Shown: in pieces, positions 1 through 64,000 of the stretch
Position numbering within the stretch: the stretch's first letter is position 1
Layout of the letters: every line of letters begins with the position of its first letter
From: a virus
Taxonomy: Duplodnaviria; Caudoviricetes
Length of the DNA stretch: 64,000 bases
Strand: one strand, 5' to 3'
Virus record (IMG/VR): IMGVR_UViG_3300047094_001064
Location: 1,140-65,139 of that record
Made by a program: the position numbers and the translations under genes
Notes under the pieces: generated by a model
Databases searched by the model: none
Seen by the model: the letters and a program-made list of their open reading frames with translations, nothing else
What the model was told of the DNA's origin: nothing

Positions 1-765
1 CCTCACGGTAAAATATATGGCTGTAATGCTCTTTATAGAGAGTTTACTCCTGATGTATTAGTTGCCGTTGATCCTGGAATTTCACACGAAATATATCAAT
101 CAGGTTATTGTAATAAGAACGTTGCTTATTTTAGAGAATGGATTAAATATGAGGCTAATCTATATGATAATATTGTTAATGTAGGTTTAAATAAAAACGA
201 TATAGAGAACTTAAAAGATAATTACATTGTAAATGAAAGAACAGCAGAGACAAGTAAATTTGTAATGCATGGTAGTAATTTAAAACAAATTTTAGAAAAT
301 AAAAAAAACAATAATCAAAGAGCCAATGTTAAGATTAATTTTAAAGAACTTTACATTAGTTGGATAAAAGATAACGACTATTCTTTTAGTATTGATGATT
401 TACCAATAAAAGATAAAGGTTGGTCTACCGGCGCATCATCAGGTTTAGTCGCATGTAATCAAAATCATTTTACTATCAAAGAACTATACTTAATAGGTCA
501 CGATCTTTTTAGTTATGATGATAACGTAAACAATCTATATAAAGATACACCTAATTATGTAAGAAGTAACGAAGGAGAAACTCCTTGTGTAAATTGGATA
601 TCACAATGGGCAGGATTAATATATGGTTATCCACGTGTACAATTTTATAAAGTAAACAGAACTAAAGAAGATAATAAAGTAGATAGACCTATTAAAGAAT
701 GGAATGTATATAATAATTTAAAGTACATTACATATGAAGAATTAAAAGAAAAATTTAAATTATGA
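1..765 (+). CDS. 5'-truncated DUF115/MptE/Maf-like (GT-like) protein, paralogue of 980..1831
   Basis: Frame 1 is open from base 1 (PHGKIYGCNALYREFTPDVLVAVD...) and in frame with the 265..765 ORF. It shares GCNALYREF, YLIGHDL, NNxYKDT and QFYKVN with 980..1831. Confidence 0.7.
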   Translation, partial: PHGKIYGCNALYREFTPDVLVAVDPGISHEIYQSGYCNKNVAYFREWIKYEANLYDNIVNVGLNKNDIENLKDNYIVNERTAETSKFVMHGSNLKQILENKKNNNQRANVKINFKELYISWIKDNDYSFSIDDLPIKDKGWSTGASSGLVACNQNHFTIKELYLIGHDLFSYDDNVNNLYKDTPNYVRSNEGETPCVNWISQWAGLIYGYPRVQFYKVNRTKEDNKVDRPIKEWNVYNNLKYITYEELKEKFKL

Positions 766-983
766 TAAGATGGATTGCCTGTGTTTTTGGAATTGTTGCG
801 GCAACAATACATGCTAGTGCCGTTATTTCATTACAATGGTTAGGATGGTTAATATGTTTAGTATCAATTTCATTATGGTTGTTTATTGCCTATAAAGATA
901 AAGATACTGCAAGAGCAACTATGCAATTCTATTTCTTAATTATATCGATCATTGCTGTATATAACTGGTTAAAACATATATGA
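762..983 (+). CDS. small 3-TM membrane protein (PnuC/SemiSWEET-half-like size)
   Basis: 73 aa with three hydrophobic segments; ATGA overlaps with both neighbours. Confidence 0.55.
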   Translation: MIRWIACVFGIVAATIHASAVISLQWLGWLICLVSISLWLFIAYKDKDTARATMQFYFLIISIIAVYNWLKHI

Positions 984-1831
984 AAGTTTTTTGTATTGGT
1001 AACGGTGAAAGTAGAAAAGGTTTTGATTTAAATAAACTAAAACCATTTGGAAAAATATATGGTTGTAATGCTCTCTATAGAGAATTTTCTCCAGATGTTT
1101 TAGTATCTGTTGATCACGGTATAATGCACGAAATATATCATAGCGGTTATAGTATTAATAACAATTGTATTTTTAGAGATTGGACAAAAATACCAGATTT
1201 ACATTATCAAACATTAGTATATGAGGGTATGTCAGAAGATGATATAAACAGAATTACAAAATGGGATATGATAAAACAAAATGACAAACCAAAGGGTAGT
1301 TGTGAATTTGTGATGCATGGTGCAAAATTAGAAGGTGTAGCTAAAATTGTAAATGGTTATAAGAATGATGAAATGATCATCAAAGAAAAATACGTTAATC
1401 AAACTCAATTATATATAAGTTGGTTACATACAGAAGATAAAGTAGCTTGTATTACAGATGTACTAGGCTTTGATTATGGATACTCAGCAGGTACTACTTC
1501 ATTATACGTATCAGCTGTTATAGACAAGCCAAAAGAAATATATCTGATAGGACACGATTTAAATACTACAACGGGCAATCTAAACAATATCTATAAAGAT
1601 ACAAAACATTATATGGCATCATATAATAAACAAACTGATTTTGAAAAATGGATAAATCAATTAAAAACAATATTCACTAATAATCCCGATATACAATTCT
1701 ATAAAGTTAATAATTCATTAAACCCTTTAAATAATGATGATAAAGTTAATATAATATGGGAAGAATTTAAAGGGATCAAAAATCTACATTATATCACATA
1801 TGAAGCACTTGACAAACACCTACAATTGTGA
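980..1831 (+). CDS. DUF115/MptE/Maf-like nucleotide-sugar transferase-fold protein
   Basis: N-terminal VFCIGNGESR...IYGCN, later SAGTTS...IYLIGHD, as in the Maf/DUF115/Cst-like Rossmann family. Confidence 0.55.
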   Translation: MKVFCIGNGESRKGFDLNKLKPFGKIYGCNALYREFSPDVLVSVDHGIMHEIYHSGYSINNNCIFRDWTKIPDLHYQTLVYEGMSEDDINRITKWDMIKQNDKPKGSCEFVMHGAKLEGVAKIVNGYKNDEMIIKEKYVNQTQLYISWLHTEDKVACITDVLGFDYGYSAGTTSLYVSAVIDKPKEIYLIGHDLNTTTGNLNNIYKDTKHYMASYNKQTDFEKWINQLKTIFTNNPDIQFYKVNNSLNPLNNDDKVNIIWEEFKGIKNLHYITYEALDKHLQL

Positions 1832-1842
1832 TATTATAAATA
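1809..1842 (+). promoter_or_regulatory. overlapping sigma70-type promoter and T4 late promoter for gene 32
   Basis: TTGACA (1809-1814), 17 bp, TGn-TATTAT (1832-1837); TATAAATA at 1835-1842. Confidence 0.8.
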
Positions 1843-1894
1843 ATAATGATAGCGATTATACAGCTAACACAAATACAAACATACGGAGAATACA

Positions 1895-2785
1895 ATGGAC
1901 TTTAATACATTAAAATCAAGTCACTCTAACTTTGATAAACTTACCAAAGCTTTGGAGTCTAAACTAAATCCAGAAGAATCAACATCAAAAGACAAATACG
2001 CTGACGACAGAATATGGAAACCAGAACTAGATAAAACTGGTAGTGGTTATGCCGTACTTCGTTTCTTACCTGCTTCTGAAAAAGAAGATATGCCTTGGGT
2101 ACGAGTGTGGTCACACGCATTTCAGGACAAAGGTGGTTGGTATATTGAAAACTCATTAACTACTCTTAATCAAAAAGATCCTGTTAGTGAAGAAAATACT
2201 AGACTATGGAATACAGGTGTTGAATCTGATAAAGAGATAGCAAGAAAGAGAAAAAGAAAATTATCTTATTACTCTAATATATTAGTTGTTAGTGATCCTA
2301 AGCATCCAGAGAATGAAGGTAAAGTATTCATATTCAAATATGGTAAAAAGATATTTGATAAGATTGCTGAAAGAATGAGTCCTGCATTTGAAGATGAACA
2401 ACCAGTTAACCCGTTTGATTTTTGGAAAGGTGCGAACTTTAAACTAAAAATTAGAAAGGTAGATGGTTATTGGAACTATGATAAATCTGAATTTGAGCCT
2501 ACTGCTCCAGTTGCTGATAGTGATGAGAAAATTAAAGCAATTTGGTCTAAACAGTACGCTCTAACGCCTTTCTTGGCCCCTAGTAATTTCAAATCCTATG
2601 ATGAACTCAAAGAGAAACTGAATAGGGTTATTACGGGAACTAGAAATACTGCAACTGTTGAATCTGCTGACCTCCCTCAAGCTAGAACAAATGGTTCGGT
2701 AAAAAGTAATGGTAAAACTACTCCAGCTGCTAGTGATGATGACGATACGTTATCTTACTTTAGTAAATTGGCAGATGACGAGTAA
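1895..2785 (+). CDS. gp32: T4-like single-stranded DNA-binding protein
   Basis: DDRIWKPELDKTGSGYAVLRFLP, WYIENSLTTL, FDFWKGANFKLKIR, acidic DDDD..YFSKLADDE tail; GGAG RBS. Confidence 0.97.
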   Translation: MDFNTLKSSHSNFDKLTKALESKLNPEESTSKDKYADDRIWKPELDKTGSGYAVLRFLPASEKEDMPWVRVWSHAFQDKGGWYIENSLTTLNQKDPVSEENTRLWNTGVESDKEIARKRKRKLSYYSNILVVSDPKHPENEGKVFIFKYGKKIFDKIAERMSPAFEDEQPVNPFDFWKGANFKLKIRKVDGYWNYDKSEFEPTAPVADSDEKIKAIWSKQYALTPFLAPSNFKSYDELKEKLNRVITGTRNTATVESADLPQARTNGSVKSNGKTTPAASDDDDTLSYFSKLADDE

Positions 2786-2810
2786 TCTCTCTCTTTACTC
2801 ATAACTTTGA

Positions 2811-2832
2811 TGGTGGCCAGAAATGGCCACTA
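2811..2832. terminator. probable bidirectional intrinsic terminator
   Basis: TGGTGGCCA-GAAA-TGGCCACTA hairpin between convergent gp32 and 2834..4402. Confidence 0.75.
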
Positions 2833-2833
2833 T

Positions 2834-4402
2834 TTAAACTGCTAAACTTGTTCCTATATTTCTAAAAGACCTATCATAATTATCTACTTCCATAGGAAAA
2901 GAAACTGAACTATTTTGATTTTGAGTTGACACATTATTGGTAGGAGCTATAACCATATTGTTGGCTGCTTCTTTCTCTTTCTTAGCCATATTTCTTTCTT
3001 TACTCAACTGATTAACACTATTTGCTTCCTGTTGTGACATAGGTAAGAAACGTTTATCAGGTATAAAATCTGGTCTAGGTGGTATTATTTTCTTCTCATT
3101 GTCATATGATTTAATAAAATCTTCTCTAGGTTCAGTCTTTATATCTTTAAAATTAGATGAATCTTCTCTATCTACTTTAGAAGGTTCTTTATCCATTTTC
3201 AATTTGTCTTGTTCTGTTACATTTTTATTAGGATCTTTTTCAAGTTTCTTTGTATCATCACCAAATAACCAACTAAATTTAGATTTTATCCAATCAGCTA
3301 ATTTACTAATGGCCATAATAACACCTACTACTGCTAATCCTATTAATATAAATTTGGCTGAGGCCATTAATCCTGCTATAGCGAATCTACCTAAAACCAT
3401 TGCACCTTTGGTTAATCCTGAACCTAATGAAGATAATCCTTTACCCAATAATGATATACCATTTTTTGTTAAATTGCCTAATGATGAGGTTAAACTACCA
3501 ATTTCTTTACCCATTGATTTAAAATAAACAAATAACTCTTTTGGTGCTTGTAATCCTTGTAACATTTGATCTTTAGCACCACGTAATGTTTCTACAATAG
3601 GACCACCAGCGTAATTAGTTTGACCAGGTTTAACTCCTACTAAATCTTTTCTTTGTTGTAATTTTTCTTCAGCTTTAATTATTAATTGGCGTCTGTTTAA
3701 TATTTTTTTATTATCATCATCACTTAAAGTATTTTGTCTTAATAATCTTTGTTCTTCTCTTAAAAATTGTTCTTTTCTTCTCTCTAATTGTTTTTCTTGT
3801 TCTCTAATAGATATTTTTTCTTGTTTTTCTTCTTTTAATGTTCTAATTTTTAATTGTAAATTTTCTTTATCTACATAGGTGTTAATATTATTTTGTTGTA
3901 ATAAGACTCTTTCAGTCTCTAATTGAGATATCTTTTCTTCTCTTATTTGTTTTTCTTCAGCACGTTTTTGTTTTTTTTCTTCTAATGCCTTTTCTAATTT
4001 ACTAATACTTTCATTTAATTCTTTACTAAAGTTTTTTAAATTAACTCCAAATTTTTGTTGTAGTGTATCTATAATGTCTAATGCTTTTTGGTCATCATCT
4101 TCTCTATTAGTTTTTAATAATTCACCGATTTTATATAACTCATTTTCAATACTAGGAACTATAGCTTTAGTAGCAGTTACAACTGTTGTTTGAACTTTTT
4201 GAACTATTGTTTGTGTAATGTTTCTAAGTGATTTTGTAAGTGTTTCAGTGCCTAAAGGACCACCGGTAGACTGTTCAGTATAATCTTTTACAGCTCTTAG
4301 AAAAGAAGCCTTTTTCATTAAGTCGCCTCTACCCATACCCATTTCTTCAGGTCTAACACCTAATGCTAGTGATGTTGAATCGTCTATGAAATCTTTGGCC
4401 AT
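2834..4402 (-). CDS. putative tape-measure / tail-length determinant (gp29-like role)
   Basis: 522 aa: long coiled coil, Gly/Leu/Ser amphipathic repeats and a hydrophobic stretch. It lies downstream of gp54-gp26-gp51. Confidence 0.55.
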   Translation of the reverse strand: MAKDFIDDSTSLALGVRPEEMGMGRGDLMKKASFLRAVKDYTEQSTGGPLGTETLTKSLRNITQTIVQKVQTTVVTATKAIVPSIENELYKIGELLKTNREDDDQKALDIIDTLQQKFGVNLKNFSKELNESISKLEKALEEKKQKRAEEKQIREEKISQLETERVLLQQNNINTYVDKENLQLKIRTLKEEKQEKISIREQEKQLERRKEQFLREEQRLLRQNTLSDDDNKKILNRRQLIIKAEEKLQQRKDLVGVKPGQTNYAGGPIVETLRGAKDQMLQGLQAPKELFVYFKSMGKEIGSLTSSLGNLTKNGISLLGKGLSSLGSGLTKGAMVLGRFAIAGLMASAKFILIGLAVVGVIMAISKLADWIKSKFSWLFGDDTKKLEKDPNKNVTEQDKLKMDKEPSKVDREDSSNFKDIKTEPREDFIKSYDNEKKIIPPRPDFIPDKRFLPMSQQEANSVNQLSKERNMAKKEKEAANNMVIAPTNNVSTQNQNSSVSFPMEVDNYDRSFRNIGTSLAV

Positions 4403-4405
4403 TTA

Positions 4406-4705
4406 TTAGCCTATCTGTTCTTCTTCTATTTTTTTGGCTTCTAACTTTTTAGTTTCAATCTTTTCTTGTGTTCTACCATATGCTGATATACCTAATACAG
4501 CTCCCATACAAATATGAAAGAAACCAGCACCTTGTAATGTAAGTGGCATCCATTGTGTAAATACAATATTCTTTAAATAGGTTGCTTGTGCTAAATTCCA
4601 TAGTACAGGAAATATAACAAAATCAAATGCACAAACAGCCAGATATAACCAACCCATTGCTGGACGCCATTTAGTATTAAAATTCGATTCTTTTTGATTA
4701 TTCAT
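4406..4705 (-). CDS. holin-like membrane protein (GTA 3TM holin family-like)
   Basis: WRPAMGWLY..VC.FDF...P and GAVLGISAYGRTQEK motifs; hydrophobic helices; late promoter upstream. Confidence 0.6.
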   Translation of the reverse strand: MNNQKESNFNTKWRPAMGWLYLAVCAFDFVIFPVLWNLAQATYLKNIVFTQWMPLTLQGAGFFHICMGAVLGISAYGRTQEKIETKKLEAKKIEEEQIG

Positions 4706-4710
4706 AATAC

Positions 4711-4718
4711 TATTTATA
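4711..4718 (-). promoter_or_regulatory. T4-type late promoter TATAAATA
   Basis: Exact consensus on the minus strand, 5 nt before the holin-like ATG. Confidence 0.75.
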
Positions 4719-5373
4719 TAGATAAACCTTTTTTTCTTATAGCTACTTGCACATTATTAGGTATATTAATCACATCTAATCTAGCCCAATTACAATGAAT
4801 AAATGTATCTACAGCTAGTCTAGGAGTCAAACCTATATCATTACTTACATCTATTAATTTAAAATCGTAACTATATTTCCAAAACGTTGCATCATCTATT
4901 AACAATATACCACCAGAGTTTAATAGATTAAATGATAATGTTAAATCTTCCAACACCTTATATGAACGATGGTGACCATCTATGTAAATCAAATCAAATT
5001 TTTTATTTTCATTATACAATTTATTTAATACATTAAAAGATATATCTTTATGAAATGTTATCTTATTCTTATAATCACATTTAGACAAATTATTTTTCCA
5101 TTTACTTTCTATATCATCAAAATATGATTGTTCTACACCATAATTGATACCTTTAAATGGATCTATTGTATGTAATTCAAAATGTTCGTGCTTACCTAAT
5201 TGTTCTGCAATCCATAATGAATAAAAACCTTCAAATGTTCCTATTTCCAATATTTTATTAGGTATAAGAACCTTATCAAATATGTACTGTGAATTATCTA
5301 TTGCAGATGGAGACCAGTTTTCACTAAAGGTATATTTACTTATTGGCTTGTGATTGTTCACGCTGTCTTTCAT
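4714..5373 (-). CDS. class I SAM-dependent methyltransferase (Methyltransf_24-like)
   Basis: ILEIGTFEG.YS (motif I), TIDPF, FDLIYIDGHH, LNSGGILLIDD. Confidence 0.85.
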   Translation of the reverse strand: MKDSVNNHKPISKYTFSENWSPSAIDNSQYIFDKVLIPNKILEIGTFEGFYSLWIAEQLGKHEHFELHTIDPFKGINYGVEQSYFDDIESKWKNNLSKCDYKNKITFHKDISFNVLNKLYNENKKFDLIYIDGHHRSYKVLEDLTLSFNLLNSGGILLIDDATFWKYSYDFKLIDVSNDIGLTPRLAVDTFIHCNWARLDVINIPNNVQVAIRKKGLSI

Positions 5374-5530
5374 TTTCTTCCTTAATATAAGTCACTAATA
5401 ATGAAACGTATATATCCCTCTCCCAAGGTAACATACTTTCTATTTCAGTCAATGAATATTTGTGATGCTGCATTAAGGCAAAATTAGTTTCGAAGTAGGC
5501 CTCTAGGCTACTGTGGGCGAGGCCAATTCG
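5336..5530 (-). CDS. gp51: gp51-like baseplate hub assembly domain (missed by ORF track); probably a -1 frameshift extension of gp26
   Basis: Open frame RIGLAHSSLEAYFETNFALMQHHKYSLTEIESMLPWERDIYVSLLVTYIKEENERQREQSQANK*. The first ATG (5473) lies inside the conserved motif. Confidence 0.8.
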   Translation of the reverse strand, partial: RIGLAHSSLEAYFETNFALMQHHKYSLTEIESMLPWERDIYVSLLVTYIKEENERQREQSQANK

Positions 5531-5536
5531 AAAAAA
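5498..5536 (-). promoter_or_regulatory. candidate -1 programmed ribosomal frameshift signal
   Basis: T TTT TTC heptamer (5536-5530) in the gp26 frame, 5-nt spacer, GGCCTC...GAGGCC stem (5524-5519/5503-5498). Confidence 0.7.
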
Positions 5537-6240
5537 TCTGCAATGCCAGATAAAGTTACTTTACTTACAACACCTGTTTTTGGATTAGTAACTTCAATTT
5601 CTTTTTGAAGTTTGGGCATGGTGTCAAAGAACTTTCTTATCTTATTGAATGCATCTTGAGGTAAATATTCTATGAACTCTTTTAATTCTTCGTTAGATGT
5701 ATCCTTTGAAGGATAAATTTTATCACCTTCAAATATATGATCTATGCAATCAATCAAAATAGCAAATATAGATTCAACTTGTAAATTATCTGTACCTTTA
5801 CCTATATCGTAATTTTTAAGTGTAGGATATTTCAATACAAGTCCTAAATTCTTTTTATCATCTATTACAATTTTATTTGTATGACTATCATCTACATGCA
5901 CTTCAACTTTAGTTAAATCAACTTCTGTTTCAGCATATGTTATTCCATCATCAGGACATATTGTTCTAAATTTAACAATTTCTGCTACTGATTTTGCTCT
6001 GATATTTAAAAAAATATATTCAATATCAAATATTGGTAACTTATCTACCTTTAATGTATTAAATGTACAAGCATCAACAATTTCTTTTAATGCTGATACC
6101 ATTTGTTTATTGTCACCTGTTTCCAGGGCAATGTATAATATCTTTTCTTCTTTAACTAGAAAAGGTCTGTATTTGATTTTTTTATCTTCTGATGGTAACG
6201 TCAATTCATACGTAGGCACATCAACTCTTGGCAACGCCAT
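5503..6240 (-). CDS. gp26: baseplate hub subunit/assembly chaperone
   Basis: MALP...PTYEL.LPS...IKYRPFLVKEEKIL, FDIEYIFLNIRAKSV, C-terminal G.ADFF. Confidence 0.92.
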   Translation of the reverse strand: MALPRVDVPTYELTLPSEDKKIKYRPFLVKEEKILYIALETGDNKQMVSALKEIVDACTFNTLKVDKLPIFDIEYIFLNIRAKSVAEIVKFRTICPDDGITYAETEVDLTKVEVHVDDSHTNKIVIDDKKNLGLVLKYPTLKNYDIGKGTDNLQVESIFAILIDCIDHIFEGDKIYPSKDTSNEELKEFIEYLPQDAFNKIRKFFDTMPKLQKEIEVTNPKTGVVSKVTLSGIADFFELASPTVA

Positions 6241-6273
6241 AATTATCTCCTTATTATATAATATTACTATTTA

Positions 6274-7257
6274 TTATAGATTTAATGGCGGTAAATTACC
6301 AAATGGAGGAAACACTCTACCACCTGTAACACCACCGATTGGTATACGTCTTTTAATACCTTCTAATACTTGTGTTCCAGCTCTACGTAATTCTGGTGGT
6401 AATCTATTCATTAATCCACCAAAAGCACCATAACTACTTTTTACATCTACATTTCTGAAGTTTGGTTCACCTAATGCAATAGTACCAGAACGATCTAAGA
6501 AATAATTTACCCAATATCTAAATGTAAATGTAACGTTAAACGTTGTTATAGTATCAGTATCAGCATATGCATAGTCAACAACTCCTATTGTCTTAGGGAA
6601 ACAATCAAATAATTTTACAGCATATGTTACATCATCTCTCTCTGCCTTACTAGCATAACTTCCTAATTGAAATATGTTTATATCAGATACATAGTTATCA
6701 TAAAAATTAAAGTTATGAGATTGAGTACTAAACGCAGCTGCTTGCCACGTTTCAAAGTATGATCTTTCTCTTAAAAATTTATCACTATAGAATGTTGCTG
6801 TTATATCAGCTGATTTATAATCATATGCAATTTTACGAGCTGGACCTGCAGTTTTAACTTCTAACGTTTGTATATCTCTATCTGGCATAGATATTGCATT
6901 ACAAAAAGCATTTACTCTTTTAGCATTTGAATTTTGAATAGGTATTAGATCGCTTTGTTTTTTAAATGTTTGTAATGTTTCTTCTGCACTTAAAGACGGT
7001 TCGCTTAAATCATCACCTAAAACAATTGGTTGTGCGCCTTTTGGTAAATAAAACTCTACATAAAATCTTGCCTTACGAGCAAATCCTTCTGCCTCATTAA
7101 CATATGAGTGCATTCTACCCATTGTAGTTTCTTTTTGAGGTCCTTGAGGTCGTCTAAATCTTTTATCGTTTTCTACATTGTCTAATGAACGATCACGTGG
7201 CAATCCTAATCTTACATCAAATCCACCAATACGAACTCCACCTCTTAAAATAGCCAT
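6274..7257 (-). CDS. gp54: baseplate tail-tube initiator (gp54/gp19-like fold)
   Basis: ARFYVEF, C..ISMP.R, R.YFETWQ, FYDNYV.DI.I.QL, L.DCFPK.IG; position between gp2 and gp26. Confidence 0.7.
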   Translation of the reverse strand: MAILRGGVRIGGFDVRLGLPRDRSLDNVENDKRFRRPQGPQKETTMGRMHSYVNEAEGFARKARFYVEFYLPKGAQPIVLGDDLSEPSLSAEETLQTFKKQSDLIPIQNSNAKRVNAFCNAISMPDRDIQTLEVKTAGPARKIAYDYKSADITATFYSDKFLRERSYFETWQAAAFSTQSHNFNFYDNYVSDINIFQLGSYASKAERDDVTYAVKLFDCFPKTIGVVDYAYADTDTITTFNVTFTFRYWVNYFLDRSGTIALGEPNFRNVDVKSSYGAFGGLMNRLPPELRRAGTQVLEGIKRRIPIGGVTGGRVFPPFGNLPPLNL

Positions 7258-7808
7258 TATACCATACTCCTTGAAGCATTATAAACACTACCAGCAGGTC
7301 TTTTTTGAAACTGTTGTACTGGTAAATAACAAGCAATAGCTGCTTGTGTTAAATCTATTTTTAAAAAACTAGACCTAACGTGTTTATACAAATATTTTTT
7401 AATAGTCGGTTTAATCATAGGAATATTTTTAACTCTTGCCCAGCTAACATCAAATCTAGCATCTTTCAATCTAGGACTTGTTGCATATCTTTGCATATTT
7501 TCTAATAATCTTAATCTTAATAATGGTGGTAGATAGTGAAAATTTAATCCACTGAATCCACCTTTGATAGCTTCCAATGGTAACACTAATGGAAACGTAT
7601 CGTAATACGGTAAACTTTCTTTATACTTTGGATCATAAAAGAATAAATTTAATAAACCTAGATTGGGTCTAGCAGTCAATGTACCTTGTGCCATTAATTT
7701 ATTAGCACTAATCTTTTGACCAATAGATGATATGGCGTTTTTATACCAACTTGCTGATTTAGTAGTATCGCCTTGTTTATTAGCTAATTTATCTAGTATT
7801 GAAACCAT
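7257..7808 (-). CDS. gp2: DNA end protector protein
   Basis: FFYDPKYKESLPYYDTFPLVLPL, GLNFHYLPP..R, IKKYL..HVRS. Confidence 0.93.
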   Translation of the reverse strand: MVSILDKLANKQGDTTKSASWYKNAISSIGQKISANKLMAQGTLTARPNLGLLNLFFYDPKYKESLPYYDTFPLVLPLEAIKGGFSGLNFHYLPPLLRLRLLENMQRYATSPRLKDARFDVSWARVKNIPMIKPTIKKYLYKHVRSSFLKIDLTQAAIACYLPVQQFQKRPAGSVYNASRSMV

Positions 7809-7814
7809 TTACTA

Positions 7815-7822
7815 TATTTATA
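7815..7822 (-). promoter_or_regulatory. T4-type late promoter
   Basis: TATAAATA on the minus strand, 6 nt before the gp2 ATG. Confidence 0.75.
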
Positions 7823-8257
7823 TTAACTATAGACACCTATGTCTTTTTCAGTAAAGATTTTAAACTCTAAATCGTTACCTTCACAGTACACTTTAGCGGC
7901 TTGCCATTTAGCTTGATTCTTAATATATTCTAATTGTTCACGCATAAAAGAACGTCCTTGTTTCTTTGGTTTCTTAGGTGGAAAGCATTGGCGATATGGT
8001 TTTATTTCAACCATAAATTTTTTACCTGTTTTTAACTTGAATATAAAATCTGGATAGTATCTGTGAATGCGGTAATCAATAGGTGAACGATAGATAATAG
8101 GTATTTCTTCACTAGCCCAAAACTCAATAGCATCATTTTTATCCAAATACACCATCATGCGCCTTTCCAATAGTGAACGATAAACTATTCTATTAGGATC
8201 ACCAGCGTACTTTTTAGGGTGTGTAGGTTTGTAAATTCCTTTATAACTTGTTCTCAT
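7823..8257 (-). CDS. gp4: head completion protein (nuclease-like)
   Basis: YKG.YKP..PKKY.GDP..IVYRS..E, WASEE..I.Y.SP.D...HRYYPDF, EIKP, NQAKW.AA. Confidence 0.95.
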   Translation of the reverse strand: MRTSYKGIYKPTHPKKYAGDPNRIVYRSLLERRMMVYLDKNDAIEFWASEEIPIIYRSPIDYRIHRYYPDFIFKLKTGKKFMVEIKPYRQCFPPKKPKKQGRSFMREQLEYIKNQAKWQAAKVYCEGNDLEFKIFTEKDIGVYS

Positions 8258-8263
8258 ATCACA

Positions 8264-8299
8264 TATAAATATTACTATTAATCATATAACTATTTATGG
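8264..8299. promoter_or_regulatory. face-to-face late promoters for divergent gp4 and gp48
   Basis: TATAAATA on plus at 8264-8271; CATAAATA on minus at 8299-8292. Confidence 0.6.
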
Positions 8300-9498
8300 C
8301 ACTATCAAAGGTAGCAAATTTAATTCAAAAGAATTTAGGTAATTTAACAGGTGGAGGTCTGGCTGGTATTGGCGCTGGATTAGTAGGAGGATTATTAGAT
8401 GGTGCAAAGAATAGTGTACAGACAAATGCCGCTGCTGCTAAAATATTAAACAAATCACCTTTAGAAATAGACGATACAAGTCCTGTGTCGCATATGAAAG
8501 AAAATCCATATAACTATGGTACAGTGTATTATCCATCTGATATACAAAATTTAGGTACAGGTCATTATATGCTATTTGATGTTATAGTTAATGATCATAC
8601 GACATATCAAAATGCATCATTTAAAAATAATAAAATAAGTCCTAACAAAGTTACGAATAGAGTTTTAGGTCAAGATATAGACGCAGCAGCTGTAGGTGGA
8701 ACATTTTCTGGTTCAACAGTTAAACAAAAAGGTTTTACAGGTAGAGTTGCTACATTAAAAGAAAATGGATTAGAACAAAGTAGAATTACAACTTTATCAT
8801 CAGGAATTCAAAAAGGTAAAGGTGCAGGTGTAGGAGCAACACATAATAGAGTAACAGATACGATTGTACTATATACTCCTAAAGATTTAAAAACAACTTA
8901 TCTTGTGAATCACGAAGGTGCTGAAACAGGAATGTTAGGTGATTTAGCAGGAATAGATTTTACATCACCAAGTGATATTGCAGGAAGATTAAAAGAAATT
9001 CCAACAAGATTTTTAACTGAAGTTGCTGCTATGGGATTAGCAATTATACCAGGTGCTGGTGATTTAAAAGCGGCAATGACACGTACTACTGGTAGAGCAT
9101 TTAATAACAATTTAGAAATGGTATTTAAAGGTGTACCAATGAGAGAATTTTCTTATGAATTTGAATTTGCACCACGTAATAGAAAAGAATTAGATAGTGC
9201 ACAAAAGATTATTAACTTATTTAAATTTCATATGCATCCAGAATTAGGTAGTGGTAATGATTTTATAACACCATCTGAATTTCAAATAACATATATGTAT
9301 ATGCAAAATAGAAATTCATATATTCCTAGAATCAGCAGATGCGTATGTACTTCATTAGAATTATCACACGGAGCAGAAGGCGTATTCAGTACTTTTGCTG
9401 GTGATGAATTAGGCGCAGCACCCATATACACAAAAATGTTATTAAAATTTAGTGAAACAGAAATTATGACTAAGAAAACTATTGCTGAAGGATTTTAA
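8296..9498 (+). CDS. gp48: baseplate tail-tube cap
   Basis: YP.D...GHY.LF, I.LY.P, NN..E..FKG...REFSYEF.FAPRN..E, II..FK.HM.P. Confidence 0.9.
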   Translation: MALSKVANLIQKNLGNLTGGGLAGIGAGLVGGLLDGAKNSVQTNAAAAKILNKSPLEIDDTSPVSHMKENPYNYGTVYYPSDIQNLGTGHYMLFDVIVNDHTTYQNASFKNNKISPNKVTNRVLGQDIDAAAVGGTFSGSTVKQKGFTGRVATLKENGLEQSRITTLSSGIQKGKGAGVGATHNRVTDTIVLYTPKDLKTTYLVNHEGAETGMLGDLAGIDFTSPSDIAGRLKEIPTRFLTEVAAMGLAIIPGAGDLKAAMTRTTGRAFNNNLEMVFKGVPMREFSYEFEFAPRNRKELDSAQKIINLFKFHMHPELGSGNDFITPSEFQITYMYMQNRNSYIPRISRCVCTSLELSHGAEGVFSTFAGDELGAAPIYTKMLLKFSETEIMTKKTIAEGF

Positions 9499-10031
9499 TG
9501 TATTTCTCATATTTTCCAAAAGGTTTATACGATTTAAAAGGTGATGGTAATTATAAACTAGTCACTGATTTATTAAAACGTGTAAAGGTTAGATCAAAAG
9601 TTTTAAACGAAGCTAGTTTATATGATTTATACGATATACCAGAAGGCGAGACACCTGAAATGACAGCATTCAAACATTTTGGAAGTACTGCATATCACTG
9701 GATTATATTAATGACAAATAATATTACAGATCGTTATTATGGCTGGCCATTGACAACAGAACAATTTGATACCTATGTTGCTGATAAGTACACAAATCCT
9801 AACGGCATACATCATTACGAAATTACACAACTTAGCGGCAATACAACAACATCAGGTCCAAGTGACTACAGTATGAAAATTGAAGTAAATTCCACAACAC
9901 CTAACGCTGTTGCTGTGACTAATAGAGAATATGAGGAAAGATTACAAGACGAAAAAAGACAAATCAAATTATTAAATGTTGCTTACTTACCTGTATTATT
10001 AGAAGAATTTGAAAACTTGATGGTTGAATAA
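9498..10031 (+). CDS. gp53: baseplate wedge subunit (LysM-like)
   Basis: YFSYFP, Y.I.EGETPE..A...G....HWII...N.I.D.YY.WPL, YE....D.KRQIKLL. Confidence 0.92.
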   Translation: MYFSYFPKGLYDLKGDGNYKLVTDLLKRVKVRSKVLNEASLYDLYDIPEGETPEMTAFKHFGSTAYHWIILMTNNITDRYYGWPLTTEQFDTYVADKYTNPNGIHHYEITQLSGNTTTSGPSDYSMKIEVNSTTPNAVAVTNREYEERLQDEKRQIKLLNVAYLPVLLEEFENLMVE

Positions 10032-11515
10032 TGAGTACCATATATGATACACTGGACGCAAGTACCTTAAGAAAACCTGGTGCGTTTTCATTAACAGATA
10101 TAAATTTAGTATCCTATTCTAGCGCAAAAGGCGATACTGAACCTAAAAGAATTTCAATTGAGACTATGGTCGTAGATTTAAATATCTATGAAAGCATATT
10201 CAATAAATGTTTATCCGGTAATCTATTGGTTGTTGACTCTAACAATGTAGTTGGAAATATGCCATTGACTGGCTATGAACGTTTAGAATTTAAATTCTTT
10301 ACACCATCAAGCTCCAAGGGTTATGATTTTTCAGTTAAATCAGGTAACCCAATGTACATATACAAAATCAGCAAGAGACAAGCTATTAATCCTAGAACGC
10401 AAATGTATATATTACATTTTTGTAGTAAAGAATTAATGACGAATGAGGAAGTAAAAGTACAAAATGCACAGACTGATACCTATACGAATATGGTAGCTAA
10501 TATTGTTACAAATTCAGATTTTTTAAATACTGCTAAAAATATATATGTAGAACCTTCACAAGGATTACACACAGAAGTGTTTGGTAGTGATAGACCTTTT
10601 GACGCAATAGAACATTTATCACTTAAAACAATTAGTTCAAAGTATAATAACGCTGGTTATCATTTTTACGAAACTTCTGATGGATTCTTTTATCGCTCAT
10701 TAGAAAGTATGTTAGCTGTTGAATCAAATACAGCAAGACCCGTACTTGCAAAGTTTAGACCTAAACCAGCCAATATACGTGACGGTGGTAATAAGGATAT
10801 AAAGAACGAAATGCAAATCGCTATTAAGTTTAAAATCGTAGATCAATTTGATACATTGAAAAATTTAAGAAATGGCGTATATGCAAGTAAACTCATTACA
10901 CACGATGCAACCTATAAACAGTTTAAAGTACACGATTTTGATTATAATACAGAATATGAACAATCAATGCACACTGAACCAGGTAAAGATGGTATACGTA
11001 CAGACAATACAGGAATACTGCCGTTGTTTAATAAAGAAGGTAAATTCCTTTCTTCACAATACAATACAAGCAGAATGTTTGCATCGAGTACACAGAAAAT
11101 ACACGATAACACAGAACTTCCAAATCCAAGAGACTATTTACAAAAACGATTATCACAGCGCCTTGCGTTTACATCTTTTAAATTAGAAATTACAGTACCA
11201 GGATTTACCGGATTAACAGCAGGAGATTTAATTACTTTTGAAATGCCATCGTTTCAACCTTATGGCGAAGGCAATCCACGTGATAATGACCCTTATATGA
11301 GTGGCCGTTATTTAATTACTTCTATACGTCATCAATTAAATCGTAAACAAAATAAACACATAATGATTTTAGAGTGTATGAAAGACAGTGTAAGAAAACC
11401 TTATCCTGAAGAAAATGTAGATACATTCACAGGTAAAGAAAAAGAACGTAGAGGTATAATCAATATATACGAATTGGATAAAAATACAACAAACGCATTA
11501 AACAACTTTTTTTAA
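10031..11515 (+). CDS. baseplate hub protein (gp27/gpD-like)
   Basis: IYESIF...LSG...VD, PL.G.ERLE, FYET..GF.YRSLE, VPG...L.AGD.I, SGRYLIT.IRH; sits between gp53 and gp5. Confidence 0.7.
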   Translation: MSTIYDTLDASTLRKPGAFSLTDINLVSYSSAKGDTEPKRISIETMVVDLNIYESIFNKCLSGNLLVVDSNNVVGNMPLTGYERLEFKFFTPSSSKGYDFSVKSGNPMYIYKISKRQAINPRTQMYILHFCSKELMTNEEVKVQNAQTDTYTNMVANIVTNSDFLNTAKNIYVEPSQGLHTEVFGSDRPFDAIEHLSLKTISSKYNNAGYHFYETSDGFFYRSLESMLAVESNTARPVLAKFRPKPANIRDGGNKDIKNEMQIAIKFKIVDQFDTLKNLRNGVYASKLITHDATYKQFKVHDFDYNTEYEQSMHTEPGKDGIRTDNTGILPLFNKEGKFLSSQYNTSRMFASSTQKIHDNTELPNPRDYLQKRLSQRLAFTSFKLEITVPGFTGLTAGDLITFEMPSFQPYGEGNPRDNDPYMSGRYLITSIRHQLNRKQNKHIMILECMKDSVRKPYPEENVDTFTGKEKERRGIINIYELDKNTTNALNNFF

Positions 11516-11631
11516 CCGCAGAGACGCTCGCTAAGACGGCCGGCTAACGGCTGAAAAATATGAGAATATATATACGGCCTATACAGCTACGGTGCCTAAA
11601 TATACATAACAACTGATAGAGGAGTAAATCA

Positions 11632-11727
11632 ATGATTAATGAACTAAACTTTACAGGTTTCAAAGAAGCCTTGAGAAATATAAAGAAATGGCTCACTGCC
11701 AGAAAATGTAAGTGTAAACAAAAATGA
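11632..11727 (+). CDS. 31-aa basic micro-protein
   Basis: MINELNFTGFKEALRNIKKWLTARKCKCKQK, with a strong AGAGGAG RBS. Confidence 0.55.
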   Translation: MINELNFTGFKEALRNIKKWLTARKCKCKQK

Positions 11728-11861
11728 ATGAAAAAAAGACATTATCGGAACAGCTGAAAGAACTCTATGTTAAATGCCGTCTTGCGACCTTTACGAACAG
11801 TGAATACTGGCTTTATGTATGTATTATATTGTTTTGTTTATGGTATTTAAAGGCCGCGTGA
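11724..11861 (+). CDS. 45-aa micro-protein with C-terminal TM
   Basis: MNEKKTLSEQLKELYVKCRLATFTNSEYWLYVCIILFCLWYLKAA; ATGA overlap with the previous ORF. Confidence 0.5.
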   Translation: MNEKKTLSEQLKELYVKCRLATFTNSEYWLYVCIILFCLWYLKAA

Positions 11862-11948
11862 GTTTGCGTAGAATAGGAATAAATAGATGTTTATGACGTA
11901 TGCCGTTGTGTTATTATCGTTCGGCTTTAGCGAGCGTTCGGAGAGAAT

Positions 11949-12821
11949 ATGAATGAAAATTTTTTAGGCCAAAACGGCTTTATATGGTTTGTCGGTGTTG
12001 TAGAAGATCGGCAAGATCCATTACGTATCGGCCGTGTGCGTGTAAGAGTGCTTGGTGTACATACGGAGAATAAACAAATATTGCCGACTGAGAATTTGCC
12101 TTGGGCGACTATTGTGTTGCCGGTGATCTCTAGCGGCATTAGTGGATTTGGTTGGTCAAAGCCGTTTTTGGTTGAGGGCAGTTGGGTGATGGGTTATTTC
12201 CGTGATGGAATGGGAAAACAGGAACCGGTGGTGCTTGGCAGTTTACCTGGTTATACAATTGCATATGGTGATCCAAAGATTGGCTTTAGCGATCCTAGAC
12301 CACGTGAGGATAATGAAGAGCTTTCCGTTTATCCTTTATATACAAACGAATCTGATGTTTCACGTATAGCGGTGGGTGATGAAGAAAAGCCGCATCCGAG
12401 CCGAGCCGTTATGCAGGCTGCACGTGTAACCGGTATAACAAGTGTCAATACAACTTGGGATCAACCAGCCATACCCGGCATATCATCTTATCCATACAAT
12501 AACACATATGAAACAGAAGCTGGCCATACATTTACATTTGACGACACACCCGGCAATGAACACGTAACTCTAAGATCAAACACTGGCTCATATATCACAA
12601 TGGATAGCAATGGCAATGTGATCTCATATACTAAGAATAACAGCTATAGCATTACAGAAAACAATAGTCATATATACATACAAGGTGAATGGAATGTAAC
12701 AGCGAATGGAAATCTAAACATACATAGCAATAACAATTTAAATCTATTTGCAGCCGGGAATATGAATTTAACTGCCGGTGGCGCAGTGGCCATCAGTGGC
12801 GCAACAATTGATCTGAACTAA
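11949..12821 (+). CDS. gp5: baseplate central spike (OB-fold plus short beta-helix, no lysozyme domain)
   Basis: WFVGVVEDRQDPLRIGRVRVRVLG.HT, LPWA, GSWVMGYFRDG..Q.PVVLGS, YPYN..YET.AGH...FDDTPG.E, ends IDLN. Confidence 0.93.
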   Translation: MNENFLGQNGFIWFVGVVEDRQDPLRIGRVRVRVLGVHTENKQILPTENLPWATIVLPVISSGISGFGWSKPFLVEGSWVMGYFRDGMGKQEPVVLGSLPGYTIAYGDPKIGFSDPRPREDNEELSVYPLYTNESDVSRIAVGDEEKPHPSRAVMQAARVTGITSVNTTWDQPAIPGISSYPYNNTYETEAGHTFTFDDTPGNEHVTLRSNTGSYITMDSNGNVISYTKNNSYSITENNSHIYIQGEWNVTANGNLNIHSNNNLNLFAAGNMNLTAGGAVAISGATIDLN

Positions 12822-12983
12822 CGAAGTATACCAAAGCCGGCCGGCCATATAATTTAAAAGCCAAGCAGTAAACTATAATGACTCAATAACGGTATCCATT
12901 ATATAACGGCTTCGTATATAAGGTGGGTGGGGGCAAATCTATAGAGCTTTATGTAGTATCTTTAGTTGTAAAAATTTTTTCGA

Positions 12984-13565
12984 CTATTTTTTTTCTTCGT
13001 ATATCGTGTCAAATGCTATTGTGATTCTTTCACTGTCACACGGCTTTGTATAATGATTGATATAACTAGAGAACAATACAAGTAAACCATTCTCTGGTTG
13101 TAGTATCATTTCTTTTCGTGTATAGTTGTTTTCTACGTTATATTTACAATCTACCATACGATATATGTTCAATGGATTTTCAAGTATTAATGGACTTGTT
13201 TTATCATTTACAACAGGATAATAGACTCCACTGATTACAGATAGTTCGTGGCGATGTGGAAGTATCATACCATTGGATTGCGTGATATTAAACCAAGATG
13301 ATGATATACTTACTTTTGGTATACCTATTGTGGAACAATACTCATATACTTTGTTTTGCAATACTGTTCCGGTAGAAATAAAGTTTGTTTCATTTAACAA
13401 TGTTTCAGTATTGTCAAAGTAACTTGTTATGCCATTATGTACTAATGGTTCTGATGTATTGATTTTTTTATAATTGCGTAGATTGGTTACAAGGGTTTCG
13501 TTGTTTATTTCATCGGCTGTTATATTATATAAACCAATGGGTATACTAAATCCAGGAACGACCAT
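12984..13565 (-). CDS. putative 2OG-Fe(II) oxygenase (TIGR02466-like)
   Basis: SWFN......PHRH..S.ISGVYY, LF.SY..H...P....RITIAF. Confidence 0.8.
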   Translation of the reverse strand: MVVPGFSIPIGLYNITADEINNETLVTNLRNYKKINTSEPLVHNGITSYFDNTETLLNETNFISTGTVLQNKVYEYCSTIGIPKVSISSSWFNITQSNGMILPHRHELSVISGVYYPVVNDKTSPLILENPLNIYRMVDCKYNVENNYTRKEMILQPENGLLVLFSSYINHYTKPCDSERITIAFDTIYEEKK

Positions 13566-13574
13566 AATTAGATT

Positions 13575-14006
13575 TTAGTTACACCACGACTCTTTTGCAA
13601 GACCGTAATACTCTCGTGCGTATCCATTTTGTATTAATAATACACGTAACGATTTACCATCTATTAATACATCACCTAATACACGTCCACCAAACTTATC
13701 CCAATCAGATATGGCGATTTGTATTTTCTTGCCGTTAGCAATTGTTTTCTTTGTAAATTCAGATGCGGCTAGACCTTTAGCGTTTTCAGATTCACATTTA
13801 GCACGAAATCCTTTTTCTGGCGTATCCACACCATAGACACGAATCAGTAATTCTTTTTTAAGTGGATCGGGTAGAAACTTCGCTTCAAAACCTACAGTAT
13901 CACCATCTAATACTCTTGTTAATTTATAATCATATACTTTCATTTCTACTTGCTTCGCCAGCGCCAAAGAGGGTAGAAACATACATAACAATAATAATAT
14001 TTTCAT
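13575..14006 (-). CDS. thermonuclease (SNase-like) with signal peptide
   Basis: RVLDGDTV, IRVYGVDTPE, DKFGGRVLG.V, LI..GYAR.Y; N-terminus MKILLLLCMFLPSLALA. Confidence 0.9.
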   Translation of the reverse strand: MKILLLLCMFLPSLALAKQVEMKVYDYKLTRVLDGDTVGFEAKFLPDPLKKELLIRVYGVDTPEKGFRAKCESENAKGLAASEFTKKTIANGKKIQIAISDWDKFGGRVLGDVLIDGKSLRVLLIQNGYAREYYGLAKESWCN

Positions 14007-14013
14007 ATGTTCT

Positions 14014-14042
14014 AATATATCATCATTTAATCATTTTGTCAA
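14014..14042 (-). promoter_or_regulatory. sigma70-type (early) promoter of the nuclease gene
   Basis: TTGACA (14042-14037), 17 bp, TGn-TATATT (14019-14014). Confidence 0.75.
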
Positions 14043-14200
14043 GTGCTTTTTATAGATATCCAAGGATAGGTAAATGCCGTTACTAAATGAATTTGATTAT
14101 ATGTTATATTCCAGGCACATTCTATCCACTCTCTTTCATAATCATATTCCTGAAAATTGCCAGCATTATACTGAGGTTCGTTTTGTCTGTCTGTGTACAT
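14039..14200 (-). CDS. 53-aa hypothetical protein (not in ORF track)
   Basis: MYTDRQNEPQYNAGNFQEYDYEREWIECAWNITYNQIHLVTAFTYPWISIKST; fills the gap in a same-strand cluster. Confidence 0.5.
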   Translation of the reverse strand: MYTDRQNEPQYNAGNFQEYDYEREWIECAWNITYNQIHLVTAFTYPWISIKST

Positions 14201-14204
14201 ACTA

Positions 14205-14450
14205 TTATTTAGACAATAGTTTCTTTATTTCTTCATACCAATAGATACCACTATCTCTTAATTTTTCATTCGAAGTACGTAGTTTTTCCATACGTCTTTT
14301 AAAATAGGCCAGTTGAGTACGATTTAATAAATCTTTATTCTCAACATAATTAATAATATGGTCTATATCAGGACAAGTAAAGTCAGGTATCTTTGGTGCT
14401 TTTTTCTTTAAAGTTTTTAAATTAGGTTTTCTTTGTTTTCTACCAACCAC
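14205..14450 (-). CDS. basic hypothetical phage protein
   Basis: GTG start with AGGAG RBS; KKKAPKIPDFTCPDID...LR.SNE.LR.SG.YWY. Confidence 0.65.
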   Translation of the reverse strand: MVGRKQRKPNLKTLKKKAPKIPDFTCPDIDHIINYVENKDLLNRTQLAYFKRRMEKLRTSNEKLRDSGIYWYEEIKKLLSK

Positions 14451-14607
14451 GTTTTCTCCTACCTTTTAACGCTAACAGTTTAAGTTTTTTTAATTGTTTT
14501 AGTCTTTTTAAATAGCGTTTTGTTTGACAAAAGATAGAGATGTAAATATATCCTAAACCAGCAATGATACTGGCAAGTATGATTAATCCTACGTATAGAT
14601 GGTTCAT
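14440..14607 (-). CDS. 55-aa membrane-anchored basic peptide (not in ORF track)
   Basis: MNHLYVGLIILASIIAGLGYIYISIFCQTKRYLKRLKQLKKLKLLALKGRRKRGW. Confidence 0.5.
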   Translation of the reverse strand: MNHLYVGLIILASIIAGLGYIYISIFCQTKRYLKRLKQLKKLKLLALKGRRKRGW

Positions 14608-14630
14608 TTATACCCTTTGTTGTGTCAAAG

Positions 14631-14652
14631 GGTGCCTAGCTTCCTAGGCACC
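14631..14652 (-). terminator. intrinsic terminator-like hairpin
   Basis: GGTGCCTAG-CTTC-CTAGGCACC 9-bp stem just downstream of the 14670..14825 ORF. Confidence 0.7.
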
Positions 14653-14669
14653 TGAAATATAGATTGTTA

Positions 14670-14825
14670 TTATTCTTCGTCTGTTTCGTCTATTTCTTCT
14701 TCTTCTTCATACGAAACACTTATCTTATCTTCTAAGTCGTATAATAAGTCGTCAATTTCAGATTGCTTTTCTTTTATAGATTCAATGATATCTTCAGGAG
14801 TTACTATTTTCTTTTTTTTAGCCAT
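14670..14825 (-). CDS. 51-aa bipolar (basic N-terminus, acidic C-terminus) late protein
   Basis: MAKKKKIVTPEDII...EEEEEIDETDEE; AGGAG RBS before the ATG at 14825, so the longer ORF-track start is unlikely. Confidence 0.7.
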   Translation of the reverse strand: MAKKKKIVTPEDIIESIKEKQSEIDDLLYDLEDKISVSYEEEEEIDETDEE

Positions 14826-14850
14826 AAAACTCCTATGTTGTTGGCAATAG

Positions 14851-14862
14851 TATTTATAAATA
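14851..14862. promoter_or_regulatory. palindromic bidirectional late promoter
   Basis: TATTTATAAATA contains TATAAATA on both strands, between divergent genes. Confidence 0.8.
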
Positions 14863-14887
14863 GTAGTGCTCAAATTAAAAAAGAAAT

Positions 14888-15553
14888 ATGGCATATAATC
14901 GTAGTCTTATAAAAATTAGCCCTAAAACATTTCCTGATCAATTTAGAAGTTCAGTAAATAGAGAAACGGGTAAAATACTAGACGAATTAGTTTTAATAGA
15001 TTCAAGTAAATTATCTACTACAAATTTAAATTCATCAATTGATAATAAATTATCTGTAGTAGGAGTGGCTTCAACAATTATACCTACAACAACAGGTGTA
15101 AGTGATTTAGGAAGTTCAACTAAAAAATTCAGAGCTTTAAATTTAAGTTCTAATATTACTGCGGCAGGAACATTAAATACTTTTGGTACAGTAGAAATAA
15201 GTGGAAATACAATTCGCTCTACAGATACAACCTTATTAACTATAAATGATAATTTAACAGTTCAAGGCGCAGTGAATGCAACATCAGTTGTATCGTCAGG
15301 TTCAGTATCAGGAACAACAGGTGTTTTCAGTGGAGCAGTTTCAGGTACAAGTTTTACAGGAGCAGTTTCAGGTGCAGTTACAGGTAATGTAACAGGAAAC
15401 GTATTAGGAAATTTAACAGGTAACGTAACAGGAAACGTACAAGGTAATTTAACAGGTAACGTAAATGCTACAACAGTAACAACATCAACGGCAATAGTAG
15501 GTGGTTCAAATATAAGATCATTTGCTGTGGCTATGGGTGTAGCACTATCATAA
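14888..15553 (+). CDS. short fibre/connector-like structural protein with GN[VL]T repeats
   Basis: IIP....SDLGSS.KKF, tandem GNVT/GNLT tetrapeptides, C-terminal AVAMGVALS. Confidence 0.65.
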   Translation: MAYNRSLIKISPKTFPDQFRSSVNRETGKILDELVLIDSSKLSTTNLNSSIDNKLSVVGVASTIIPTTTGVSDLGSSTKKFRALNLSSNITAAGTLNTFGTVEISGNTIRSTDTTLLTINDNLTVQGAVNATSVVSSGSVSGTTGVFSGAVSGTSFTGAVSGAVTGNVTGNVLGNLTGNVTGNVQGNLTGNVNATTVTTSTAIVGGSNIRSFAVAMGVALS

Positions 15554-15562
15554 ATAATCACA

Positions 15563-18500
15563 ATGGCTAAAACATTAGTAAAACAATATTCATTTACAAA
15601 AGGCGCAGTAGGAGTAGGAACAGTAAAAATTCCTGGTATCGTATCTCTAAATTCACTACTATTAATTACTAACGTTACACGAAATATTATACTTTATAAT
15701 TTTGCGGACTCTGCATTTACTGGAACTACAGTTACATATAGTAGAACAAATACTGATCCTTTTACAACTACATTAGATAACACAGATGGAATTACAACAA
15801 TAACTTTACAAGTAGATACAACTGCACAAAACAATAATGATGTAATTCAAGTTTTTATAGATAAGCCAGAAACTATTGTAAGACCTTGGGAAATGGGTAC
15901 AGATGCATTTGAACGTACTCGTACAGCAAATCCTAAGTCAATGATTGACGCTGACTTTGAATATGGATTACAACCTACTAAATGGCAGACAATAGATTTA
16001 TTAAGAGGTTATCCAAGTATATACGAATTACCTGGAACAGACTTAGCAGTATCTTCAGTAACAACTGATGCATCAGTTCCTACCTCAGGAGTAGGAGCAA
16101 GTTTAATTACAATTAACTCAGTTGGTAATCACGGATTTACAGTAGGAACACCAGTCTTAGTTAAAGGATATGCAAATACAATTTTAGGATTTAGTAGAGC
16201 AGAAGGTACATTTTTCATTAATTCTGTTCCAACAGGAAACAGTTTTACATATTACGCTAAAGCAAAAGTTGGTACAACATTCAATGAAGTTTTATCAACT
16301 ACATATACACAAGTTAGGAGAGGTGGTTTATATACTGGTGCTACAATTGGAGTTCCCACATTCACATATAGTAACGTTACATCTCCTTCTACAATTACAG
16401 TTACTTTTGCTACTGCTCACGGATTAGTTCCAGGAACAAGTCTTACAGTAACACAATCAAGTGACAATGGATCTAATAATCATACTTTAGCTTCTGGACC
16501 ATTTTTTGTAGAAACAGTTCCTTCCACAACTACTATAACATATACTGCACGTGCAGCTGGAACTATTACAGGAGTAATATCAGGAGCAGTTTATACTCGA
16601 CCAGATTGTTTTTATATTCATAGACCTTTTGATGGTGGAGTTCAATTAGGTACTGGCGGTCCTCAACACGGAGCACAAGCTATTCGTCAAAGTAAAAAAT
16701 ATGTACGTTATCAATCAGGTAAAGCAATTAATTATAATACAGGTGCTCTTTTTGCTCCTGTTTATGATATTAGATCATTAACATCTACAGGAACAATTGT
16801 TGGTAGTACAGTAACATTAACAACTGATGACACAGATCACGGTTGTCAAGTTGGAGCACAAATATCAATATCTGGAGTTACTACAAGTGGTTATAATGGA
16901 ACATATATTGTTTCAGCAATAACTGATGAAAGAACATTAACTTTTTCAGCTACACAAACATTAGGTGCAACGACAGCAGTTATTGGAAGTCCTTGTACTA
17001 TGTCCGTATTAAATTGGCATGGTTCTACAGTTCGTGCAGGAACTTTTGATGATCAAAACGGAATGTTTTGGCAATATGATGGTCAACAAATGGCGTTAGG
17101 TAGAAGATCGTCAACATTTCAATTATCAGGTGTAGTAAGTGTTAACAGTGATTCAAATGCAGTTACAGGATCAAATACAAGATTTACTCAACAATTAGCA
17201 AATGGACAACGTATAGTAATAAGAGGTATGACACACGTTGTTGCAAATATTATTAGTGATACTTCAATGACAGTTACTCCTGACTATCGAGGAGCCGTTA
17301 ATGCTGTTGGTGTTAAAATATGTAAAACTATAGATTATATTATACCTCAAAATGAATGGAATATGGATCGTTGCGATGGTACAAATGGTCCTTTCAATCC
17401 AAGTGGATATCTTTTAAAACCAGATAAAATGCAAATGATAGGTATGCAATGGACTTGGTATGGTGCAGGATTTATAGATTATATGTTAAGAGGTCCAGAA
17501 GGTAAATATATTTTTGTACACCGTATAAAAAATTCAAATGTAAATACTGAAGCTTATATGAGAACAGGAAACATGCCTGTTCGTTATGAAGTTATAAATG
17601 AAGCTGCAGAATCAGAATTATCTAGTGCAATTAATAGTTCAGTAACAACTTTACCAATAAACGATACAACTTATTTTCCTACTACTGGAACAGTATATAT
17701 TGACAATGAAATTATTAGATACACAGGAAAGAGTACATCTACAGGACCTGGAAATTTAACAGGTTGTACAAGAGCAACAAATTTATCATTATTTACTGCT
17801 GGTAGTTTACGTTCTTTTACAGCTGAAGCTGCTGCTTCTCATAATATAAATGCTGGAGTTATTTTAATAAGTCAAACTGCAACACCAATTATTAGTCATT
17901 GGGGTTCTGCTATGATGTCTGATGGTGGATTTGATGAAGATAGAGGATATATTTTTAACTATCAATCTACAAACACAAGTATTAGCACAAGAAAAACATC
18001 AGCTTTTGCTATTAGATTAGCACCTACAGTATCTAATGCAATCACAGGAGATTTAGGAGTAAGAGAATTATTAAATAGAGCTCAATTATTACTTCAAGGT
18101 ATTGAGGTTACAGCAGGAGGTAGTACGAATTTAAACTCAGCTCTTGTAATTGAAGGAGTTTTAAATCCACAAAATTATCCAACAAACCCTGCTTTAATTA
18201 CTTGGAACACTTTAAACTCAGCAGCTTTTGGAGGACAACCTAGTTTTGCACAAATTGCTACAGGAGCAAGCGTTACATTTAATAATACATTTTCATTATC
18301 TACTACTACTTCAGGAGCAGCGGTAGGTGCAACTACCATACCAGTAGCAAATACAACAGGATTACAAATAGGTGATGATATTATTTCAACTTCTGTAACG
18401 AATGCTTTTGCTGGAAATACTCGTATTACAGCAATAAATGCTGGTACAAGTGTTGTGATTAGTGCTCCACTTATTACAGCTTTAACGGCTAGTGCCAATG

Positions 18501-18739
18501 TTACTTTTTTCCGTAATACTTATGCAGTACCAGGAGAAACTATTTTTTCATTTATTGCAGGACAATCTAGTAGAGACGCTTTAGATTTAGTGAACTTAAA
18601 AGAATTAACAAATACACCAATTGGTGGTAGAGGAACATTTCCAAATGGACCTGATGTCTTGTTTATAAATTTATATTTAACTCAAGGATCTCCAATTTTA
18701 GGTAACGTTATTCTTCGTTGGGGTGAGGCTCAAGCGTAA
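15563..18739 (+). CDS. large virion structural protein (paralogue of 25340..30808)
   Basis: MIDADFEYGLQPTKW, HRPFDGGV, IRQSKKY.RYQSGK, W.WYGAG, AYMRTGN.PVRYE, RWGEAQA end; Thr/Ser/Gly-rich. Confidence 0.8.
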   Translation: MAKTLVKQYSFTKGAVGVGTVKIPGIVSLNSLLLITNVTRNIILYNFADSAFTGTTVTYSRTNTDPFTTTLDNTDGITTITLQVDTTAQNNNDVIQVFIDKPETIVRPWEMGTDAFERTRTANPKSMIDADFEYGLQPTKWQTIDLLRGYPSIYELPGTDLAVSSVTTDASVPTSGVGASLITINSVGNHGFTVGTPVLVKGYANTILGFSRAEGTFFINSVPTGNSFTYYAKAKVGTTFNEVLSTTYTQVRRGGLYTGATIGVPTFTYSNVTSPSTITVTFATAHGLVPGTSLTVTQSSDNGSNNHTLASGPFFVETVPSTTTITYTARAAGTITGVISGAVYTRPDCFYIHRPFDGGVQLGTGGPQHGAQAIRQSKKYVRYQSGKAINYNTGALFAPVYDIRSLTSTGTIVGSTVTLTTDDTDHGCQVGAQISISGVTTSGYNGTYIVSAITDERTLTFSATQTLGATTAVIGSPCTMSVLNWHGSTVRAGTFDDQNGMFWQYDGQQMALGRRSSTFQLSGVVSVNSDSNAVTGSNTRFTQQLANGQRIVIRGMTHVVANIISDTSMTVTPDYRGAVNAVGVKICKTIDYIIPQNEWNMDRCDGTNGPFNPSGYLLKPDKMQMIGMQWTWYGAGFIDYMLRGPEGKYIFVHRIKNSNVNTEAYMRTGNMPVRYEVINEAAESELSSAINSSVTTLPINDTTYFPTTGTVYIDNEIIRYTGKSTSTGPGNLTGCTRATNLSLFTAGSLRSFTAEAAASHNINAGVILISQTATPIISHWGSAMMSDGGFDEDRGYIFNYQSTNTSISTRKTSAFAIRLAPTVSNAITGDLGVRELLNRAQLLLQGIEVTAGGSTNLNSALVIEGVLNPQNYPTNPALITWNTLNSAAFGGQPSFAQIATGASVTFNNTFSLSTTTSGAAVGATTIPVANTTGLQIGDDIISTSVTNAFAGNTRITAINAGTSVVISAPLITALTASANVTFFRNTYAVPGETIFSFIAGQSSRDALDLVNLKELTNTPIGGRGTFPNGPDVLFINLYLTQGSPILGNVILRWGEAQA

Positions 18740-18901
18740 TTCGTCCACTTCTTTACACCAATCAGTAATTTCATCTTCAGCCATAACGTTAGAAAAACCA
18801 CTATATCTTACTAAAAATATTTTTTTACCCCACGCATTTAAACCCATATGTTCTAATTCGTGTTTTACAACAGATGTTTTCACAGGCAACCTATTATACA
18901 A
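18698..18901 (-). CDS. hypothetical protein
   Basis: 67-aa ORF in a small minus-strand cluster; its 3' end overlaps the convergent structural gene; start uncertain. Confidence 0.45.
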   Translation of the reverse strand: MYNRLPVKTSVVKHELEHMGLNAWGKKIFLVRYSGFSNVMAEDEITDWCKEVDELRLSLTPTKNNVT

Positions 18902-19011
18902 GCAGCTTCAGCATACTTTACAATATATTTTGCACCTACGTAAAATAAAATATATGAACCAGTTACAATAGAACCAGCTAATAGTAGAGATTTAACATCA
19001 TTTTTAGTCAT
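18880..19011 (-). CDS. 43-aa membrane peptide
   Basis: MTKNDVKSLLLAGSIVTGSYILFYVGAKYIVKYAEAACIIGCL, downstream of a sigma70-like promoter. Confidence 0.5.
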   Translation of the reverse strand: MTKNDVKSLLLAGSIVTGSYILFYVGAKYIVKYAEAACIIGCL

Positions 19012-19040
19012 TTTTTTATTTTTGTTGTTAATATACATAT

Positions 19041-19069
19041 AATATACACTGTATTTTTCATTAAAACAA
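19041..19069 (-). promoter_or_regulatory. sigma70-like early promoter
   Basis: TTGTTT, 17 bp, TATATT on the minus strand. Confidence 0.5.
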
Positions 19070-19241
19070 GGGTTAAATTGGTATTTTTTAAAGAAATATG
19101 TCAATAAAATCAATGACTTATCTATTATGATTAAAAAAATCAAACTAAATAGTAAATATATGATTGATTTTGACAAAATTGATGATTTATCATTTATGAT
19201 TGATGATATTGATTCGAAAAAACGAAAAAAGGTAAAAAATT

Positions 19242-19391
19242 ATGGCAAAAAAAGTAAAAGGAAATACAAATTCCTCAAAAAAAGATAGTACACCTAAAAA
19301 AACAAGTATAGGTCGTGGGCACTTCAGTACAAAAACATTAAACAAACATAAAAAAAGAAGTTTAAAACCTTATAGAGGTCAAGGTAGATAA
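19242..19391 (+). CDS. small basic protein ending YRGQGR (seen in marine T4-like phages)
   Basis: MAKKVKGNTNSSKKDSTPKKTSIGRGHFSTKTLNKHKKRSLKPYRGQGR; stop overlaps the PAAR ATG. Confidence 0.7.
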   Translation: MAKKVKGNTNSSKKDSTPKKTSIGRGHFSTKTLNKHKKRSLKPYRGQGR

Positions 19392-19690
19392 TGCCAGCAG
19401 TTTGCAGACAAGGAGATACTCTTACTACTGGACATTCTTGTTCAAGTACAACAACTTTAGACGTACCAAGTCAAGGTACAGTAAGAGCCAACGGAATATT
19501 AATTGCAAGAGTTGATGACGTAACAGTTTCTCATTCTGCCCCTCCCGCACCTCCTTGTCCCAATCACGTTAGATTTGTTAATATGGGCTCTTCTACAGTT
19601 AGTGTTGTAGGTAAATTTATTGCAAGAATAGGTGACTCAACAGATTCAGGCGAAATGATTACAGGTTCTGCTAATGTCTTTGCTGGGTAA
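19391..19690 (+). CDS. PAAR spike-tip protein (gp5.4-like)
   Basis: MPAVCR.GD...GH.C, V.ANG...AR.DD....H, H......GS.TV...G...ARIGD, GS.NVFAG. Confidence 0.92.
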   Translation: MPAVCRQGDTLTTGHSCSSTTTLDVPSQGTVRANGILIARVDDVTVSHSAPPAPPCPNHVRFVNMGSSTVSVVGKFIARIGDSTDSGEMITGSANVFAG

Positions 19691-19692
19691 CG

Positions 19693-19700
19693 TATAAATA
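19693..19700 (+). promoter_or_regulatory. T4-type late promoter
   Basis: TATAAATA 7 nt before the gp25 ATG. Confidence 0.75.
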
Positions 19701-19707
19701 TTGTAAT

Positions 19708-20142
19708 ATGCCAAATTACGATGCATCAAGTACAGTTTCCTTAAACAAAAGTAAACGAGCTACTAGATTATATAAAGATTTAGATTTAGATTTCGGTCGT
19801 AATTTAGTAACAAATGATGTTAATAAATTGACTGATGTTGAAGCTGTTAAAAGAAGTGTTCGTAACTTAATTAACACATCACACTTTGAAAGACCTTTCC
19901 ATCCAGAGATAGGTTCTAATGTTAGAGCGATGTTATTTGAACCAATGACGCCGTTAACTGCATTGAATTTGCAAAGAAAGGTACAAGAAGTATTAATTAA
20001 TTTTGAACCTAGAATAAGATTAGTTCAAATATTAGCAAGACCTGATTATGATAAAAATTCTTATGATTTAAGAATTATGTTTTATGTTGTAGGAACACAA
20101 GAACCGGTAGAAGTGCAAACATTTTTAGAAAGATTAAGATAA
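19708..20142 (+). CDS. gp25: baseplate wedge subunit
   Basis: YKDLDL.F......DV..L.D.EAVKRSVRNL..T...ERPF.P.IGS....LFE, FEPRI, LERLR. Confidence 0.95.
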   Translation: MPNYDASSTVSLNKSKRATRLYKDLDLDFGRNLVTNDVNKLTDVEAVKRSVRNLINTSHFERPFHPEIGSNVRAMLFEPMTPLTALNLQRKVQEVLINFEPRIRLVQILARPDYDKNSYDLRIMFYVVGTQEPVEVQTFLERLR

Positions 20143-20143
20143 G

Positions 20144-22003
20144 ATGGCAAGTAATAAATTAGAAATATCAGATTTTGATTTTGACAGTATAAAAGCCAAT
20201 TTAAAAACATTTTTACAAAGTCAATCAGAATTCCAAGATTATAATTTTGAAGGTTCTGGATTTTCAATTCTTTTAGATACACTTGCTTACAATACACACT
20301 ACCTAGGTTTTAATGCTAATATGTTAGCTAATGAAATGTACTTAGATAGTGCTGACATTAGAAAAAATATTGTGTCATTAGCAAAGATGTTAGGTTACAC
20401 ACCAACTTCAGTAAGAACACCTATTGCAAATATTAATATAGCTGTCAATGATGGAACAGGTAATTCAATTACTATGACAAAAGGAACTACATTTACATCT
20501 ACTGTAGATGGTATTGGATATCAATTTATAACAAATTCGGATATAACAATTACTCCTATCAATGGAGTTTATAATTTTTCAAACGTATCAATATATGAAG
20601 GCACTCCTGTTTCATTTAGATATGTGGTAGATACAAATGACCCAGATCAAAAATTTGTAATACCAAGTTCTTTAGCTGATACATCAACACTTGTTGTTAA
20701 AGTACAAAATAGTTCAGTTGATACAACTACATTTACATATTCATTAGCTAATGGATTACAAAACGTTTCAAATTTAACAAAAGCATATTTTTTACAAGAG
20801 GCAGAAGATGGTAAATTTGAAGTTTATTTTGGTGATGGAATAATAGGTACATCTTTAATAGATGGTAACATAGTCATCTTAGAATATATCGTTACAAATG
20901 CTACAGGAGCCAATGGAGCAGCTACATTTTCTGCAACTTCTACTATAAGTGGATTTAGTAATTTAACTATAACAGTAAATTCAGTTGCACAAGGTGGAAC
21001 TTCTGCCGAAAGTAAAGAGTCAATTCGTTTCAATGCTCCTTTAAATTATGCAGCACAAAATAGAGCAGTAACTACAACTGATTATGAAACAATTGTTAAA
21101 TCAATTTATCCAAATGCTCAATCTGTAAGTGCTTGGGGTGGAGAAGATGAAGAAAATCCTGTTTATGGTACAGTTAAAATTGCAATTAAACCATTGTCTG
21201 GTTCATCATTAACATCGGCTACTAAAGCAAGTATTGTTACTCAATTAAAAAAATATAATGTTGCGTCTGTTAGACCTGTAATTGTTGATCCCGAAACTAC
21301 TACAATATTATTAACGTCATATGTTAAATATGATCAAAAGTCAACTACTAAAACAGCTGAAAATTTAAAAACAGATATAGTATCATCATTAACAAATTAT
21401 AATAATAGTACTTTACAAAAATTTGACAGTATTTTTAGATATTCAAAAATATTAAGATTGATAGATGATGCTGATACGAGTATTGTATCAAATATTACTA
21501 CATTAAAAATAAGAAAAACATTTACACCCATATTAGAATCTTCAACTAGATACGATATTTACTTTAGAAACCCAGCATATAATCCAGTTGAAGGATATAA
21601 TGCTTTAAATGGTGGTATTTTAGAATCAAGTGGTTTTAAAATATATGGAGATAGTACAAATGTTTATTTTTTAGATGATGATGGTTTAGGAAATGTAAGA
21701 AGATACAGATTGACAGGTTCAGTAAAAATTTATAATGCAACACCACAGGGTACGATTAATTATTTAACAGGTCAAATTACTTTAAATTCATTAAACGTAT
21801 CAGATGTTGAGGATATTAGAGGAGAACTATCTACAGCTATTGAATTAACTATTAAGCCAAATTCTAATGACATAGTTCCAGTAAGAGATCAAATTATTAA
21901 TATTGATATTTCAAATTCTACAATCATTGTTGACCCAGATACTTTTTTAGGAGGTTCAGCTGATGCAGGTATAGGTTATACAACAACACCTAGTAACAAT
22001 TAA
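20144..22003 (+). CDS. gp6: baseplate wedge subunit
   Basis: DFD.IK.NLK.FL..Q.EF.DYNFEGS, LAYNTHY, NEMYLDSA..R, FGDG..G, QNRAVT..DY, WGGE. Confidence 0.96.
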   Translation: MASNKLEISDFDFDSIKANLKTFLQSQSEFQDYNFEGSGFSILLDTLAYNTHYLGFNANMLANEMYLDSADIRKNIVSLAKMLGYTPTSVRTPIANINIAVNDGTGNSITMTKGTTFTSTVDGIGYQFITNSDITITPINGVYNFSNVSIYEGTPVSFRYVVDTNDPDQKFVIPSSLADTSTLVVKVQNSSVDTTTFTYSLANGLQNVSNLTKAYFLQEAEDGKFEVYFGDGIIGTSLIDGNIVILEYIVTNATGANGAATFSATSTISGFSNLTITVNSVAQGGTSAESKESIRFNAPLNYAAQNRAVTTTDYETIVKSIYPNAQSVSAWGGEDEENPVYGTVKIAIKPLSGSSLTSATKASIVTQLKKYNVASVRPVIVDPETTTILLTSYVKYDQKSTTKTAENLKTDIVSSLTNYNNSTLQKFDSIFRYSKILRLIDDADTSIVSNITTLKIRKTFTPILESSTRYDIYFRNPAYNPVEGYNALNGGILESSGFKIYGDSTNVYFLDDDGLGNVRRYRLTGSVKIYNATPQGTINYLTGQITLNSLNVSDVEDIRGELSTAIELTIKPNSNDIVPVRDQIINIDISNSTIIVDPDTFLGGSADAGIGYTTTPSNN

Positions 22004-22005
22004 CA

Positions 22006-24609
22006 ATGACAAAGTTTAAAAACAAAATATCTAACCTGATAAATTCTCAGGTTCCAGAATTTGTATTATCAGAGCACCCTAAATTTTTAGAATTTTTAAA
22101 AGTGTATTACACTTTTATGGAATCTGCTGAATTAAATATTACAGGAATTCAAACTACTGATGGTATTGCTTTAGAAGCAGAAAGTCAAGTATTACAAAAC
22201 ATATTATTAGATGGAACACGTATTGAATCAGATAGAACACCAGCAGATGAGGGTGATAAATTAATTTTAGAAAGTTCTTCTTTTGGTAAATTTACTAGAG
22301 GTGAAATAATACAAGGACAAACATCAAAAGCACAATCAACAATATTAGCAGAAGATATAGATAGCTCTAAACTATATATTTCTTCTCAAAATAAATTTAT
22401 AATGGGCGAAACCGTACTTGGTTTAACGTCTAACGCAAGTGCAATTGTAAATAACTATCGTCCTAATCCAGTAACAAATATACAAGAATTATTAGACTTT
22501 AGAGATCCTGATAAAGTAATCTCTAATTTTTTAAAACAATTTAGAAATGAATTATTTGCTACTTTACCTGACAAAGTTGATGATAATATTAATAAAAGAA
22601 CATTAATAAAAAATATTAAATCTTTATATCGTTTAAAAGGTACAAATGTAGGTAATCAAATATTTTTTAGATTATTATTTGGTTTAGAATCAGAAACTTC
22701 ATACCCTAGAGAACAAGTTTTAAGACTTTCAGATGGTAAATGGAATACAAGTAAAATATTAAGAGGAATAGCAACACAGGGTGATACAGGTTTATTGATA
22801 GGTAGAACAATATTGGGTGTAACTTCAGGAACTACTGCCATAATTGAAAACGTATTTAAATTTCAAATTGGTAGTGATGAGATAACCGAATTTGTTTTGA
22901 ACACTAGTTCTATTTCAGGCAATTTTATTATAGGAGAAGAAGTTAGAGGAACACAATTTGATAATGATTTCAATTTTATAAAAGTAAACGTTACAGGATT
23001 ACCAAATATTCCCGTTATAACAAATTCAGGAAATTTATATACAGAAAATACAGTAATTGATTTAATAAGTGGTGGTCAAGGAGCATTAATACAAGTAGAA
23101 AATGTTGGTCGTTCAGGATTGACAGATATATTTGTAGAAAATGGAGGAACAAATTACGAAATAGGTGATGATGTAGTATTTAATAATGCAAATACTAATG
23201 GTGGAGCTGCTGTTGCTAAAGTTTCAGTTGTAAATGGTGGATTTACACAAGAAGAAAGTTCAAGTTTAATTGACGATCATATTATTTTAGAAGATGAAAC
23301 TGTTAAAGGTGATTTATATGTAGGAAATAAATTTGTACAAGAATCTAGCACTGGAAATAAAGATATTACTGATGTTAGACTTATAAATCCAGGTTATAAT
23401 TATTCTAATTTACCTACAGCAACTGTAAATAGTTTTTTAGGTGCTTCTGCCGTATTAAAAACATACAGTCCTAATATTGGAAAAATTTTATCATTAAAAA
23501 TAGTAGAACCTGGTAAAGGATATCAAAATTCTCCTGCTCTTACTTTAAATCTTCCAGTTAATCTATTTTATTTAAATCGTGCAGGAACATTTTTAGTTGG
23601 AGAAACTGTATCTGCTTTAAGTAACGATAATTCTACTATAATTACAGGAACATTAAGATCTCAAAATAGTGGAATAAACGTTTTATATTTAAATCCTGTA
23701 TCTGGTACGTTTAAAAAAAATGCAACTATAACTGGATTAACTTCAGGAGCAACTGCAACAATAAAAGAATTTAATCAAGCAACTGCAACTTCTAATATTG
23801 TTTCAGTTTTAAATACTAATGGAACTTATATAAATCAAGACGGACAAGTTTCAGAAAATACAATTAAAATACAAGATAGTTTATTATATCAAGATTTTTC
23901 TTATATTATAAAAGTAGGAAGAACAATTAATGATTGGAGAGATAGTTTTAAAAAAACAAACCATTCTGCAGGATTTTATTTTATAAGCACTTTAAATATC
24001 GAATCAAATCTAAACGTAAGAATATCATCTCCTGTTGCTGGAATAACTTCAGGCATTATTGATACGCCTATATACAGTGTTGTCAACACGTTATTTGCTA
24101 CAATTTTTGGTAGAAGATTAGGAACATTAACAGATGGAACTTCTTTAAGAGCAAATGCTAATAGAGGAGTAGCAGCAGATTTAAATCCTGCAACAATTGA
24201 ACATTTTACACCTAATACTAGAGATTTAACTTTAATATCAAAAAATAATTTTAACTTTGTTTTGAAAGAAAATACAAATATAAGAAATAATGATACAAGA
24301 TTTGGTAGAGCTCTTAGTATTAATTTAAAATCATTGGATTCTTTGTTATTAGATCAAAATTTTTCTACACAAATAGATTTACAACAATTAAGTTCAGTTA
24401 CACTTATAGGAACTAAAAATGTTGCAATAGATGGTGAATCATTAAATATGGGAGATTTTCTATTTAAAAATAAAACGTATTTTACAATACCATCTGAATC
24501 AACAAGAGATTTAACAAATGGAGCAGATACTTTTGATGAAGATATCAACACTTTTGATAATACTATTGTAACAACTGACGCCACTCCTGTTCCTAATCCG
24601 GGTATATAA
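22006..24609 (+). CDS. baseplate wedge initiator (gp7-like)
   Basis: Q.PEFV...HP.F.EFLK.YY, IKNIK.LY..KGT.....FFR.LFG, SDGKW, IQDS..YQDFSY.IK, H.AGF; follows gp6. Confidence 0.75.
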   Translation: MTKFKNKISNLINSQVPEFVLSEHPKFLEFLKVYYTFMESAELNITGIQTTDGIALEAESQVLQNILLDGTRIESDRTPADEGDKLILESSSFGKFTRGEIIQGQTSKAQSTILAEDIDSSKLYISSQNKFIMGETVLGLTSNASAIVNNYRPNPVTNIQELLDFRDPDKVISNFLKQFRNELFATLPDKVDDNINKRTLIKNIKSLYRLKGTNVGNQIFFRLLFGLESETSYPREQVLRLSDGKWNTSKILRGIATQGDTGLLIGRTILGVTSGTTAIIENVFKFQIGSDEITEFVLNTSSISGNFIIGEEVRGTQFDNDFNFIKVNVTGLPNIPVITNSGNLYTENTVIDLISGGQGALIQVENVGRSGLTDIFVENGGTNYEIGDDVVFNNANTNGGAAVAKVSVVNGGFTQEESSSLIDDHIILEDETVKGDLYVGNKFVQESSTGNKDITDVRLINPGYNYSNLPTATVNSFLGASAVLKTYSPNIGKILSLKIVEPGKGYQNSPALTLNLPVNLFYLNRAGTFLVGETVSALSNDNSTIITGTLRSQNSGINVLYLNPVSGTFKKNATITGLTSGATATIKEFNQATATSNIVSVLNTNGTYINQDGQVSENTIKIQDSLLYQDFSYIIKVGRTINDWRDSFKKTNHSAGFYFISTLNIESNLNVRISSPVAGITSGIIDTPIYSVVNTLFATIFGRRLGTLTDGTSLRANANRGVAADLNPATIEHFTPNTRDLTLISKNNFNFVLKENTNIRNNDTRFGRALSINLKSLDSLLLDQNFSTQIDLQQLSSVTLIGTKNVAIDGESLNMGDFLFKNKTYFTIPSESTRDLTNGADTFDEDINTFDNTIVTTDATPVPNPGI

Positions 24610-24625
24610 AGTTTATGAATAAGTA

Positions 24626-24645
24626 TATAAATAGTCGTATAAATA
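24626..24645 (+). promoter_or_regulatory. tandem late promoters
   Basis: TATAAATA at 24626-24633 and 24638-24645. Confidence 0.75.
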
Positions 24646-24663
24646 ATATAAAAGGAATTACAA

Positions 24664-25338
24664 TTGTCTAAACAATCAGTTAATATTGGAAGTGTAGCAA
24701 ACGACGGTACAGGTACAACACTACGTGCTGGCGGTAATATAATCAATTCTAATTTTACAGAACTATATAACAATTTAGGTGACGGTAGTAATTTAAAAAT
24801 AAACGTTGCTGGTGCATCAGCTAATAATGTTTTAATATATGATTCGGCAAATGCTAGATTTCAACCTGGTGCTGTGGCAGCTACATACTCACTATTTGTA
24901 CAAGGTACTTCTGGTGCAGCTCAACTATTAAATAGTGGAGACACATTAAATATATTAGCTGGTACTGGTATTAATACAATATCAGCATCAACAGATACAG
25001 TTACAGTTTCAGTTGATAATAGTGTTGTTACTCTTACAGGCAATCAAACTTTAACTAATAAAGTTTTGACTTCTCCTGTTATAAATGGAGGAACAACTCT
25101 TACAGCAACATCAACAGAATTAAATTTATTAACTGGAGCAACTGGTATAATTACAGCAAATAATGCAGTAACTTTAACAAATAAAACAATTAATGGATCA
25201 AACAATACAATTACAAACATTAATGCTTCTTCTATAGGAAGTGGAAATGTTTCAAATACAGAATTTGAATACTTAGATGGTGTATCAAGTAATATTCAAA
25301 ATCAATTGTATGTTTTATCTGTGGCATTAGGTTCTTAA
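24664..25338 (+). CDS. fibre connector with gp9/gp10-type N-terminus
   Basis: KQ.VNIG..ANDGTG.TLR.GG..IN.NF.ELY, QTLTNK repeats, ends VALGS; TTG start with AAGGA RBS. Confidence 0.75.
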   Translation: MSKQSVNIGSVANDGTGTTLRAGGNIINSNFTELYNNLGDGSNLKINVAGASANNVLIYDSANARFQPGAVAATYSLFVQGTSGAAQLLNSGDTLNILAGTGINTISASTDTVTVSVDNSVVTLTGNQTLTNKVLTSPVINGGTTLTATSTELNLLTGATGIITANNAVTLTNKTINGSNNTITNINASSIGSGNVSNTEFEYLDGVSSNIQNQLYVLSVALGS

Positions 25339-25339
25339 T

Positions 25340-28300
25340 ATGGCAAAAAAATTACGTCAAAATTATTACTTTCAACCTGGTATACCTTTATCTAGTAATA
25401 GAAATCCTATTGCATATGCAAAAATTGTAGCAAATAAAGAATTTATAAAAGATGAAGTTGAGGCATATGTTAATCAGCAAAAGCTGGCTGGTAACGCTCC
25501 ATACATTGGTTATGTTTTTTCAAGTGCTGCATTACAAAATGATATTGATGCAATTATAGAAGCAGCAATATATGATTTACGATATGATGGTAACGCTTCG
25601 ACTAGAACAAAAGCTGCAACATATTGGGTAGGTGCAACTCCTATAATTTCTGGTACAAGAGTTCCTGAAACTACTTATATCACTTACTGTAGAAATATTA
25701 TCAATAATTATATTTTAACAAATACAATATATCCTACATTACAAAGTCCTGTAATGACTACTCAAAATATAAATTCTGCTACAACAGCAGAAGCAGGCGC
25801 AACTGCAAAAATTACTACTGGATTTACAACAATCACAGATACTATAACAAATGGATTATCTAGTTTACCTGTTCTATCTCCTAACGTAATTAGTTCTATA
25901 GAATTAATAGGAAAAGTAGATTTAAATGATTTATTATTAATTACAAATGTTACAGATAATGAAGTACTTTATAGTTTTGGTGATCCTCTAAGAGGAGCAT
26001 CAGTTACTTTCTCAGCTGCAAATTCTGTAAACTTTCCTAATGCATTAACAGTTGATAATGGTACAACAACAATTTATTTAAAATACAATACTGATGCAAT
26101 GGCAACTTCTGATATTTTACAAATATTTGAAGAAAATGCTGAAATGATTGTAAGACCTTACGATTTTGGAACAGATGCAATTGAGCGTATGAGAGTTGCA
26201 AGACCTCAAGCGATGATTGATGCTGACTTTGAATATGGATTACAACCTACTAAGTGGCAAGCAATTGCAACACAAAGAGGATATCCATCTACTTACGAAA
26301 TACCAGGTACAGAAAAAAATGTACAGTCTGTTACAACTGATGCCTCTGTTACAAGTGCTGGAGTTGGACCTTCAATTATTACTGTGACTACTCAAGGAGC
26401 GCATGGATGGAGTGTAGGACAACCTTTTACAATTAAAGCATTATCTCCGTCTACTTTAGGATTTTCAAGAGCTGAAGGAAGTTTTATTGTAAATAGTGTA
26501 CCAACTTCTTCTTCATTTACTTATTACGCTAAAGCAAAAGTTGGAACTTCAAGTGGACAAACAGTAGTAACTTCAACAACTCTTTTAAGAGAAGCAGGAT
26601 TTTATACTGGAGCAGGAGTAGGTAATCCTACATATTCAATATTTTCAAATGGTTCAAGTGGTTCTTTTTCAACGATATTAGCAGCGCCTCTAGGTGCTAC
26701 AAGTTTAACTTTTACAGGAGCAGTTCCACCAAGTGGCGCTCCTATAACTGCATCTTCAACAACTTCATCTGCTGCTTATATAACAGTAGGTACACAAGTT
26801 ACTTCAAATTCAGGAACAGGAGGAACAGTTTCAACAAATTACGTTGCTTCAGATGCTGCAAACGGTTCATCATCAGTTACACTTTCAACTGTATCGGGAT
26901 TAGTTCCAGGAATGGCTATTAATAATGGAACAGGAACACAAGCTATAATTACTAACATAGTAGGAAATACATTATCTTTAAGTTCTGCTTTAACAACATC
27001 ACTTCAAGGAGATGTTCAAACATACACAACTGTAGCATATTCAGAAATTTTATCAACTGGAGTAAATGCTAGATTTAACATTTCAAGAGCTGCTGGTTCT
27101 TATACTGTTTCGGGAATTTCTATACCGGGTTCAGGTTATGCTGTAGCAGACACTTTAAAAATTTTGGGTTCAGATTTAGGTGGAGTTGAAAATAATAATG
27201 AAACATATAATTCTGTAACATTAACTGAAATTGTATCAACAGGAACAAGTGCAACTTTTAACGTAAATAAAACTGCAGGAGTGTATGATACTGTAACGAT
27301 AAACAATGCAGGTACTGGATATTTTATAGGAGATGCAATTAATATACCAGGAACAAGTTTAGGAGGTACTTCTCCAACACACGATTTAAGTATTATTATT
27401 ACAGGTGTTACGAATGATACTACAGGTGGAGCAATTACAACAATTGGTTTTGGTGGAACTGCAAATGGTTCAGGTGCTTATACTGCAGTTTTTGGTACAA
27501 ATACTTCTACATTATCATCAGGACTTGATATTAATATTAATAGAAATGCTGGAGTATATACTGTTCCAACAATTAATAATGGTGGAAATGATTACTTTTT
27601 AGGTACAAGATTTTTATGTACAGGAACTTCTTTAGACGGAACTTCTCCTACAAATGATGCTGTAGTAAGAGTAGCTACTACAAGCGGAAGTGTTGTTACA
27701 TCAGTTACAATAACAGGAACTGCAGTTTTAGGAAATGATTTAATATTAAGAGTGGCAACACTTTCTGGTTCAGGTATTGCTACAGTAACAATAGTTTCTG
27801 GATTAGCTGTTGCAGGTACTGCAAACTATTCAAGTAGAATTCCTTATGCAACAAGTAATGGTTCTACTGGTGCTTCTGTTAATATAACAAGAAATGGTGG
27901 ATTATATACTTCCGCAGTTACTGCTGGGGGTAGTGGTTATGTTATAGGACAAAGATATAAAGTATTAGGAACTCAATGCGAAGGATTAGATGTTACGAAT
28001 GATGTGTTACTTACAGTAAGTGGTGTAAGTACAGGTGCTGTAACTACTTTTACTACAACTGGAACAGCTATTAGAGGTAGTCAAATTCCTATATATTCAA
28101 CATTAGCATTAAGTGCTCCTACTATATTAGCTTCTGCAGCAACTGCTACAGCGTCTTATGCTTCAATTGCTGTAGTTCAAGTTGATTTTGCATCACCACA
28201 CGGATTTGTCCCTGGTATGTCTTTATTATCTGTTGTTAGTTCTGATGCTGGTTCAAATAATCATAATTTAGCTTCTGGTCCTATTATAGTTAATGATATT

Positions 28301-30808
28301 CAAAGTTCTACTAGAATAAGATACACTGCAAGAGCATCAGGTACCATTTTAACGTTATTAAATGATTCTTCTGTAGGTGCTGCAAATATTCAAGGAACAA
28401 TTTACGTAAGACCAGATGCATTTTTTGTACATAGACCTTTTGATGGTGGAGTTCAATTAGGTACTGGAGGTCCTCAGCATGGAGGTCAAGCAATTCGTCA
28501 AAGTAAAAAATATATTCGTTATCAATCAGGAAAAGGCGCTATGTATAATACAGGTGCTCTTTTTGCTCCTAGTTATCAATTAAGAAGTGTTACTGCATCA
28601 GGAACAGCAGTAAATTCTTTAATTACAATTGTTGCAGATGATACTGACCACGGATGCCAAGTAGGTGCTGAAATTAGAATAGAAGGTGTTATTACGCCAG
28701 GTTATGACGGACACTATATTGTATCAAGTATTATTGATGAAAGAACTTTAACAGTTATTGCAACTAATGTTCTTTCTAATTCTACAGCTGAATTAAGTGC
28801 TGATGCTAAAATGAATTTATATAAATGGAAAGGGGCTGTTGTAAGATCAGGTCCTTATGATGATCAAAATGGAATATTTTGGCAATACGATGGAGAAGAA
28901 TTTTCTGTAGGAAGAAGATCATCTACATTTCAATTAGGCGGTACTATTGCAGTTAACACAAACTCAAATGCAATTACAGGTACAAATACAAGATTCGTTG
29001 ATCAATTAAAAGCTGGAGATAGAGTTGTTATAAAAGGTATGACACACGTGGTATCTAATATTACAAGTCAAACTTCAATGTCTGTTACTCCTGATTTTAG
29101 AGGTGTATCAAATGTATCTGGTGGTTCAATTTGTAAAGTACAAGATTTAATTATACCTCAATCAGAATGGAATTTAGATAAGTGTGACGGTACAGGACCA
29201 AGTGGATATGTAATAGATCCTACTAAAATGCAAATGATAGGTATACAATTTAGCTGGTATGGTGCTGGATTTATAGATTGGATGCTAAGAGGTCCTAACG
29301 GTAATTATGTATTCTGTCACAGATTAAAAGGAAACAATTTAAATACTGAAGCTTATATGAGAACAGGTAACGCACCAGTTCGATATGAAGTTTTAAATGA
29401 AATACCAAGTACTAGACTAGATGGAGCTATTAATAGTTCAGTAACAACTATTACAGTGGAAGATGTTACAGGTTTACCAACTTCAGGTGTTGTATATATT
29501 GATAATGAGCTAATTTCATATACAGGTAAAAATGCTACAGCAAATACATTAACGGGTTGCGTAAGAGGTACAACATTAACTAATTTTAATGCTGGAGCAA
29601 CACGTTCATACTCTGCTGGAGCCGCTGCTTCACACAATGATAATGCAGGAGTAGTTTACGTAACAAATACTTGTAGTCCGGCAATATCTCATTGGGGTTC
29701 TGCATATTTAATTGATGGAGAATTTGATGAAGATAGAGGATATATTTTTAACTATGCTCAAACAAACTTATCAGCAACAACTACTAAACAAACTGCATTT
29801 TTAATTAGATTAGCACCTAGCGTATCAAACGCAATTATAGGTGATCTAGGAGAAAGAGAATTATTAAATAGAGCTCAATTATTACTTGAAGGTATTGAAA
29901 TAACTTCAGATTCAGGTAGTACGGGTGCAATTATTGTAGAAGGTGTTTTAAATCCACAAAATTATCCTATTGATCCAGCTTCAGTATCTTGGACAACATT
30001 ACAAGGTGTTGCTCAAGGAGGACAACCTAGTTTTGCTCAAATTGCATCAGGAGGTTCTGTAACTTGGAAATCTGGAGCGGGTACAACAACTCAAACAGGA
30101 ACTACTACGGCTGCTTTAACTGCTTCAGCAATAATTGCTTATAACACAGGTAATGGTAGTTCAACACTATATTTTACTTCAGCAAGTTGGAACACAACAG
30201 GAATAGTTGTAGGATCATCAATTACAACTGCTGGATATAATAATGCTATTATAACTTCAATAACAGATTTTGGATTTTATACACAAGTTAATTTTAATAG
30301 ATCATTGCCTTCTACCAATTCTGGCGCAACAATTGCATTTACTTTTGCAGGTAATGCTTCAGCAGGTACAAGTATTTTATATTTTACAAAAGCATCTTTT
30401 GACTCTAGTGGCGCAATTGCAGGAACAACTGTTCAAGATGCAAAATTTCCAGCAAATACAAAAGTAGCTACAATATCACCTACACTTACATATGGTGGAG
30501 TGCAATACTATAGAGTAACATTTACTCAAAACGCTGTTTCTTCAGTTTCTGCTGGAGCCACAGTTACATTCCAATTCTTCCAACCTGCTTATGCATTACC
30601 AGGTGAAACCGTATTTTCATTCATTGCAAACTCAGGAGAAAGTAACAGTTTAGCTTTAGGAAAATTAAAAGAATTAACAACTACTACATTAGGTGGTAGA
30701 GGAACATTTCCAAATGGCCCAGATGTTTTGGCGATAAATATATACAAAGCTTCTGGTACTGCGGTTAATACAAACATATTATTACGTTGGGGAGAAGCAC
30801 AAGCTTAA
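25340..30808 (+). CDS. very large virion structural protein (paralogue of 15563..18739 with inserted modules)
   Basis: Same conserved blocks and RWGEAQA terminus; extra N-terminal helical domain and four beta-module repeats. Confidence 0.8.
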   Translation: MAKKLRQNYYFQPGIPLSSNRNPIAYAKIVANKEFIKDEVEAYVNQQKLAGNAPYIGYVFSSAALQNDIDAIIEAAIYDLRYDGNASTRTKAATYWVGATPIISGTRVPETTYITYCRNIINNYILTNTIYPTLQSPVMTTQNINSATTAEAGATAKITTGFTTITDTITNGLSSLPVLSPNVISSIELIGKVDLNDLLLITNVTDNEVLYSFGDPLRGASVTFSAANSVNFPNALTVDNGTTTIYLKYNTDAMATSDILQIFEENAEMIVRPYDFGTDAIERMRVARPQAMIDADFEYGLQPTKWQAIATQRGYPSTYEIPGTEKNVQSVTTDASVTSAGVGPSIITVTTQGAHGWSVGQPFTIKALSPSTLGFSRAEGSFIVNSVPTSSSFTYYAKAKVGTSSGQTVVTSTTLLREAGFYTGAGVGNPTYSIFSNGSSGSFSTILAAPLGATSLTFTGAVPPSGAPITASSTTSSAAYITVGTQVTSNSGTGGTVSTNYVASDAANGSSSVTLSTVSGLVPGMAINNGTGTQAIITNIVGNTLSLSSALTTSLQGDVQTYTTVAYSEILSTGVNARFNISRAAGSYTVSGISIPGSGYAVADTLKILGSDLGGVENNNETYNSVTLTEIVSTGTSATFNVNKTAGVYDTVTINNAGTGYFIGDAINIPGTSLGGTSPTHDLSIIITGVTNDTTGGAITTIGFGGTANGSGAYTAVFGTNTSTLSSGLDININRNAGVYTVPTINNGGNDYFLGTRFLCTGTSLDGTSPTNDAVVRVATTSGSVVTSVTITGTAVLGNDLILRVATLSGSGIATVTIVSGLAVAGTANYSSRIPYATSNGSTGASVNITRNGGLYTSAVTAGGSGYVIGQRYKVLGTQCEGLDVTNDVLLTVSGVSTGAVTTFTTTGTAIRGSQIPIYSTLALSAPTILASAATATASYASIAVVQVDFASPHGFVPGMSLLSVVSSDAGSNNHNLASGPIIVNDIQSSTRIRYTARASGTILTLLNDSSVGAANIQGTIYVRPDAFFVHRPFDGGVQLGTGGPQHGGQAIRQSKKYIRYQSGKGAMYNTGALFAPSYQLRSVTASGTAVNSLITIVADDTDHGCQVGAEIRIEGVITPGYDGHYIVSSIIDERTLTVIATNVLSNSTAELSADAKMNLYKWKGAVVRSGPYDDQNGIFWQYDGEEFSVGRRSSTFQLGGTIAVNTNSNAITGTNTRFVDQLKAGDRVVIKGMTHVVSNITSQTSMSVTPDFRGVSNVSGGSICKVQDLIIPQSEWNLDKCDGTGPSGYVIDPTKMQMIGIQFSWYGAGFIDWMLRGPNGNYVFCHRLKGNNLNTEAYMRTGNAPVRYEVLNEIPSTRLDGAINSSVTTITVEDVTGLPTSGVVYIDNELISYTGKNATANTLTGCVRGTTLTNFNAGATRSYSAGAAASHNDNAGVVYVTNTCSPAISHWGSAYLIDGEFDEDRGYIFNYAQTNLSATTTKQTAFLIRLAPSVSNAIIGDLGERELLNRAQLLLEGIEITSDSGSTGAIIVEGVLNPQNYPIDPASVSWTTLQGVAQGGQPSFAQIASGGSVTWKSGAGTTTQTGTTTAALTASAIIAYNTGNGSSTLYFTSASWNTTGIVVGSSITTAGYNNAIITSITDFGFYTQVNFNRSLPSTNSGATIAFTFAGNASAGTSILYFTKASFDSSGAIAGTTVQDAKFPANTKVATISPTLTYGGVQYYRVTFTQNAVSSVSAGATVTFQFFQPAYALPGETVFSFIANSGESNSLALGKLKELTTTTLGGRGTFPNGPDVLAINIYKASGTAVNTNILLRWGEAQA

Positions 30809-30814
30809 AAAAAT

Positions 30815-32284
30815 ATGCCGGCAATTATAACAAATAAATTTAGAATACACAACAGTGAACAGTTTGTAGAGTCTTTTTCTGAAGCTGCGTCTAACGCTTA
30901 TTATCTAGGTATTGGCGCTCCTTTATCTTGGGGAACATATACAAGAGCAGATTTAAGAACAGACAATACAGGTTCTGATAGTTCTCCTATTGTACCTGCA
31001 GACAGTGTTACAGAAGAATTTTATACTTTTGATGATTTATTAGCTGCTAAAAAAATTTCGGCTTCAAACGTAAGTTATGTTATTCCTAGAAGAAATTGGA
31101 CTGTGGGTACGATTTATGATATGTACAGAAATGATTATGGTAATAGAATAACAGGAACAACAACTACTTTAACATCAACAAGTGGTGCTTCAAATTTATT
31201 TGACTCAACTTTTTATGTTTTAAATTCCGCATACAACGTATATAAATGTTTAGATAATAATAATGGCGTTGCTTCTACAGTTGAACCTACAGGAACTTCA
31301 ACTTCTATACTTTCAACAGGCGATGGTTATAAATGGAAATTTATGTACACTTTAAGTGCCTCTCAACAAATAAATTTTTTATCTACAGATTTTATGGCTG
31401 TTCAAACAAACAGTACAGTACAAAGTGCAGCAGTAGATGGAGGAGTAAATATAATTAAAATTAAAAATGGTGGTACTGGAGGAACAAACGGCACTTATGC
31501 AGGTATTCCTTTAAGAGGAGATGGTTCAGGTGGATTTTGTACAGTAGTAATTTCAGGAACAGCTGTTACAAGTGTAACAGTTACAAGTGCAGGTACTGGT
31601 TATACTTTTGCTTCAGTAAGAAACGCTGATATTAATACTGCAAGTTCTGGATTCTTAACAGGAGCAGAATTAGATTGTATTATTGAACCTAAAGGTGGAC
31701 ACGGTTTTAACGCAGTAAAAGAACTTGGTGGATTTTTTGTTATGTTGAATATTAATTTAGAAGGAACAGAATCAGCAAACACTGGAGATTTTACAACTGA
31801 AAACGATTTTAGAAAAATAGTATTATTAAAAGACCCAGAATCATTAGGAAGTGTTGCAACAGCATCTACGTTAAGAACAACGAAAGCAATTAGAATTGCT
31901 GCTTCACCTACACCAGGAACTTTTCAAGTAGATGAAAAAATTAGTCAAGTAACTACAGGTGCTGTAGGTAGAGTCGTAGAATGGGACTCTGTTAATAGAA
32001 TTTTACATTATGTTCAAACAAGATTTGTAGATGGTGGTATTAATGCTAGTGGAAATTTAGTTGCATTTAGTGGAGCAAACATTATTACTGGCGCAACATC
32101 TGGAGCAACAGCTACTCCAAGTGCTTCTGCTAGTGAAACAGCTGATAGTATAACGTTTTCTAATGGTTATGCTGCTTCAGAATTAGATGTTGATAAAGGT
32201 GATGTTATTTACATTGAAAACAGAGCACCAATTACAAGAGCAGCGGACCAAACTGAAAATATTAAACTAATTATTGAATTTTAA
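30815..32284 (+). CDS. gp8: baseplate wedge subunit
   Basis: AIIT.KFRI.N, VIPR.NW..G..YD.YR, FYVLNS..NVYKCLDN, DGYKWKFMY, IY.ENR.PI.R..DQ.E.IK.IIEF. Confidence 0.9.
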   Translation: MPAIITNKFRIHNSEQFVESFSEAASNAYYLGIGAPLSWGTYTRADLRTDNTGSDSSPIVPADSVTEEFYTFDDLLAAKKISASNVSYVIPRRNWTVGTIYDMYRNDYGNRITGTTTTLTSTSGASNLFDSTFYVLNSAYNVYKCLDNNNGVASTVEPTGTSTSILSTGDGYKWKFMYTLSASQQINFLSTDFMAVQTNSTVQSAAVDGGVNIIKIKNGGTGGTNGTYAGIPLRGDGSGGFCTVVISGTAVTSVTVTSAGTGYTFASVRNADINTASSGFLTGAELDCIIEPKGGHGFNAVKELGGFFVMLNINLEGTESANTGDFTTENDFRKIVLLKDPESLGSVATASTLRTTKAIRIAASPTPGTFQVDEKISQVTTGAVGRVVEWDSVNRILHYVQTRFVDGGINASGNLVAFSGANIITGATSGATATPSASASETADSITFSNGYAASELDVDKGDVIYIENRAPITRAADQTENIKLIIEF

Positions 32285-32292
32285 AGGAAGAT

Positions 32293-35200
32293 ATGCCAAG
32301 TCCAACTGACTTTAATCTTTCTCCATACTATGATGATTTTAATGAAAATAAAAATTTTCATAGAGTACTGTTTAGACCTTCATTTGCAGTACAAGCGAGA
32401 GAATTAACACAGTCACAAACAATATTACAAAATCAGATTGAAAAATTTTCTGATCACGTCTTTAAAAAAGGCGCAATGGTCATACCTGGTCAAGTAGCAT
32501 TTGATTTAAATTACTATGCTATTAAATTAAGTGCTAAATCTTTAAGTAATATAAATTCATATATCGGTGTAATTTTAACAGGTGTAACTTCAGGAGTTCA
32601 AGCAGAAGTTGTTAATGCTGTAGCAAGTACTGGTACTGATCCTGATACTCTTTACGTTAAATATATTAAAACTGGAACTAATAATACTAGTTTTGTATTT
32701 ACGAATGGTGAAATTTGTAATTGTACCGTAAGTTCAGCTGCTCAGACAGTAACAGTTAATACAACTGCAACAGGTTCATCTGCATCAATTGCAAAAGGTG
32801 TTTATTATATTAATGGATATTACGTTACAATTTTAGATCAAACAATAATATTAGACAAATATACAGATACTCCAAGTTATCGTATTGGTGTTGATATAGT
32901 AGAATCATTTATAACTGCTAACGAAGATGGTACACTAGTTGATAATGCAGCAGGTACATCTAATTTTAATGCTCCAGGTGCACACAGATTTAAAATATCA
33001 TTAACACTATCAAAAAGAGCTTTAAATTCTGTTGATGATTCAAACTTTATAGAATTATTAAGATTAGAAAATGGAATACTACAAAATCAAATTAGAACAA
33101 CTGAATATTCTGTTTTAGAAGATACGTTTGCAAGAAGAACGTATGACGAATCAGGAGACTACAGTGTAAAAGATTTTGATATAGATTTAAGAGAACATTT
33201 ACTATCAGGAACTAATAGAGGTATTTACGCATCTGGTAATGGTGGGGTAGAAACAAAATTAGTAGCTGCAATTGGTCCTGGTAAAGCTTATGTTAAAGGT
33301 TATGAAATTGAAACAATAGGTACAACGTTTTTAGATGTTGATAAGGCAAGAGATTTTAGTACATCTAATAATTTTAAAACTAGATTTGATTTAGAAAGTT
33401 ATGTAAATGTTTCTAATGTTTATAATACTCCAGATATTACATACAATCCTGGAGAAACTGAAACATTTAAAAATGTAAATTTATACGACACCAGTACAAC
33501 TAATAATAGATTATCATATTTAAGTGCTACAGGAGCTGATGTAAGAGGTTCATTAAAATCTACATCTGGTGTGGCTGTACCTCAAATAGGTAGAGCAAAG
33601 TCTAGAGGTTTTGAATTAAATAATGGTATTGCAAGTTCTAATTTATTTGCAACATCATCTTTAACAAGTAACGTTTATAAACATTATCTTTTTGATATAG
33701 AAATGTTTACACATCTTAACGTATCTAAAGCAGTCGCATTTACTAACGGAGAAAAAATTACAGGAAGTACATCTGGAGCTACAGGTTACGTTCAAACTAT
33801 TTCATCATACAAATCGGCTGTAATTAGCAATATGTCTATTGCAAATCCTTCTATTGTTACTTCTACAGCTCATACATTTAAAGAAGGTATGCAAGTTGAG
33901 ATTTCAGGAGGTACTTGGTCAATTAATTCAGTTTCAGTTCTTACTGCTGCTGTTTATACAGTAAAAAATCCAACAGAAAATACTTTTGAATTATATGCAT
34001 CTAATGGAACTAGTCCTGTAAATGTTACATCATTTAGTTCTGGAGGAACTGCAAATCACGGTGTTGTTGTATTAGCTAACGTTTTAGGAATATTTACTAA
34101 TGGAGAAAGTATTACAGGGTCAACATCACTAGTAACATCAACAATACAAAATAACGTTTTAGGATTTCACGGTGTACAAAACTTTGATTTTTCTTCTGTA
34201 AAACAAATTGGTATGACAGGTGGAGCAGGAATAAACTATACTGCTGATACAGAAACTAGTGCAGCTTTTGGAGATAATTACCAACTATTTGGAACGTTTT
34301 CAATTGCAAACAATGGAACAGTAGTTACTGGTTATGGAACATTATTTTTAACAGAATTAAGACTAGGAGATACAATACATTTTACAGCTGACAATGGAAC
34401 TATTATAACTAAAATTGTTGAGTCTGTAACATCTAATACTAGTTTAACATTTTCAACTGCAGTAGGTGCATCTGATGTATCAACAAAAACAGTTGGTGTA
34501 AGAAGAAGATCGAAACTAAATGGATCTAATAAAAACATTTCAATATTTAAGTTACCATACGAAACTATCAAAACTTTAAAAACATCATCTAATAATAATA
34601 TTACAGATACAAATTTTTACGTAAGAAGAAATTTTATAGCATTATTATCTGCAAATGGTGATGCTCAAATAACTGCAGGAACAAATGAGACATTTACAGG
34701 ATTATCTGAAAGAGATTTCACTGTTTCTATTATAAATTTAGGCGCTGGTCCTTCTGGAAATATAGGAGATATTTTTAGTTTATCAGGAAATAATCACGAA
34801 GGCGATCCAATATTTACTTTAACAGGTACTCCTACTGGAAAAACTTTATCATTAGATTTTGGTGCAAATTTTGCAGGACATAAAATAAAAATAGTTGCCA
34901 CAATATCACGTACTGTTGCTAATGAAAAAACAAAAACGCTTGTATTAAATTCTAGTTTATCTATTTCAACTCAAACAACAATACAATCTGGTTTAATAGG
35001 TTTAAGTAAAGCAGATGTATACAGAATTAATGCAGTTTATATGTCAGCAAATTTTTCTACAAATGCTACATCTTCTGATACTGATATTAAATCAAGATTC
35101 GATTTAGATACTGGACAAAGAGATAATTTTTATGATATAGGTAGACTTAAATTAAAACCAGGTTCTCTTAATCCTACCGGTAGATTATTAATAGACTTTG

Positions 35201-38200
35201 ATTATTTTTCTCACGGTTCTGGAGATTATTTTTCTGTTGATTCTTATACAAGTGTTATTGACTATAAGGATATCCCTTCTTATACTTCAGATACTTCAGG
35301 ATTAACATATCAGTTACGTGATTGTTTAGATTTTAGACCTAGAGTTGATGATGCATCTATTGTTGTTGGTTCTGGTCAATTAAGACAATACAACGGATTG
35401 GGAGCATCTACCGTAGATCCTGTTCAATTCAATTCTGATATTACTACAGATTTAGAATATTATTTAAAACGATTTGATAAAATATTTTTAGATAAAGATG
35501 GTAATTTTAAAGTTGTTAAAGGAGCAAGTTCTTTAACTCCTCAACTTCCTAAAAATTTAGATAATGCTATGCATTTATTTACATTAGCTTTAAATAGTTA
35601 TACATTATCATTAAAAACTTCAGATATAGATATTGAAAAAATTGATAATCGAAGATATACAATGAGAGATATTGGTCGTTTAGAAAAAAGAATATCAAAT
35701 GTAGAATATTATACTCAATTATCTTTACTAGAAACACAAGCACAATCTTTACAAATACAAGATGCAGAAGGTTTTGACAGATTTAAAAACGGATTTATTG
35801 TAGACAATTTTACGGGTCACGGTATTGGCGATGTAGGTAATTTTGATTATAAAGTTTCTATGGATATGGCTGGTGGATTCCTTAGACCAATGTTTAATTC
35901 TGAATCTGTAAAATTGATTGAAGCAACAAGTTCAGGAAACACTACAATTTTAACAGCTGATAGACTAGCTTCTAATTATCAAAAAACTGGAGATTTAATT
36001 ACTTTACCTTACACAGAAGTAAATTTAATAGAACAACCTTATGCTAGTAAATATCTAAATGTTAATCCTTTTAATATATTTACTTGGGCAGGTTCAGTTG
36101 CACTTGATCCTCCAGGCGATGAATGGAAAGAAACAAATAGAGTTCCTGATTTATTAGTTAATGAAAGAGGTGCTTTTGATACAATGGTTGAAGCACTAGG
36201 TAATCCTAATTTAGATAGCGTAGAAATTGATACTGTATGGAATGAGTGGCAAGATTTTTGGCAAGGATCTTCAGCAGATAGAATTAGTAGCGAAAGTACA
36301 AGATGGGCTGGAAGAGCTCTTGTAAGAGATAGAACAATTGAAACATCACAACAAGTTTCTCAAACAAGAACAGGTATTAGAACATCTTTAGTACCTCAAG
36401 TTGTAAGAACTGCTTTGGGTGATAGAGTATTAAATATAGCATTTATACCTTTTATAAGAAGTAGAATAATAAATTTTACAGCTACAAGAATGAAACCAAA
36501 TACAAAAGTTTATCCATATTTTGATAATATAAGTATTGCTTCTTATATAACTCCTACAGGAGGAGCTCTTGGAGGAGATTTAATAACAAACGTAAATGGT
36601 TCTGTATCAGGTACTTTTAGTATTCCTGATTCTACTAATAATAATAATCCAAGATGGAGAACTGGTCAAAGAGTATTCAGATTAACTAGTTCAATTACAA
36701 ATTCAACAACAGATGTTGAAACTTCTGCTGAAGCAGATTATATAGCTAAAGGTTCTTTAGAAACTGTACAGAATACAATTGTATCAACAAGAGAGCCACG
36801 TTTAGTAAGAATTGACGTTAATGATACTAGAAATATTACAAGAACATCAACAAGAGAAACTTCTGATATTATAGGTTGGAATGATCCTCTTGCACAAACA
36901 TTTTTAATAGATAATACAGGTGGAGTATTCATTACTTCATTAGATTTGTATTTACAATCTAAAGATACAAATATTCCTATTACAGTACAAATTAGAGAAG
37001 TAGTAAATGGTTATCCTTCTAGGACTGTAATACCTTTTGGTGAAATAACATTAAATCCTTCTTCAGTTAATATCAGTGAAGATGCAAGTATTGCAACTAA
37101 GTTTACTTTCCCATCTCCTGTTTATCTACAAGAAAAAACTGAATATTGTTTTGTAGTATTATCTGATTGTAATAACTATAATGCTTTTGTTGCAAGATTA
37201 GGTGATACTCAAATTGGTTCAAATAGAACAATATCTGAAAATCCTTATGCTGGAGTATTATTTAAATCTCAAAATGGTTCAACTTGGACAGCTGAACAAA
37301 TGGAAGATATAAAATTTAAAATTAATAGAGCAGAATTTGAAAACGTAAGTGGTAGCGTTACTTTAGTGAACGATACTGTACCTACAAGAACATTAAATCT
37401 TAACCCTCTAAGAACAACGTCTGGTTCTGGTGTTATTACAGTTACTTGTAGAAATCACGGAATGCATAGTTTAACTAATAATGTTACAATTTCAGGTGTA
37501 CCTGCTGGAACATATAATGGTATAACTCATACACAAATAAATGGAACTTACACTTCTATTTCAAATGTTACTTTAGATACATTTAGTATTACTACTGCTG
37601 GTACTGCAACATCTACTGGTGACGTTGGAGGAAGTTCTGTTGTAACAACACAAAATAGATTATTTGATGTTGCTTGTTTAAATATTTCAACTATGACAGT
37701 TCCAGGAACTAGATTAGGATACTCTTTAAGAACAACAAGTGGAAGTTCAATACACGGCACAGAAACATCATTCTTATTAGAATCATCAAGTCAAGCAATC
37801 AATGTAACTCCTTCAGATAACATTAATTTTACTTCTCCTAGATTAGTTGCAAGTTCAATTAATGAAACTAATGAAATGTCAGGTAGTAAATCATTATTTA
37901 ATATTTTAACTTTAACTACTGAAAATACAAAAATTTCTCCTGTTTTAGATACCTCAAGAATGAGTATGGTTGCGGTACAAAATAGATTAAATAATCCAAC
38001 AGTTTCAAATACGCCAAATTTTGTTTCTGATTTTAACTCATCAGGAACATCATCAGCTGCAGTATATGTAACTAGACCTATATTGTTAGAAAATGCGTCA
38101 ACTGCATTAGATGTAAGACTAACTCAAAATGTAAGAACTTCATCTTCAGTAAAAGTATTTTATAGAGTAACTGGTGCTGATGAAGTTAGAAATATTAACG

Positions 38201-38409
38201 ATTTAACTTGGAATGCTTTTAATATTGACGGTAGTGAAGATGATACTGTATCTCCTGCTGAAAATGATAGTTCATTTAAAGAATACAAATATAGTATTAC
38301 TGGATTAGGTGAATTTACAGCGTTTCAAATTAAAGTAGTATTAAAAGGAACTAATTCTTCTTATCCTCCTATTATTAGAGATTTAAGAGGTATAGCATTA
38401 GCGTTGTAA
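32293..38409 (+). CDS. VrlC-like / DUF4815-type large tail/baseplate protein
   Basis: N.SPYYDDF...KNF.RVLF.P..AVQARELTQ.Q.ILQ.Q, APGAHR, ARRTYDESG.Y, DNRRYTMRDIGRLE.RI, RFKNGFIVDNF, DPLAQTF, LFKSQNG.TW. Confidence 0.88.
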   Translation: MPSPTDFNLSPYYDDFNENKNFHRVLFRPSFAVQARELTQSQTILQNQIEKFSDHVFKKGAMVIPGQVAFDLNYYAIKLSAKSLSNINSYIGVILTGVTSGVQAEVVNAVASTGTDPDTLYVKYIKTGTNNTSFVFTNGEICNCTVSSAAQTVTVNTTATGSSASIAKGVYYINGYYVTILDQTIILDKYTDTPSYRIGVDIVESFITANEDGTLVDNAAGTSNFNAPGAHRFKISLTLSKRALNSVDDSNFIELLRLENGILQNQIRTTEYSVLEDTFARRTYDESGDYSVKDFDIDLREHLLSGTNRGIYASGNGGVETKLVAAIGPGKAYVKGYEIETIGTTFLDVDKARDFSTSNNFKTRFDLESYVNVSNVYNTPDITYNPGETETFKNVNLYDTSTTNNRLSYLSATGADVRGSLKSTSGVAVPQIGRAKSRGFELNNGIASSNLFATSSLTSNVYKHYLFDIEMFTHLNVSKAVAFTNGEKITGSTSGATGYVQTISSYKSAVISNMSIANPSIVTSTAHTFKEGMQVEISGGTWSINSVSVLTAAVYTVKNPTENTFELYASNGTSPVNVTSFSSGGTANHGVVVLANVLGIFTNGESITGSTSLVTSTIQNNVLGFHGVQNFDFSSVKQIGMTGGAGINYTADTETSAAFGDNYQLFGTFSIANNGTVVTGYGTLFLTELRLGDTIHFTADNGTIITKIVESVTSNTSLTFSTAVGASDVSTKTVGVRRRSKLNGSNKNISIFKLPYETIKTLKTSSNNNITDTNFYVRRNFIALLSANGDAQITAGTNETFTGLSERDFTVSIINLGAGPSGNIGDIFSLSGNNHEGDPIFTLTGTPTGKTLSLDFGANFAGHKIKIVATISRTVANEKTKTLVLNSSLSISTQTTIQSGLIGLSKADVYRINAVYMSANFSTNATSSDTDIKSRFDLDTGQRDNFYDIGRLKLKPGSLNPTGRLLIDFDYFSHGSGDYFSVDSYTSVIDYKDIPSYTSDTSGLTYQLRDCLDFRPRVDDASIVVGSGQLRQYNGLGASTVDPVQFNSDITTDLEYYLKRFDKIFLDKDGNFKVVKGASSLTPQLPKNLDNAMHLFTLALNSYTLSLKTSDIDIEKIDNRRYTMRDIGRLEKRISNVEYYTQLSLLETQAQSLQIQDAEGFDRFKNGFIVDNFTGHGIGDVGNFDYKVSMDMAGGFLRPMFNSESVKLIEATSSGNTTILTADRLASNYQKTGDLITLPYTEVNLIEQPYASKYLNVNPFNIFTWAGSVALDPPGDEWKETNRVPDLLVNERGAFDTMVEALGNPNLDSVEIDTVWNEWQDFWQGSSADRISSESTRWAGRALVRDRTIETSQQVSQTRTGIRTSLVPQVVRTALGDRVLNIAFIPFIRSRIINFTATRMKPNTKVYPYFDNISIASYITPTGGALGGDLITNVNGSVSGTFSIPDSTNNNNPRWRTGQRVFRLTSSITNSTTDVETSAEADYIAKGSLETVQNTIVSTREPRLVRIDVNDTRNITRTSTRETSDIIGWNDPLAQTFLIDNTGGVFITSLDLYLQSKDTNIPITVQIREVVNGYPSRTVIPFGEITLNPSSVNISEDASIATKFTFPSPVYLQEKTEYCFVVLSDCNNYNAFVARLGDTQIGSNRTISENPYAGVLFKSQNGSTWTAEQMEDIKFKINRAEFENVSGSVTLVNDTVPTRTLNLNPLRTTSGSGVITVTCRNHGMHSLTNNVTISGVPAGTYNGITHTQINGTYTSISNVTLDTFSITTAGTATSTGDVGGSSVVTTQNRLFDVACLNISTMTVPGTRLGYSLRTTSGSSIHGTETSFLLESSSQAINVTPSDNINFTSPRLVASSINETNEMSGSKSLFNILTLTTENTKISPVLDTSRMSMVAVQNRLNNPTVSNTPNFVSDFNSSGTSSAAVYVTRPILLENASTALDVRLTQNVRTSSSVKVFYRVTGADEVRNINDLTWNAFNIDGSEDDTVSPAENDSSFKEYKYSITGLGEFTAFQIKVVLKGTNSSYPPIIRDLRGIALAL

Positions 38410-38410
38410 T

Positions 38411-38629
38411 ATGAAATTAAAAGTAGAAGGTTTTGAAAATTTAGAAAGAGATGTTAAAACAAATGCTATTGTTAATACATCTAAAAATGAATACACAATT
38501 TATATGAAAAGAATGAAGATGAGAGAACAACAAAGCGATCAAATAAGAAGTGCTATAAAAGAAATAAATACTTTAAAACAAGAATTGTTTGAAATTAAAA
38601 ATTTATTAAAAGAGGTTATTAAAAAATAA
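38411..38629 (+). CDS. small coiled-coil protein
   Basis: KVEG..NL.RD..T.AI.N followed by a heptad-rich C-terminus; directly follows the VrlC-like gene. Confidence 0.75.
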   Translation: MKLKVEGFENLERDVKTNAIVNTSKNEYTIYMKRMKMREQQSDQIRSAIKEINTLKQELFEIKNLLKEVIKK

Positions 38630-39252
38630 TGCCTATAAGAACAGTTGCAACAACAGACACAGTTAACACGTTTAGAACAACGTTTAACTCTTTGGGTACA
38701 GACGTAGGAGATTTATCTGGTCTATCTACTTCAAATAAGACAAGTATTGTTGCTGCTATTAACGAAACTTATAATAACCCAAAAGATTTTATTCTTAGAG
38801 ATAGTGCTTTAAATCAAACAACAGTAAGTTCAAATGATGTTATTAACGTAACAGGCTCTACAGGAATTACTGCAGTTGTATCTACAGACACTTTAACTAT
38901 TTCAGCAGACTTAACTGATATATTAACAGGATTAACTTTTGCAACAGTTGATACTGATAAATTTTTAGTTGCTGATGGTAACACTTTAAAATATAGAACT
39001 GGTAATGAAATTAGAGCAGATATAGGTGCAATAGCAGGGGTTACTTTTAACGTTAGATCTTATACAGGAGATGGTACTCAAACATCTTTTGGTGTAACTG
39101 TAGGTCAATCTACAGCCACAATAATAGTAACGGAAAATGGAATAGTTCAAAGACCAACAACGGATTATAGCGTTGTAGGTAATAACTGTATATTTACTTC
39201 TGCTCCTGATACTGGAAATGCCATTCAAATAAGAGAATTAATACTAACATAA
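38629..39252 (+). CDS. short fibre/structural protein
   Basis: TDT..TFR..FN, GDL..L.T..K.SIV.AINE, C-terminal GDG..T.F ... NG.VQ.P..DY.V.G....F..AP module. Confidence 0.7.
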   Translation: MPIRTVATTDTVNTFRTTFNSLGTDVGDLSGLSTSNKTSIVAAINETYNNPKDFILRDSALNQTTVSSNDVINVTGSTGITAVVSTDTLTISADLTDILTGLTFATVDTDKFLVADGNTLKYRTGNEIRADIGAIAGVTFNVRSYTGDGTQTSFGVTVGQSTATIIVTENGIVQRPTTDYSVVGNNCIFTSAPDTGNAIQIRELILT

Positions 39253-39260
39253 ATAATATT

Positions 39261-39458
39261 ATGACACAACGAATTACAAATAAAAATATTACGGATACAA
39301 CAATATTGGCTGATGATTTGGCTTCAGACTCAGTTACTAATCCTAAAATTCAAAATTCAGCAGTAACAATTAATAAATTTAGTACTCAAGTTACTTTGAA
39401 TATTATAGCTTCAGACGGAACAACAGTTTTAAAAACTTTAGTAACACCTGGAGTATAA
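39261..39458 (+). CDS. small structural protein
   Basis: I.D..I...DLA..SVT..KI...AVT..K repeats typical of fibre shafts. Confidence 0.6.
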   Translation: MTQRITNKNITDTTILADDLASDSVTNPKIQNSAVTINKFSTQVTLNIIASDGTTVLKTLVTPGV

Positions 39459-39472
39459 CCTAGGTATATATA

Positions 39473-40762
39473 ATGGCTATTAGAACACCTTTATTTTATA
39501 ACACAATTACAGGAGATTTAACTAATTTATCTAGTGGTGAAATTAATCAAATTATAAATCATATTGCTTATAGATGGTCTATAAATCCTACAGTTACTCT
39601 TTCAGTTACAGCTAATAGTGGTTCAAATATAACAGCCATAAACGACACTCGTTGGAGCGCTGGAGCAACATCACAAACAAATACGGCATTTCCAACTGAA
39701 GCTACAACACAAGAACCTCAGTTAGTAACAGTATCATATCAAAAAATTTTACAAACAGTATCGTCACTATCTTTACCTGCAAGTACGCTTACAGATTGGC
39801 CTGCTTATTTAACAGCAGGTGGTAATATACAAGCAATGAGTTTACAAGATATGAAAGATACTTTTTTTCACCCTGCAATAGATGTAATAACTTCTGCTTC
39901 AACTGCATCTACATTAACAGGAAATACGTATTCAATTTCCACTTCAACTGTTTTAGCTAATCATACTGCTGTTATTCAGCCAGTTGTTGGTATAACAAGA
40001 AATTATAGCGTAACGAATGCTGGTAGTGGTGCATATACTTTTTCAGGAGATATATCAGGATCAAATCCTACTGTAAACGCTACTGTAGGAGATACATTAG
40101 TATTTGTTCTAAACGCATCAGGTCACCCTTTTTGGATAAAAGCTGAAGCATCAACAGGATCTGCAAATGGTTTAACAACAGGAACAACAAATAATGGTTC
40201 TGCTGTAGGAACTATTACTTGGAATACTACAGGTTATGCGCCAGGAACATATTATTATAATTGTGAATTACACGGGTCAATGAGAGGTCAAATAGTATTA
40301 GTAGATCCTCCAGCAACTGCAGTATTTACAGATACTAGAGCTGATTTAACTTTATTTACTGCTGGTGGTATACCAGAAGCACAAGATCAACCAATTACAA
40401 TTAACAATTATTATTTACATAAAAGAAACACAGGAAGTGATCCTGATTATACCGTAGTACCTGTTTTTATAACTCCAACAGGTAATATACAGGTGTATGA
40501 TAAAACAACTTTTTCAAACAATTTAACTACTTGGCTTAGATATTTAACTGTAAACTCTCCTGATAATTATAGAATAAGATATAATATAAATGGAACAGGA
40601 AATCAAAGAGGAACAAGTATGTTAAATTCAATTGTAGGAGTAACAAACACAGGTAATTATCAAACAGTACAAATTGGTGATGATTATAGAGCTCAAGAAT
40701 TTCCTGCCGATGTTGCTGTTGAAATTGCAAATGTGTATAATTTAACGATAGATAAAACATAA
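39473..40762 (+). CDS. structural protein with an inserted cupredoxin-like domain
   Basis: Thr-rich scaffold with GDTLVF...ASGHPFWI...GTYYYNCELHGSMRGQI at about 39992-40305. Confidence 0.7.
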   Translation: MAIRTPLFYNTITGDLTNLSSGEINQIINHIAYRWSINPTVTLSVTANSGSNITAINDTRWSAGATSQTNTAFPTEATTQEPQLVTVSYQKILQTVSSLSLPASTLTDWPAYLTAGGNIQAMSLQDMKDTFFHPAIDVITSASTASTLTGNTYSISTSTVLANHTAVIQPVVGITRNYSVTNAGSGAYTFSGDISGSNPTVNATVGDTLVFVLNASGHPFWIKAEASTGSANGLTTGTTNNGSAVGTITWNTTGYAPGTYYYNCELHGSMRGQIVLVDPPATAVFTDTRADLTLFTAGGIPEAQDQPITINNYYLHKRNTGSDPDYTVVPVFITPTGNIQVYDKTTFSNNLTTWLRYLTVNSPDNYRIRYNINGTGNQRGTSMLNSIVGVTNTGNYQTVQIGDDYRAQEFPADVAVEIANVYNLTIDKT

Positions 40763-40783
40763 TAATATAATGAAGGAGTTGAT

Positions 40784-41248
40784 ATGGCTGTTTTTAGTAA
40801 TAAAATAAAAGAGGTTTGTTTTTACGATAAAAATAAAACTACGATTGAAGTTTTATATAATGAAAATAATAGTACGGTAAATTATTTTGTACCAGTAGAT
40901 TTTCAAAATTCAGATTTTAAAGACTTATTAACTGAAGTAGATTTGGAACAGATAGAAAAGAATACTAAAAATAAACAAAAAGTATATCGTCAACAATTGA
41001 CTAACTATATAACTAACGTAACTGATAGTTTAAAATATCAATCAGAAAATAGTGATGAAAAATTTTTAGATAGATTTGATAAATTTTTATTTAATTATGA
41101 TGACAAAGATGATGAACTTCTATTTAAACTAAAATTAAAAATGTTTGAATCAGCTAAACTTAAAAATTGTAATGATACTGATAAAAAATCAAAGATAAGA
41201 ACAGCAACAAATCCCTTACAATTAGTAAAAGAATTTGAAAACATATAA
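40784..41248 (+). CDS. hypothetical protein
   Basis: 154-aa ORF with AAGGAG RBS; first gene of the Lys/Asn-rich enzyme island. Confidence 0.7.
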   Translation: MAVFSNKIKEVCFYDKNKTTIEVLYNENNSTVNYFVPVDFQNSDFKDLLTEVDLEQIEKNTKNKQKVYRQQLTNYITNVTDSLKYQSENSDEKFLDRFDKFLFNYDDKDDELLFKLKLKMFESAKLKNCNDTDKKSKIRTATNPLQLVKEFENI

Positions 41249-41256
41249 AAATTACA

Positions 41257-41841
41257 ATGAACAAAATAACTGTTTATTGTCTTAAATGGGGAGTTAAGTA
41301 CAATAGAAAATTTGTAGAAGATTTAAAATCGTCATTAGAAAAATATTTAACTATTGATTATGATTTTAAATGTTATACAGATAAACCCGAAACTGATTAT
41401 GATATACCTGTTAAATATAATTATTTAGAAGGTGTGTGGCATAAAATTGCTTTATTAGAATTTACTGGACCTTCTTTATATTTTGATTTAGATGTTAAAA
41501 TTAGCGATAACATAAATTTTTTAGCAAGTGATTTTAAAGACTTTACAGTTATTGATTCTCAGCCTTGGAAAAAAACATCAAGTAAAACTTCTTTTGATTT
41601 TAAATTTAAATTATTTAATAACACCTTTATAAACACTTCTATAATGCGTTGGTCAAATAGTACAGATATATGTAATTATTTTTTATCAAACAAAGATAAG
41701 TTTATAAAAGATTATAAAGCAACAGATAGATTCATATACAACGAGAAATTGCCATATAAATATTTTATAACAGACAAAATTTCTAGTTGGAAAGAGAACA
41801 AAGAAAATACAATAGTCTTATATAATGGATTTTACAAATGA
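41257..41841 (+). CDS. GT-A fold glycosyltransferase-like protein
   Basis: CLKWG.KY, F.CYTD, WHKI.L, LYFDLD (DxD), NTSIM.W. Confidence 0.75.
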   Translation: MNKITVYCLKWGVKYNRKFVEDLKSSLEKYLTIDYDFKCYTDKPETDYDIPVKYNYLEGVWHKIALLEFTGPSLYFDLDVKISDNINFLASDFKDFTVIDSQPWKKTSSKTSFDFKFKLFNNTFINTSIMRWSNSTDICNYFLSNKDKFIKDYKATDRFIYNEKLPYKYFITDKISSWKENKENTIVLYNGFYK

Positions 41842-42518
41842 AAGATTACTATAAAATAGCAAGAGATATTATAGAAAATCATAAACTATACTATCTTAAA
41901 TTAAATATTACTTTACCTAAAGAATCTTTAGAAGAAGTATTGGCTGTTTACAATCAAAAATTTTTTGTAAAACATAGAGGTTGGAATCATAAAGGTTGGT
42001 TATCCGCTGCACTACATTCTGTCAATGGAGATTTTTGGAAAACAATGAGTGGTAAACAATATGGTTATGAAAACGATTCTGATGAATCTATAAAATGGAA
42101 TTGGACTGATGTTTGCGATTATGCTCCAAAAACAACTGAATTTTTTAAAAAAGAATTTCCCGCAAATGGTTATAGAAGATTAAGATATATGTTATTAGAA
42201 CCATCTGGTTTTATAGAAGAACATTGTGATGCGCCTAGTAAAGTACCTTACAATCCTAGAAAAGTAGATTCTATTTTTAGTGCATTGAATATGTGTATTA
42301 CTCAACCCGACAATTGTGAATTAACTCATTTAGATAATGGTCCTGTTCCGTTTAAACCATTTGAAATATATCTTTTTAATAATGATGAAATGCATTACGC
42401 ATTTAATAAATCAGATAAAAATAGATTTCATATTATAGCTCACGCTAATTATAATGATGATTTTTGTAAGTTATTTGTAGAAAGTTTTGAAAAAAATTAT
42501 GAACCTATTTACAAGTGA
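41838..42518 (+). CDS. Asp/Asn beta-hydroxylase-like 2OG-Fe(II) dioxygenase
   Basis: RLRYMLLEPSG.I.EHCD (HxD), H.AFN.S...RFHII. Confidence 0.8.
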   Translation: MKDYYKIARDIIENHKLYYLKLNITLPKESLEEVLAVYNQKFFVKHRGWNHKGWLSAALHSVNGDFWKTMSGKQYGYENDSDESIKWNWTDVCDYAPKTTEFFKKEFPANGYRRLRYMLLEPSGFIEEHCDAPSKVPYNPRKVDSIFSALNMCITQPDNCELTHLDNGPVPFKPFEIYLFNNDEMHYAFNKSDKNRFHIIAHANYNDDFCKLFVESFEKNYEPIYK

Positions 42519-43953
42519 AAATCAATCCTTAAAAGGTAATCCAAAAATAAAACCCAATACTATTGCTATTGCTGTTATTGATGATAGAGAAATAATAAAA
42601 CACGACTTAGTAAGATACCTTGTAGAGACTTACACTGAAAATACTTTATTTAATTTACAAAAACGTAGATGCGATATATTAGGATTTTTTAAAGAAACAG
42701 AAATAGATGATATAATAGAAACTTCATATAAACAAAACTATGAATTATTAGTTATTATAAAAACGGGAACTTTTATTAACAGTAGTTTCTTTTTTGAAAA
42801 TTTAAAAGAAATGATTAATAATAACATAGCTTTAATGGGACACGTTTTAGATTATAAAGAGTCTTATTATTTTTTACACGAACAATGTTTTTTTATAAAC
42901 TTAAAGTCTTGGAAACTGTCAGGATCTCCTCAGTATTTTTCAACAGAAAACAATCTTATTAATGTAGATAGATCAATTGATAATTTCCACGATAACTATA
43001 CACCAAAATGGATTAAAGTAGGAAAAGATAAAAAGAAATATGATAAGACATTACCCGGAGGTTATTTGATATCTTCTCTATTAGAAAGTGGTTATAATGT
43101 AAGTCCATTTAAACACGAAAGAGATTTAAAATTCTTTACATATCATAGTGATACTATGAAGTCTTTAATGAAGTTTATTAATTTAAGTAATACAAAATAT
43201 ACAGTTGGTTTTTTTTCAACTGAAACTGAAACTATTAAGAATATTGATCTAAGGGATAAAAATATAGATACAGTATTAAGTATTGCTTCTGCCTTTCACC
43301 CATTTAAATTAGTTAAGAAAACAAATATAGAAAGTACATTAAAAAATTTAATTATATATGATTATAGTCCTGTGGCTATAGATGTATATAAAAATATGTT
43401 ACACGTTTGGGATGGCAAGAACTATTTAAGTTTATTAAAAAACACAAAAACTTTTGAATTTAAAGCAGGTCATAATGAAGTACTATCTGAAAAAAGTTTT
43501 ATAGAAATGATAGAATTATGTAATGGTAATTCAGATTGGATTGAATATTTTAATCATATTTGTAAATTAAATAAAGATTTTTTAACTGGTAACTTAATAT
43601 CGGAAACTTTTCATAAAAAAATTACTAATAAATTAGAAAAAGATAATATCTGTCTATTTAATGTAAGTAACATATTTACATATGAAACCGAAACGTTTTG
43701 GATAGATATATTTCAACGATATTTTTCTTTTTTCAATTTATATATGTTAATGAAACACAACACTAAGACGACTTACTTTTTAGGTTCATTATTTAATTTT
43801 GACAGTTTAATATCTACGAATGATTTTACACTTGAAGATTTTATTATAAAATCTAAAGAATTAGCAATAACTCCTTGGCAAAAAGAAAGATTAAAAGACT
43901 TTGAAAGTTCTTTAATTAAAAGATATGAAGATATTAGCAATAAGAATAGGTAA
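42499..43953 (+). CDS. hypothetical two-domain enzyme-like protein
   Basis: GHVLD...YY.LHEQCFFINL..W, RS.DNFHD.YTP.W, then IIYDYS...D; the ATG at 42499 is preferred over the TTG start. Confidence 0.6.
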   Translation: MNLFTSENQSLKGNPKIKPNTIAIAVIDDREIIKHDLVRYLVETYTENTLFNLQKRRCDILGFFKETEIDDIIETSYKQNYELLVIIKTGTFINSSFFFENLKEMINNNIALMGHVLDYKESYYFLHEQCFFINLKSWKLSGSPQYFSTENNLINVDRSIDNFHDNYTPKWIKVGKDKKKYDKTLPGGYLISSLLESGYNVSPFKHERDLKFFTYHSDTMKSLMKFINLSNTKYTVGFFSTETETIKNIDLRDKNIDTVLSIASAFHPFKLVKKTNIESTLKNLIIYDYSPVAIDVYKNMLHVWDGKNYLSLLKNTKTFEFKAGHNEVLSEKSFIEMIELCNGNSDWIEYFNHICKLNKDFLTGNLISETFHKKITNKLEKDNICLFNVSNIFTYETETFWIDIFQRYFSFFNLYMLMKHNTKTTYFLGSLFNFDSLISTNDFTLEDFIIKSKELAITPWQKERLKDFESSLIKRYEDISNKNR

Positions 43954-44629
43954 TAAGTACGGACCCGAGTACGAAACCTATTTAGAAAAAAAATTACCAG
44001 AATACGAATTTATATGGTTAAGAGAAGCATATGATAGTAGAGTACTATTACAGTGGAATAAAATGTATGGTATGGCTTTAGATATTGATGAACCTATCTG
44101 TGTTATAGATATTGATATATTATTAATTAATGAATATAAAAAACTATTTGAGTATCCTATTAATCGTGGAGAATTTTTAGCAATCCCTGGTTGGTGGAGA
44201 GATACTAAAAAAGAAGGATATAAAATTAATGGTGGATTTTTTAAATACTATCCGAAAGATTGTAAATATATCTATGATAAGTTTATGTCAAATATTGATT
44301 ACTGGCAAAATTATTATATTAAAAAGGGTGTTACCACTGGTCCTGTAAACGGCGAACAATATTTTGTTGAAGATAGTGTTAAAGAAAAATTAACTTTAAA
44401 AACTATACCAAATTCTTGGGTTACACGTTGGGTATCGAATGATATTATTGTAAGTTCTGAAGATAATAAACAATGGCAAACAAAGTTAACAACAAAATAT
44501 AAAACATTAACAGGCAATCAATACATATACTTAGGTGGCGAATTTCACAATGATATAAAATTGGTTCATTTTACTCACGCCATAAATAAACCTACTGAAT
44601 GGAAAGAATACACAAAATTTAATGACTGA
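43925..44629 (+). CDS. GT-A fold glycosyltransferase-like protein
   Basis: IRIG.KYG.EY, WNK, VIDIDI (DxD), NGGFF, GEQ.F, VHF. Confidence 0.75.
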   Translation: MKILAIRIGNKYGPEYETYLEKKLPEYEFIWLREAYDSRVLLQWNKMYGMALDIDEPICVIDIDILLINEYKKLFEYPINRGEFLAIPGWWRDTKKEGYKINGGFFKYYPKDCKYIYDKFMSNIDYWQNYYIKKGVTTGPVNGEQYFVEDSVKEKLTLKTIPNSWVTRWVSNDIIVSSEDNKQWQTKLTTKYKTLTGNQYIYLGGEFHNDIKLVHFTHAINKPTEWKEYTKFND

Positions 44630-45938
44630 TAAAAAACAATTTAGCTCATTTGAAAATATAGAAAAAGATTTTGTTGATGAAACAGGTATTGAATGGTTTT
44701 GTCCCGAACCCTATGGTAATATTTACACTGAAACAACTGGTGAATATAAAGCGTGCTGTTCTGGTGCAGATTTTTATGATGTTAAAACTGATACACATAC
44801 TCCTATTGAGGCAATGAATTGTAGTAAGGCAAAAGAATTAAGAAAAGCTTTTGTTACCAAAGATAAAAAAATATTAAACGAACATTGTCAAATGTGTATT
44901 GTACAAGAGAAAAGTGGTATAAAAAGTTCTAGGCAATATTCAATGGAACACTATGTTGATAATAAAACTGGTTTTGATAGTGCAGTAAAAATAGCTAAAC
45001 AAGTAAAAGAAGATCCTAAAATAGATATTAAGCCAGAGTTTTTTCATACAATGGAGCACTTGGCTGGAGGAGGTAATTTTTGCAACTTAAAATGTTTAAT
45101 GTGTCACCCTTATAAAAGTTCTTCTTTTGCAAGTGAGGCTTTAGAATTGGGAGAAGATATTAGCGTATTTAATGTAACTAAACCTTTAATAAAACCTCCA
45201 ACTAATAAAAAAGTTAATGATGAAATACAAGGTTATATATTAGAAAGGTTAGATGAAATAAAATTTACTGGTGGTGAACCATTAATGATACCTTACAATT
45301 ATGAATTGTTACAAAAAGCTGTAGATTTAAAAACATCTTACAAACAAAATTTAAGAATTATTACTAATGGTACAAATATTCCTAAAATGAAAGGTAAAGA
45401 TATTTTTGATTATATACCTCATTTTAAATATGTTACTTTTAATATTTCAATAGAAGCTTGGGGAGTAAGAAATAATTATATAAGATATCCTAGTGACTTT
45501 AATGAAATTTTAGATAACGCAAATAAACTAGCAAATACTTTTTCTAACGTTAGTGTTTCTTTTGTATCTACGATCAATTCTCTAAACATAGGTTATGTAG
45601 ATGATTTTTTTAGATATCCACCGTTAGTTAATAAAAAATTTAGACAACCTGTTATGTCCTCTTACGTATTGAAATGGGAAGATTTTAAAACTGACTCATA
45701 TCACGGTATGAATATATCTTCTTTACCTTATGATATTAGAGAAAAATATTTAAATAGATACTATACATTAGAATCTGATGTTGCTATAAAAATGAGACCA
45801 TATATAAAAATATTAGAAAATAGAGATCATAATATGGACGATACTAAAATCTTAATTAGTAGATTGAAAAAACGAGACAAGTTAAGAAATACAAATTTTT
45901 TAGAAATGTGGCCAGAGTGGGAAAAGTACTATGTATGA
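44622..45938 (+). CDS. radical SAM protein with N-terminal twitch/SPASM-like Cys cluster
   Basis: CNLKCLMC (45081-45104), FTGGEPL, ITNGT, NYIRYP; N-terminal C..P ... CC ... C..C. Confidence 0.92.
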   Translation: MTDKKQFSSFENIEKDFVDETGIEWFCPEPYGNIYTETTGEYKACCSGADFYDVKTDTHTPIEAMNCSKAKELRKAFVTKDKKILNEHCQMCIVQEKSGIKSSRQYSMEHYVDNKTGFDSAVKIAKQVKEDPKIDIKPEFFHTMEHLAGGGNFCNLKCLMCHPYKSSSFASEALELGEDISVFNVTKPLIKPPTNKKVNDEIQGYILERLDEIKFTGGEPLMIPYNYELLQKAVDLKTSYKQNLRIITNGTNIPKMKGKDIFDYIPHFKYVTFNISIEAWGVRNNYIRYPSDFNEILDNANKLANTFSNVSVSFVSTINSLNIGYVDDFFRYPPLVNKKFRQPVMSSYVLKWEDFKTDSYHGMNISSLPYDIREKYLNRYYTLESDVAIKMRPYIKILENRDHNMDDTKILISRLKKRDKLRNTNFLEMWPEWEKYYV

Positions 45939-46506
45939 AATTAAAGAATTTAACGAACATTTAAATTTAAATTTTTTTTATAACAAATGTAACGAAAAAA
46001 AATTTTATAATAACAGTTCTAAAGAGAAGTTATATGATTCATTAAAAAATGAAAAAGAATTTAAATTGTGGATATTGTATTACAATAACAACCCTGTTGG
46101 TAGTACTGCTGTTCATAGTTTTGATGATGTAATGGGTACAAGTAGTTATAGAATATGTGCAAGAACGTGTGTACTTAGTGAAGAAACACATTTACATAAT
46201 ATAAGAACTTTAAACAAAACTATTTTACAACATCAAAATATAACCTCTCAATTTTTTATACCTATATGTTTAGAGTGGGTTAATAAAAAAGGTAATGTAT
46301 ATATTACTACAAGTAACAAAGATGTAGCTAGTATGAAAGGTGTACATAATGTATATGCCCCTGCATTATCTAAAAAAGGTATATTAAAGAACATAAAAGA
46401 CGTTCTTTATAAAGGAACAAAACAAACTGTATGGCAACTATTTCCTGATATTTTCTTAAATAGTTTAAATAAGTATCATAAATGGGATTATAAATATATA
46501 AATTAA
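45931..46506 (+). CDS. GNAT-like acyltransferase (tentative)
   Basis: WILYY...PVG..AVH.F......YRI.AR.C beta-strand pattern; size fits a GNAT fold. Confidence 0.45.
   Translation: MYEIKEFNEHLNLNFFYNKCNEKKFYNNSSKEKLYDSLKNEKEFKLWILYYNNNPVGSTAVHSFDDVMGTSSYRICARTCVLSEETHLHNIRTLNKTILQHQNITSQFFIPICLEWVNKKGNVYITTSNKDVASMKGVHNVYAPALSKKGILKNIKDVLYKGTKQTVWQLFPDIFLNSLNKYHKWDYKYIN
46489..46496 (+). promoter_or_regulatory. T4-type late promoter
   Basis: TATAAATA upstream of 46517, which has an AAGGAG RBS. Confidence 0.65.
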
Positions 46507-46516
46507 GGAGTGAATT

Positions 46517-46705
46517 ATGACAATTAAAATTAATGGTAAAGATTATGATGAAACTAAATTTAGTGATAAATTAAAAAATTACATCATAGCAAGACAAGAG
46601 ATACAAAACAATAAAACAAGATTAATTGTAGAACTTGAAAAAATAGACGTATTGACTGAATATTATAATAATAAGATAACAGAAGAATTAAAAATAGAAA
46701 GTTAA
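46517..46705 (+). CDS. small coiled-coil protein
   Basis: I.INGK.YD followed by a helical segment; strong RBS. Confidence 0.7.
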   Translation: MTIKINGKDYDETKFSDKLKNYIIARQEIQNNKTRLIVELEKIDVLTEYYNNKITEELKIES

Positions 46706-46711
46706 TATTAA

Positions 46712-47053
46712 ATGGCAGCTGTAGCAAACCTATCAATAGATCAAGGAGCAACATTTTCTTCAGATGTTACGATTAAAGGATTTGATGGAAATGTTTTTAA
46801 CTTGACAGGTTACACAGCTAGAGCAAAGTTAGCCAAAGGTTATTCATCTACAAGAACAAGAACAAATATTACTTGTACTATTGCCAATGACGCCACTTCT
46901 GGCGTAATTACATTGTCTCTTACAGATGCTCAAACTGCTGCTTTAGACGCAGAAAGATATGTTTACGACTTGGAAATAGTCTCAGGTAACGGTGTAGTTA
47001 CAAGAGCTTTAGAAGGTATAATAACTGTTAGACCAGAAGTTACTACCGCTTAA
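46712..47053 (+). CDS. Ig-like structural adaptor (BppU-like)
   Basis: NL.IDQGATF, NLTGY.A.A, G.I.LSLT..QT..L...RYVYDLEI, R.LEG...V.P.VT. Confidence 0.7.
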   Translation: MAAVANLSIDQGATFSSDVTIKGFDGNVFNLTGYTARAKLAKGYSSTRTRTNITCTIANDATSGVITLSLTDAQTAALDAERYVYDLEIVSGNGVVTRALEGIITVRPEVTTA

Positions 47054-47080
47054 TTATTGTATATTATAAGTTAAAATTAA

Positions 47081-47088
47081 TATAAATA
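47081..47088 (+). promoter_or_regulatory. T4-type late promoter
   Basis: TATAAATA upstream of 47107. Confidence 0.7.
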
Positions 47089-47106
47089 TAGAGAAAAAGG
47101 TACTGA

Positions 47107-47391
47107 ATGGCTAACATAACTGCTACTATTAATTCTAATAATACAACTAGCGCACAGATTAACTCACCGACTTCAACGGGTCCTCAAAGAGTATCAATTA
47201 CTATACCTGCGGGTTCAGCAGTTGTTAATGGCCAATTACAATTAAAATTATTAGCAGATGTAGATACTGTAACGGAAGGTTTAAATGATGGCGCAATGTT
47301 ACAATATAGAGCAAGCGATCAAAAATTTGTTACACGTAACGAAATAATTACTACTACAGGAAATCTTACTATGAACGGAGGAGAGTACTAA
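47107..47391 (+). CDS. small structural protein
   Basis: L..L.DVD....L.DGA.L.Y.....KF, ends NGGEY. Confidence 0.65.
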   Translation: MANITATINSNNTTSAQINSPTSTGPQRVSITIPAGSAVVNGQLQLKLLADVDTVTEGLNDGAMLQYRASDQKFVTRNEIITTTGNLTMNGGEY

Positions 47392-47394
47392 TTA

Positions 47395-49521
47395 ATGGCA
47401 ACAATTTTAAGGATAAAACGTTCATCAGCTGCAGGAAAACCCGCTACACTTAAATTAGGGGAAATTGCTTATGCTTATGGTACTACGCCCGGTAGTTTTC
47501 CAAAACAATTATTTTTAGGGGTAGATGGTGTTGATGGAAATGGTGATGCCCAACGTATTGCAGTAATAGGTGGAGAATTTTTTACAGCATTATTAGATCA
47601 TGCACCAGGTACATTAACTGCTGGTTCAAGTATAATTGTAGATTCTAATAAAGCTATTGATTCTTTAATTATTGGTAACTCAACATCTTTAGGTGGTGAA
47701 TTACAATTAAAAGAAGCTACTGATAATGGTGCTAATTATATAGGATTAAAAGCTCCTAATAATGTTGCAGTAACTAAAGTTTATACACTACCTTTATTAG
47801 ATGGTAGTTCTGGACAGTATTTAAAAACTGATGGTAATGGCCAATTATCTTTTGGCGTTGCAGATGAATTTGTTATAGGAAATAATACTTCTTCAGGCGG
47901 GGTATTAAAATTAAATGAAGCGACAAATAATGGAACTAATTATGTAGGATTTCAAGCTCCTGTTGCTCTTGCTGGTAATCAAATTTGGACATTACCTGCA
48001 GTAGATGGAGCTAATGAAGAATATTTAAAGACAGATGGTGCAGGTAATTTATCTTTTGGTATAGCAAACAATATAAATGTAGGTAATAGTTCTTCTGTAA
48101 CTGGTAGTATTAGATTTAGAGAACTTACTACTAACGGAACAAATTATGTAGAATTAAAAGCTCCAACCGCACTTGCAGCTAATAGATCTTTTACTTTACC
48201 TTCAACAGATGGAACTGCTGGTCAATATTTAAAAACTGACGGTTCAGGTAATTTAGCTTTTCAAACAGTTGATACTACACTTGAAATATCCACTGATTCT
48301 GGTTCAGGATCTTTTGAAACAAATCAAACATTAACAATTGCCGGCGGTACAGCATTAGATTCATCTTTTGATGATGCGACAAATACAATTACAATTAATG
48401 TAACTAATAGTTCAATTGGTACAACTCAATTAACTGATGCTGGTGTTACAAACGTAAAATTAGCAAACTCTACAATCATATTAGGTAGTTCAACATTAAC
48501 TTTAGGTGCAACAACAACTGATATTGCAGGATTAACTTCTTTAGTAGTAGATGACATTACAATTAATGGTCAAACAATTTCAACAACTGCTTCAAATAAA
48601 GATATTACTTTAACTCCTCACGGAACAGGCACAGTTGTAGTTCCAGCAGGATATAAAGACAGAGCAGGATTTACTGATGATTCTTTAACAACAAAACAAT
48701 ATGTTGATTCAGTTGCTTCAGGTTTAAATGTAAAAGATTCTGTTAGAGCTGCTTCTACAGCAAATTTAGTTGCAACATATTCTAATGGAACATTCGGTGT
48801 AGGTGCAACATTAACATCTAATTCAAGTGGAAGAATTGTTTTAGATGATATTCTTGTTCCTTTAAATAGCAGAGTTTTAATTAAAGATCAAACTTTACAA
48901 GAACATAATGGTATATATAAAGTAACTGTAATTGGTGACAGTTCAACATCTTGGGTTTTAACAAGAGATGTAGAAGCTGATACATCAGCAGAATTAACTG
49001 GCGGTTCTTTTGTATTCGTTGAAGAAGGAACAATTGGTGCTGATAATGGTTACGTATTTACTCATACAGGTGCTCCAACAATGGGTAGTACTGCATTACC
49101 AGTTTCTCAATTTTCTGGTGCAGGACAAATTACTGCTGGAGCAGCATTATCTAAAATTGGTAATCAATTAGATGTAAATGTAGATAATAGTTCTATAGAA
49201 GTAAATGCTGATGCTTTAAGAATTAAAGCGTTAGGTGTAACAAATAGTATGTTAGCTGGTTCTATTGCAAATAGTAAATTAGCTTATCCTACAATTACAA
49301 TATCAGACGAAAGTTCTACACAAGGCTCTATATCTTTAGGTCAAAATTTTGAAATTTTGGCAGGAGAAGGTATAGATACACAAATTAATGGAAACATATT
49401 AAGAATTATTGGTGAATTGGCTTCAAATTCAAATATTGGAGTTGCGTCATTTCATTTAGATAATTTTGCAGTATCATCAGGTGTTGTTACTGTATCAACA
49501 ATAGACGGAGGAAGCTACTAA
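47395..49521 (+). CDS. tail fibre protein with Mtd-N-like start and three internal repeats
   Basis: I.IKRS.....P..L..GE.AY; three repeats E.T.NG.NY....AP...LP..DG..G.YLKTDG.G.L.F; K.YVD...GL.VKDSVR.A; ends DGGSY. Confidence 0.8.
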   Translation: MATILRIKRSSAAGKPATLKLGEIAYAYGTTPGSFPKQLFLGVDGVDGNGDAQRIAVIGGEFFTALLDHAPGTLTAGSSIIVDSNKAIDSLIIGNSTSLGGELQLKEATDNGANYIGLKAPNNVAVTKVYTLPLLDGSSGQYLKTDGNGQLSFGVADEFVIGNNTSSGGVLKLNEATNNGTNYVGFQAPVALAGNQIWTLPAVDGANEEYLKTDGAGNLSFGIANNINVGNSSSVTGSIRFRELTTNGTNYVELKAPTALAANRSFTLPSTDGTAGQYLKTDGSGNLAFQTVDTTLEISTDSGSGSFETNQTLTIAGGTALDSSFDDATNTITINVTNSSIGTTQLTDAGVTNVKLANSTIILGSSTLTLGATTTDIAGLTSLVVDDITINGQTISTTASNKDITLTPHGTGTVVVPAGYKDRAGFTDDSLTTKQYVDSVASGLNVKDSVRAASTANLVATYSNGTFGVGATLTSNSSGRIVLDDILVPLNSRVLIKDQTLQEHNGIYKVTVIGDSSTSWVLTRDVEADTSAELTGGSFVFVEEGTIGADNGYVFTHTGAPTMGSTALPVSQFSGAGQITAGAALSKIGNQLDVNVDNSSIEVNADALRIKALGVTNSMLAGSIANSKLAYPTITISDESSTQGSISLGQNFEILAGEGIDTQINGNILRIIGELASNSNIGVASFHLDNFAVSSGVVTVSTIDGGSY

Positions 49522-49661
49522 TGGCATTTTTAACTTGGCATTTAATTGCAATACTTACAGTTATGGCCGTATCTTTTTTAATAGGATATAGCGTAGGTAA
49601 AAAAGAAGATAGAAGAAATTACAATTATATTGATAGACTAAAAAATTTATTTAAAAAATAA
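49521..49661 (+). CDS. 46-aa single-TM peptide (not in ORF track)
   Basis: MAFLTWHLIAILTVMAVSFLIGYSVGKKEDRRNYNYIDRLKNLFKK; TAATG overlap; GGAGG upstream. Confidence 0.6.
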   Translation: MAFLTWHLIAILTVMAVSFLIGYSVGKKEDRRNYNYIDRLKNLFKK

Positions 49662-49668
49662 TTAAATT

Positions 49669-50049
49669 ATGACAACTGTAATTAAACCAAAACGTTCGGA
49701 AACCCTTAACGCCGTTCCTTTACCAGGTCAACTAGAAGTAGGAGAGTTGGCAATTAATATAACGGATGGTAAACTATTTACAAAAAAAACTGATGGTACT
49801 ATAAAAGAATTAGGAGGTGCCGGTGCAGTTAGTTTACAAGCGGCTACAAACTCTGGTAATATTACAACTAATGATATAGTATTGAATGGATCTAATTTAG
49901 TTTTCGAAGGAAGTATTGACGATACTTTTGAAACAATTTTAACTGTAGAAAATCCTACACAAGATAGAACAATTACAATACCAAATCAAAGTGGGGCATT
50001 AGCAATGGATGGAGATGCGTTAGCATACTCTATAGTTTTTGGATCATAG
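49669..50049 (+). CDS. short fibre-associated protein (Mtd-N-like start)
   Basis: IKPKRS.....P....LE.GELA.N..DGKLF, FEG...D.FET.L....PT.DR.IT.PN.SG, ends ALAYSIVFGS. Confidence 0.7.
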   Translation: MTTVIKPKRSETLNAVPLPGQLEVGELAINITDGKLFTKKTDGTIKELGGAGAVSLQAATNSGNITTNDIVLNGSNLVFEGSIDDTFETILTVENPTQDRTITIPNQSGALAMDGDALAYSIVFGS

Positions 50050-50057
50050 GATAAAAA

Positions 50058-50387
50058 ATGGCAAGTGCATTTAAAAGTAAAGCTGCAGTTTTAGGAACAG
50101 TTAATAGTTCAGCGGCAACTATATATACTTGTCCAGCAGGTACAAAGGCAGTTATACACGCAGTTTATATATCTAATACTAATGAAAGTTTAGATATTAA
50201 TGCTAGTATAACAATAACTGTTGATGCTGTATCTTATTTTTATTATTTGGGTAAAGATTTAAACGTGGTTTCCGGAAATACACTAGTATTAGATAAACCA
50301 ATAAACATGCAACAAAATGATAGATTGCGTGTATGGTGTGATGTTTCTGGGGGTAATGTTTTTTTAAGTATTTTAGAAATAACATAA
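50058..50387 (+). CDS. small beta-rich structural protein
   Basis: MAS.FK, IYTCP, ISN, ends SILEIT. Confidence 0.7.
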   Translation: MASAFKSKAAVLGTVNSSAATIYTCPAGTKAVIHAVYISNTNESLDINASITITVDAVSYFYYLGKDLNVVSGNTLVLDKPINMQQNDRLRVWCDVSGGNVFLSILEIT

Positions 50388-50394
50388 AAGGTTT

Positions 50395-50402
50395 TATAAA
50401 TA
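50395..50402 (+). promoter_or_regulatory. T4-type late promoter
   Basis: TATAAATA upstream of 50419. Confidence 0.7.
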
Positions 50403-50418
50403 GTAAGAAAGATTTTAA

Positions 50419-50838
50419 ATGGCATATCTAGTATCAACACAACCTGATATCGGCGGTTATAGTAGAACTGCTGCCGTACATACACTAAGAAAAGATGATA
50501 CTGGGATTTTATATTATACTAAAGTAAAGTTTTTTGGTGATAGTGGTACAATAGATTTATCAAATGGACAAGGATTTCCTTATTCAGTTGAGCAAGTTGA
50601 AACAGGATTAGCAACTGATGAACAAACATTACATAATACAATTCCACTATTAACTGATGAAGGAACTACTGTAAGAGATTATAATTATCTACATAGAAAT
50701 TATGATCAAATAAAAGTAGATCAAAAAAAAGTAACTTATTATGTTAACGACATTGGATTTTTAGTTGCAAGATATGATGCAAATTATTTATATTCAGCAA
50801 CACAAAATGGTGCAACAGCAAACTGGATTGCTCCATAA
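50419..50838 (+). CDS. hypothetical structural protein
   Basis: LR.D..G.LYYTK, YDQ......YYVND.G.LVAR; under a late promoter. Confidence 0.65.
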   Translation: MAYLVSTQPDIGGYSRTAAVHTLRKDDTGILYYTKVKFFGDSGTIDLSNGQGFPYSVEQVETGLATDEQTLHNTIPLLTDEGTTVRDYNYLHRNYDQIKVDQKKVTYYVNDIGFLVARYDANYLYSATQNGATANWIAP

Positions 50839-50854
50839 ACAAAAAGAGAGATAG

Positions 50855-53800
50855 ATGGCAGATTTTATTTTAGGTCGTATTAAGTTTCACTTTGTTGGTG
50901 ATTGGGTTACAGCATATTCATACATAAAAGATGATGTTGTAAGATTTGGTGGTAACGCTTTTGTTTGTAAAGTTAATCACACGTCTGCTGCAAGTTTTTA
51001 TACAGATTTAAATTTTGCTACACCAAGATGGGCAAAAATGACAGCAGGTACCGAGTTCAAAGGTAACTGGACTGCAACAACAGTTTATAAACTTGACGAT
51101 ATTGTTAAATGGGGTGCTTACATATATATTTGTAACACTGCTCACACATCTCAAGCTAATTTATACCAAGATGAAGCCAAATGGACAATATACAATACAG
51201 GTTTTGATTGGAAAGGTAATTTTGCTAACGGTGTTGCATACAAATTAAATGATGTTGTAAAATATGGACCTTCTTTATATATTTGTACAGACGATCATAC
51301 TTCATCAGGTTCTGTAATTAATTTAACAAAATTTACTTTATTCGTTCCAGGATTAGAATTTGAAGATACTTGGAATGCAGGAACATCATATCAACCAGGA
51401 GATATAGTAGCTTACGGTGGTTATGTATATACAGCAATTTTATCAAATACTGGTGTTGTACCTTATGCAAATACAGCAACTTGGGAAGTATTTACAACAG
51501 GATTTAAATTAGAAGGTATATTTAATCCAGCTACATTTTATAAAGTAGGAAGCGTAGTTAAATTTGGTGGTGGCGTATTTGTTGCAATACAAAATACTAC
51601 AGGCAATTCACCAGATCCTACATTTGGTGGTGGAGCTTATTGGGAACAAATCCAAGATGGTATAAACTGGAGAGATACTTGGTCTGTAGGTCTTGATTAT
51701 TTACCAGGAGATTCAGTATCATACGGTTCATCATCATATAGAGCAAAAGTTTCTCACACAGCTTCAAATGGTTCTGATAGACCAGATAATGATACAACAG
51801 GATTATATTGGGATTTACTTGCAGAAGGAGATTCAAATTTTGCATTAACTACAAGAGGAGATTTACTAACACGTAATGCTTCTGTTAATACAAGATTAGC
51901 TATAGGTGGTTCAGGAACTTTCTTAAAAAGTGATGGAACAGATCCTGTATGGTCACATAGAACAGGAACAACAAACGTATTATGGGTTGCACCTCACGGT
52001 ACAGACGACACTGCAACTGCAAGAGGTTTATCTGAAGATAGACCATATTTAACAATTAGATATGCTGCGACAAGAGCATTAGCACTTGGAGGCACAGGAA
52101 CAATTCACGTAAAAACTGGACAGTATAATGAGTTATGTCCTATTAGAGTTCCAGCTAACTGGTGTGTACTAGGAGAAGAATTAAGATCAACAAGAATATC
52201 ACCTAATACTTCACAAGATTTAGGTTTTGGTGTAGGTATATCTGCAGATGGTTCTACACCTAATAATAGATCAAAAATGTTCTTAATGAATAATGGAACA
52301 GGATTAAGAAACTGTACATTAACAGGTATGACAGGAGTATTTAATTCTGCTGATGCTTATGGAACAGTTACAGTTGACGGAGGTCAATATGTAGCTTTTG
52401 ATCCTGCTGGAGCAATTACATCTAAGTCTCCATATGTTCAAGGTGTTTCAACATTTGGTACAAGATGTGTAGGAATGAGATTAGATGGTAGTGTACAAGC
52501 ATCAGGTTATAAAACTATGGTTGCTAATGACTTCACACAAATATTAGATGACGGTATTGGTATATGGGCAAGTAATAATGCTAGAGCTGAATTAGTTTCT
52601 GTATTTACATATTACAATAAAATAGGTTATCTTGCACAGTCTGGTTCAGTTCTGCGTGCTACTAATGGTAATAACTCTTATGGAGATTACGGTAGCGTAG
52701 CTTCAGGATTTGATGCAACTGAAACTCCTTACACTGCAACAGTTAATAATAGAGATAATGAAGCACAAGTAGGAAGAACATTAATTGCAAACGGAGCTGT
52801 TTCTCGTTTAGAATTTTTATACGCAGGAGAAAATTATACAACTGCTTCATACACATTTTCAGGAACAGGTTCTGGTGCATCTGTATCAGGTACAACATTT
52901 GCTAATAACGGAGTAAAATATATTGATGTTGTTACAGGTGGAGCAAATCATAGAATAGCATCGAGTTTTGCTCAAACAGGAAATACTACACAAATTACAC
53001 TTACTGCATCTGATACTGCAAGTACAAGTAGTTACAATGGTATGAGAATTAACCTTGTAGATGGAACAGGCGCAGGACAGACAGGTATAATTTCAACATA
53101 TAATGGTGGTACAAAAGTTGCAACTATAGTTGATGAAGCAGGTAATCCGGGTTGGGATACTTGGACAGGTGCTTCAGTTGTTGCTACTTTAGATACAACA
53201 ACAAAATATGAAATAGAACCTAGAGTTAGAATTAATGGTGGTGGACCTACAAATACTGCAAAAGCTAGAGCTGTTGTAGAAGGTGGAGCTATAGTAAGAA
53301 TATATATTTTAGATTCTGGTTCAGGATATGTATCAACTCCAAGTGTTGTAATTACAGATCCAAATGCAACTGTTTTAGGAACTGGACAAGTAGTTTTAGG
53401 TTCAGGTGTTATTAGAACTGTTGCTTTCTCATCAGGAGGAAGTGGATTCGAACAATTATCAGCTGCTACAACAGTTGCTGGTGATGGTTTTGCTGAAATT
53501 AAACCTATAGGTTCTATTGTAAAAATTGCAGGATTATCACAAGAGCCTAGACCTGGTGCTTCTTTTCAGTTTGCTGGTGATTCTATTACAAATTACTTTG
53601 TTGTTTCTGTAGGAAGTTATACACCCAATTCAGTAGGTGGTGGTGGTGGAACAGCTCAATTAAGTGTATCTCCTTCAATTGTAAAATCTGTTTCTCCTAA
53701 TCACGCCGTAACAGTTACATTTAGAGAAAGATATTCAAACATTAGATTAACAGGTCACGATTTTTTAAATATAGGAACAGGCGGATTTACTAGTACAAAT

Positions 53801-54529
53801 TATCCAGGAATTCCAGCTATTGCTCCTGATCAAACTAAAGAAGTTGAAGAAAGAAATTTAGGTAGAGTATTCTATACAAGCACAGACCAAGATGGTAATT
53901 TTAGAGTTGGTAGTTTATTCAGAATTGAACAGGCAACAGGTATTGCAACTTTAAATGCTGAAGCTTTTGATTTAACAGGATTATCTGAAATTTCTCTAAT
54001 ACCTATTTCAGGATTTTCAAGTGTAGTTGAAGAATTTTCTTCAGATGGAACATTAGTTGCTAATTCAAATAGTAAATTACCTACACAACAAGCTGTTAAA
54101 ACTTATATTGATACACAACTTGGAGGTGGTGGTAACGATTTAGTTGTTAACAGTGCAAGAGCAGGATTAGTTAGAATTACAGGTGGAACAATATCAACTT
54201 TTGATGGTGGTTCTGCTTCATTAAATTTATCTATAGAAACTCAAGGTGCTGGAATAATTACATTTAACGATCAAACTCAAATTGGTATAGTTCCAAGTGC
54301 AAATAATGATATCACAAATAAATCATATGTTGATGATAATGCTACTGAATCATTACAAACTTTAACAATTACAGCTAATAATGAAATTCAATCAGCAAAA
54401 ATAACAAACTACAACAGTGGTGCACAAAATGTTGTAATAGAAAATTATGATACTTCTTCTCTAATAAGCAAAAACACGTCTATGAGTGTAAACGCTAATG
54501 GAAGACTTATTATAACATTACCCCTATAG
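50855..54529 (+). CDS. tail fibre/spike with about six N-terminal CBM5/12-like repeats and a beta-helix region
   Basis: Repeats W...Y..DD.V.[YF]G...Y.C...HT; then V...G.D....G.....PY.TI..A, GEELRS, SPYVQ.V.TFG, ANDFTQ, AELVSVFTYY, TDQDGNFRVG. Confidence 0.78.
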   Translation: MADFILGRIKFHFVGDWVTAYSYIKDDVVRFGGNAFVCKVNHTSAASFYTDLNFATPRWAKMTAGTEFKGNWTATTVYKLDDIVKWGAYIYICNTAHTSQANLYQDEAKWTIYNTGFDWKGNFANGVAYKLNDVVKYGPSLYICTDDHTSSGSVINLTKFTLFVPGLEFEDTWNAGTSYQPGDIVAYGGYVYTAILSNTGVVPYANTATWEVFTTGFKLEGIFNPATFYKVGSVVKFGGGVFVAIQNTTGNSPDPTFGGGAYWEQIQDGINWRDTWSVGLDYLPGDSVSYGSSSYRAKVSHTASNGSDRPDNDTTGLYWDLLAEGDSNFALTTRGDLLTRNASVNTRLAIGGSGTFLKSDGTDPVWSHRTGTTNVLWVAPHGTDDTATARGLSEDRPYLTIRYAATRALALGGTGTIHVKTGQYNELCPIRVPANWCVLGEELRSTRISPNTSQDLGFGVGISADGSTPNNRSKMFLMNNGTGLRNCTLTGMTGVFNSADAYGTVTVDGGQYVAFDPAGAITSKSPYVQGVSTFGTRCVGMRLDGSVQASGYKTMVANDFTQILDDGIGIWASNNARAELVSVFTYYNKIGYLAQSGSVLRATNGNNSYGDYGSVASGFDATETPYTATVNNRDNEAQVGRTLIANGAVSRLEFLYAGENYTTASYTFSGTGSGASVSGTTFANNGVKYIDVVTGGANHRIASSFAQTGNTTQITLTASDTASTSSYNGMRINLVDGTGAGQTGIISTYNGGTKVATIVDEAGNPGWDTWTGASVVATLDTTTKYEIEPRVRINGGGPTNTAKARAVVEGGAIVRIYILDSGSGYVSTPSVVITDPNATVLGTGQVVLGSGVIRTVAFSSGGSGFEQLSAATTVAGDGFAEIKPIGSIVKIAGLSQEPRPGASFQFAGDSITNYFVVSVGSYTPNSVGGGGGTAQLSVSPSIVKSVSPNHAVTVTFRERYSNIRLTGHDFLNIGTGGFTSTNYPGIPAIAPDQTKEVEERNLGRVFYTSTDQDGNFRVGSLFRIEQATGIATLNAEAFDLTGLSEISLIPISGFSSVVEEFSSDGTLVANSNSKLPTQQAVKTYIDTQLGGGGNDLVVNSARAGLVRITGGTISTFDGGSASLNLSIETQGAGIITFNDQTQIGIVPSANNDITNKSYVDDNATESLQTLTITANNEIQSAKITNYNSGAQNVVIENYDTSSLISKNTSMSVNANGRLIITLPL

Positions 54530-54537
54530 TTTATGAA

Positions 54538-54545
54538 TATAAATA
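54538..54545 (+). promoter_or_regulatory. T4-type late promoter
   Basis: TATAAATA upstream of 54571. Confidence 0.7.
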
Positions 54546-54570
54546 CTAATACAAAAGGATATATATTATA

Positions 54571-57318
54571 ATGGCAATTACAACTTCAATTTTAGGAAAT
54601 TTACAGTTTAGATATAGAGGTACTTACAGTGGTGCCACAGCGTACATAATTGATGATGTTGTAGATTTTAATGGTACAGAATATGTTTGTACTCAAAATA
54701 CAACAGGTAATTCGCCTACTGCAAATCCTGAAACAAAAGCCAGAGTTACTGTATCAGGATCTACGTTTTTTATCAATGGTACAACAAATCCTATTTTGAA
54801 TGAAAAAAGAGGAGAAAAAATTATATTTGATCAAGATGATGCATCAAATGCCAATCACGTATTACAGTTTGCTACAACAAGTACATCTCAAACATCAAAT
54901 TACTATACAACAAACGTATCTTATTTTTTAAATAATGTAAACGTAACTGAAACTGTATATAGAAATACTACAACTTTTAATGCTGCATCAAGAAGAAGAA
55001 TTGAAATAACATTAGATAGTACTGCTCCAAGCACTCTTTGGTATTTTTCAAATGCTGGTGGTGCAAGTTATGGTAATTCAATTGCAATTACAAACGTACT
55101 TTATTGGAAACCATTAAGATATGCTTTTAATTTTAGAGGAAATCATAATAATACATCAACACTATATAGAGTTGGTGATGTTGTAAGAGTAGTTCCTAGA
55201 GTTAATAATAATAATCAAACATATATGCCAGGTCAATTTGTTGATTCTGAAGCATTTTATATTTGTACTGAAGAACATACATCAGGAGGAACAGATACAT
55301 CTTTACCTCAAAACAATACAAATACAAACAAAATTAATAACAAATGGAATTTATTAGAATCAGAATATGATTATGATGATAATTCATTTACTGTTAGAGG
55401 AGATATTTTAACTGTAACAACATCTACAGCAGCAAATGCTTTAAGAACTGCTGGTACATATATGGGAGTTCAAGGAACCGCATCAGGCTCTCCAACAGAT
55501 CCAGCGTTATTTGATATAATAGTTGCACCAACTACTGGAGCAATTTCTTTAGTATCTGTAAGTTGGGGTGGATTAGGATATGCAGAAGGTGGTACAGTAA
55601 CTATTACTGATGCCAATTTAGGAGCAGGTGGCGCACCTAACGTAGTATTAGACATCACTTCAGTAGGAAAATATGTAAGAGGTCAAAATGCTATGTTTAC
55701 AGGTAATCATAGAGACTGTATTGCATTAGCTAATAGAGATGGTGTTATAGGACAGAATGAAAGATGGTATAGAAAATATGGACATCACAATGGAAAAAAC
55801 GTTGTTGATTGGCCTTGTTTTATTGATGGTTCAGGAGGAATTAAAACTTGGGGTTCTACATCTACAGGTCAAAATGGAGTTATAAGTGCACAAAGAGTTG
55901 CAACAAGTATGTGTTTTACTTTCCACGATTGGTACAGAAGTACTGATAATGGTGGTACGGGTATACACACAACACCAGATGGACAAGTTCCAAAATGTAT
56001 TCAATTAGAAGCTGGTTATAGTAGTGGTATGGCTTTATTCAACAATGGAGAAGTTTACCATTGGGGTTATGGTGGTCACGGTCAACACGGAGATGCTTCA
56101 ACAACAGATAGAGCATATCCTGTACGTGTAGGTGGTACATACGGTAACGTATTTGGTGCAGCTAATACAGCAAACCATACTTTTTTAAATACTAAAATTG
56201 TAAAAATTTGGATTTCAAATAAATATTCTGACGACACAACTACTCACACTTGTTATGCTTTAGATGATACAGGTGGATTATGGGCTTGGGGTTATAACTT
56301 GTACGGACAGTTAGGTGATAACAGTACAACAAATAGAAGTCAACCTCAACTAATTAATAAAACTTCATATTTTAATGGAAATAATATTGTAGCTTTTTGG
56401 ACTGCTGGTGGCGCATATGTACATTGTATGGCATTAGATAATGCAAATAGATTATATGTTTGGGGTTATAACGGTTACGGACAATTAGGCGATAACAGTA
56501 CAACTCAAAGAAACGTTCCTGTAGAAATTACATCTCCACTGTTTACTGATGCTGGTGTTGGAAAAATTGCAAAAGTTTTAAAAGATGACCACGGTTCATA
56601 TGGTAGAACAGCAATTTTAACAGACAAAGGTAGAGTATTTGGTTGTGGTTATAATGCTTATGGTTGGATGGGAAATAACAACACTACACAATTAAATATA
56701 TTAACTCAAATTGGTTCTGGCGTAGGTTCAGCTTCCAATCCAACTTGCGTAAATATGTGGTTTACAGGAAATGGTCAATACCATTCAATGTTTACTAAAG
56801 CTTTAAATGGAACAATTTCTGCTTATGGTAGAAATAATAATTTTCAATTAGGTGATACTACATCTACTGATAGAACAGTTGCAGTAACTCCTAACTGGAG
56901 AATTAGAGGTACAAATTATGCATTAAGAGATGTTAAGTGTATATCTGGACATTCGTCTGGTGATCATCACCGAACATACGTATTAACTAATTCTGGTTGG
57001 TTATTTGTAGCTGGAAGAAATAATTTTGGTTGTTCATCTATGGGGTTCTCATCAACTTATGTGCATGACAGAAGTAATCCTAATGGTATAGAAGAAAGTA
57101 CATCACAAGTATTTCAAATACCTAGAATGATGAACGATATGCAAGGTAATATAGAAGATGCACAAGGTTTTGGATACGGTACATCAAACGTATATTTCCG
57201 TACAGAAGTAAAAACAAAAGACAATAGATATATGAGTTCTGGTTATTCTGGTTCACAAATGAGTGGACACAACAGTAACCCTAGTGAAACACAATTTCAA
57301 CCACCTAACTTAGGATAA
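54571..57318 (+). CDS. RCC1/BLIP-II repeat beta-propeller protein (putative receptor-binding protein)
   Basis: Repeated G.[LV][WY].WGYN.YGQLGDNSTT.R..P blades. Confidence 0.82.
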   Translation: MAITTSILGNLQFRYRGTYSGATAYIIDDVVDFNGTEYVCTQNTTGNSPTANPETKARVTVSGSTFFINGTTNPILNEKRGEKIIFDQDDASNANHVLQFATTSTSQTSNYYTTNVSYFLNNVNVTETVYRNTTTFNAASRRRIEITLDSTAPSTLWYFSNAGGASYGNSIAITNVLYWKPLRYAFNFRGNHNNTSTLYRVGDVVRVVPRVNNNNQTYMPGQFVDSEAFYICTEEHTSGGTDTSLPQNNTNTNKINNKWNLLESEYDYDDNSFTVRGDILTVTTSTAANALRTAGTYMGVQGTASGSPTDPALFDIIVAPTTGAISLVSVSWGGLGYAEGGTVTITDANLGAGGAPNVVLDITSVGKYVRGQNAMFTGNHRDCIALANRDGVIGQNERWYRKYGHHNGKNVVDWPCFIDGSGGIKTWGSTSTGQNGVISAQRVATSMCFTFHDWYRSTDNGGTGIHTTPDGQVPKCIQLEAGYSSGMALFNNGEVYHWGYGGHGQHGDASTTDRAYPVRVGGTYGNVFGAANTANHTFLNTKIVKIWISNKYSDDTTTHTCYALDDTGGLWAWGYNLYGQLGDNSTTNRSQPQLINKTSYFNGNNIVAFWTAGGAYVHCMALDNANRLYVWGYNGYGQLGDNSTTQRNVPVEITSPLFTDAGVGKIAKVLKDDHGSYGRTAILTDKGRVFGCGYNAYGWMGNNNTTQLNILTQIGSGVGSASNPTCVNMWFTGNGQYHSMFTKALNGTISAYGRNNNFQLGDTTSTDRTVAVTPNWRIRGTNYALRDVKCISGHSSGDHHRTYVLTNSGWLFVAGRNNFGCSSMGFSSTYVHDRSNPNGIEESTSQVFQIPRMMNDMQGNIEDAQGFGYGTSNVYFRTEVKTKDNRYMSSGYSGSQMSGHNSNPSETQFQPPNLG

Positions 57319-57325
57319 ATATAAT

Positions 57326-59941
57326 ATGGCAACTATAGATGTAGGACGTATAAAATTATCACTTCAAGGTGATTGGAGTAATTCAACAGTTTATACTGTT
57401 GGAGATATGGTTTTATTCAAAAATAAAATATGGATTTTAAAAAGAGCTTACACTCCTAACAGTTCTACAAACTATGCTCCAGGTACTAAGTCTATGGGGC
57501 ACCAAGAATTTATTTCTAAAGAAGATTTATTAACACGTACAAGTATTGGTGATTACGATTTATTTTCTGCTACTCAAAATTTAGGGCCAGGAAATACTAA
57601 TGAAGAAATTGGAGTAAATGACGAATATTTAACTATTAATGACGATCCTAGATTTGCATATAACTATAGACAATTTAAAAATACACATTCTGTAAAAGTT
57701 ACTGGAACTACACCTAACTTTAAATTTGTAATAGATGGTGTTACTGCTAACATAGGATCTGCTTTACAATTATTAGAAGGTGAAACTTACGGTTTTGAAC
57801 AACACGATCAAACGAATTATCTAATGCCTTTAAGCTTTAGTTTAGCAGCAGAACCGTCAGCAGTAAGTATGTTTGCTACAGGTAATGTAAAATATTTTTT
57901 AAATAATACTGAAGTAACAGAAACATTTTATAGAACACAATTTGCAACTGATGCTCTTTTTAGAAAATCTGCACATAGACGTGTAGAATTAACAGTTCCA
58001 ATTGGAAGTACGATTATATATCCATTTAATAATACTTACACTGCTTCTTATAACGGAACAGGAATTTCAGTAACTAAATCTTGGGAAGGTTATTTGTATT
58101 GGGACGAAGTACAAACAACTTTAAGATATAGAGGAGATTGGAGTTCTAATATTCAATACTATCATAATGATTTAGTAACAATAAAAAATTATCCTACACA
58201 TAAATTATTTGCTGCTCCAAGTCCTAATAGATTATTAACTATGGGTTCAGAATTATATAGATGTTTAGTTGATAATATAGATTGCGCTCCTGTTCGAGGA
58301 ACAATGGAAAAAACTAGATCGCCATTAATGACAGCGGCAACAACAACATCAGGAAGATTGTCTAGTAACGTAAATAGCAGACAAACAAAGTGGGAATCTT
58401 TTTCAGGAGATACAGAAAATAACGCAGCTGCGTGGTTTCCAAACCAAGGTCCTATAGCTTGGCCATATAAACATCATACTTGTAATGGTGCAAACGTTTA
58501 TAGATTAATTAAATACATTGATAAAAATGGAACGGTATGGGTAAGAGGTGGGGGTTCTGATGGAGATACAGCAAACGGAGATGGTAACGTAATATCTTTC
58601 TTTAGCGAAATTTGTTTTAAATTTAGAGAGTGGGACGATTCAGAAGATAGAAATAGAGGCGGATTTCAGGAACGCAGAGGAACAAAATATACAAGACACG
58701 GAAACGTTCCTAAATGTATTCAAATGGAACAAGGATATGGACACACTTTATACTTATTTGATAATGGAGAAGTAAAACATTCAGGATACGGCGGACACGG
58801 ACAAAATGGAACAGGTAACTTTACTAGTTATAACCAGCCTACAAACATAAATGGTTTAGAGCACGTAAGAATAATAAAAGTTGCTATGAATATAACACAA
58901 GAAGATACTGCTCATACTTGTATGGCATTATCTGAAGATGGTGACGTATATACTTGGGGTTATAATCTTTATGGTCAACTTGGTTTTGGTAGAACAGAAA
59001 ACTGGGCTTCTGCTAGAAAAATACCTAGAGAATATTTTGGTAATAGAAAAATTATTGATATAGCTATAAGCGGTAATGCTGAAGCTGCTTGTTTTGCTAG
59101 AACTTCTGATGATAATATTTATGCTTGGGGTAGAAATAACAGCGGTTGGTTGGGAACAAACGATACAACTGATAGATACAGACCAAATTTAATGCAAGGT
59201 TGGAACCCATCTGCAAATGGTGGAATTAGAGTGTTTCAAGTTGCTGGTTACGGTAGCAATGGTGTTGCATATATTTTAGATGGTAATGGTTTTATTTGGA
59301 GTTGTGGTTATGGTGGTATGGGAAATAGATTTTCTGGTAACACTTCCAACGTAAATACTTTTACACAGGCAACTGGTACACCAGGTGGTGACATAGTTGA
59401 TATATGGGCTGTACATTGGAATTCTTATCATAGCACATTTGCTAGACTTAAAAACGGAACTACTTATTTTGCAGGAGCTTCACGTACATATTACGTAGGC
59501 GCAACAGGTGCAACAGGTGATACTACTACACCAGCATTATTAAATGCTAAAATGAACAATTTAAAAGAAGTACATATTTTAGGTACTACTAGTGATGTTG
59601 CAACAGCTTATTATTTATTTGATAATGGTAAAATGCTAACACAGGGTTATGATAGTTATAATAGTTTACCAAATCCTTTTGCAGGTAGTAACTACACTGG
59701 AGAAGATGGAACATTTTTACCTTTTCACGCATATGTACCAGCAGGAACTAGAATTACATCAATATGTGGACAAGGTATATGGCAATCAACAAACTATTTT
59801 GGTATGATAAGTTTTTTAGGAACTGAAAATGGTCAATTATTTAGTTGGGGATATAGTGGTAATTATGTTCACGGTAGTAATGATTGGAATAACGGTGGAG
59901 ATAACGGCGGAATTATGACCCAAGGTGGTCAAGGAAGATAA
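57326..59941 (+). CDS. RCC1/BLIP-II repeat beta-propeller protein
   Basis: GEV.HSGYGGHGQ, GDVYTWGYNLYGQLG, IYAWGRN.SG.LG. Confidence 0.82.
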   Translation: MATIDVGRIKLSLQGDWSNSTVYTVGDMVLFKNKIWILKRAYTPNSSTNYAPGTKSMGHQEFISKEDLLTRTSIGDYDLFSATQNLGPGNTNEEIGVNDEYLTINDDPRFAYNYRQFKNTHSVKVTGTTPNFKFVIDGVTANIGSALQLLEGETYGFEQHDQTNYLMPLSFSLAAEPSAVSMFATGNVKYFLNNTEVTETFYRTQFATDALFRKSAHRRVELTVPIGSTIIYPFNNTYTASYNGTGISVTKSWEGYLYWDEVQTTLRYRGDWSSNIQYYHNDLVTIKNYPTHKLFAAPSPNRLLTMGSELYRCLVDNIDCAPVRGTMEKTRSPLMTAATTTSGRLSSNVNSRQTKWESFSGDTENNAAAWFPNQGPIAWPYKHHTCNGANVYRLIKYIDKNGTVWVRGGGSDGDTANGDGNVISFFSEICFKFREWDDSEDRNRGGFQERRGTKYTRHGNVPKCIQMEQGYGHTLYLFDNGEVKHSGYGGHGQNGTGNFTSYNQPTNINGLEHVRIIKVAMNITQEDTAHTCMALSEDGDVYTWGYNLYGQLGFGRTENWASARKIPREYFGNRKIIDIAISGNAEAACFARTSDDNIYAWGRNNSGWLGTNDTTDRYRPNLMQGWNPSANGGIRVFQVAGYGSNGVAYILDGNGFIWSCGYGGMGNRFSGNTSNVNTFTQATGTPGGDIVDIWAVHWNSYHSTFARLKNGTTYFAGASRTYYVGATGATGDTTTPALLNAKMNNLKEVHILGTTSDVATAYYLFDNGKMLTQGYDSYNSLPNPFAGSNYTGEDGTFLPFHAYVPAGTRITSICGQGIWQSTNYFGMISFLGTENGQLFSWGYSGNYVHGSNDWNNGGDNGGIMTQGGQGR

Positions 59942-59962
59942 TAAATAACAATAGGATAATTT

Positions 59963-60382
59963 ATGGCAAATCAAATATTTCAACTTAAAAACATATCAAT
60001 AGGTGATGATTATATTCACCCTACTTTAAAAGAAGGAAAAACTGTTTACAATATACAATATTTACATTCAAATAATACTCACGCATTCTTTTCTTTTAAT
60101 CCAGAAGATATAACTATAAAAACTGATGGAATTAATTTAAGTAAGTATGATGTAAAAATATTAGATAAAACTGATGAAGATAATGCAGAAGTATTAAATT
60201 TTATAAAATCTAATTCACAATATATTAAACTTGCAATTGTTGATATTGAAGCTAAAATATCAGCTAAATATTCTTTAGTAACTTTATTTTCTAAAATTGC
60301 GGCTAATGATTTAACTGTTAAATCAGAATTAGCAGCAAACCAACAAGAAAAAGCAGATTTTATTACAGGACTAGGATTTTAA
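59963..60382 (+). CDS. hypothetical protein (possible fibre chaperone)
   Basis: 139-aa ORF with AGGA RBS between RCC1-like genes; C-terminal helix ending LGF. Confidence 0.6.
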   Translation: MANQIFQLKNISIGDDYIHPTLKEGKTVYNIQYLHSNNTHAFFSFNPEDITIKTDGINLSKYDVKILDKTDEDNAEVLNFIKSNSQYIKLAIVDIEAKISAKYSLVTLFSKIAANDLTVKSELAANQQEKADFITGLGF

Positions 60383-60391
60383 ATAAAAAAA

Positions 60392-62560
60392 ATGTCAACT
60401 ATAGATATATCAAAAGTAAAATTAAAGTGGAAAGGCAAGTGGAGAGCTCGACAACAATATTTTAAAAATGATGTTGTTCAGTGGATGGGTAAATCTTTTA
60501 AATGTATAAAAGATACTCCTATTGAATTTGTTATTAGATCTAGTTCTAAAGTATCTTCTGGTAACTTTTCTTTTGATCCTCCTCAACTTGTAAGAAGAAG
60601 TTATAGACCAGAAAATCCTAAGTATTGGTCTTTATTTGTTAGAGGAACTGACAGAATTAAATTATGGAATTGGTTGAAACAATATTATCCAGGAGAAATG
60701 GTACGAGTTAAAGGTGAAGTATTTTTATGTACTAATACAACAAGATATAAAAATACATATGTAACTGAAACTAATTATTGGACTAAAATTTATCAATCTC
60801 CTAAAACTGCAAAGTATAGACACGAATCAATAATGTTTTGTAACCGTGCTCCATTAGGTTGGAAATATAATATGGGAGAAAATCAGTGGGGTGGTGGTGA
60901 TATGGGTTATAATACTACTGTTATTAATACTGACGGAACTTCAATGTGTATTGGCGGACCAGATTCTACATCAAGGAATGGTAGAGGTGCAGATGGTGTT
61001 GGTGGCTCTCAACAAATGGGAAAACATCAATATACAAATTTTACTTTTGTTGATTGGTTAACATCAACAGATCAATCTTCTTGGCAAACACAAGACAACA
61101 CTGGAAAGTTAACTACTCCGGATGGTAAATGTCCTAAAGTAATTCAAATTGCAGCCGGGTCTGATACAACTCTTTGGTTAATGAATAATGGTGAAGTATA
61201 TTCATCAGGATTTAATACTCAAGGTCAATTAGGTATTTCTAATACAACAAATTACGCTTACACAAATAGAGTTACAGCATCTGATACTACTGATTGGAAT
61301 GGAAACACTATACCAAATACTTTTAACCAAACAAAAATTGTAAAAGTTGGTATTACAAATCAAATGCAAACATCAAGTACTTCTTCTTGTTTCGCATTAG
61401 GAGAAGATGGTTCTGTTTGGGTATGGGGACATAATAACCAAGGTCAATTAGGATTAGGTAATCCTGGAGTAAACAACTCAGCTGATGCAAGTGGTTTTTA
61501 TACATCAAATCAAACAAGACCTAGAAGAATATGCCAAGATTTATTTGATGGAAAATTTATTATTGATATGTGGTGTAATGGTTCTGGTTCAGGAAGATTT
61601 TGGGCACTTGATGAAGAAGGTAAATTATGGGCTTGGGGTTATAACCAATATGGAGAATTAGGAGTTGGACATAGAGATGGTACTTACTATGTTTATCACC
61701 CAATGCCAGTTACAGTAGATTTTAAACAGTATGGTGGCGTTAAAAAATTTATGACAGTTTGTAATGACGCAGGTGTTACAACAACTTATGTTTTAGATCA
61801 CGAAGGTTGGTTATGGGCCTGTGGTTATACAACAGCTGGTTCAGTTCCTGGAGCTGTACCAACAGGAGGTACATCTACATTACAATGGGGTGCATTTAGA
61901 AGATTAGACTTTTATATGAATGGTGATATTGAAGAATTTTGGGTAGGTGGTGATGAATCACAATGGTGTATTATAAGACAAAAAAATTCAGATTTAGTTT
62001 GGCAAACAAACGGTAGATATTCTAACGGATCAGATGGTGCTGGTGTTCAACAATCTTCTTATTGGTATACTTCTGGTGGACAAGCAAACTCATTTAACGT
62101 TATAGATGGTCCTAGAGGTTGCAGATTTGCTGCAGGTCATTCTGTAAGTAGAGTAGATGCTTCTCAACAATGGGCGGATCCTATTATATTTGATGACGAT
62201 GGTGTTATGTGGGCCGGCGGAAGAAACTATTATGGTTTTTCATCATTAGGATTTGATGGGGCAAACGATACTGAATGGGCAGATGGGGGTCCTCATTCTC
62301 CAGATCAAGATATGAATGATAATGAATATAACTTTAATAAAAAGCGTAAACTTTTTGTTCAATCAGGTTTGTCAATCGTAGATATTCACGCATTTGGTTT
62401 TGGTTCAGCTACTATGTTTTGCTGGAGAGATGAAGCAGGTAAAATATTATTTGCTGGTTTCGATGGAACAGCTGCTACTTCTTATCAGTACAATAGATCC
62501 AGTGTTGTAGCAAGTGATGTTCGACATAGACATTTTATGCATAGTGGACCAAACGATTAA
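60392..62560 (+). CDS. RCC1/BLIP-II repeat beta-propeller protein
   Basis: GEVYSSGFN.QGQLG, GSVWVWGHN.QGQLG.G, GKLWAWGYNQYGELG.G. Confidence 0.82.
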   Translation: MSTIDISKVKLKWKGKWRARQQYFKNDVVQWMGKSFKCIKDTPIEFVIRSSSKVSSGNFSFDPPQLVRRSYRPENPKYWSLFVRGTDRIKLWNWLKQYYPGEMVRVKGEVFLCTNTTRYKNTYVTETNYWTKIYQSPKTAKYRHESIMFCNRAPLGWKYNMGENQWGGGDMGYNTTVINTDGTSMCIGGPDSTSRNGRGADGVGGSQQMGKHQYTNFTFVDWLTSTDQSSWQTQDNTGKLTTPDGKCPKVIQIAAGSDTTLWLMNNGEVYSSGFNTQGQLGISNTTNYAYTNRVTASDTTDWNGNTIPNTFNQTKIVKVGITNQMQTSSTSSCFALGEDGSVWVWGHNNQGQLGLGNPGVNNSADASGFYTSNQTRPRRICQDLFDGKFIIDMWCNGSGSGRFWALDEEGKLWAWGYNQYGELGVGHRDGTYYVYHPMPVTVDFKQYGGVKKFMTVCNDAGVTTTYVLDHEGWLWACGYTTAGSVPGAVPTGGTSTLQWGAFRRLDFYMNGDIEEFWVGGDESQWCIIRQKNSDLVWQTNGRYSNGSDGAGVQQSSYWYTSGGQANSFNVIDGPRGCRFAAGHSVSRVDASQQWADPIIFDDDGVMWAGGRNYYGFSSLGFDGANDTEWADGGPHSPDQDMNDNEYNFNKKRKLFVQSGLSIVDIHAFGFGSATMFCWRDEAGKILFAGFDGTAATSYQYNRSSVVASDVRHRHFMHSGPND

Positions 62561-62586
62561 ATTTAAAAATATGAAAACTTTATATT

Positions 62587-63165
62587 ATGGATATAAAACA
62601 GTTAACAGCTGAACATCATAAACTAGCAGAAAATCAAGATTTTGTAAAAATCCTTATGTCAGGAAATATTAATCCTGAATTGTATGGTATTTACATTTAC
62701 AATCTTTTACAATGTTATTCTGTATTAGAAAAATATTGTTTTGAAAATGGTTTGTTTAGACAAATTCCAAATATTGAAAGATCAGAAAGACTTGATTATG
62801 ATTACCGAAAACTTTGGCCTAATACTGATACTCCTCCTCGTATAACAGATAGTGTATTACGTTATATCTATCATTTAGATAGTATAAAAGACGAACCAGA
62901 AAAATTATTTGCTCACGTGTATGTAAGACATATGGGTGATTTATATGGTGGTCAAATGATAAAGAAAAAAACACCTGGACCTAATTCATATTTGGTTTTT
63001 ATAAAAACTGAACAATTAAAAAAAACAATAAGAGAACTAATTAATAATTATGTTTTAGCTTATCAAATTAATGTTGTAGCTGAAGCCAAATTATGTTTTG
63101 ATTATGCTACAGAACTATTTAAGGAGATGAATGATTTGGGAAAATCTTATACAGTGCAAAAATAA
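62587..63165 (+). CDS. hemO: heme oxygenase
   Basis: IK..T...H..AE (proximal His), Y..LE, AHVYVRHMGDLYGGQMI, EA..CF. Confidence 0.92.
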   Translation: MDIKQLTAEHHKLAENQDFVKILMSGNINPELYGIYIYNLLQCYSVLEKYCFENGLFRQIPNIERSERLDYDYRKLWPNTDTPPRITDSVLRYIYHLDSIKDEPEKLFAHVYVRHMGDLYGGQMIKKKTPGPNSYLVFIKTEQLKKTIRELINNYVLAYQINVVAEAKLCFDYATELFKEMNDLGKSYTVQK

Positions 63166-63814
63166 CATTATAGACATATTAGATATAAATTGTGAAGAAT
63201 ACTTTGAAGAAGGTATGACACAATTTAATAAAGAAGGCTGGGTTAATCGTACTTGGAGAAATGATAATATAAGACGAGCACACATTGATGTAGTAGATGC
63301 CAGAGAAACAAAAGGACTTTATATGATGCACGTTTGTTTATTCCCAGGTATTACAAATGGTGGACCTATTTACGGTTTTGATGTAATCGCAGGTAAGAAT
63401 AAAGTAACAGGTGCATTCCACGACTTTTCGCCTCTATTAAATAAAGAACACGCATTAACGAATTGGTTTATCAATGAAACGAAATGGTATAAACCGAGTA
63501 AAGAGAGAGAACTACCAGAATGGGCTAAGGCAATCTTCAGTAAAGGAATGATTGCCGCTGGTAATATACAGACAGAAGAAGAATTGTTCCAAGTCACAAC
63601 AATGGCCGAAAGTAATCTACATAATTACTTAGATAAAATTGGCGATTTTAAAAATGACTCAAAACAAGAAGATGTTATAAAAGCACAAAATTATTATTGT
63701 GAATATCAACAAAAAAATCCACATACACCTAGAGTAATGTTATCTTTAGGATTAAATGAACAAGATGTAATAGCCTTTAATAGGGACCATCTTTTTCCAA
63801 AGATAAATACTTAA
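63131..63814 (+). CDS. pcyX: ferredoxin-dependent bilin reductase (PcyA/PcyX-like)
   Basis: RRAH...VD....GL.MMH.C.FP.....PIYGFDVIAG..K.TGAFHDFSP, RELPEWA.AIFS, QN.YC..Q..NPHT.RV; coupled to hemO. Confidence 0.8.
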   Translation: MIWENLIQCKNNIIDILDINCEEYFEEGMTQFNKEGWVNRTWRNDNIRRAHIDVVDARETKGLYMMHVCLFPGITNGGPIYGFDVIAGKNKVTGAFHDFSPLLNKEHALTNWFINETKWYKPSKERELPEWAKAIFSKGMIAAGNIQTEEELFQVTTMAESNLHNYLDKIGDFKNDSKQEDVIKAQNYYCEYQQKNPHTPRVMLSLGLNEQDVIAFNRDHLFPKINT

Positions 63815-63815
63815 T

Positions 63816-64000
63816 ATGAAATACATTATTATTTTTTTGATGTTTTTGTCCTCAGTCGTAATGGCAGATGAAAAGAAAATATCTGATTTAGAAAAAAGAA
63901 TTAGTCAATTAGAATCAAACAAACTATCAATACCTAAAGGCCTTTTTATTACAGGTGAAGTTGAAGGTTATTATGATGACCGTACTTATGATAGTGGTTT
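63816..64000 (+). CDS. 3'-truncated exported protein, possibly an outer-membrane porin
   Basis: Signal peptide MKYIIIFLMFLSSVVMA, short coil DLEKRISQLE, then beta-like GLFITGEVEGYYDD; runs off the window. Confidence 0.5.
   Translation, partial: MKYIIIFLMFLSSVVMADEKKISDLEKRISQLESNKLSIPKGLFITGEVEGYYDDRTYDSG

Follow-up and report, generated by a model that had tools for sequence, protein, structure and literature searches.

In the 64 kb stretch of phage DNA that was analysed as a whole (hereafter the window), a gene predicted to encode a baseplate hub protein of 494 aa with a gp27 fold (10031..11515, + strand; TAA stop at 11513-15) is followed by a gene for a gp5 spike of 290 aa consisting of an OB domain and a beta-helix (11949..12821, + strand). 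The hub protein was assigned to the tail proteins of PHROG 350 (E 3e-86). By sequence alone it had no match in Pfam or PDB, and its AlphaFold model (pLDDT 68.6) was matched by Foldseek to the T4 gp27 chain 1k28_D (E 1.6e-15, TM 0.67 with respect to the target). The spike, which is devoid of the lysozyme domain, was recognised by the Pfam domain Gp5_OB (E 1.3e-18) and by its similarity to the T4 gp5 chain 1pdl_A in the PDB (E 2.5e-33). The hub gene and the gene downstream of it are a gp27-gp5 hub/spike pair, as proposed in an earlier note on this DNA. Hub and spike proteins of this type assemble in fixed proportion.

The gp5 ATG at 11949 is preceded by the Shine-Dalgarno sequence GGAG (11940-43, + strand). 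Strong Shine-Dalgarno sequences (GGAG or GAGG) were detected upstream of 11 of the 55 ORFs in the window, gp5 being among these 11. The hub stop and the gp5 start codon are 433 nt apart. No tRNA or tmRNA genes were found.

Judged from the alignments, this gap is an old, orthologous and conserved module occurring across a large clade and not a recent cassette, which contradicts the earlier assumption of an inserted cassette. It was also detected in the cultured Pelagibacter phage Mosig, where it is annotated as a hypothetical protein, and a DNA search of cultured phages returned a 63-nt stretch of the Mosig gp5 gene as its sole match. The two ORFs of 31 and 45 aa that had been described within the gap are present. 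Small ORF 1 (11632..11727, + strand, 31 aa) has a strong Shine-Dalgarno sequence, GAGGAG, 7 nt upstream of its ATG, and the ATG of small ORF 2 (11724..11861, + strand, 45 aa), whose product has a hydrophobic C-terminal half, overlaps the stop of ORF 1 (ATGA). Both are kept in 7 of 7 aligned relatives, ORF 1 with an invariant CKCK and ORF 2 with an in-frame 9-nt indel in the relative L179. Neither the small ORFs nor the longer ORFs in the gaps of relatives had a PHROG or Pfam match below E 0.04.

Two conserved nucleotide elements were identified within the module. The first is a hairpin inside ORF 2, GTC-TTGC-GAC (11779..11788, + strand), which showed covariation among 20 distinct sequences: its score was 0.343 compared with 0.165 in shuffles (0 of 500 reached 0.343), and 10 of these sequences have G-C and 8 have U-A at the second pair counted from the loop. 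The second is an element of ~80 nt upstream of gp5, which reads TTTGCGTA, N9, nAAATRG, N9, RCGTA ... (11863..11925, + strand) in an alignment of 39 sequences; its conserved stretch holds one gapped column, and GCGTA, AAT and other columns are invariant. This element is also present in Mosig. A scan with its motif returned at least 119 viral contigs, and of the 77 new loci that were inspected, 65 have a gp5 start at a distance of 39-48 nt downstream of the motif. According to RNAalifold (39 sequences; 4 pairs, -0.25 kcal/mol, no compensatory change) the gp5-upstream element has no local fold.

Neither the ORF 2 hairpin nor the gp5-upstream element was found described in the literature searched or matched in Rfam; the former lies in the hub-gp5 gap and the latter occurs in more than 100 aquatic T4-like phage contigs. 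Rfam 15 gave 0 matches at gathering thresholds in the whole window, and a search of 11300-12200 with E up to 10 gave three chance-level matches only (E 0.26 to 8.3). A group I intron or other ribozyme was rejected for lack of Rfam support, and the idea that the gap is one large structured non-coding RNA was discarded for thermodynamic reasons (mean z -0.66 over 22 lineages); the whole-gap fold in the window is not unusually stable (z -1.3). In sister lineages long-range GGCC-centred complements were detected in the gap.

A repeat search revealed that ACGCTCGCTAA (11524-34) and TTAGCGAGCGT (11927-37) are perfect 11-nt complements with 392 nt between them, in agreement with the GC-rich inverted repeat about 400 nt apart that had been noted before. 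The positions given earlier for the TAA, the CCG, the core arms, GCCG, CGGC, CGG, GGAG and the gp5 ATG were likewise confirmed by reading the sequence. The 5' strand of the core, G-ACGCTCGCTAA-G (11523..11535, + strand), and its 3' strand, T-TTAGCGAGCGT-T (11926..11938, + strand; -23 to -11 from the gp5 ATG), are predicted to form a helix of 12-13 bp including G11523·U11938. The pairs 11523-35/11926-38 had probabilities of 0.5-1.0, and the central 8 pairs of 0.94-1.0, in contexts of 456, 851 and 1401 nt. For 11505-11960 the minimum-free-energy structure of the RNA and the centroid both include the long-range stem.

The hub TAA is followed without a gap by the left arm. The right arm, which extends from 11921 to 11941 and adjoins or overlaps the gp5 ribosome-binding site, ends on the first two bases of GGAG. 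These ends form an outer helix in which CCG (11516..11518, + strand) pairs with CGG at 11939-41 (3' strand with the overlapping GGAG, as read from the sequence, 11939..11943, + strand), with probabilities of 0.98, 0.77 and 0.14 in the 456, 851 and 1401-nt contexts, respectively. The proposed stem from the hub stop to the Shine-Dalgarno sequence starts directly after the TAA; at its other end it covers only 2 of the 4 Shine-Dalgarno bases by a helix of only 3 bp, the weakest and a context-dependent one.

On the inner side of the core the minimum-free-energy fold contains a local hairpin, CGGCCG/CGGCTG (11537..11553, + strand; 11537-42 pairing with 11548-53), which outcompetes the long-range pairing of GCCG (11539-42) with CGGC (11922-25; p ~0.05); the long-range alternative of 11538-43 with 11921-26 likewise reaches p ~0.05. 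Further inward follows a zipper made up of the 5' strands ATGA, AATATATA and ACGGC (11560..11578, + strand) and the 3' strands GCCGT, TGTGTTATT and TCGT (11902..11920, + strand), which pair with p 0.35-0.8. The highest value belongs to ACGGC/GCCGT (11574-78 with 11902-06, p ~0.8), the AU-rich part, in which two pairs are G.U, reaches p 0.35-0.7, and ATAC/GTAT p ~0.11. All these segments, like the outer CCG/CGG, are less firmly predicted than the core. A two-strand model pairs every one of the 21 bases of the right arm (11921-41), as 3 + 12 + 6 bp with two bulges, both in the left strand, and the full fold leaves ~16 bp with the inner 6 bp at p ~0.05.

In 5 of 5 sequences tested the + strand duplex was 6-13 kcal/mol more stable than that of the - strand, which argues for a feature of RNA and not of DNA, as had been suspected. 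The pairing also relies on G.U, a combination that is mismatched in DNA and on the opposite strand.

Perfect 11-mer inverted repeats as such are common in the AT-rich window: 27 with a distance of 20-600 nt were observed, compared with a mean of 35.2 in 200 Markov simulations. The hub-gp5 repeat is the sole one among these 27 with at least 6 G/C. Allowing for up to 1 mismatch, the 11-mer occurs at these two sites only in 64 kb (expected 0.12; 1 of 100 shuffles had at least two). The extended duplex of 90 x 90 nt amounts to -49.9 kcal/mol (z -3.55), and 0 of 200 shuffles attained this value; with 63 x 63 nt the z score was -3.4 and the best of 300 shuffles just equalled the native duplex. Across the haplotypes of the window lineage z ranged from -3.4 to -4.8. 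In a comparison of 140 distinct homologous hub-gp5 gaps the window lineage had the strongest duplex by ~10 kcal/mol (-31 to -33 kcal/mol; next best -21.3, median -11.4).

As far as the compared sequences extend, the stem is limited to one small clade of lake-water T4-like phages and is not general to the gap. It was detected in the window lineage and in L179, the gp5 proteins of which are 57-58% identical (tree path of 0.69 changes per site) and which form a clade with a support of 100/99 in the gp5 tree; two independent lineages are too few for a statistical covariation test. Arms in relatives with a similar gap, on which the earlier note had placed weight, are kept with changed sequence in L179, whereas cognate pairing is missing in 30 of the 32 lineage representatives with the same gap (residual +0.74, p 0.97), so that the gap evidently works without the stem. 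A family-wide closing helix (left CCGR/right AUCGG) was rejected since cognate pairs were no better than non-cognate ones, and RNAalifold detected no shared closing helix in whole-gap alignments of five subgroups or of 42 subfamily sequences. With regard to further members of the stem clade, a pattern scan of genome contigs gave 0 hits, a search with the L179 gp5 returned the window lineage only, and scanning with the hairpin motif yielded one more contig, which is L179-like and ends before the right arm.

The stem of L179 amounts to -34.2 kcal/mol, and its right end ranked first among the 32 right ends tried against L179's own left end. Its minimum-free-energy fold comprises CCGAG/UUCGG, ACGCCGCUG/UAGCGGCGU and CGGCAC/GUGUCG, a stack of three helices (5 + 9 + 6 bp) similar in length to the stem of the window. 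U11528 and its partner A11933 are both missing in L179, one A-U pair is replaced by G.U, and the inner helix consists of a duplicated left unit and an altered right strand. MAFFT (window lineage and L179) aligns the left arm differently from the pairing-based alignment; according to the MAFFT homology, the stem would have been re-made in a shifted register and not kept pair by pair. The hub stop is located 15 nt before the stem in L179, a distance which, given the usual ribosome footprint, is beyond the reach of a terminating ribosome. Both left-arm changes in L317, a second contig of the L179 lineage, are wobble-compatible.

The arms are invariant within the shallow window lineage. Single changes concern T11926C in the haplotype L135/L002, which converts G11535.U into G-C, and C11527G in a haplotype of run X16 (contig depth 48), which with 11934 unchanged results in an uncompensated G.G at a cost of ~4 kcal/mol. 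The left inner-zipper sequence (11560-78) varies with indels among close haplotypes.

The late-like box AATAAATA (11878..11885, + strand) mentioned in the earlier note is present as well and ends 63 nt ahead of the gp5 ATG. It represents a candidate T4-type late promoter and fits the late-promoter consensus NATAAATA as given in PMC2984593. The window contains 15 exact copies of TATAAATA, 12 of which precede an ORF start on their own strand by no more than 150 nt, and the copy at 8264 is the predicted late promoter ahead of gp48. The AATAAATA box is identical in L179, and the full box was found only in the window lineage and L179, the 34 other aligned rows having nAAATRG or a close variant; the first positions of the octamer are variable in the wider family. 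A leader starting after the box is predicted to be unstructured (z +0.46). One metatranscriptome contig of 232 nt (X19) covers 11866-12086, the contig giving no starts, ends or strand.

Taking the stem and its recurrence in L179 together, the reading we tentatively favour, at somewhat less than even confidence, is that a sense-strand helix kept by selection sequesters the region of gp5 initiation in read-through late mRNA and ties gp5 translation to that of the hub. Folding the hub stop beside the gp5 ribosome-binding site would probably tie the production of the two proteins together. In gapless relatives the hub and gp5 genes overlap by 1 nt (L010, L011, L020, L029), and gaps of -11 to +7 nt were found in at least 13 of 110 further loci. 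Since the two genes overlap or abut there, coupling of gp5 to the hub is a plausible ancestral state for the stem to restore.

The helix may have arisen in the ancestor that the window lineage shares with L179, when ~10 nt appeared just upstream of gp5 that were complementary to an older conserved motif after the hub stop. On transcripts reading through from the late promoter ahead of gp48 it is predicted to loop out the gap of ~430 nt, including the two small genes and the conserved gp5-upstream element, and to bring the hub stop codon alongside the start of gp5. The duplex would take in the stretch from -28 to -8 relative to the gp5 ATG, including the first two GGAG bases, and gp5 initiation on the read-through mRNA would presumably be held down until the stem is opened at its base. 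Such opening could be achieved in the window lineage by a ribosome that terminates at the hub TAA, directly against the stem, and gp5 synthesis would then follow hub synthesis as in the relatives with overlapping genes. On transcripts that start from the internal AATAAATA box, which would not include the left arm, gp5 would be translated freely.

If the stem controls gp5 initiation in this manner, a DNA phage would repair translational coupling by RNA folding after the insertion of genes. Due to its short arms and the diverged natural 'compensated' version, the locus would furthermore provide a compact natural test system for long-range coupling.

The duplex of ~21 bp at the base of the loop could also be cut as an RNase III-type processing site, which would separate the hub mRNA, the small-ORF segment and the gp5 mRNA and thereby alter stability or translation. 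RNase III substrates are about two helical turns long, and both the 21 paired right-arm bases of the two-strand model and the L179 stack of similar length are consistent with such a site; cleavage would also put the gp5 Shine-Dalgarno sequence near a new 5' end. However, the inner 6 bp at p ~0.05 in the full fold leave ~16 bp, and processing does not explain why the stem starts exactly at the stop codon and ends in the Shine-Dalgarno sequence, so that we regard this role as unlikely.

An equally low probability is attached to a structural clamp that closes the gap module and has a role other than in gp5 initiation, for instance by shielding the loop from nucleases or by displaying the small ORFs or the gp5-upstream element in a specific arrangement. 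The finding that whole-gap folding is not unusually stable, either across the 22 lineages (mean z -0.66) or in the window (-1.3), speaks against a clamp, as do the missing match to any Rfam family and the lack of a closing helix common to the family, even though the gap contains the covarying ORF 2 hairpin, the conserved element of ~80 nt and, in sister lineages, the GGCC-centred complements.

No greater likelihood is assigned to a neutral by-product, according to which a template switch or inverted duplication copied the left motif in reverse complement beside gp5 without any function. The right core indeed resembles an insertion of ~10 nt in comparison to the nearest gp5 relatives (CGGCTT-A-TCGG in L026), the invariant arms in the shallow window lineage suit a recent event and one haplotype tolerates a mismatch in the core. 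At a distance of 0.69 changes per site in gp5, however, neutral drift should have wiped out an 11-bp match, and L179 has an equally strong stem with different arms and a paired deletion; the strand asymmetry moreover favours sense RNA.

Less probable still appears a shunt-like handover in which the ribosome, or only its small subunit, stays on the mRNA after the hub stop and passes over the stem base to the gp5 start, 433 nt further on in sequence but adjacent in space; this, if true, would restore one-to-one translation of hub and spike after a module had been inserted between genes that overlap in relatives. The arms form an inverted repeat around a discrete segment of ~400 bp that is missing in some relatives, but a DNA-level element (inverted protein-binding sites for looping, the ends of a mobile cassette or a cruciform) is highly improbable, since the gap is orthologous throughout the clade and is bounded identically by hub and gp5 in its members, no further copy of the 11-mer exists in 64 kb, no duplication is seen in the flanks and no transposase-like ORF in the gap, the pairing depends on G.U, and arms 392 bp apart are too distant for a cruciform to form. 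A mobile cassette with terminal inverted repeats was rejected on the orthologous gap, the unique arm 11-mer, the lack of flank duplication and the lack of family-matched gap ORFs.

The helix by which we tentatively link gp5 to hub translation resembles several known arrangements. The RNase III stems flanking 16S and 23S rRNA and those of the T7 early mRNA are long duplexes that enclose a large loop in a polycistronic transcript; the duplex of the window is at the short end of these, and its ends coincide with a stop codon and a Shine-Dalgarno sequence. In the shunt of the cauliflower mosaic virus 35S RNA a reading frame terminates immediately ahead of a large stem's base, and the next start follows directly on the far side of that base. 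However, that shunt is a eukaryotic scanning mechanism, and we know of no equivalent that has been shown in bacteria.

In phage MS2 the Min Jou interaction, a long-distance pairing, controls the access of ribosomes. A long-distance RNA interaction has likewise been described to control ribosome access in Q-beta (PMC2978339). In both phages a structure formed with a distant sequence at the ribosome-binding site links the translation of one cistron to that of another, as is proposed for gp5. These are leviviruses with RNA genomes, in which translation of the coat gene opens the replicase site, whereas the window concerns the late mRNA of a T4-like DNA phage and the proposed opener is termination at the end of the upstream gene.

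The operator of the E. coli infC-rpmI-rplT operon (IF3-L35-L20) is a long-range pseudoknot that is bound and stabilised by L20 (PMC1888825). As described there, a sequence far upstream pairs beside the regulated cistron and sequesters the neighbours of its initiation site, and translational coupling carries the effect downstream (PMC1888825). The arms in the window differ from this operator in forming a plain interrupted stem, the upstream arm of which abuts the stop codon of the preceding gene.

The closest likeness in genes is offered by the AUGA-type overlap of the gapless relatives, which concerns the same hub and gp5 genes and presumably serves the same purpose, a matched output of the two proteins. 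There the coupling is direct and involves no RNA structure, whereas the two codons in the window, separated by 433 nt, would be joined only by folding.

The AT-rich window (G+C about 31%) derives from a T4-like myophage with tightly packed genes. DNA nearly identical to it was present in 16 lake-water metagenome runs. Among cultured phages, Pelagibacter phage Mosig and Methylophilales phage Melnitz come closest by gp5 (43% and 40%, respectively). The genes encoding a gp48-like tail-tube cap (8296-9498), gp53 (9498-10031) and a 494-aa protein (10031-11515, stop codon TAA) are followed by a gap of 433 nt and by gp5 (11949-12821; Pfam Gp5_OB; T4 gp5 chains, E 2.5e-33). No match by sequence was found for the 494-aa protein in Pfam or PDB. 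Its predicted structure resembles T4 gp27 (1k28_D; Foldseek E 1.6e-15), so that its earlier designation as a gp27-like hub was right.

The gap is predicted to be bridged by a long-range RNA stem, which is present in both the minimum-free-energy fold and the centroid of 11505-11960. All coordinates of the earlier note proved correct upon reading of the sequence, and the 11-nt arms, 392 nt apart, are perfectly complementary as it had claimed. The core pairs 11523-35 with 11926-38 (12-13 pairs, if the terminal G.U at each end is counted). Whether 456, 851 or 1401 nt of context were folded, its pair probabilities were 0.5-1.0, and those of the eight central pairs 0.94-1.0. The additional pairings proposed there fared unevenly: the outer CCG/CGG, extending over the first two GGAG bases, is formed depending on the context (p 0.98, 0.77 and 0.14 at 456, 851 and 1401 nt, respectively), GCCG/CGGC is outcompeted by a local hairpin (p about 0.05), and of the inner segments ACGGC/GCCGT is likely (p about 0.8) and ATAC/GTAT unlikely (p 0.11). 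For the AU-rich stretch, which includes two G.U pairs, the probability is moderate (p 0.35-0.7). A second perfect 11-nt inverted repeat (AAAACGGCTTT / AAAGCCGTTTT; 11971-11981 and 12158-12168, arms 176 nt apart) was detected within the gp5 coding region.

Perfect 11-nt inverted repeats no more than 600 nt apart are as such ordinary in the window (27 observed vs 35 expected), the 11-mer of the stem being the only one of the 27 with at least six G/C. The fold of the whole gap is not unusually stable (z -1.3). The extended left-right duplex is unusual, with z-scores of -3.4 to -4.8 in the haplotypes of the window lineage and an energy reached by none of 200 or about one in 300 shuffles. Homologous gaps were judged a better control than shuffles. 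When the first 60 nt of the gap were paired with the last 35 nt before gp5 in 140 distinct hub-gp5 gaps, the duplex energies had their median at -11.4 kcal/mol and their 5th percentile at -17.3; those of the window lineage lie at -31 to -33 kcal/mol and that of the next best gap at -21.3.

Searching with a degenerate version of the right-element motif yielded 38 viral and 47 metagenome loci, whose left and right ends occur in 40 distinct combinations; strong complementarity was confined among these to the window lineage and the diverged metagenome contig L179. Eight loci make up the window lineage, some being one contig present in two collections, and they show three right-end haplotypes with an invariant core. 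In about 30 sister sequences with the two-ORF architecture the duplex energies (-5.6 to -16 kcal/mol) were no more favourable than those of mismatched partners. Among 32 lineage representatives the left ends of the window and of L179 each ranked their own right end first, and for the other 30 no preference for the cognate end was seen (mean residual +0.74, p 0.97). Since 30 of the 32 lack cognate pairing, covarying arms, whose absence from relatives with a similar gap the earlier note had named as evidence against the stem, are missing in the family at large. These sequence comparisons identify the stem as a derived trait, restricted to the clade formed by the window lineage and L179 (support 100/99). 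The sister lineages, which lack the stem, carry by eye another long-range complement centred on GGCC, its left part about +60 from the hub stop and its right part just before TGCGTAG. It comprises 10 bp in L032 (GCUGGCCACC with GGUGGCCAGC), shows a swap from A-U to G-C in the L112 type and is longer in L118; its weaker counterpart in the window would be CGGCCU (11575-80) with AGGCCG (11851-56).

The gp5 of L179 is only 57-58% identical to that of the window lineage (tree path 0.69 changes per site), and its stem, present in its own minimum-free-energy fold, equals that of the window in strength (-34.2 kcal/mol). The two differ in the outer helix (CCG/CGG in the window, CCGAG/UUCGG in L179), in the core (ACGCUCGCUAA/UUAGCGAGCGU and ACGCCGCUG/UAGCGGCGU) and in the inner helix (GGCCGG/UCGGCU, with p about 0.05 in the full fold, and CGGCAC/GUGUCG). 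Both U11528 and its partner A11933 are absent from the L179 core, one A-U has become G.U, and the inner helix is made up of a duplicated left unit and a changed right strand. As MAFFT places the left arm of L179 on a different unit, the stem may have formed anew in a shifted register. Further changes compatible with the helix are T11926C (G.U to G-C) and, in L317, a second contig of the L179 lineage that ends before the right arm, a C-to-U and an A-to-G change in the left arm opposite G and U, both of which fit the helix. In an abundant natural haplotype of the lake-metagenome run X16 (contig depth 48), C11527G alters the left arm of the core and 11934 is unchanged; the mismatch costs about 4 kcal/mol, and the other eleven core pairs have probabilities of 0.81-0.97. 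This haplotype also shows 11547 A>G, a 7-nt deletion at 11552, 11919 G>A and 11920 T>G. Points against selection are the small number of independent stem lineages (two), the alternative placement of the L179 left arm by MAFFT, and the C11527G haplotype with the cost of its mismatch. We consider it likely that the RNA helix is real and selected in this narrow clade.

The gap itself is an old module. Gaps of 350-500 nt are found in most relatives whose gp5 is 38-70% identical, and in a minority hub gene and gp5 overlap or abut. Gap-bearing lineages form one clade in the gp5 tree (100/98), with five of six gapless rows outside it and one (L027) inside. From 5' to 3' the gap consists of GC-rich repeated units directly after the hub stop, either two small ORFs or a single one of 60-115 aa, a hairpin and an element of about 80 nt that keeps a constant distance to the gp5 ATG; in Mosig, which grows on Pelagibacter ubique HTCC1062, the gap is annotated as a 111-aa hypothetical protein. 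Given this content, conserved from end to end, and the single gap-bearing clade, the “inserted cassette” of the earlier note is not a recent one. In Melnitz (L196, 2354-2498) a tRNA-Leu, not the hub gene, lies ahead of the gene with the gp5 OB domain, and a separate 'baseplate hub subunit/tail lysozyme' gene comes after it; thus, the order hub-gap-gp5 is not universal in the family. The left end is built of tandem GC-rich units of about 11 nt (GAGAC.GC...; window 11516-11553, L179 266-330), two in the window and the sister lineages and three in L179, and relatives contain two to three copies of a CCGA/CCGG motif spaced by about 10 nt.

ORF 1 (31 aa) has GAGGAG upstream and an invariant CKCK, and ORF 2 (45 aa) ends in a hydrophobic tail. 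Each is intact in all seven aligned lineages of the window's subfamily, ORF 2 of L179 having an in-frame indel. Both are probably real small genes, for which no family match was found in Pfam or PHROG. The heptamer U UUA AAG, a classic -1 slippery pattern, occurs in frame three codons before the ORF 2 stop (11846-11852). Past it the -1 frame is open for 14 codons (GRVSLRRIGINRCL), encoding a peptide similar to the motif LRTAILNRLK, which L009-type relatives have close to the end of their single long gap ORF; the heptamer may represent a frameshift site or the remnant of a split gene. A small hairpin capped by a UNGC loop (11779-11788; alignment A3), located within ORF 2 or, in relatives, within the gene annotated as 'hypothetical protein', exhibits compensatory swaps that make the flanking codons mutual reverse complements (AGU/ACU, AAU/AUU, AUG/CAU, GUG/CAC). 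Its covariation score was 0.343 vs 0.165 in shuffles, none of 500 reaching the observed value, and the pairing rather than the amino acids appears to be conserved.

The element of about 80 nt (window 11863-11941; Mosig, L195, 2415-2494) reads TTTGCGTA, N9, nAAATRG, N9, RCGTAT ... TTAAAAG or TTATTATC ... ATCGG. It aligns nearly without gaps across 39 diverse sequences (alignment A2), with conserved blocks about every 15 nt that are kept regardless of the covering reading frame, and this alignment yielded no local consensus fold. A motif scan matched at least 119 viral contigs; among the matches listed, gp5 starts 39-48 nt after the motif in 65 of 77 new loci examined, and of 11 misses inspected by eye seven were the same element and four GC-rich chance matches. 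The element may bind a regulator or act as an atypical promoter.

Judged by its sequence, the phage uses T4-type late promoters, exact TATAAATA occurring 15 times in the window, 12 times no more than 150 nt upstream of a same-strand ORF and once at 8264 ahead of gp48. In mRNA read through from the latter promoter the stem would close the gap and hold positions -28 to -8 before the gp5 ATG in a duplex. In the window lineage a ribosome terminating at the hub TAA would open the base of the stem, since the left arm starts at the very next base, and would free the gp5 SD, thereby coupling gp5 translation to the hub as gene overlap would in gapless relatives. A GGAG or GAGG within 22 nt upstream was found for 11 of 55 ORFs of the window, most having A/U-rich leaders; ORF 1 and gp5, which flank the loop on either side, are both among the 11. 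The late-like box of the earlier note (AATAAATA, 11878-85), a candidate late promoter, is identical in L179 and fits NATAAATA, described as the late-promoter consensus of cyanomyoviruses (PMC2984593); the wider family has only nAAATRG there. A transcript starting just past this box would lack the left arm, and the leader from this point is unstructured (z +0.46). The co-occurrence of stem, SD and near-consensus late box in one clade is suggestive. A specific role of the stem in gp5 translation appears plausible; the statement as a whole is tentative, with the balance tilted slightly towards doubt.

The stem might instead be a clamp whose role is not gp5 initiation, or an RNase III site, for which the length of the duplex is borderline. 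A neutral inverted duplication is hard to reconcile with L179. The left core lies within an older conserved motif (GAGACCGCCGCUCCGACGGC in the sisters, GCUCGCUA in L012/L014), and the right core resembles an insertion of about 10 nt when compared with the nearest gp5 relatives (L026: CGGCUU-A-UCGG). Both fit an origin in which the left motif would have been copied inverted beside gp5, selection keeping the copy afterwards. An element acting at the DNA level is countered by the orthology of the gap, by the single copy (no further copy of the arm 11-mer anywhere in the window) and by strand asymmetry, as in five of five sequences the duplex is more stable by 6-13 kcal/mol on the sense strand, which indicates RNA, as the earlier note had supposed, and the mRNA strand.

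A full-text literature search found no description of a hub-spike stem. The kind of mechanism proposed here is already known, its closest counterpart being the long-range pseudoknot of the E. coli L35-L20 operator, and a long-distance interaction also occurs in the RNA coliphage MS2. In the operator an upstream segment pairs beside the regulated start and sequesters it (PMC1888825); the long-distance RNA interactions of RNA coliphages provide a further comparison (PMC2978339). The present instance is new in three respects, namely its position between hub gene and spike gene in a T4-like phage, its spanning of two small genes and its joining of a stop codon to the SD of the next gene.
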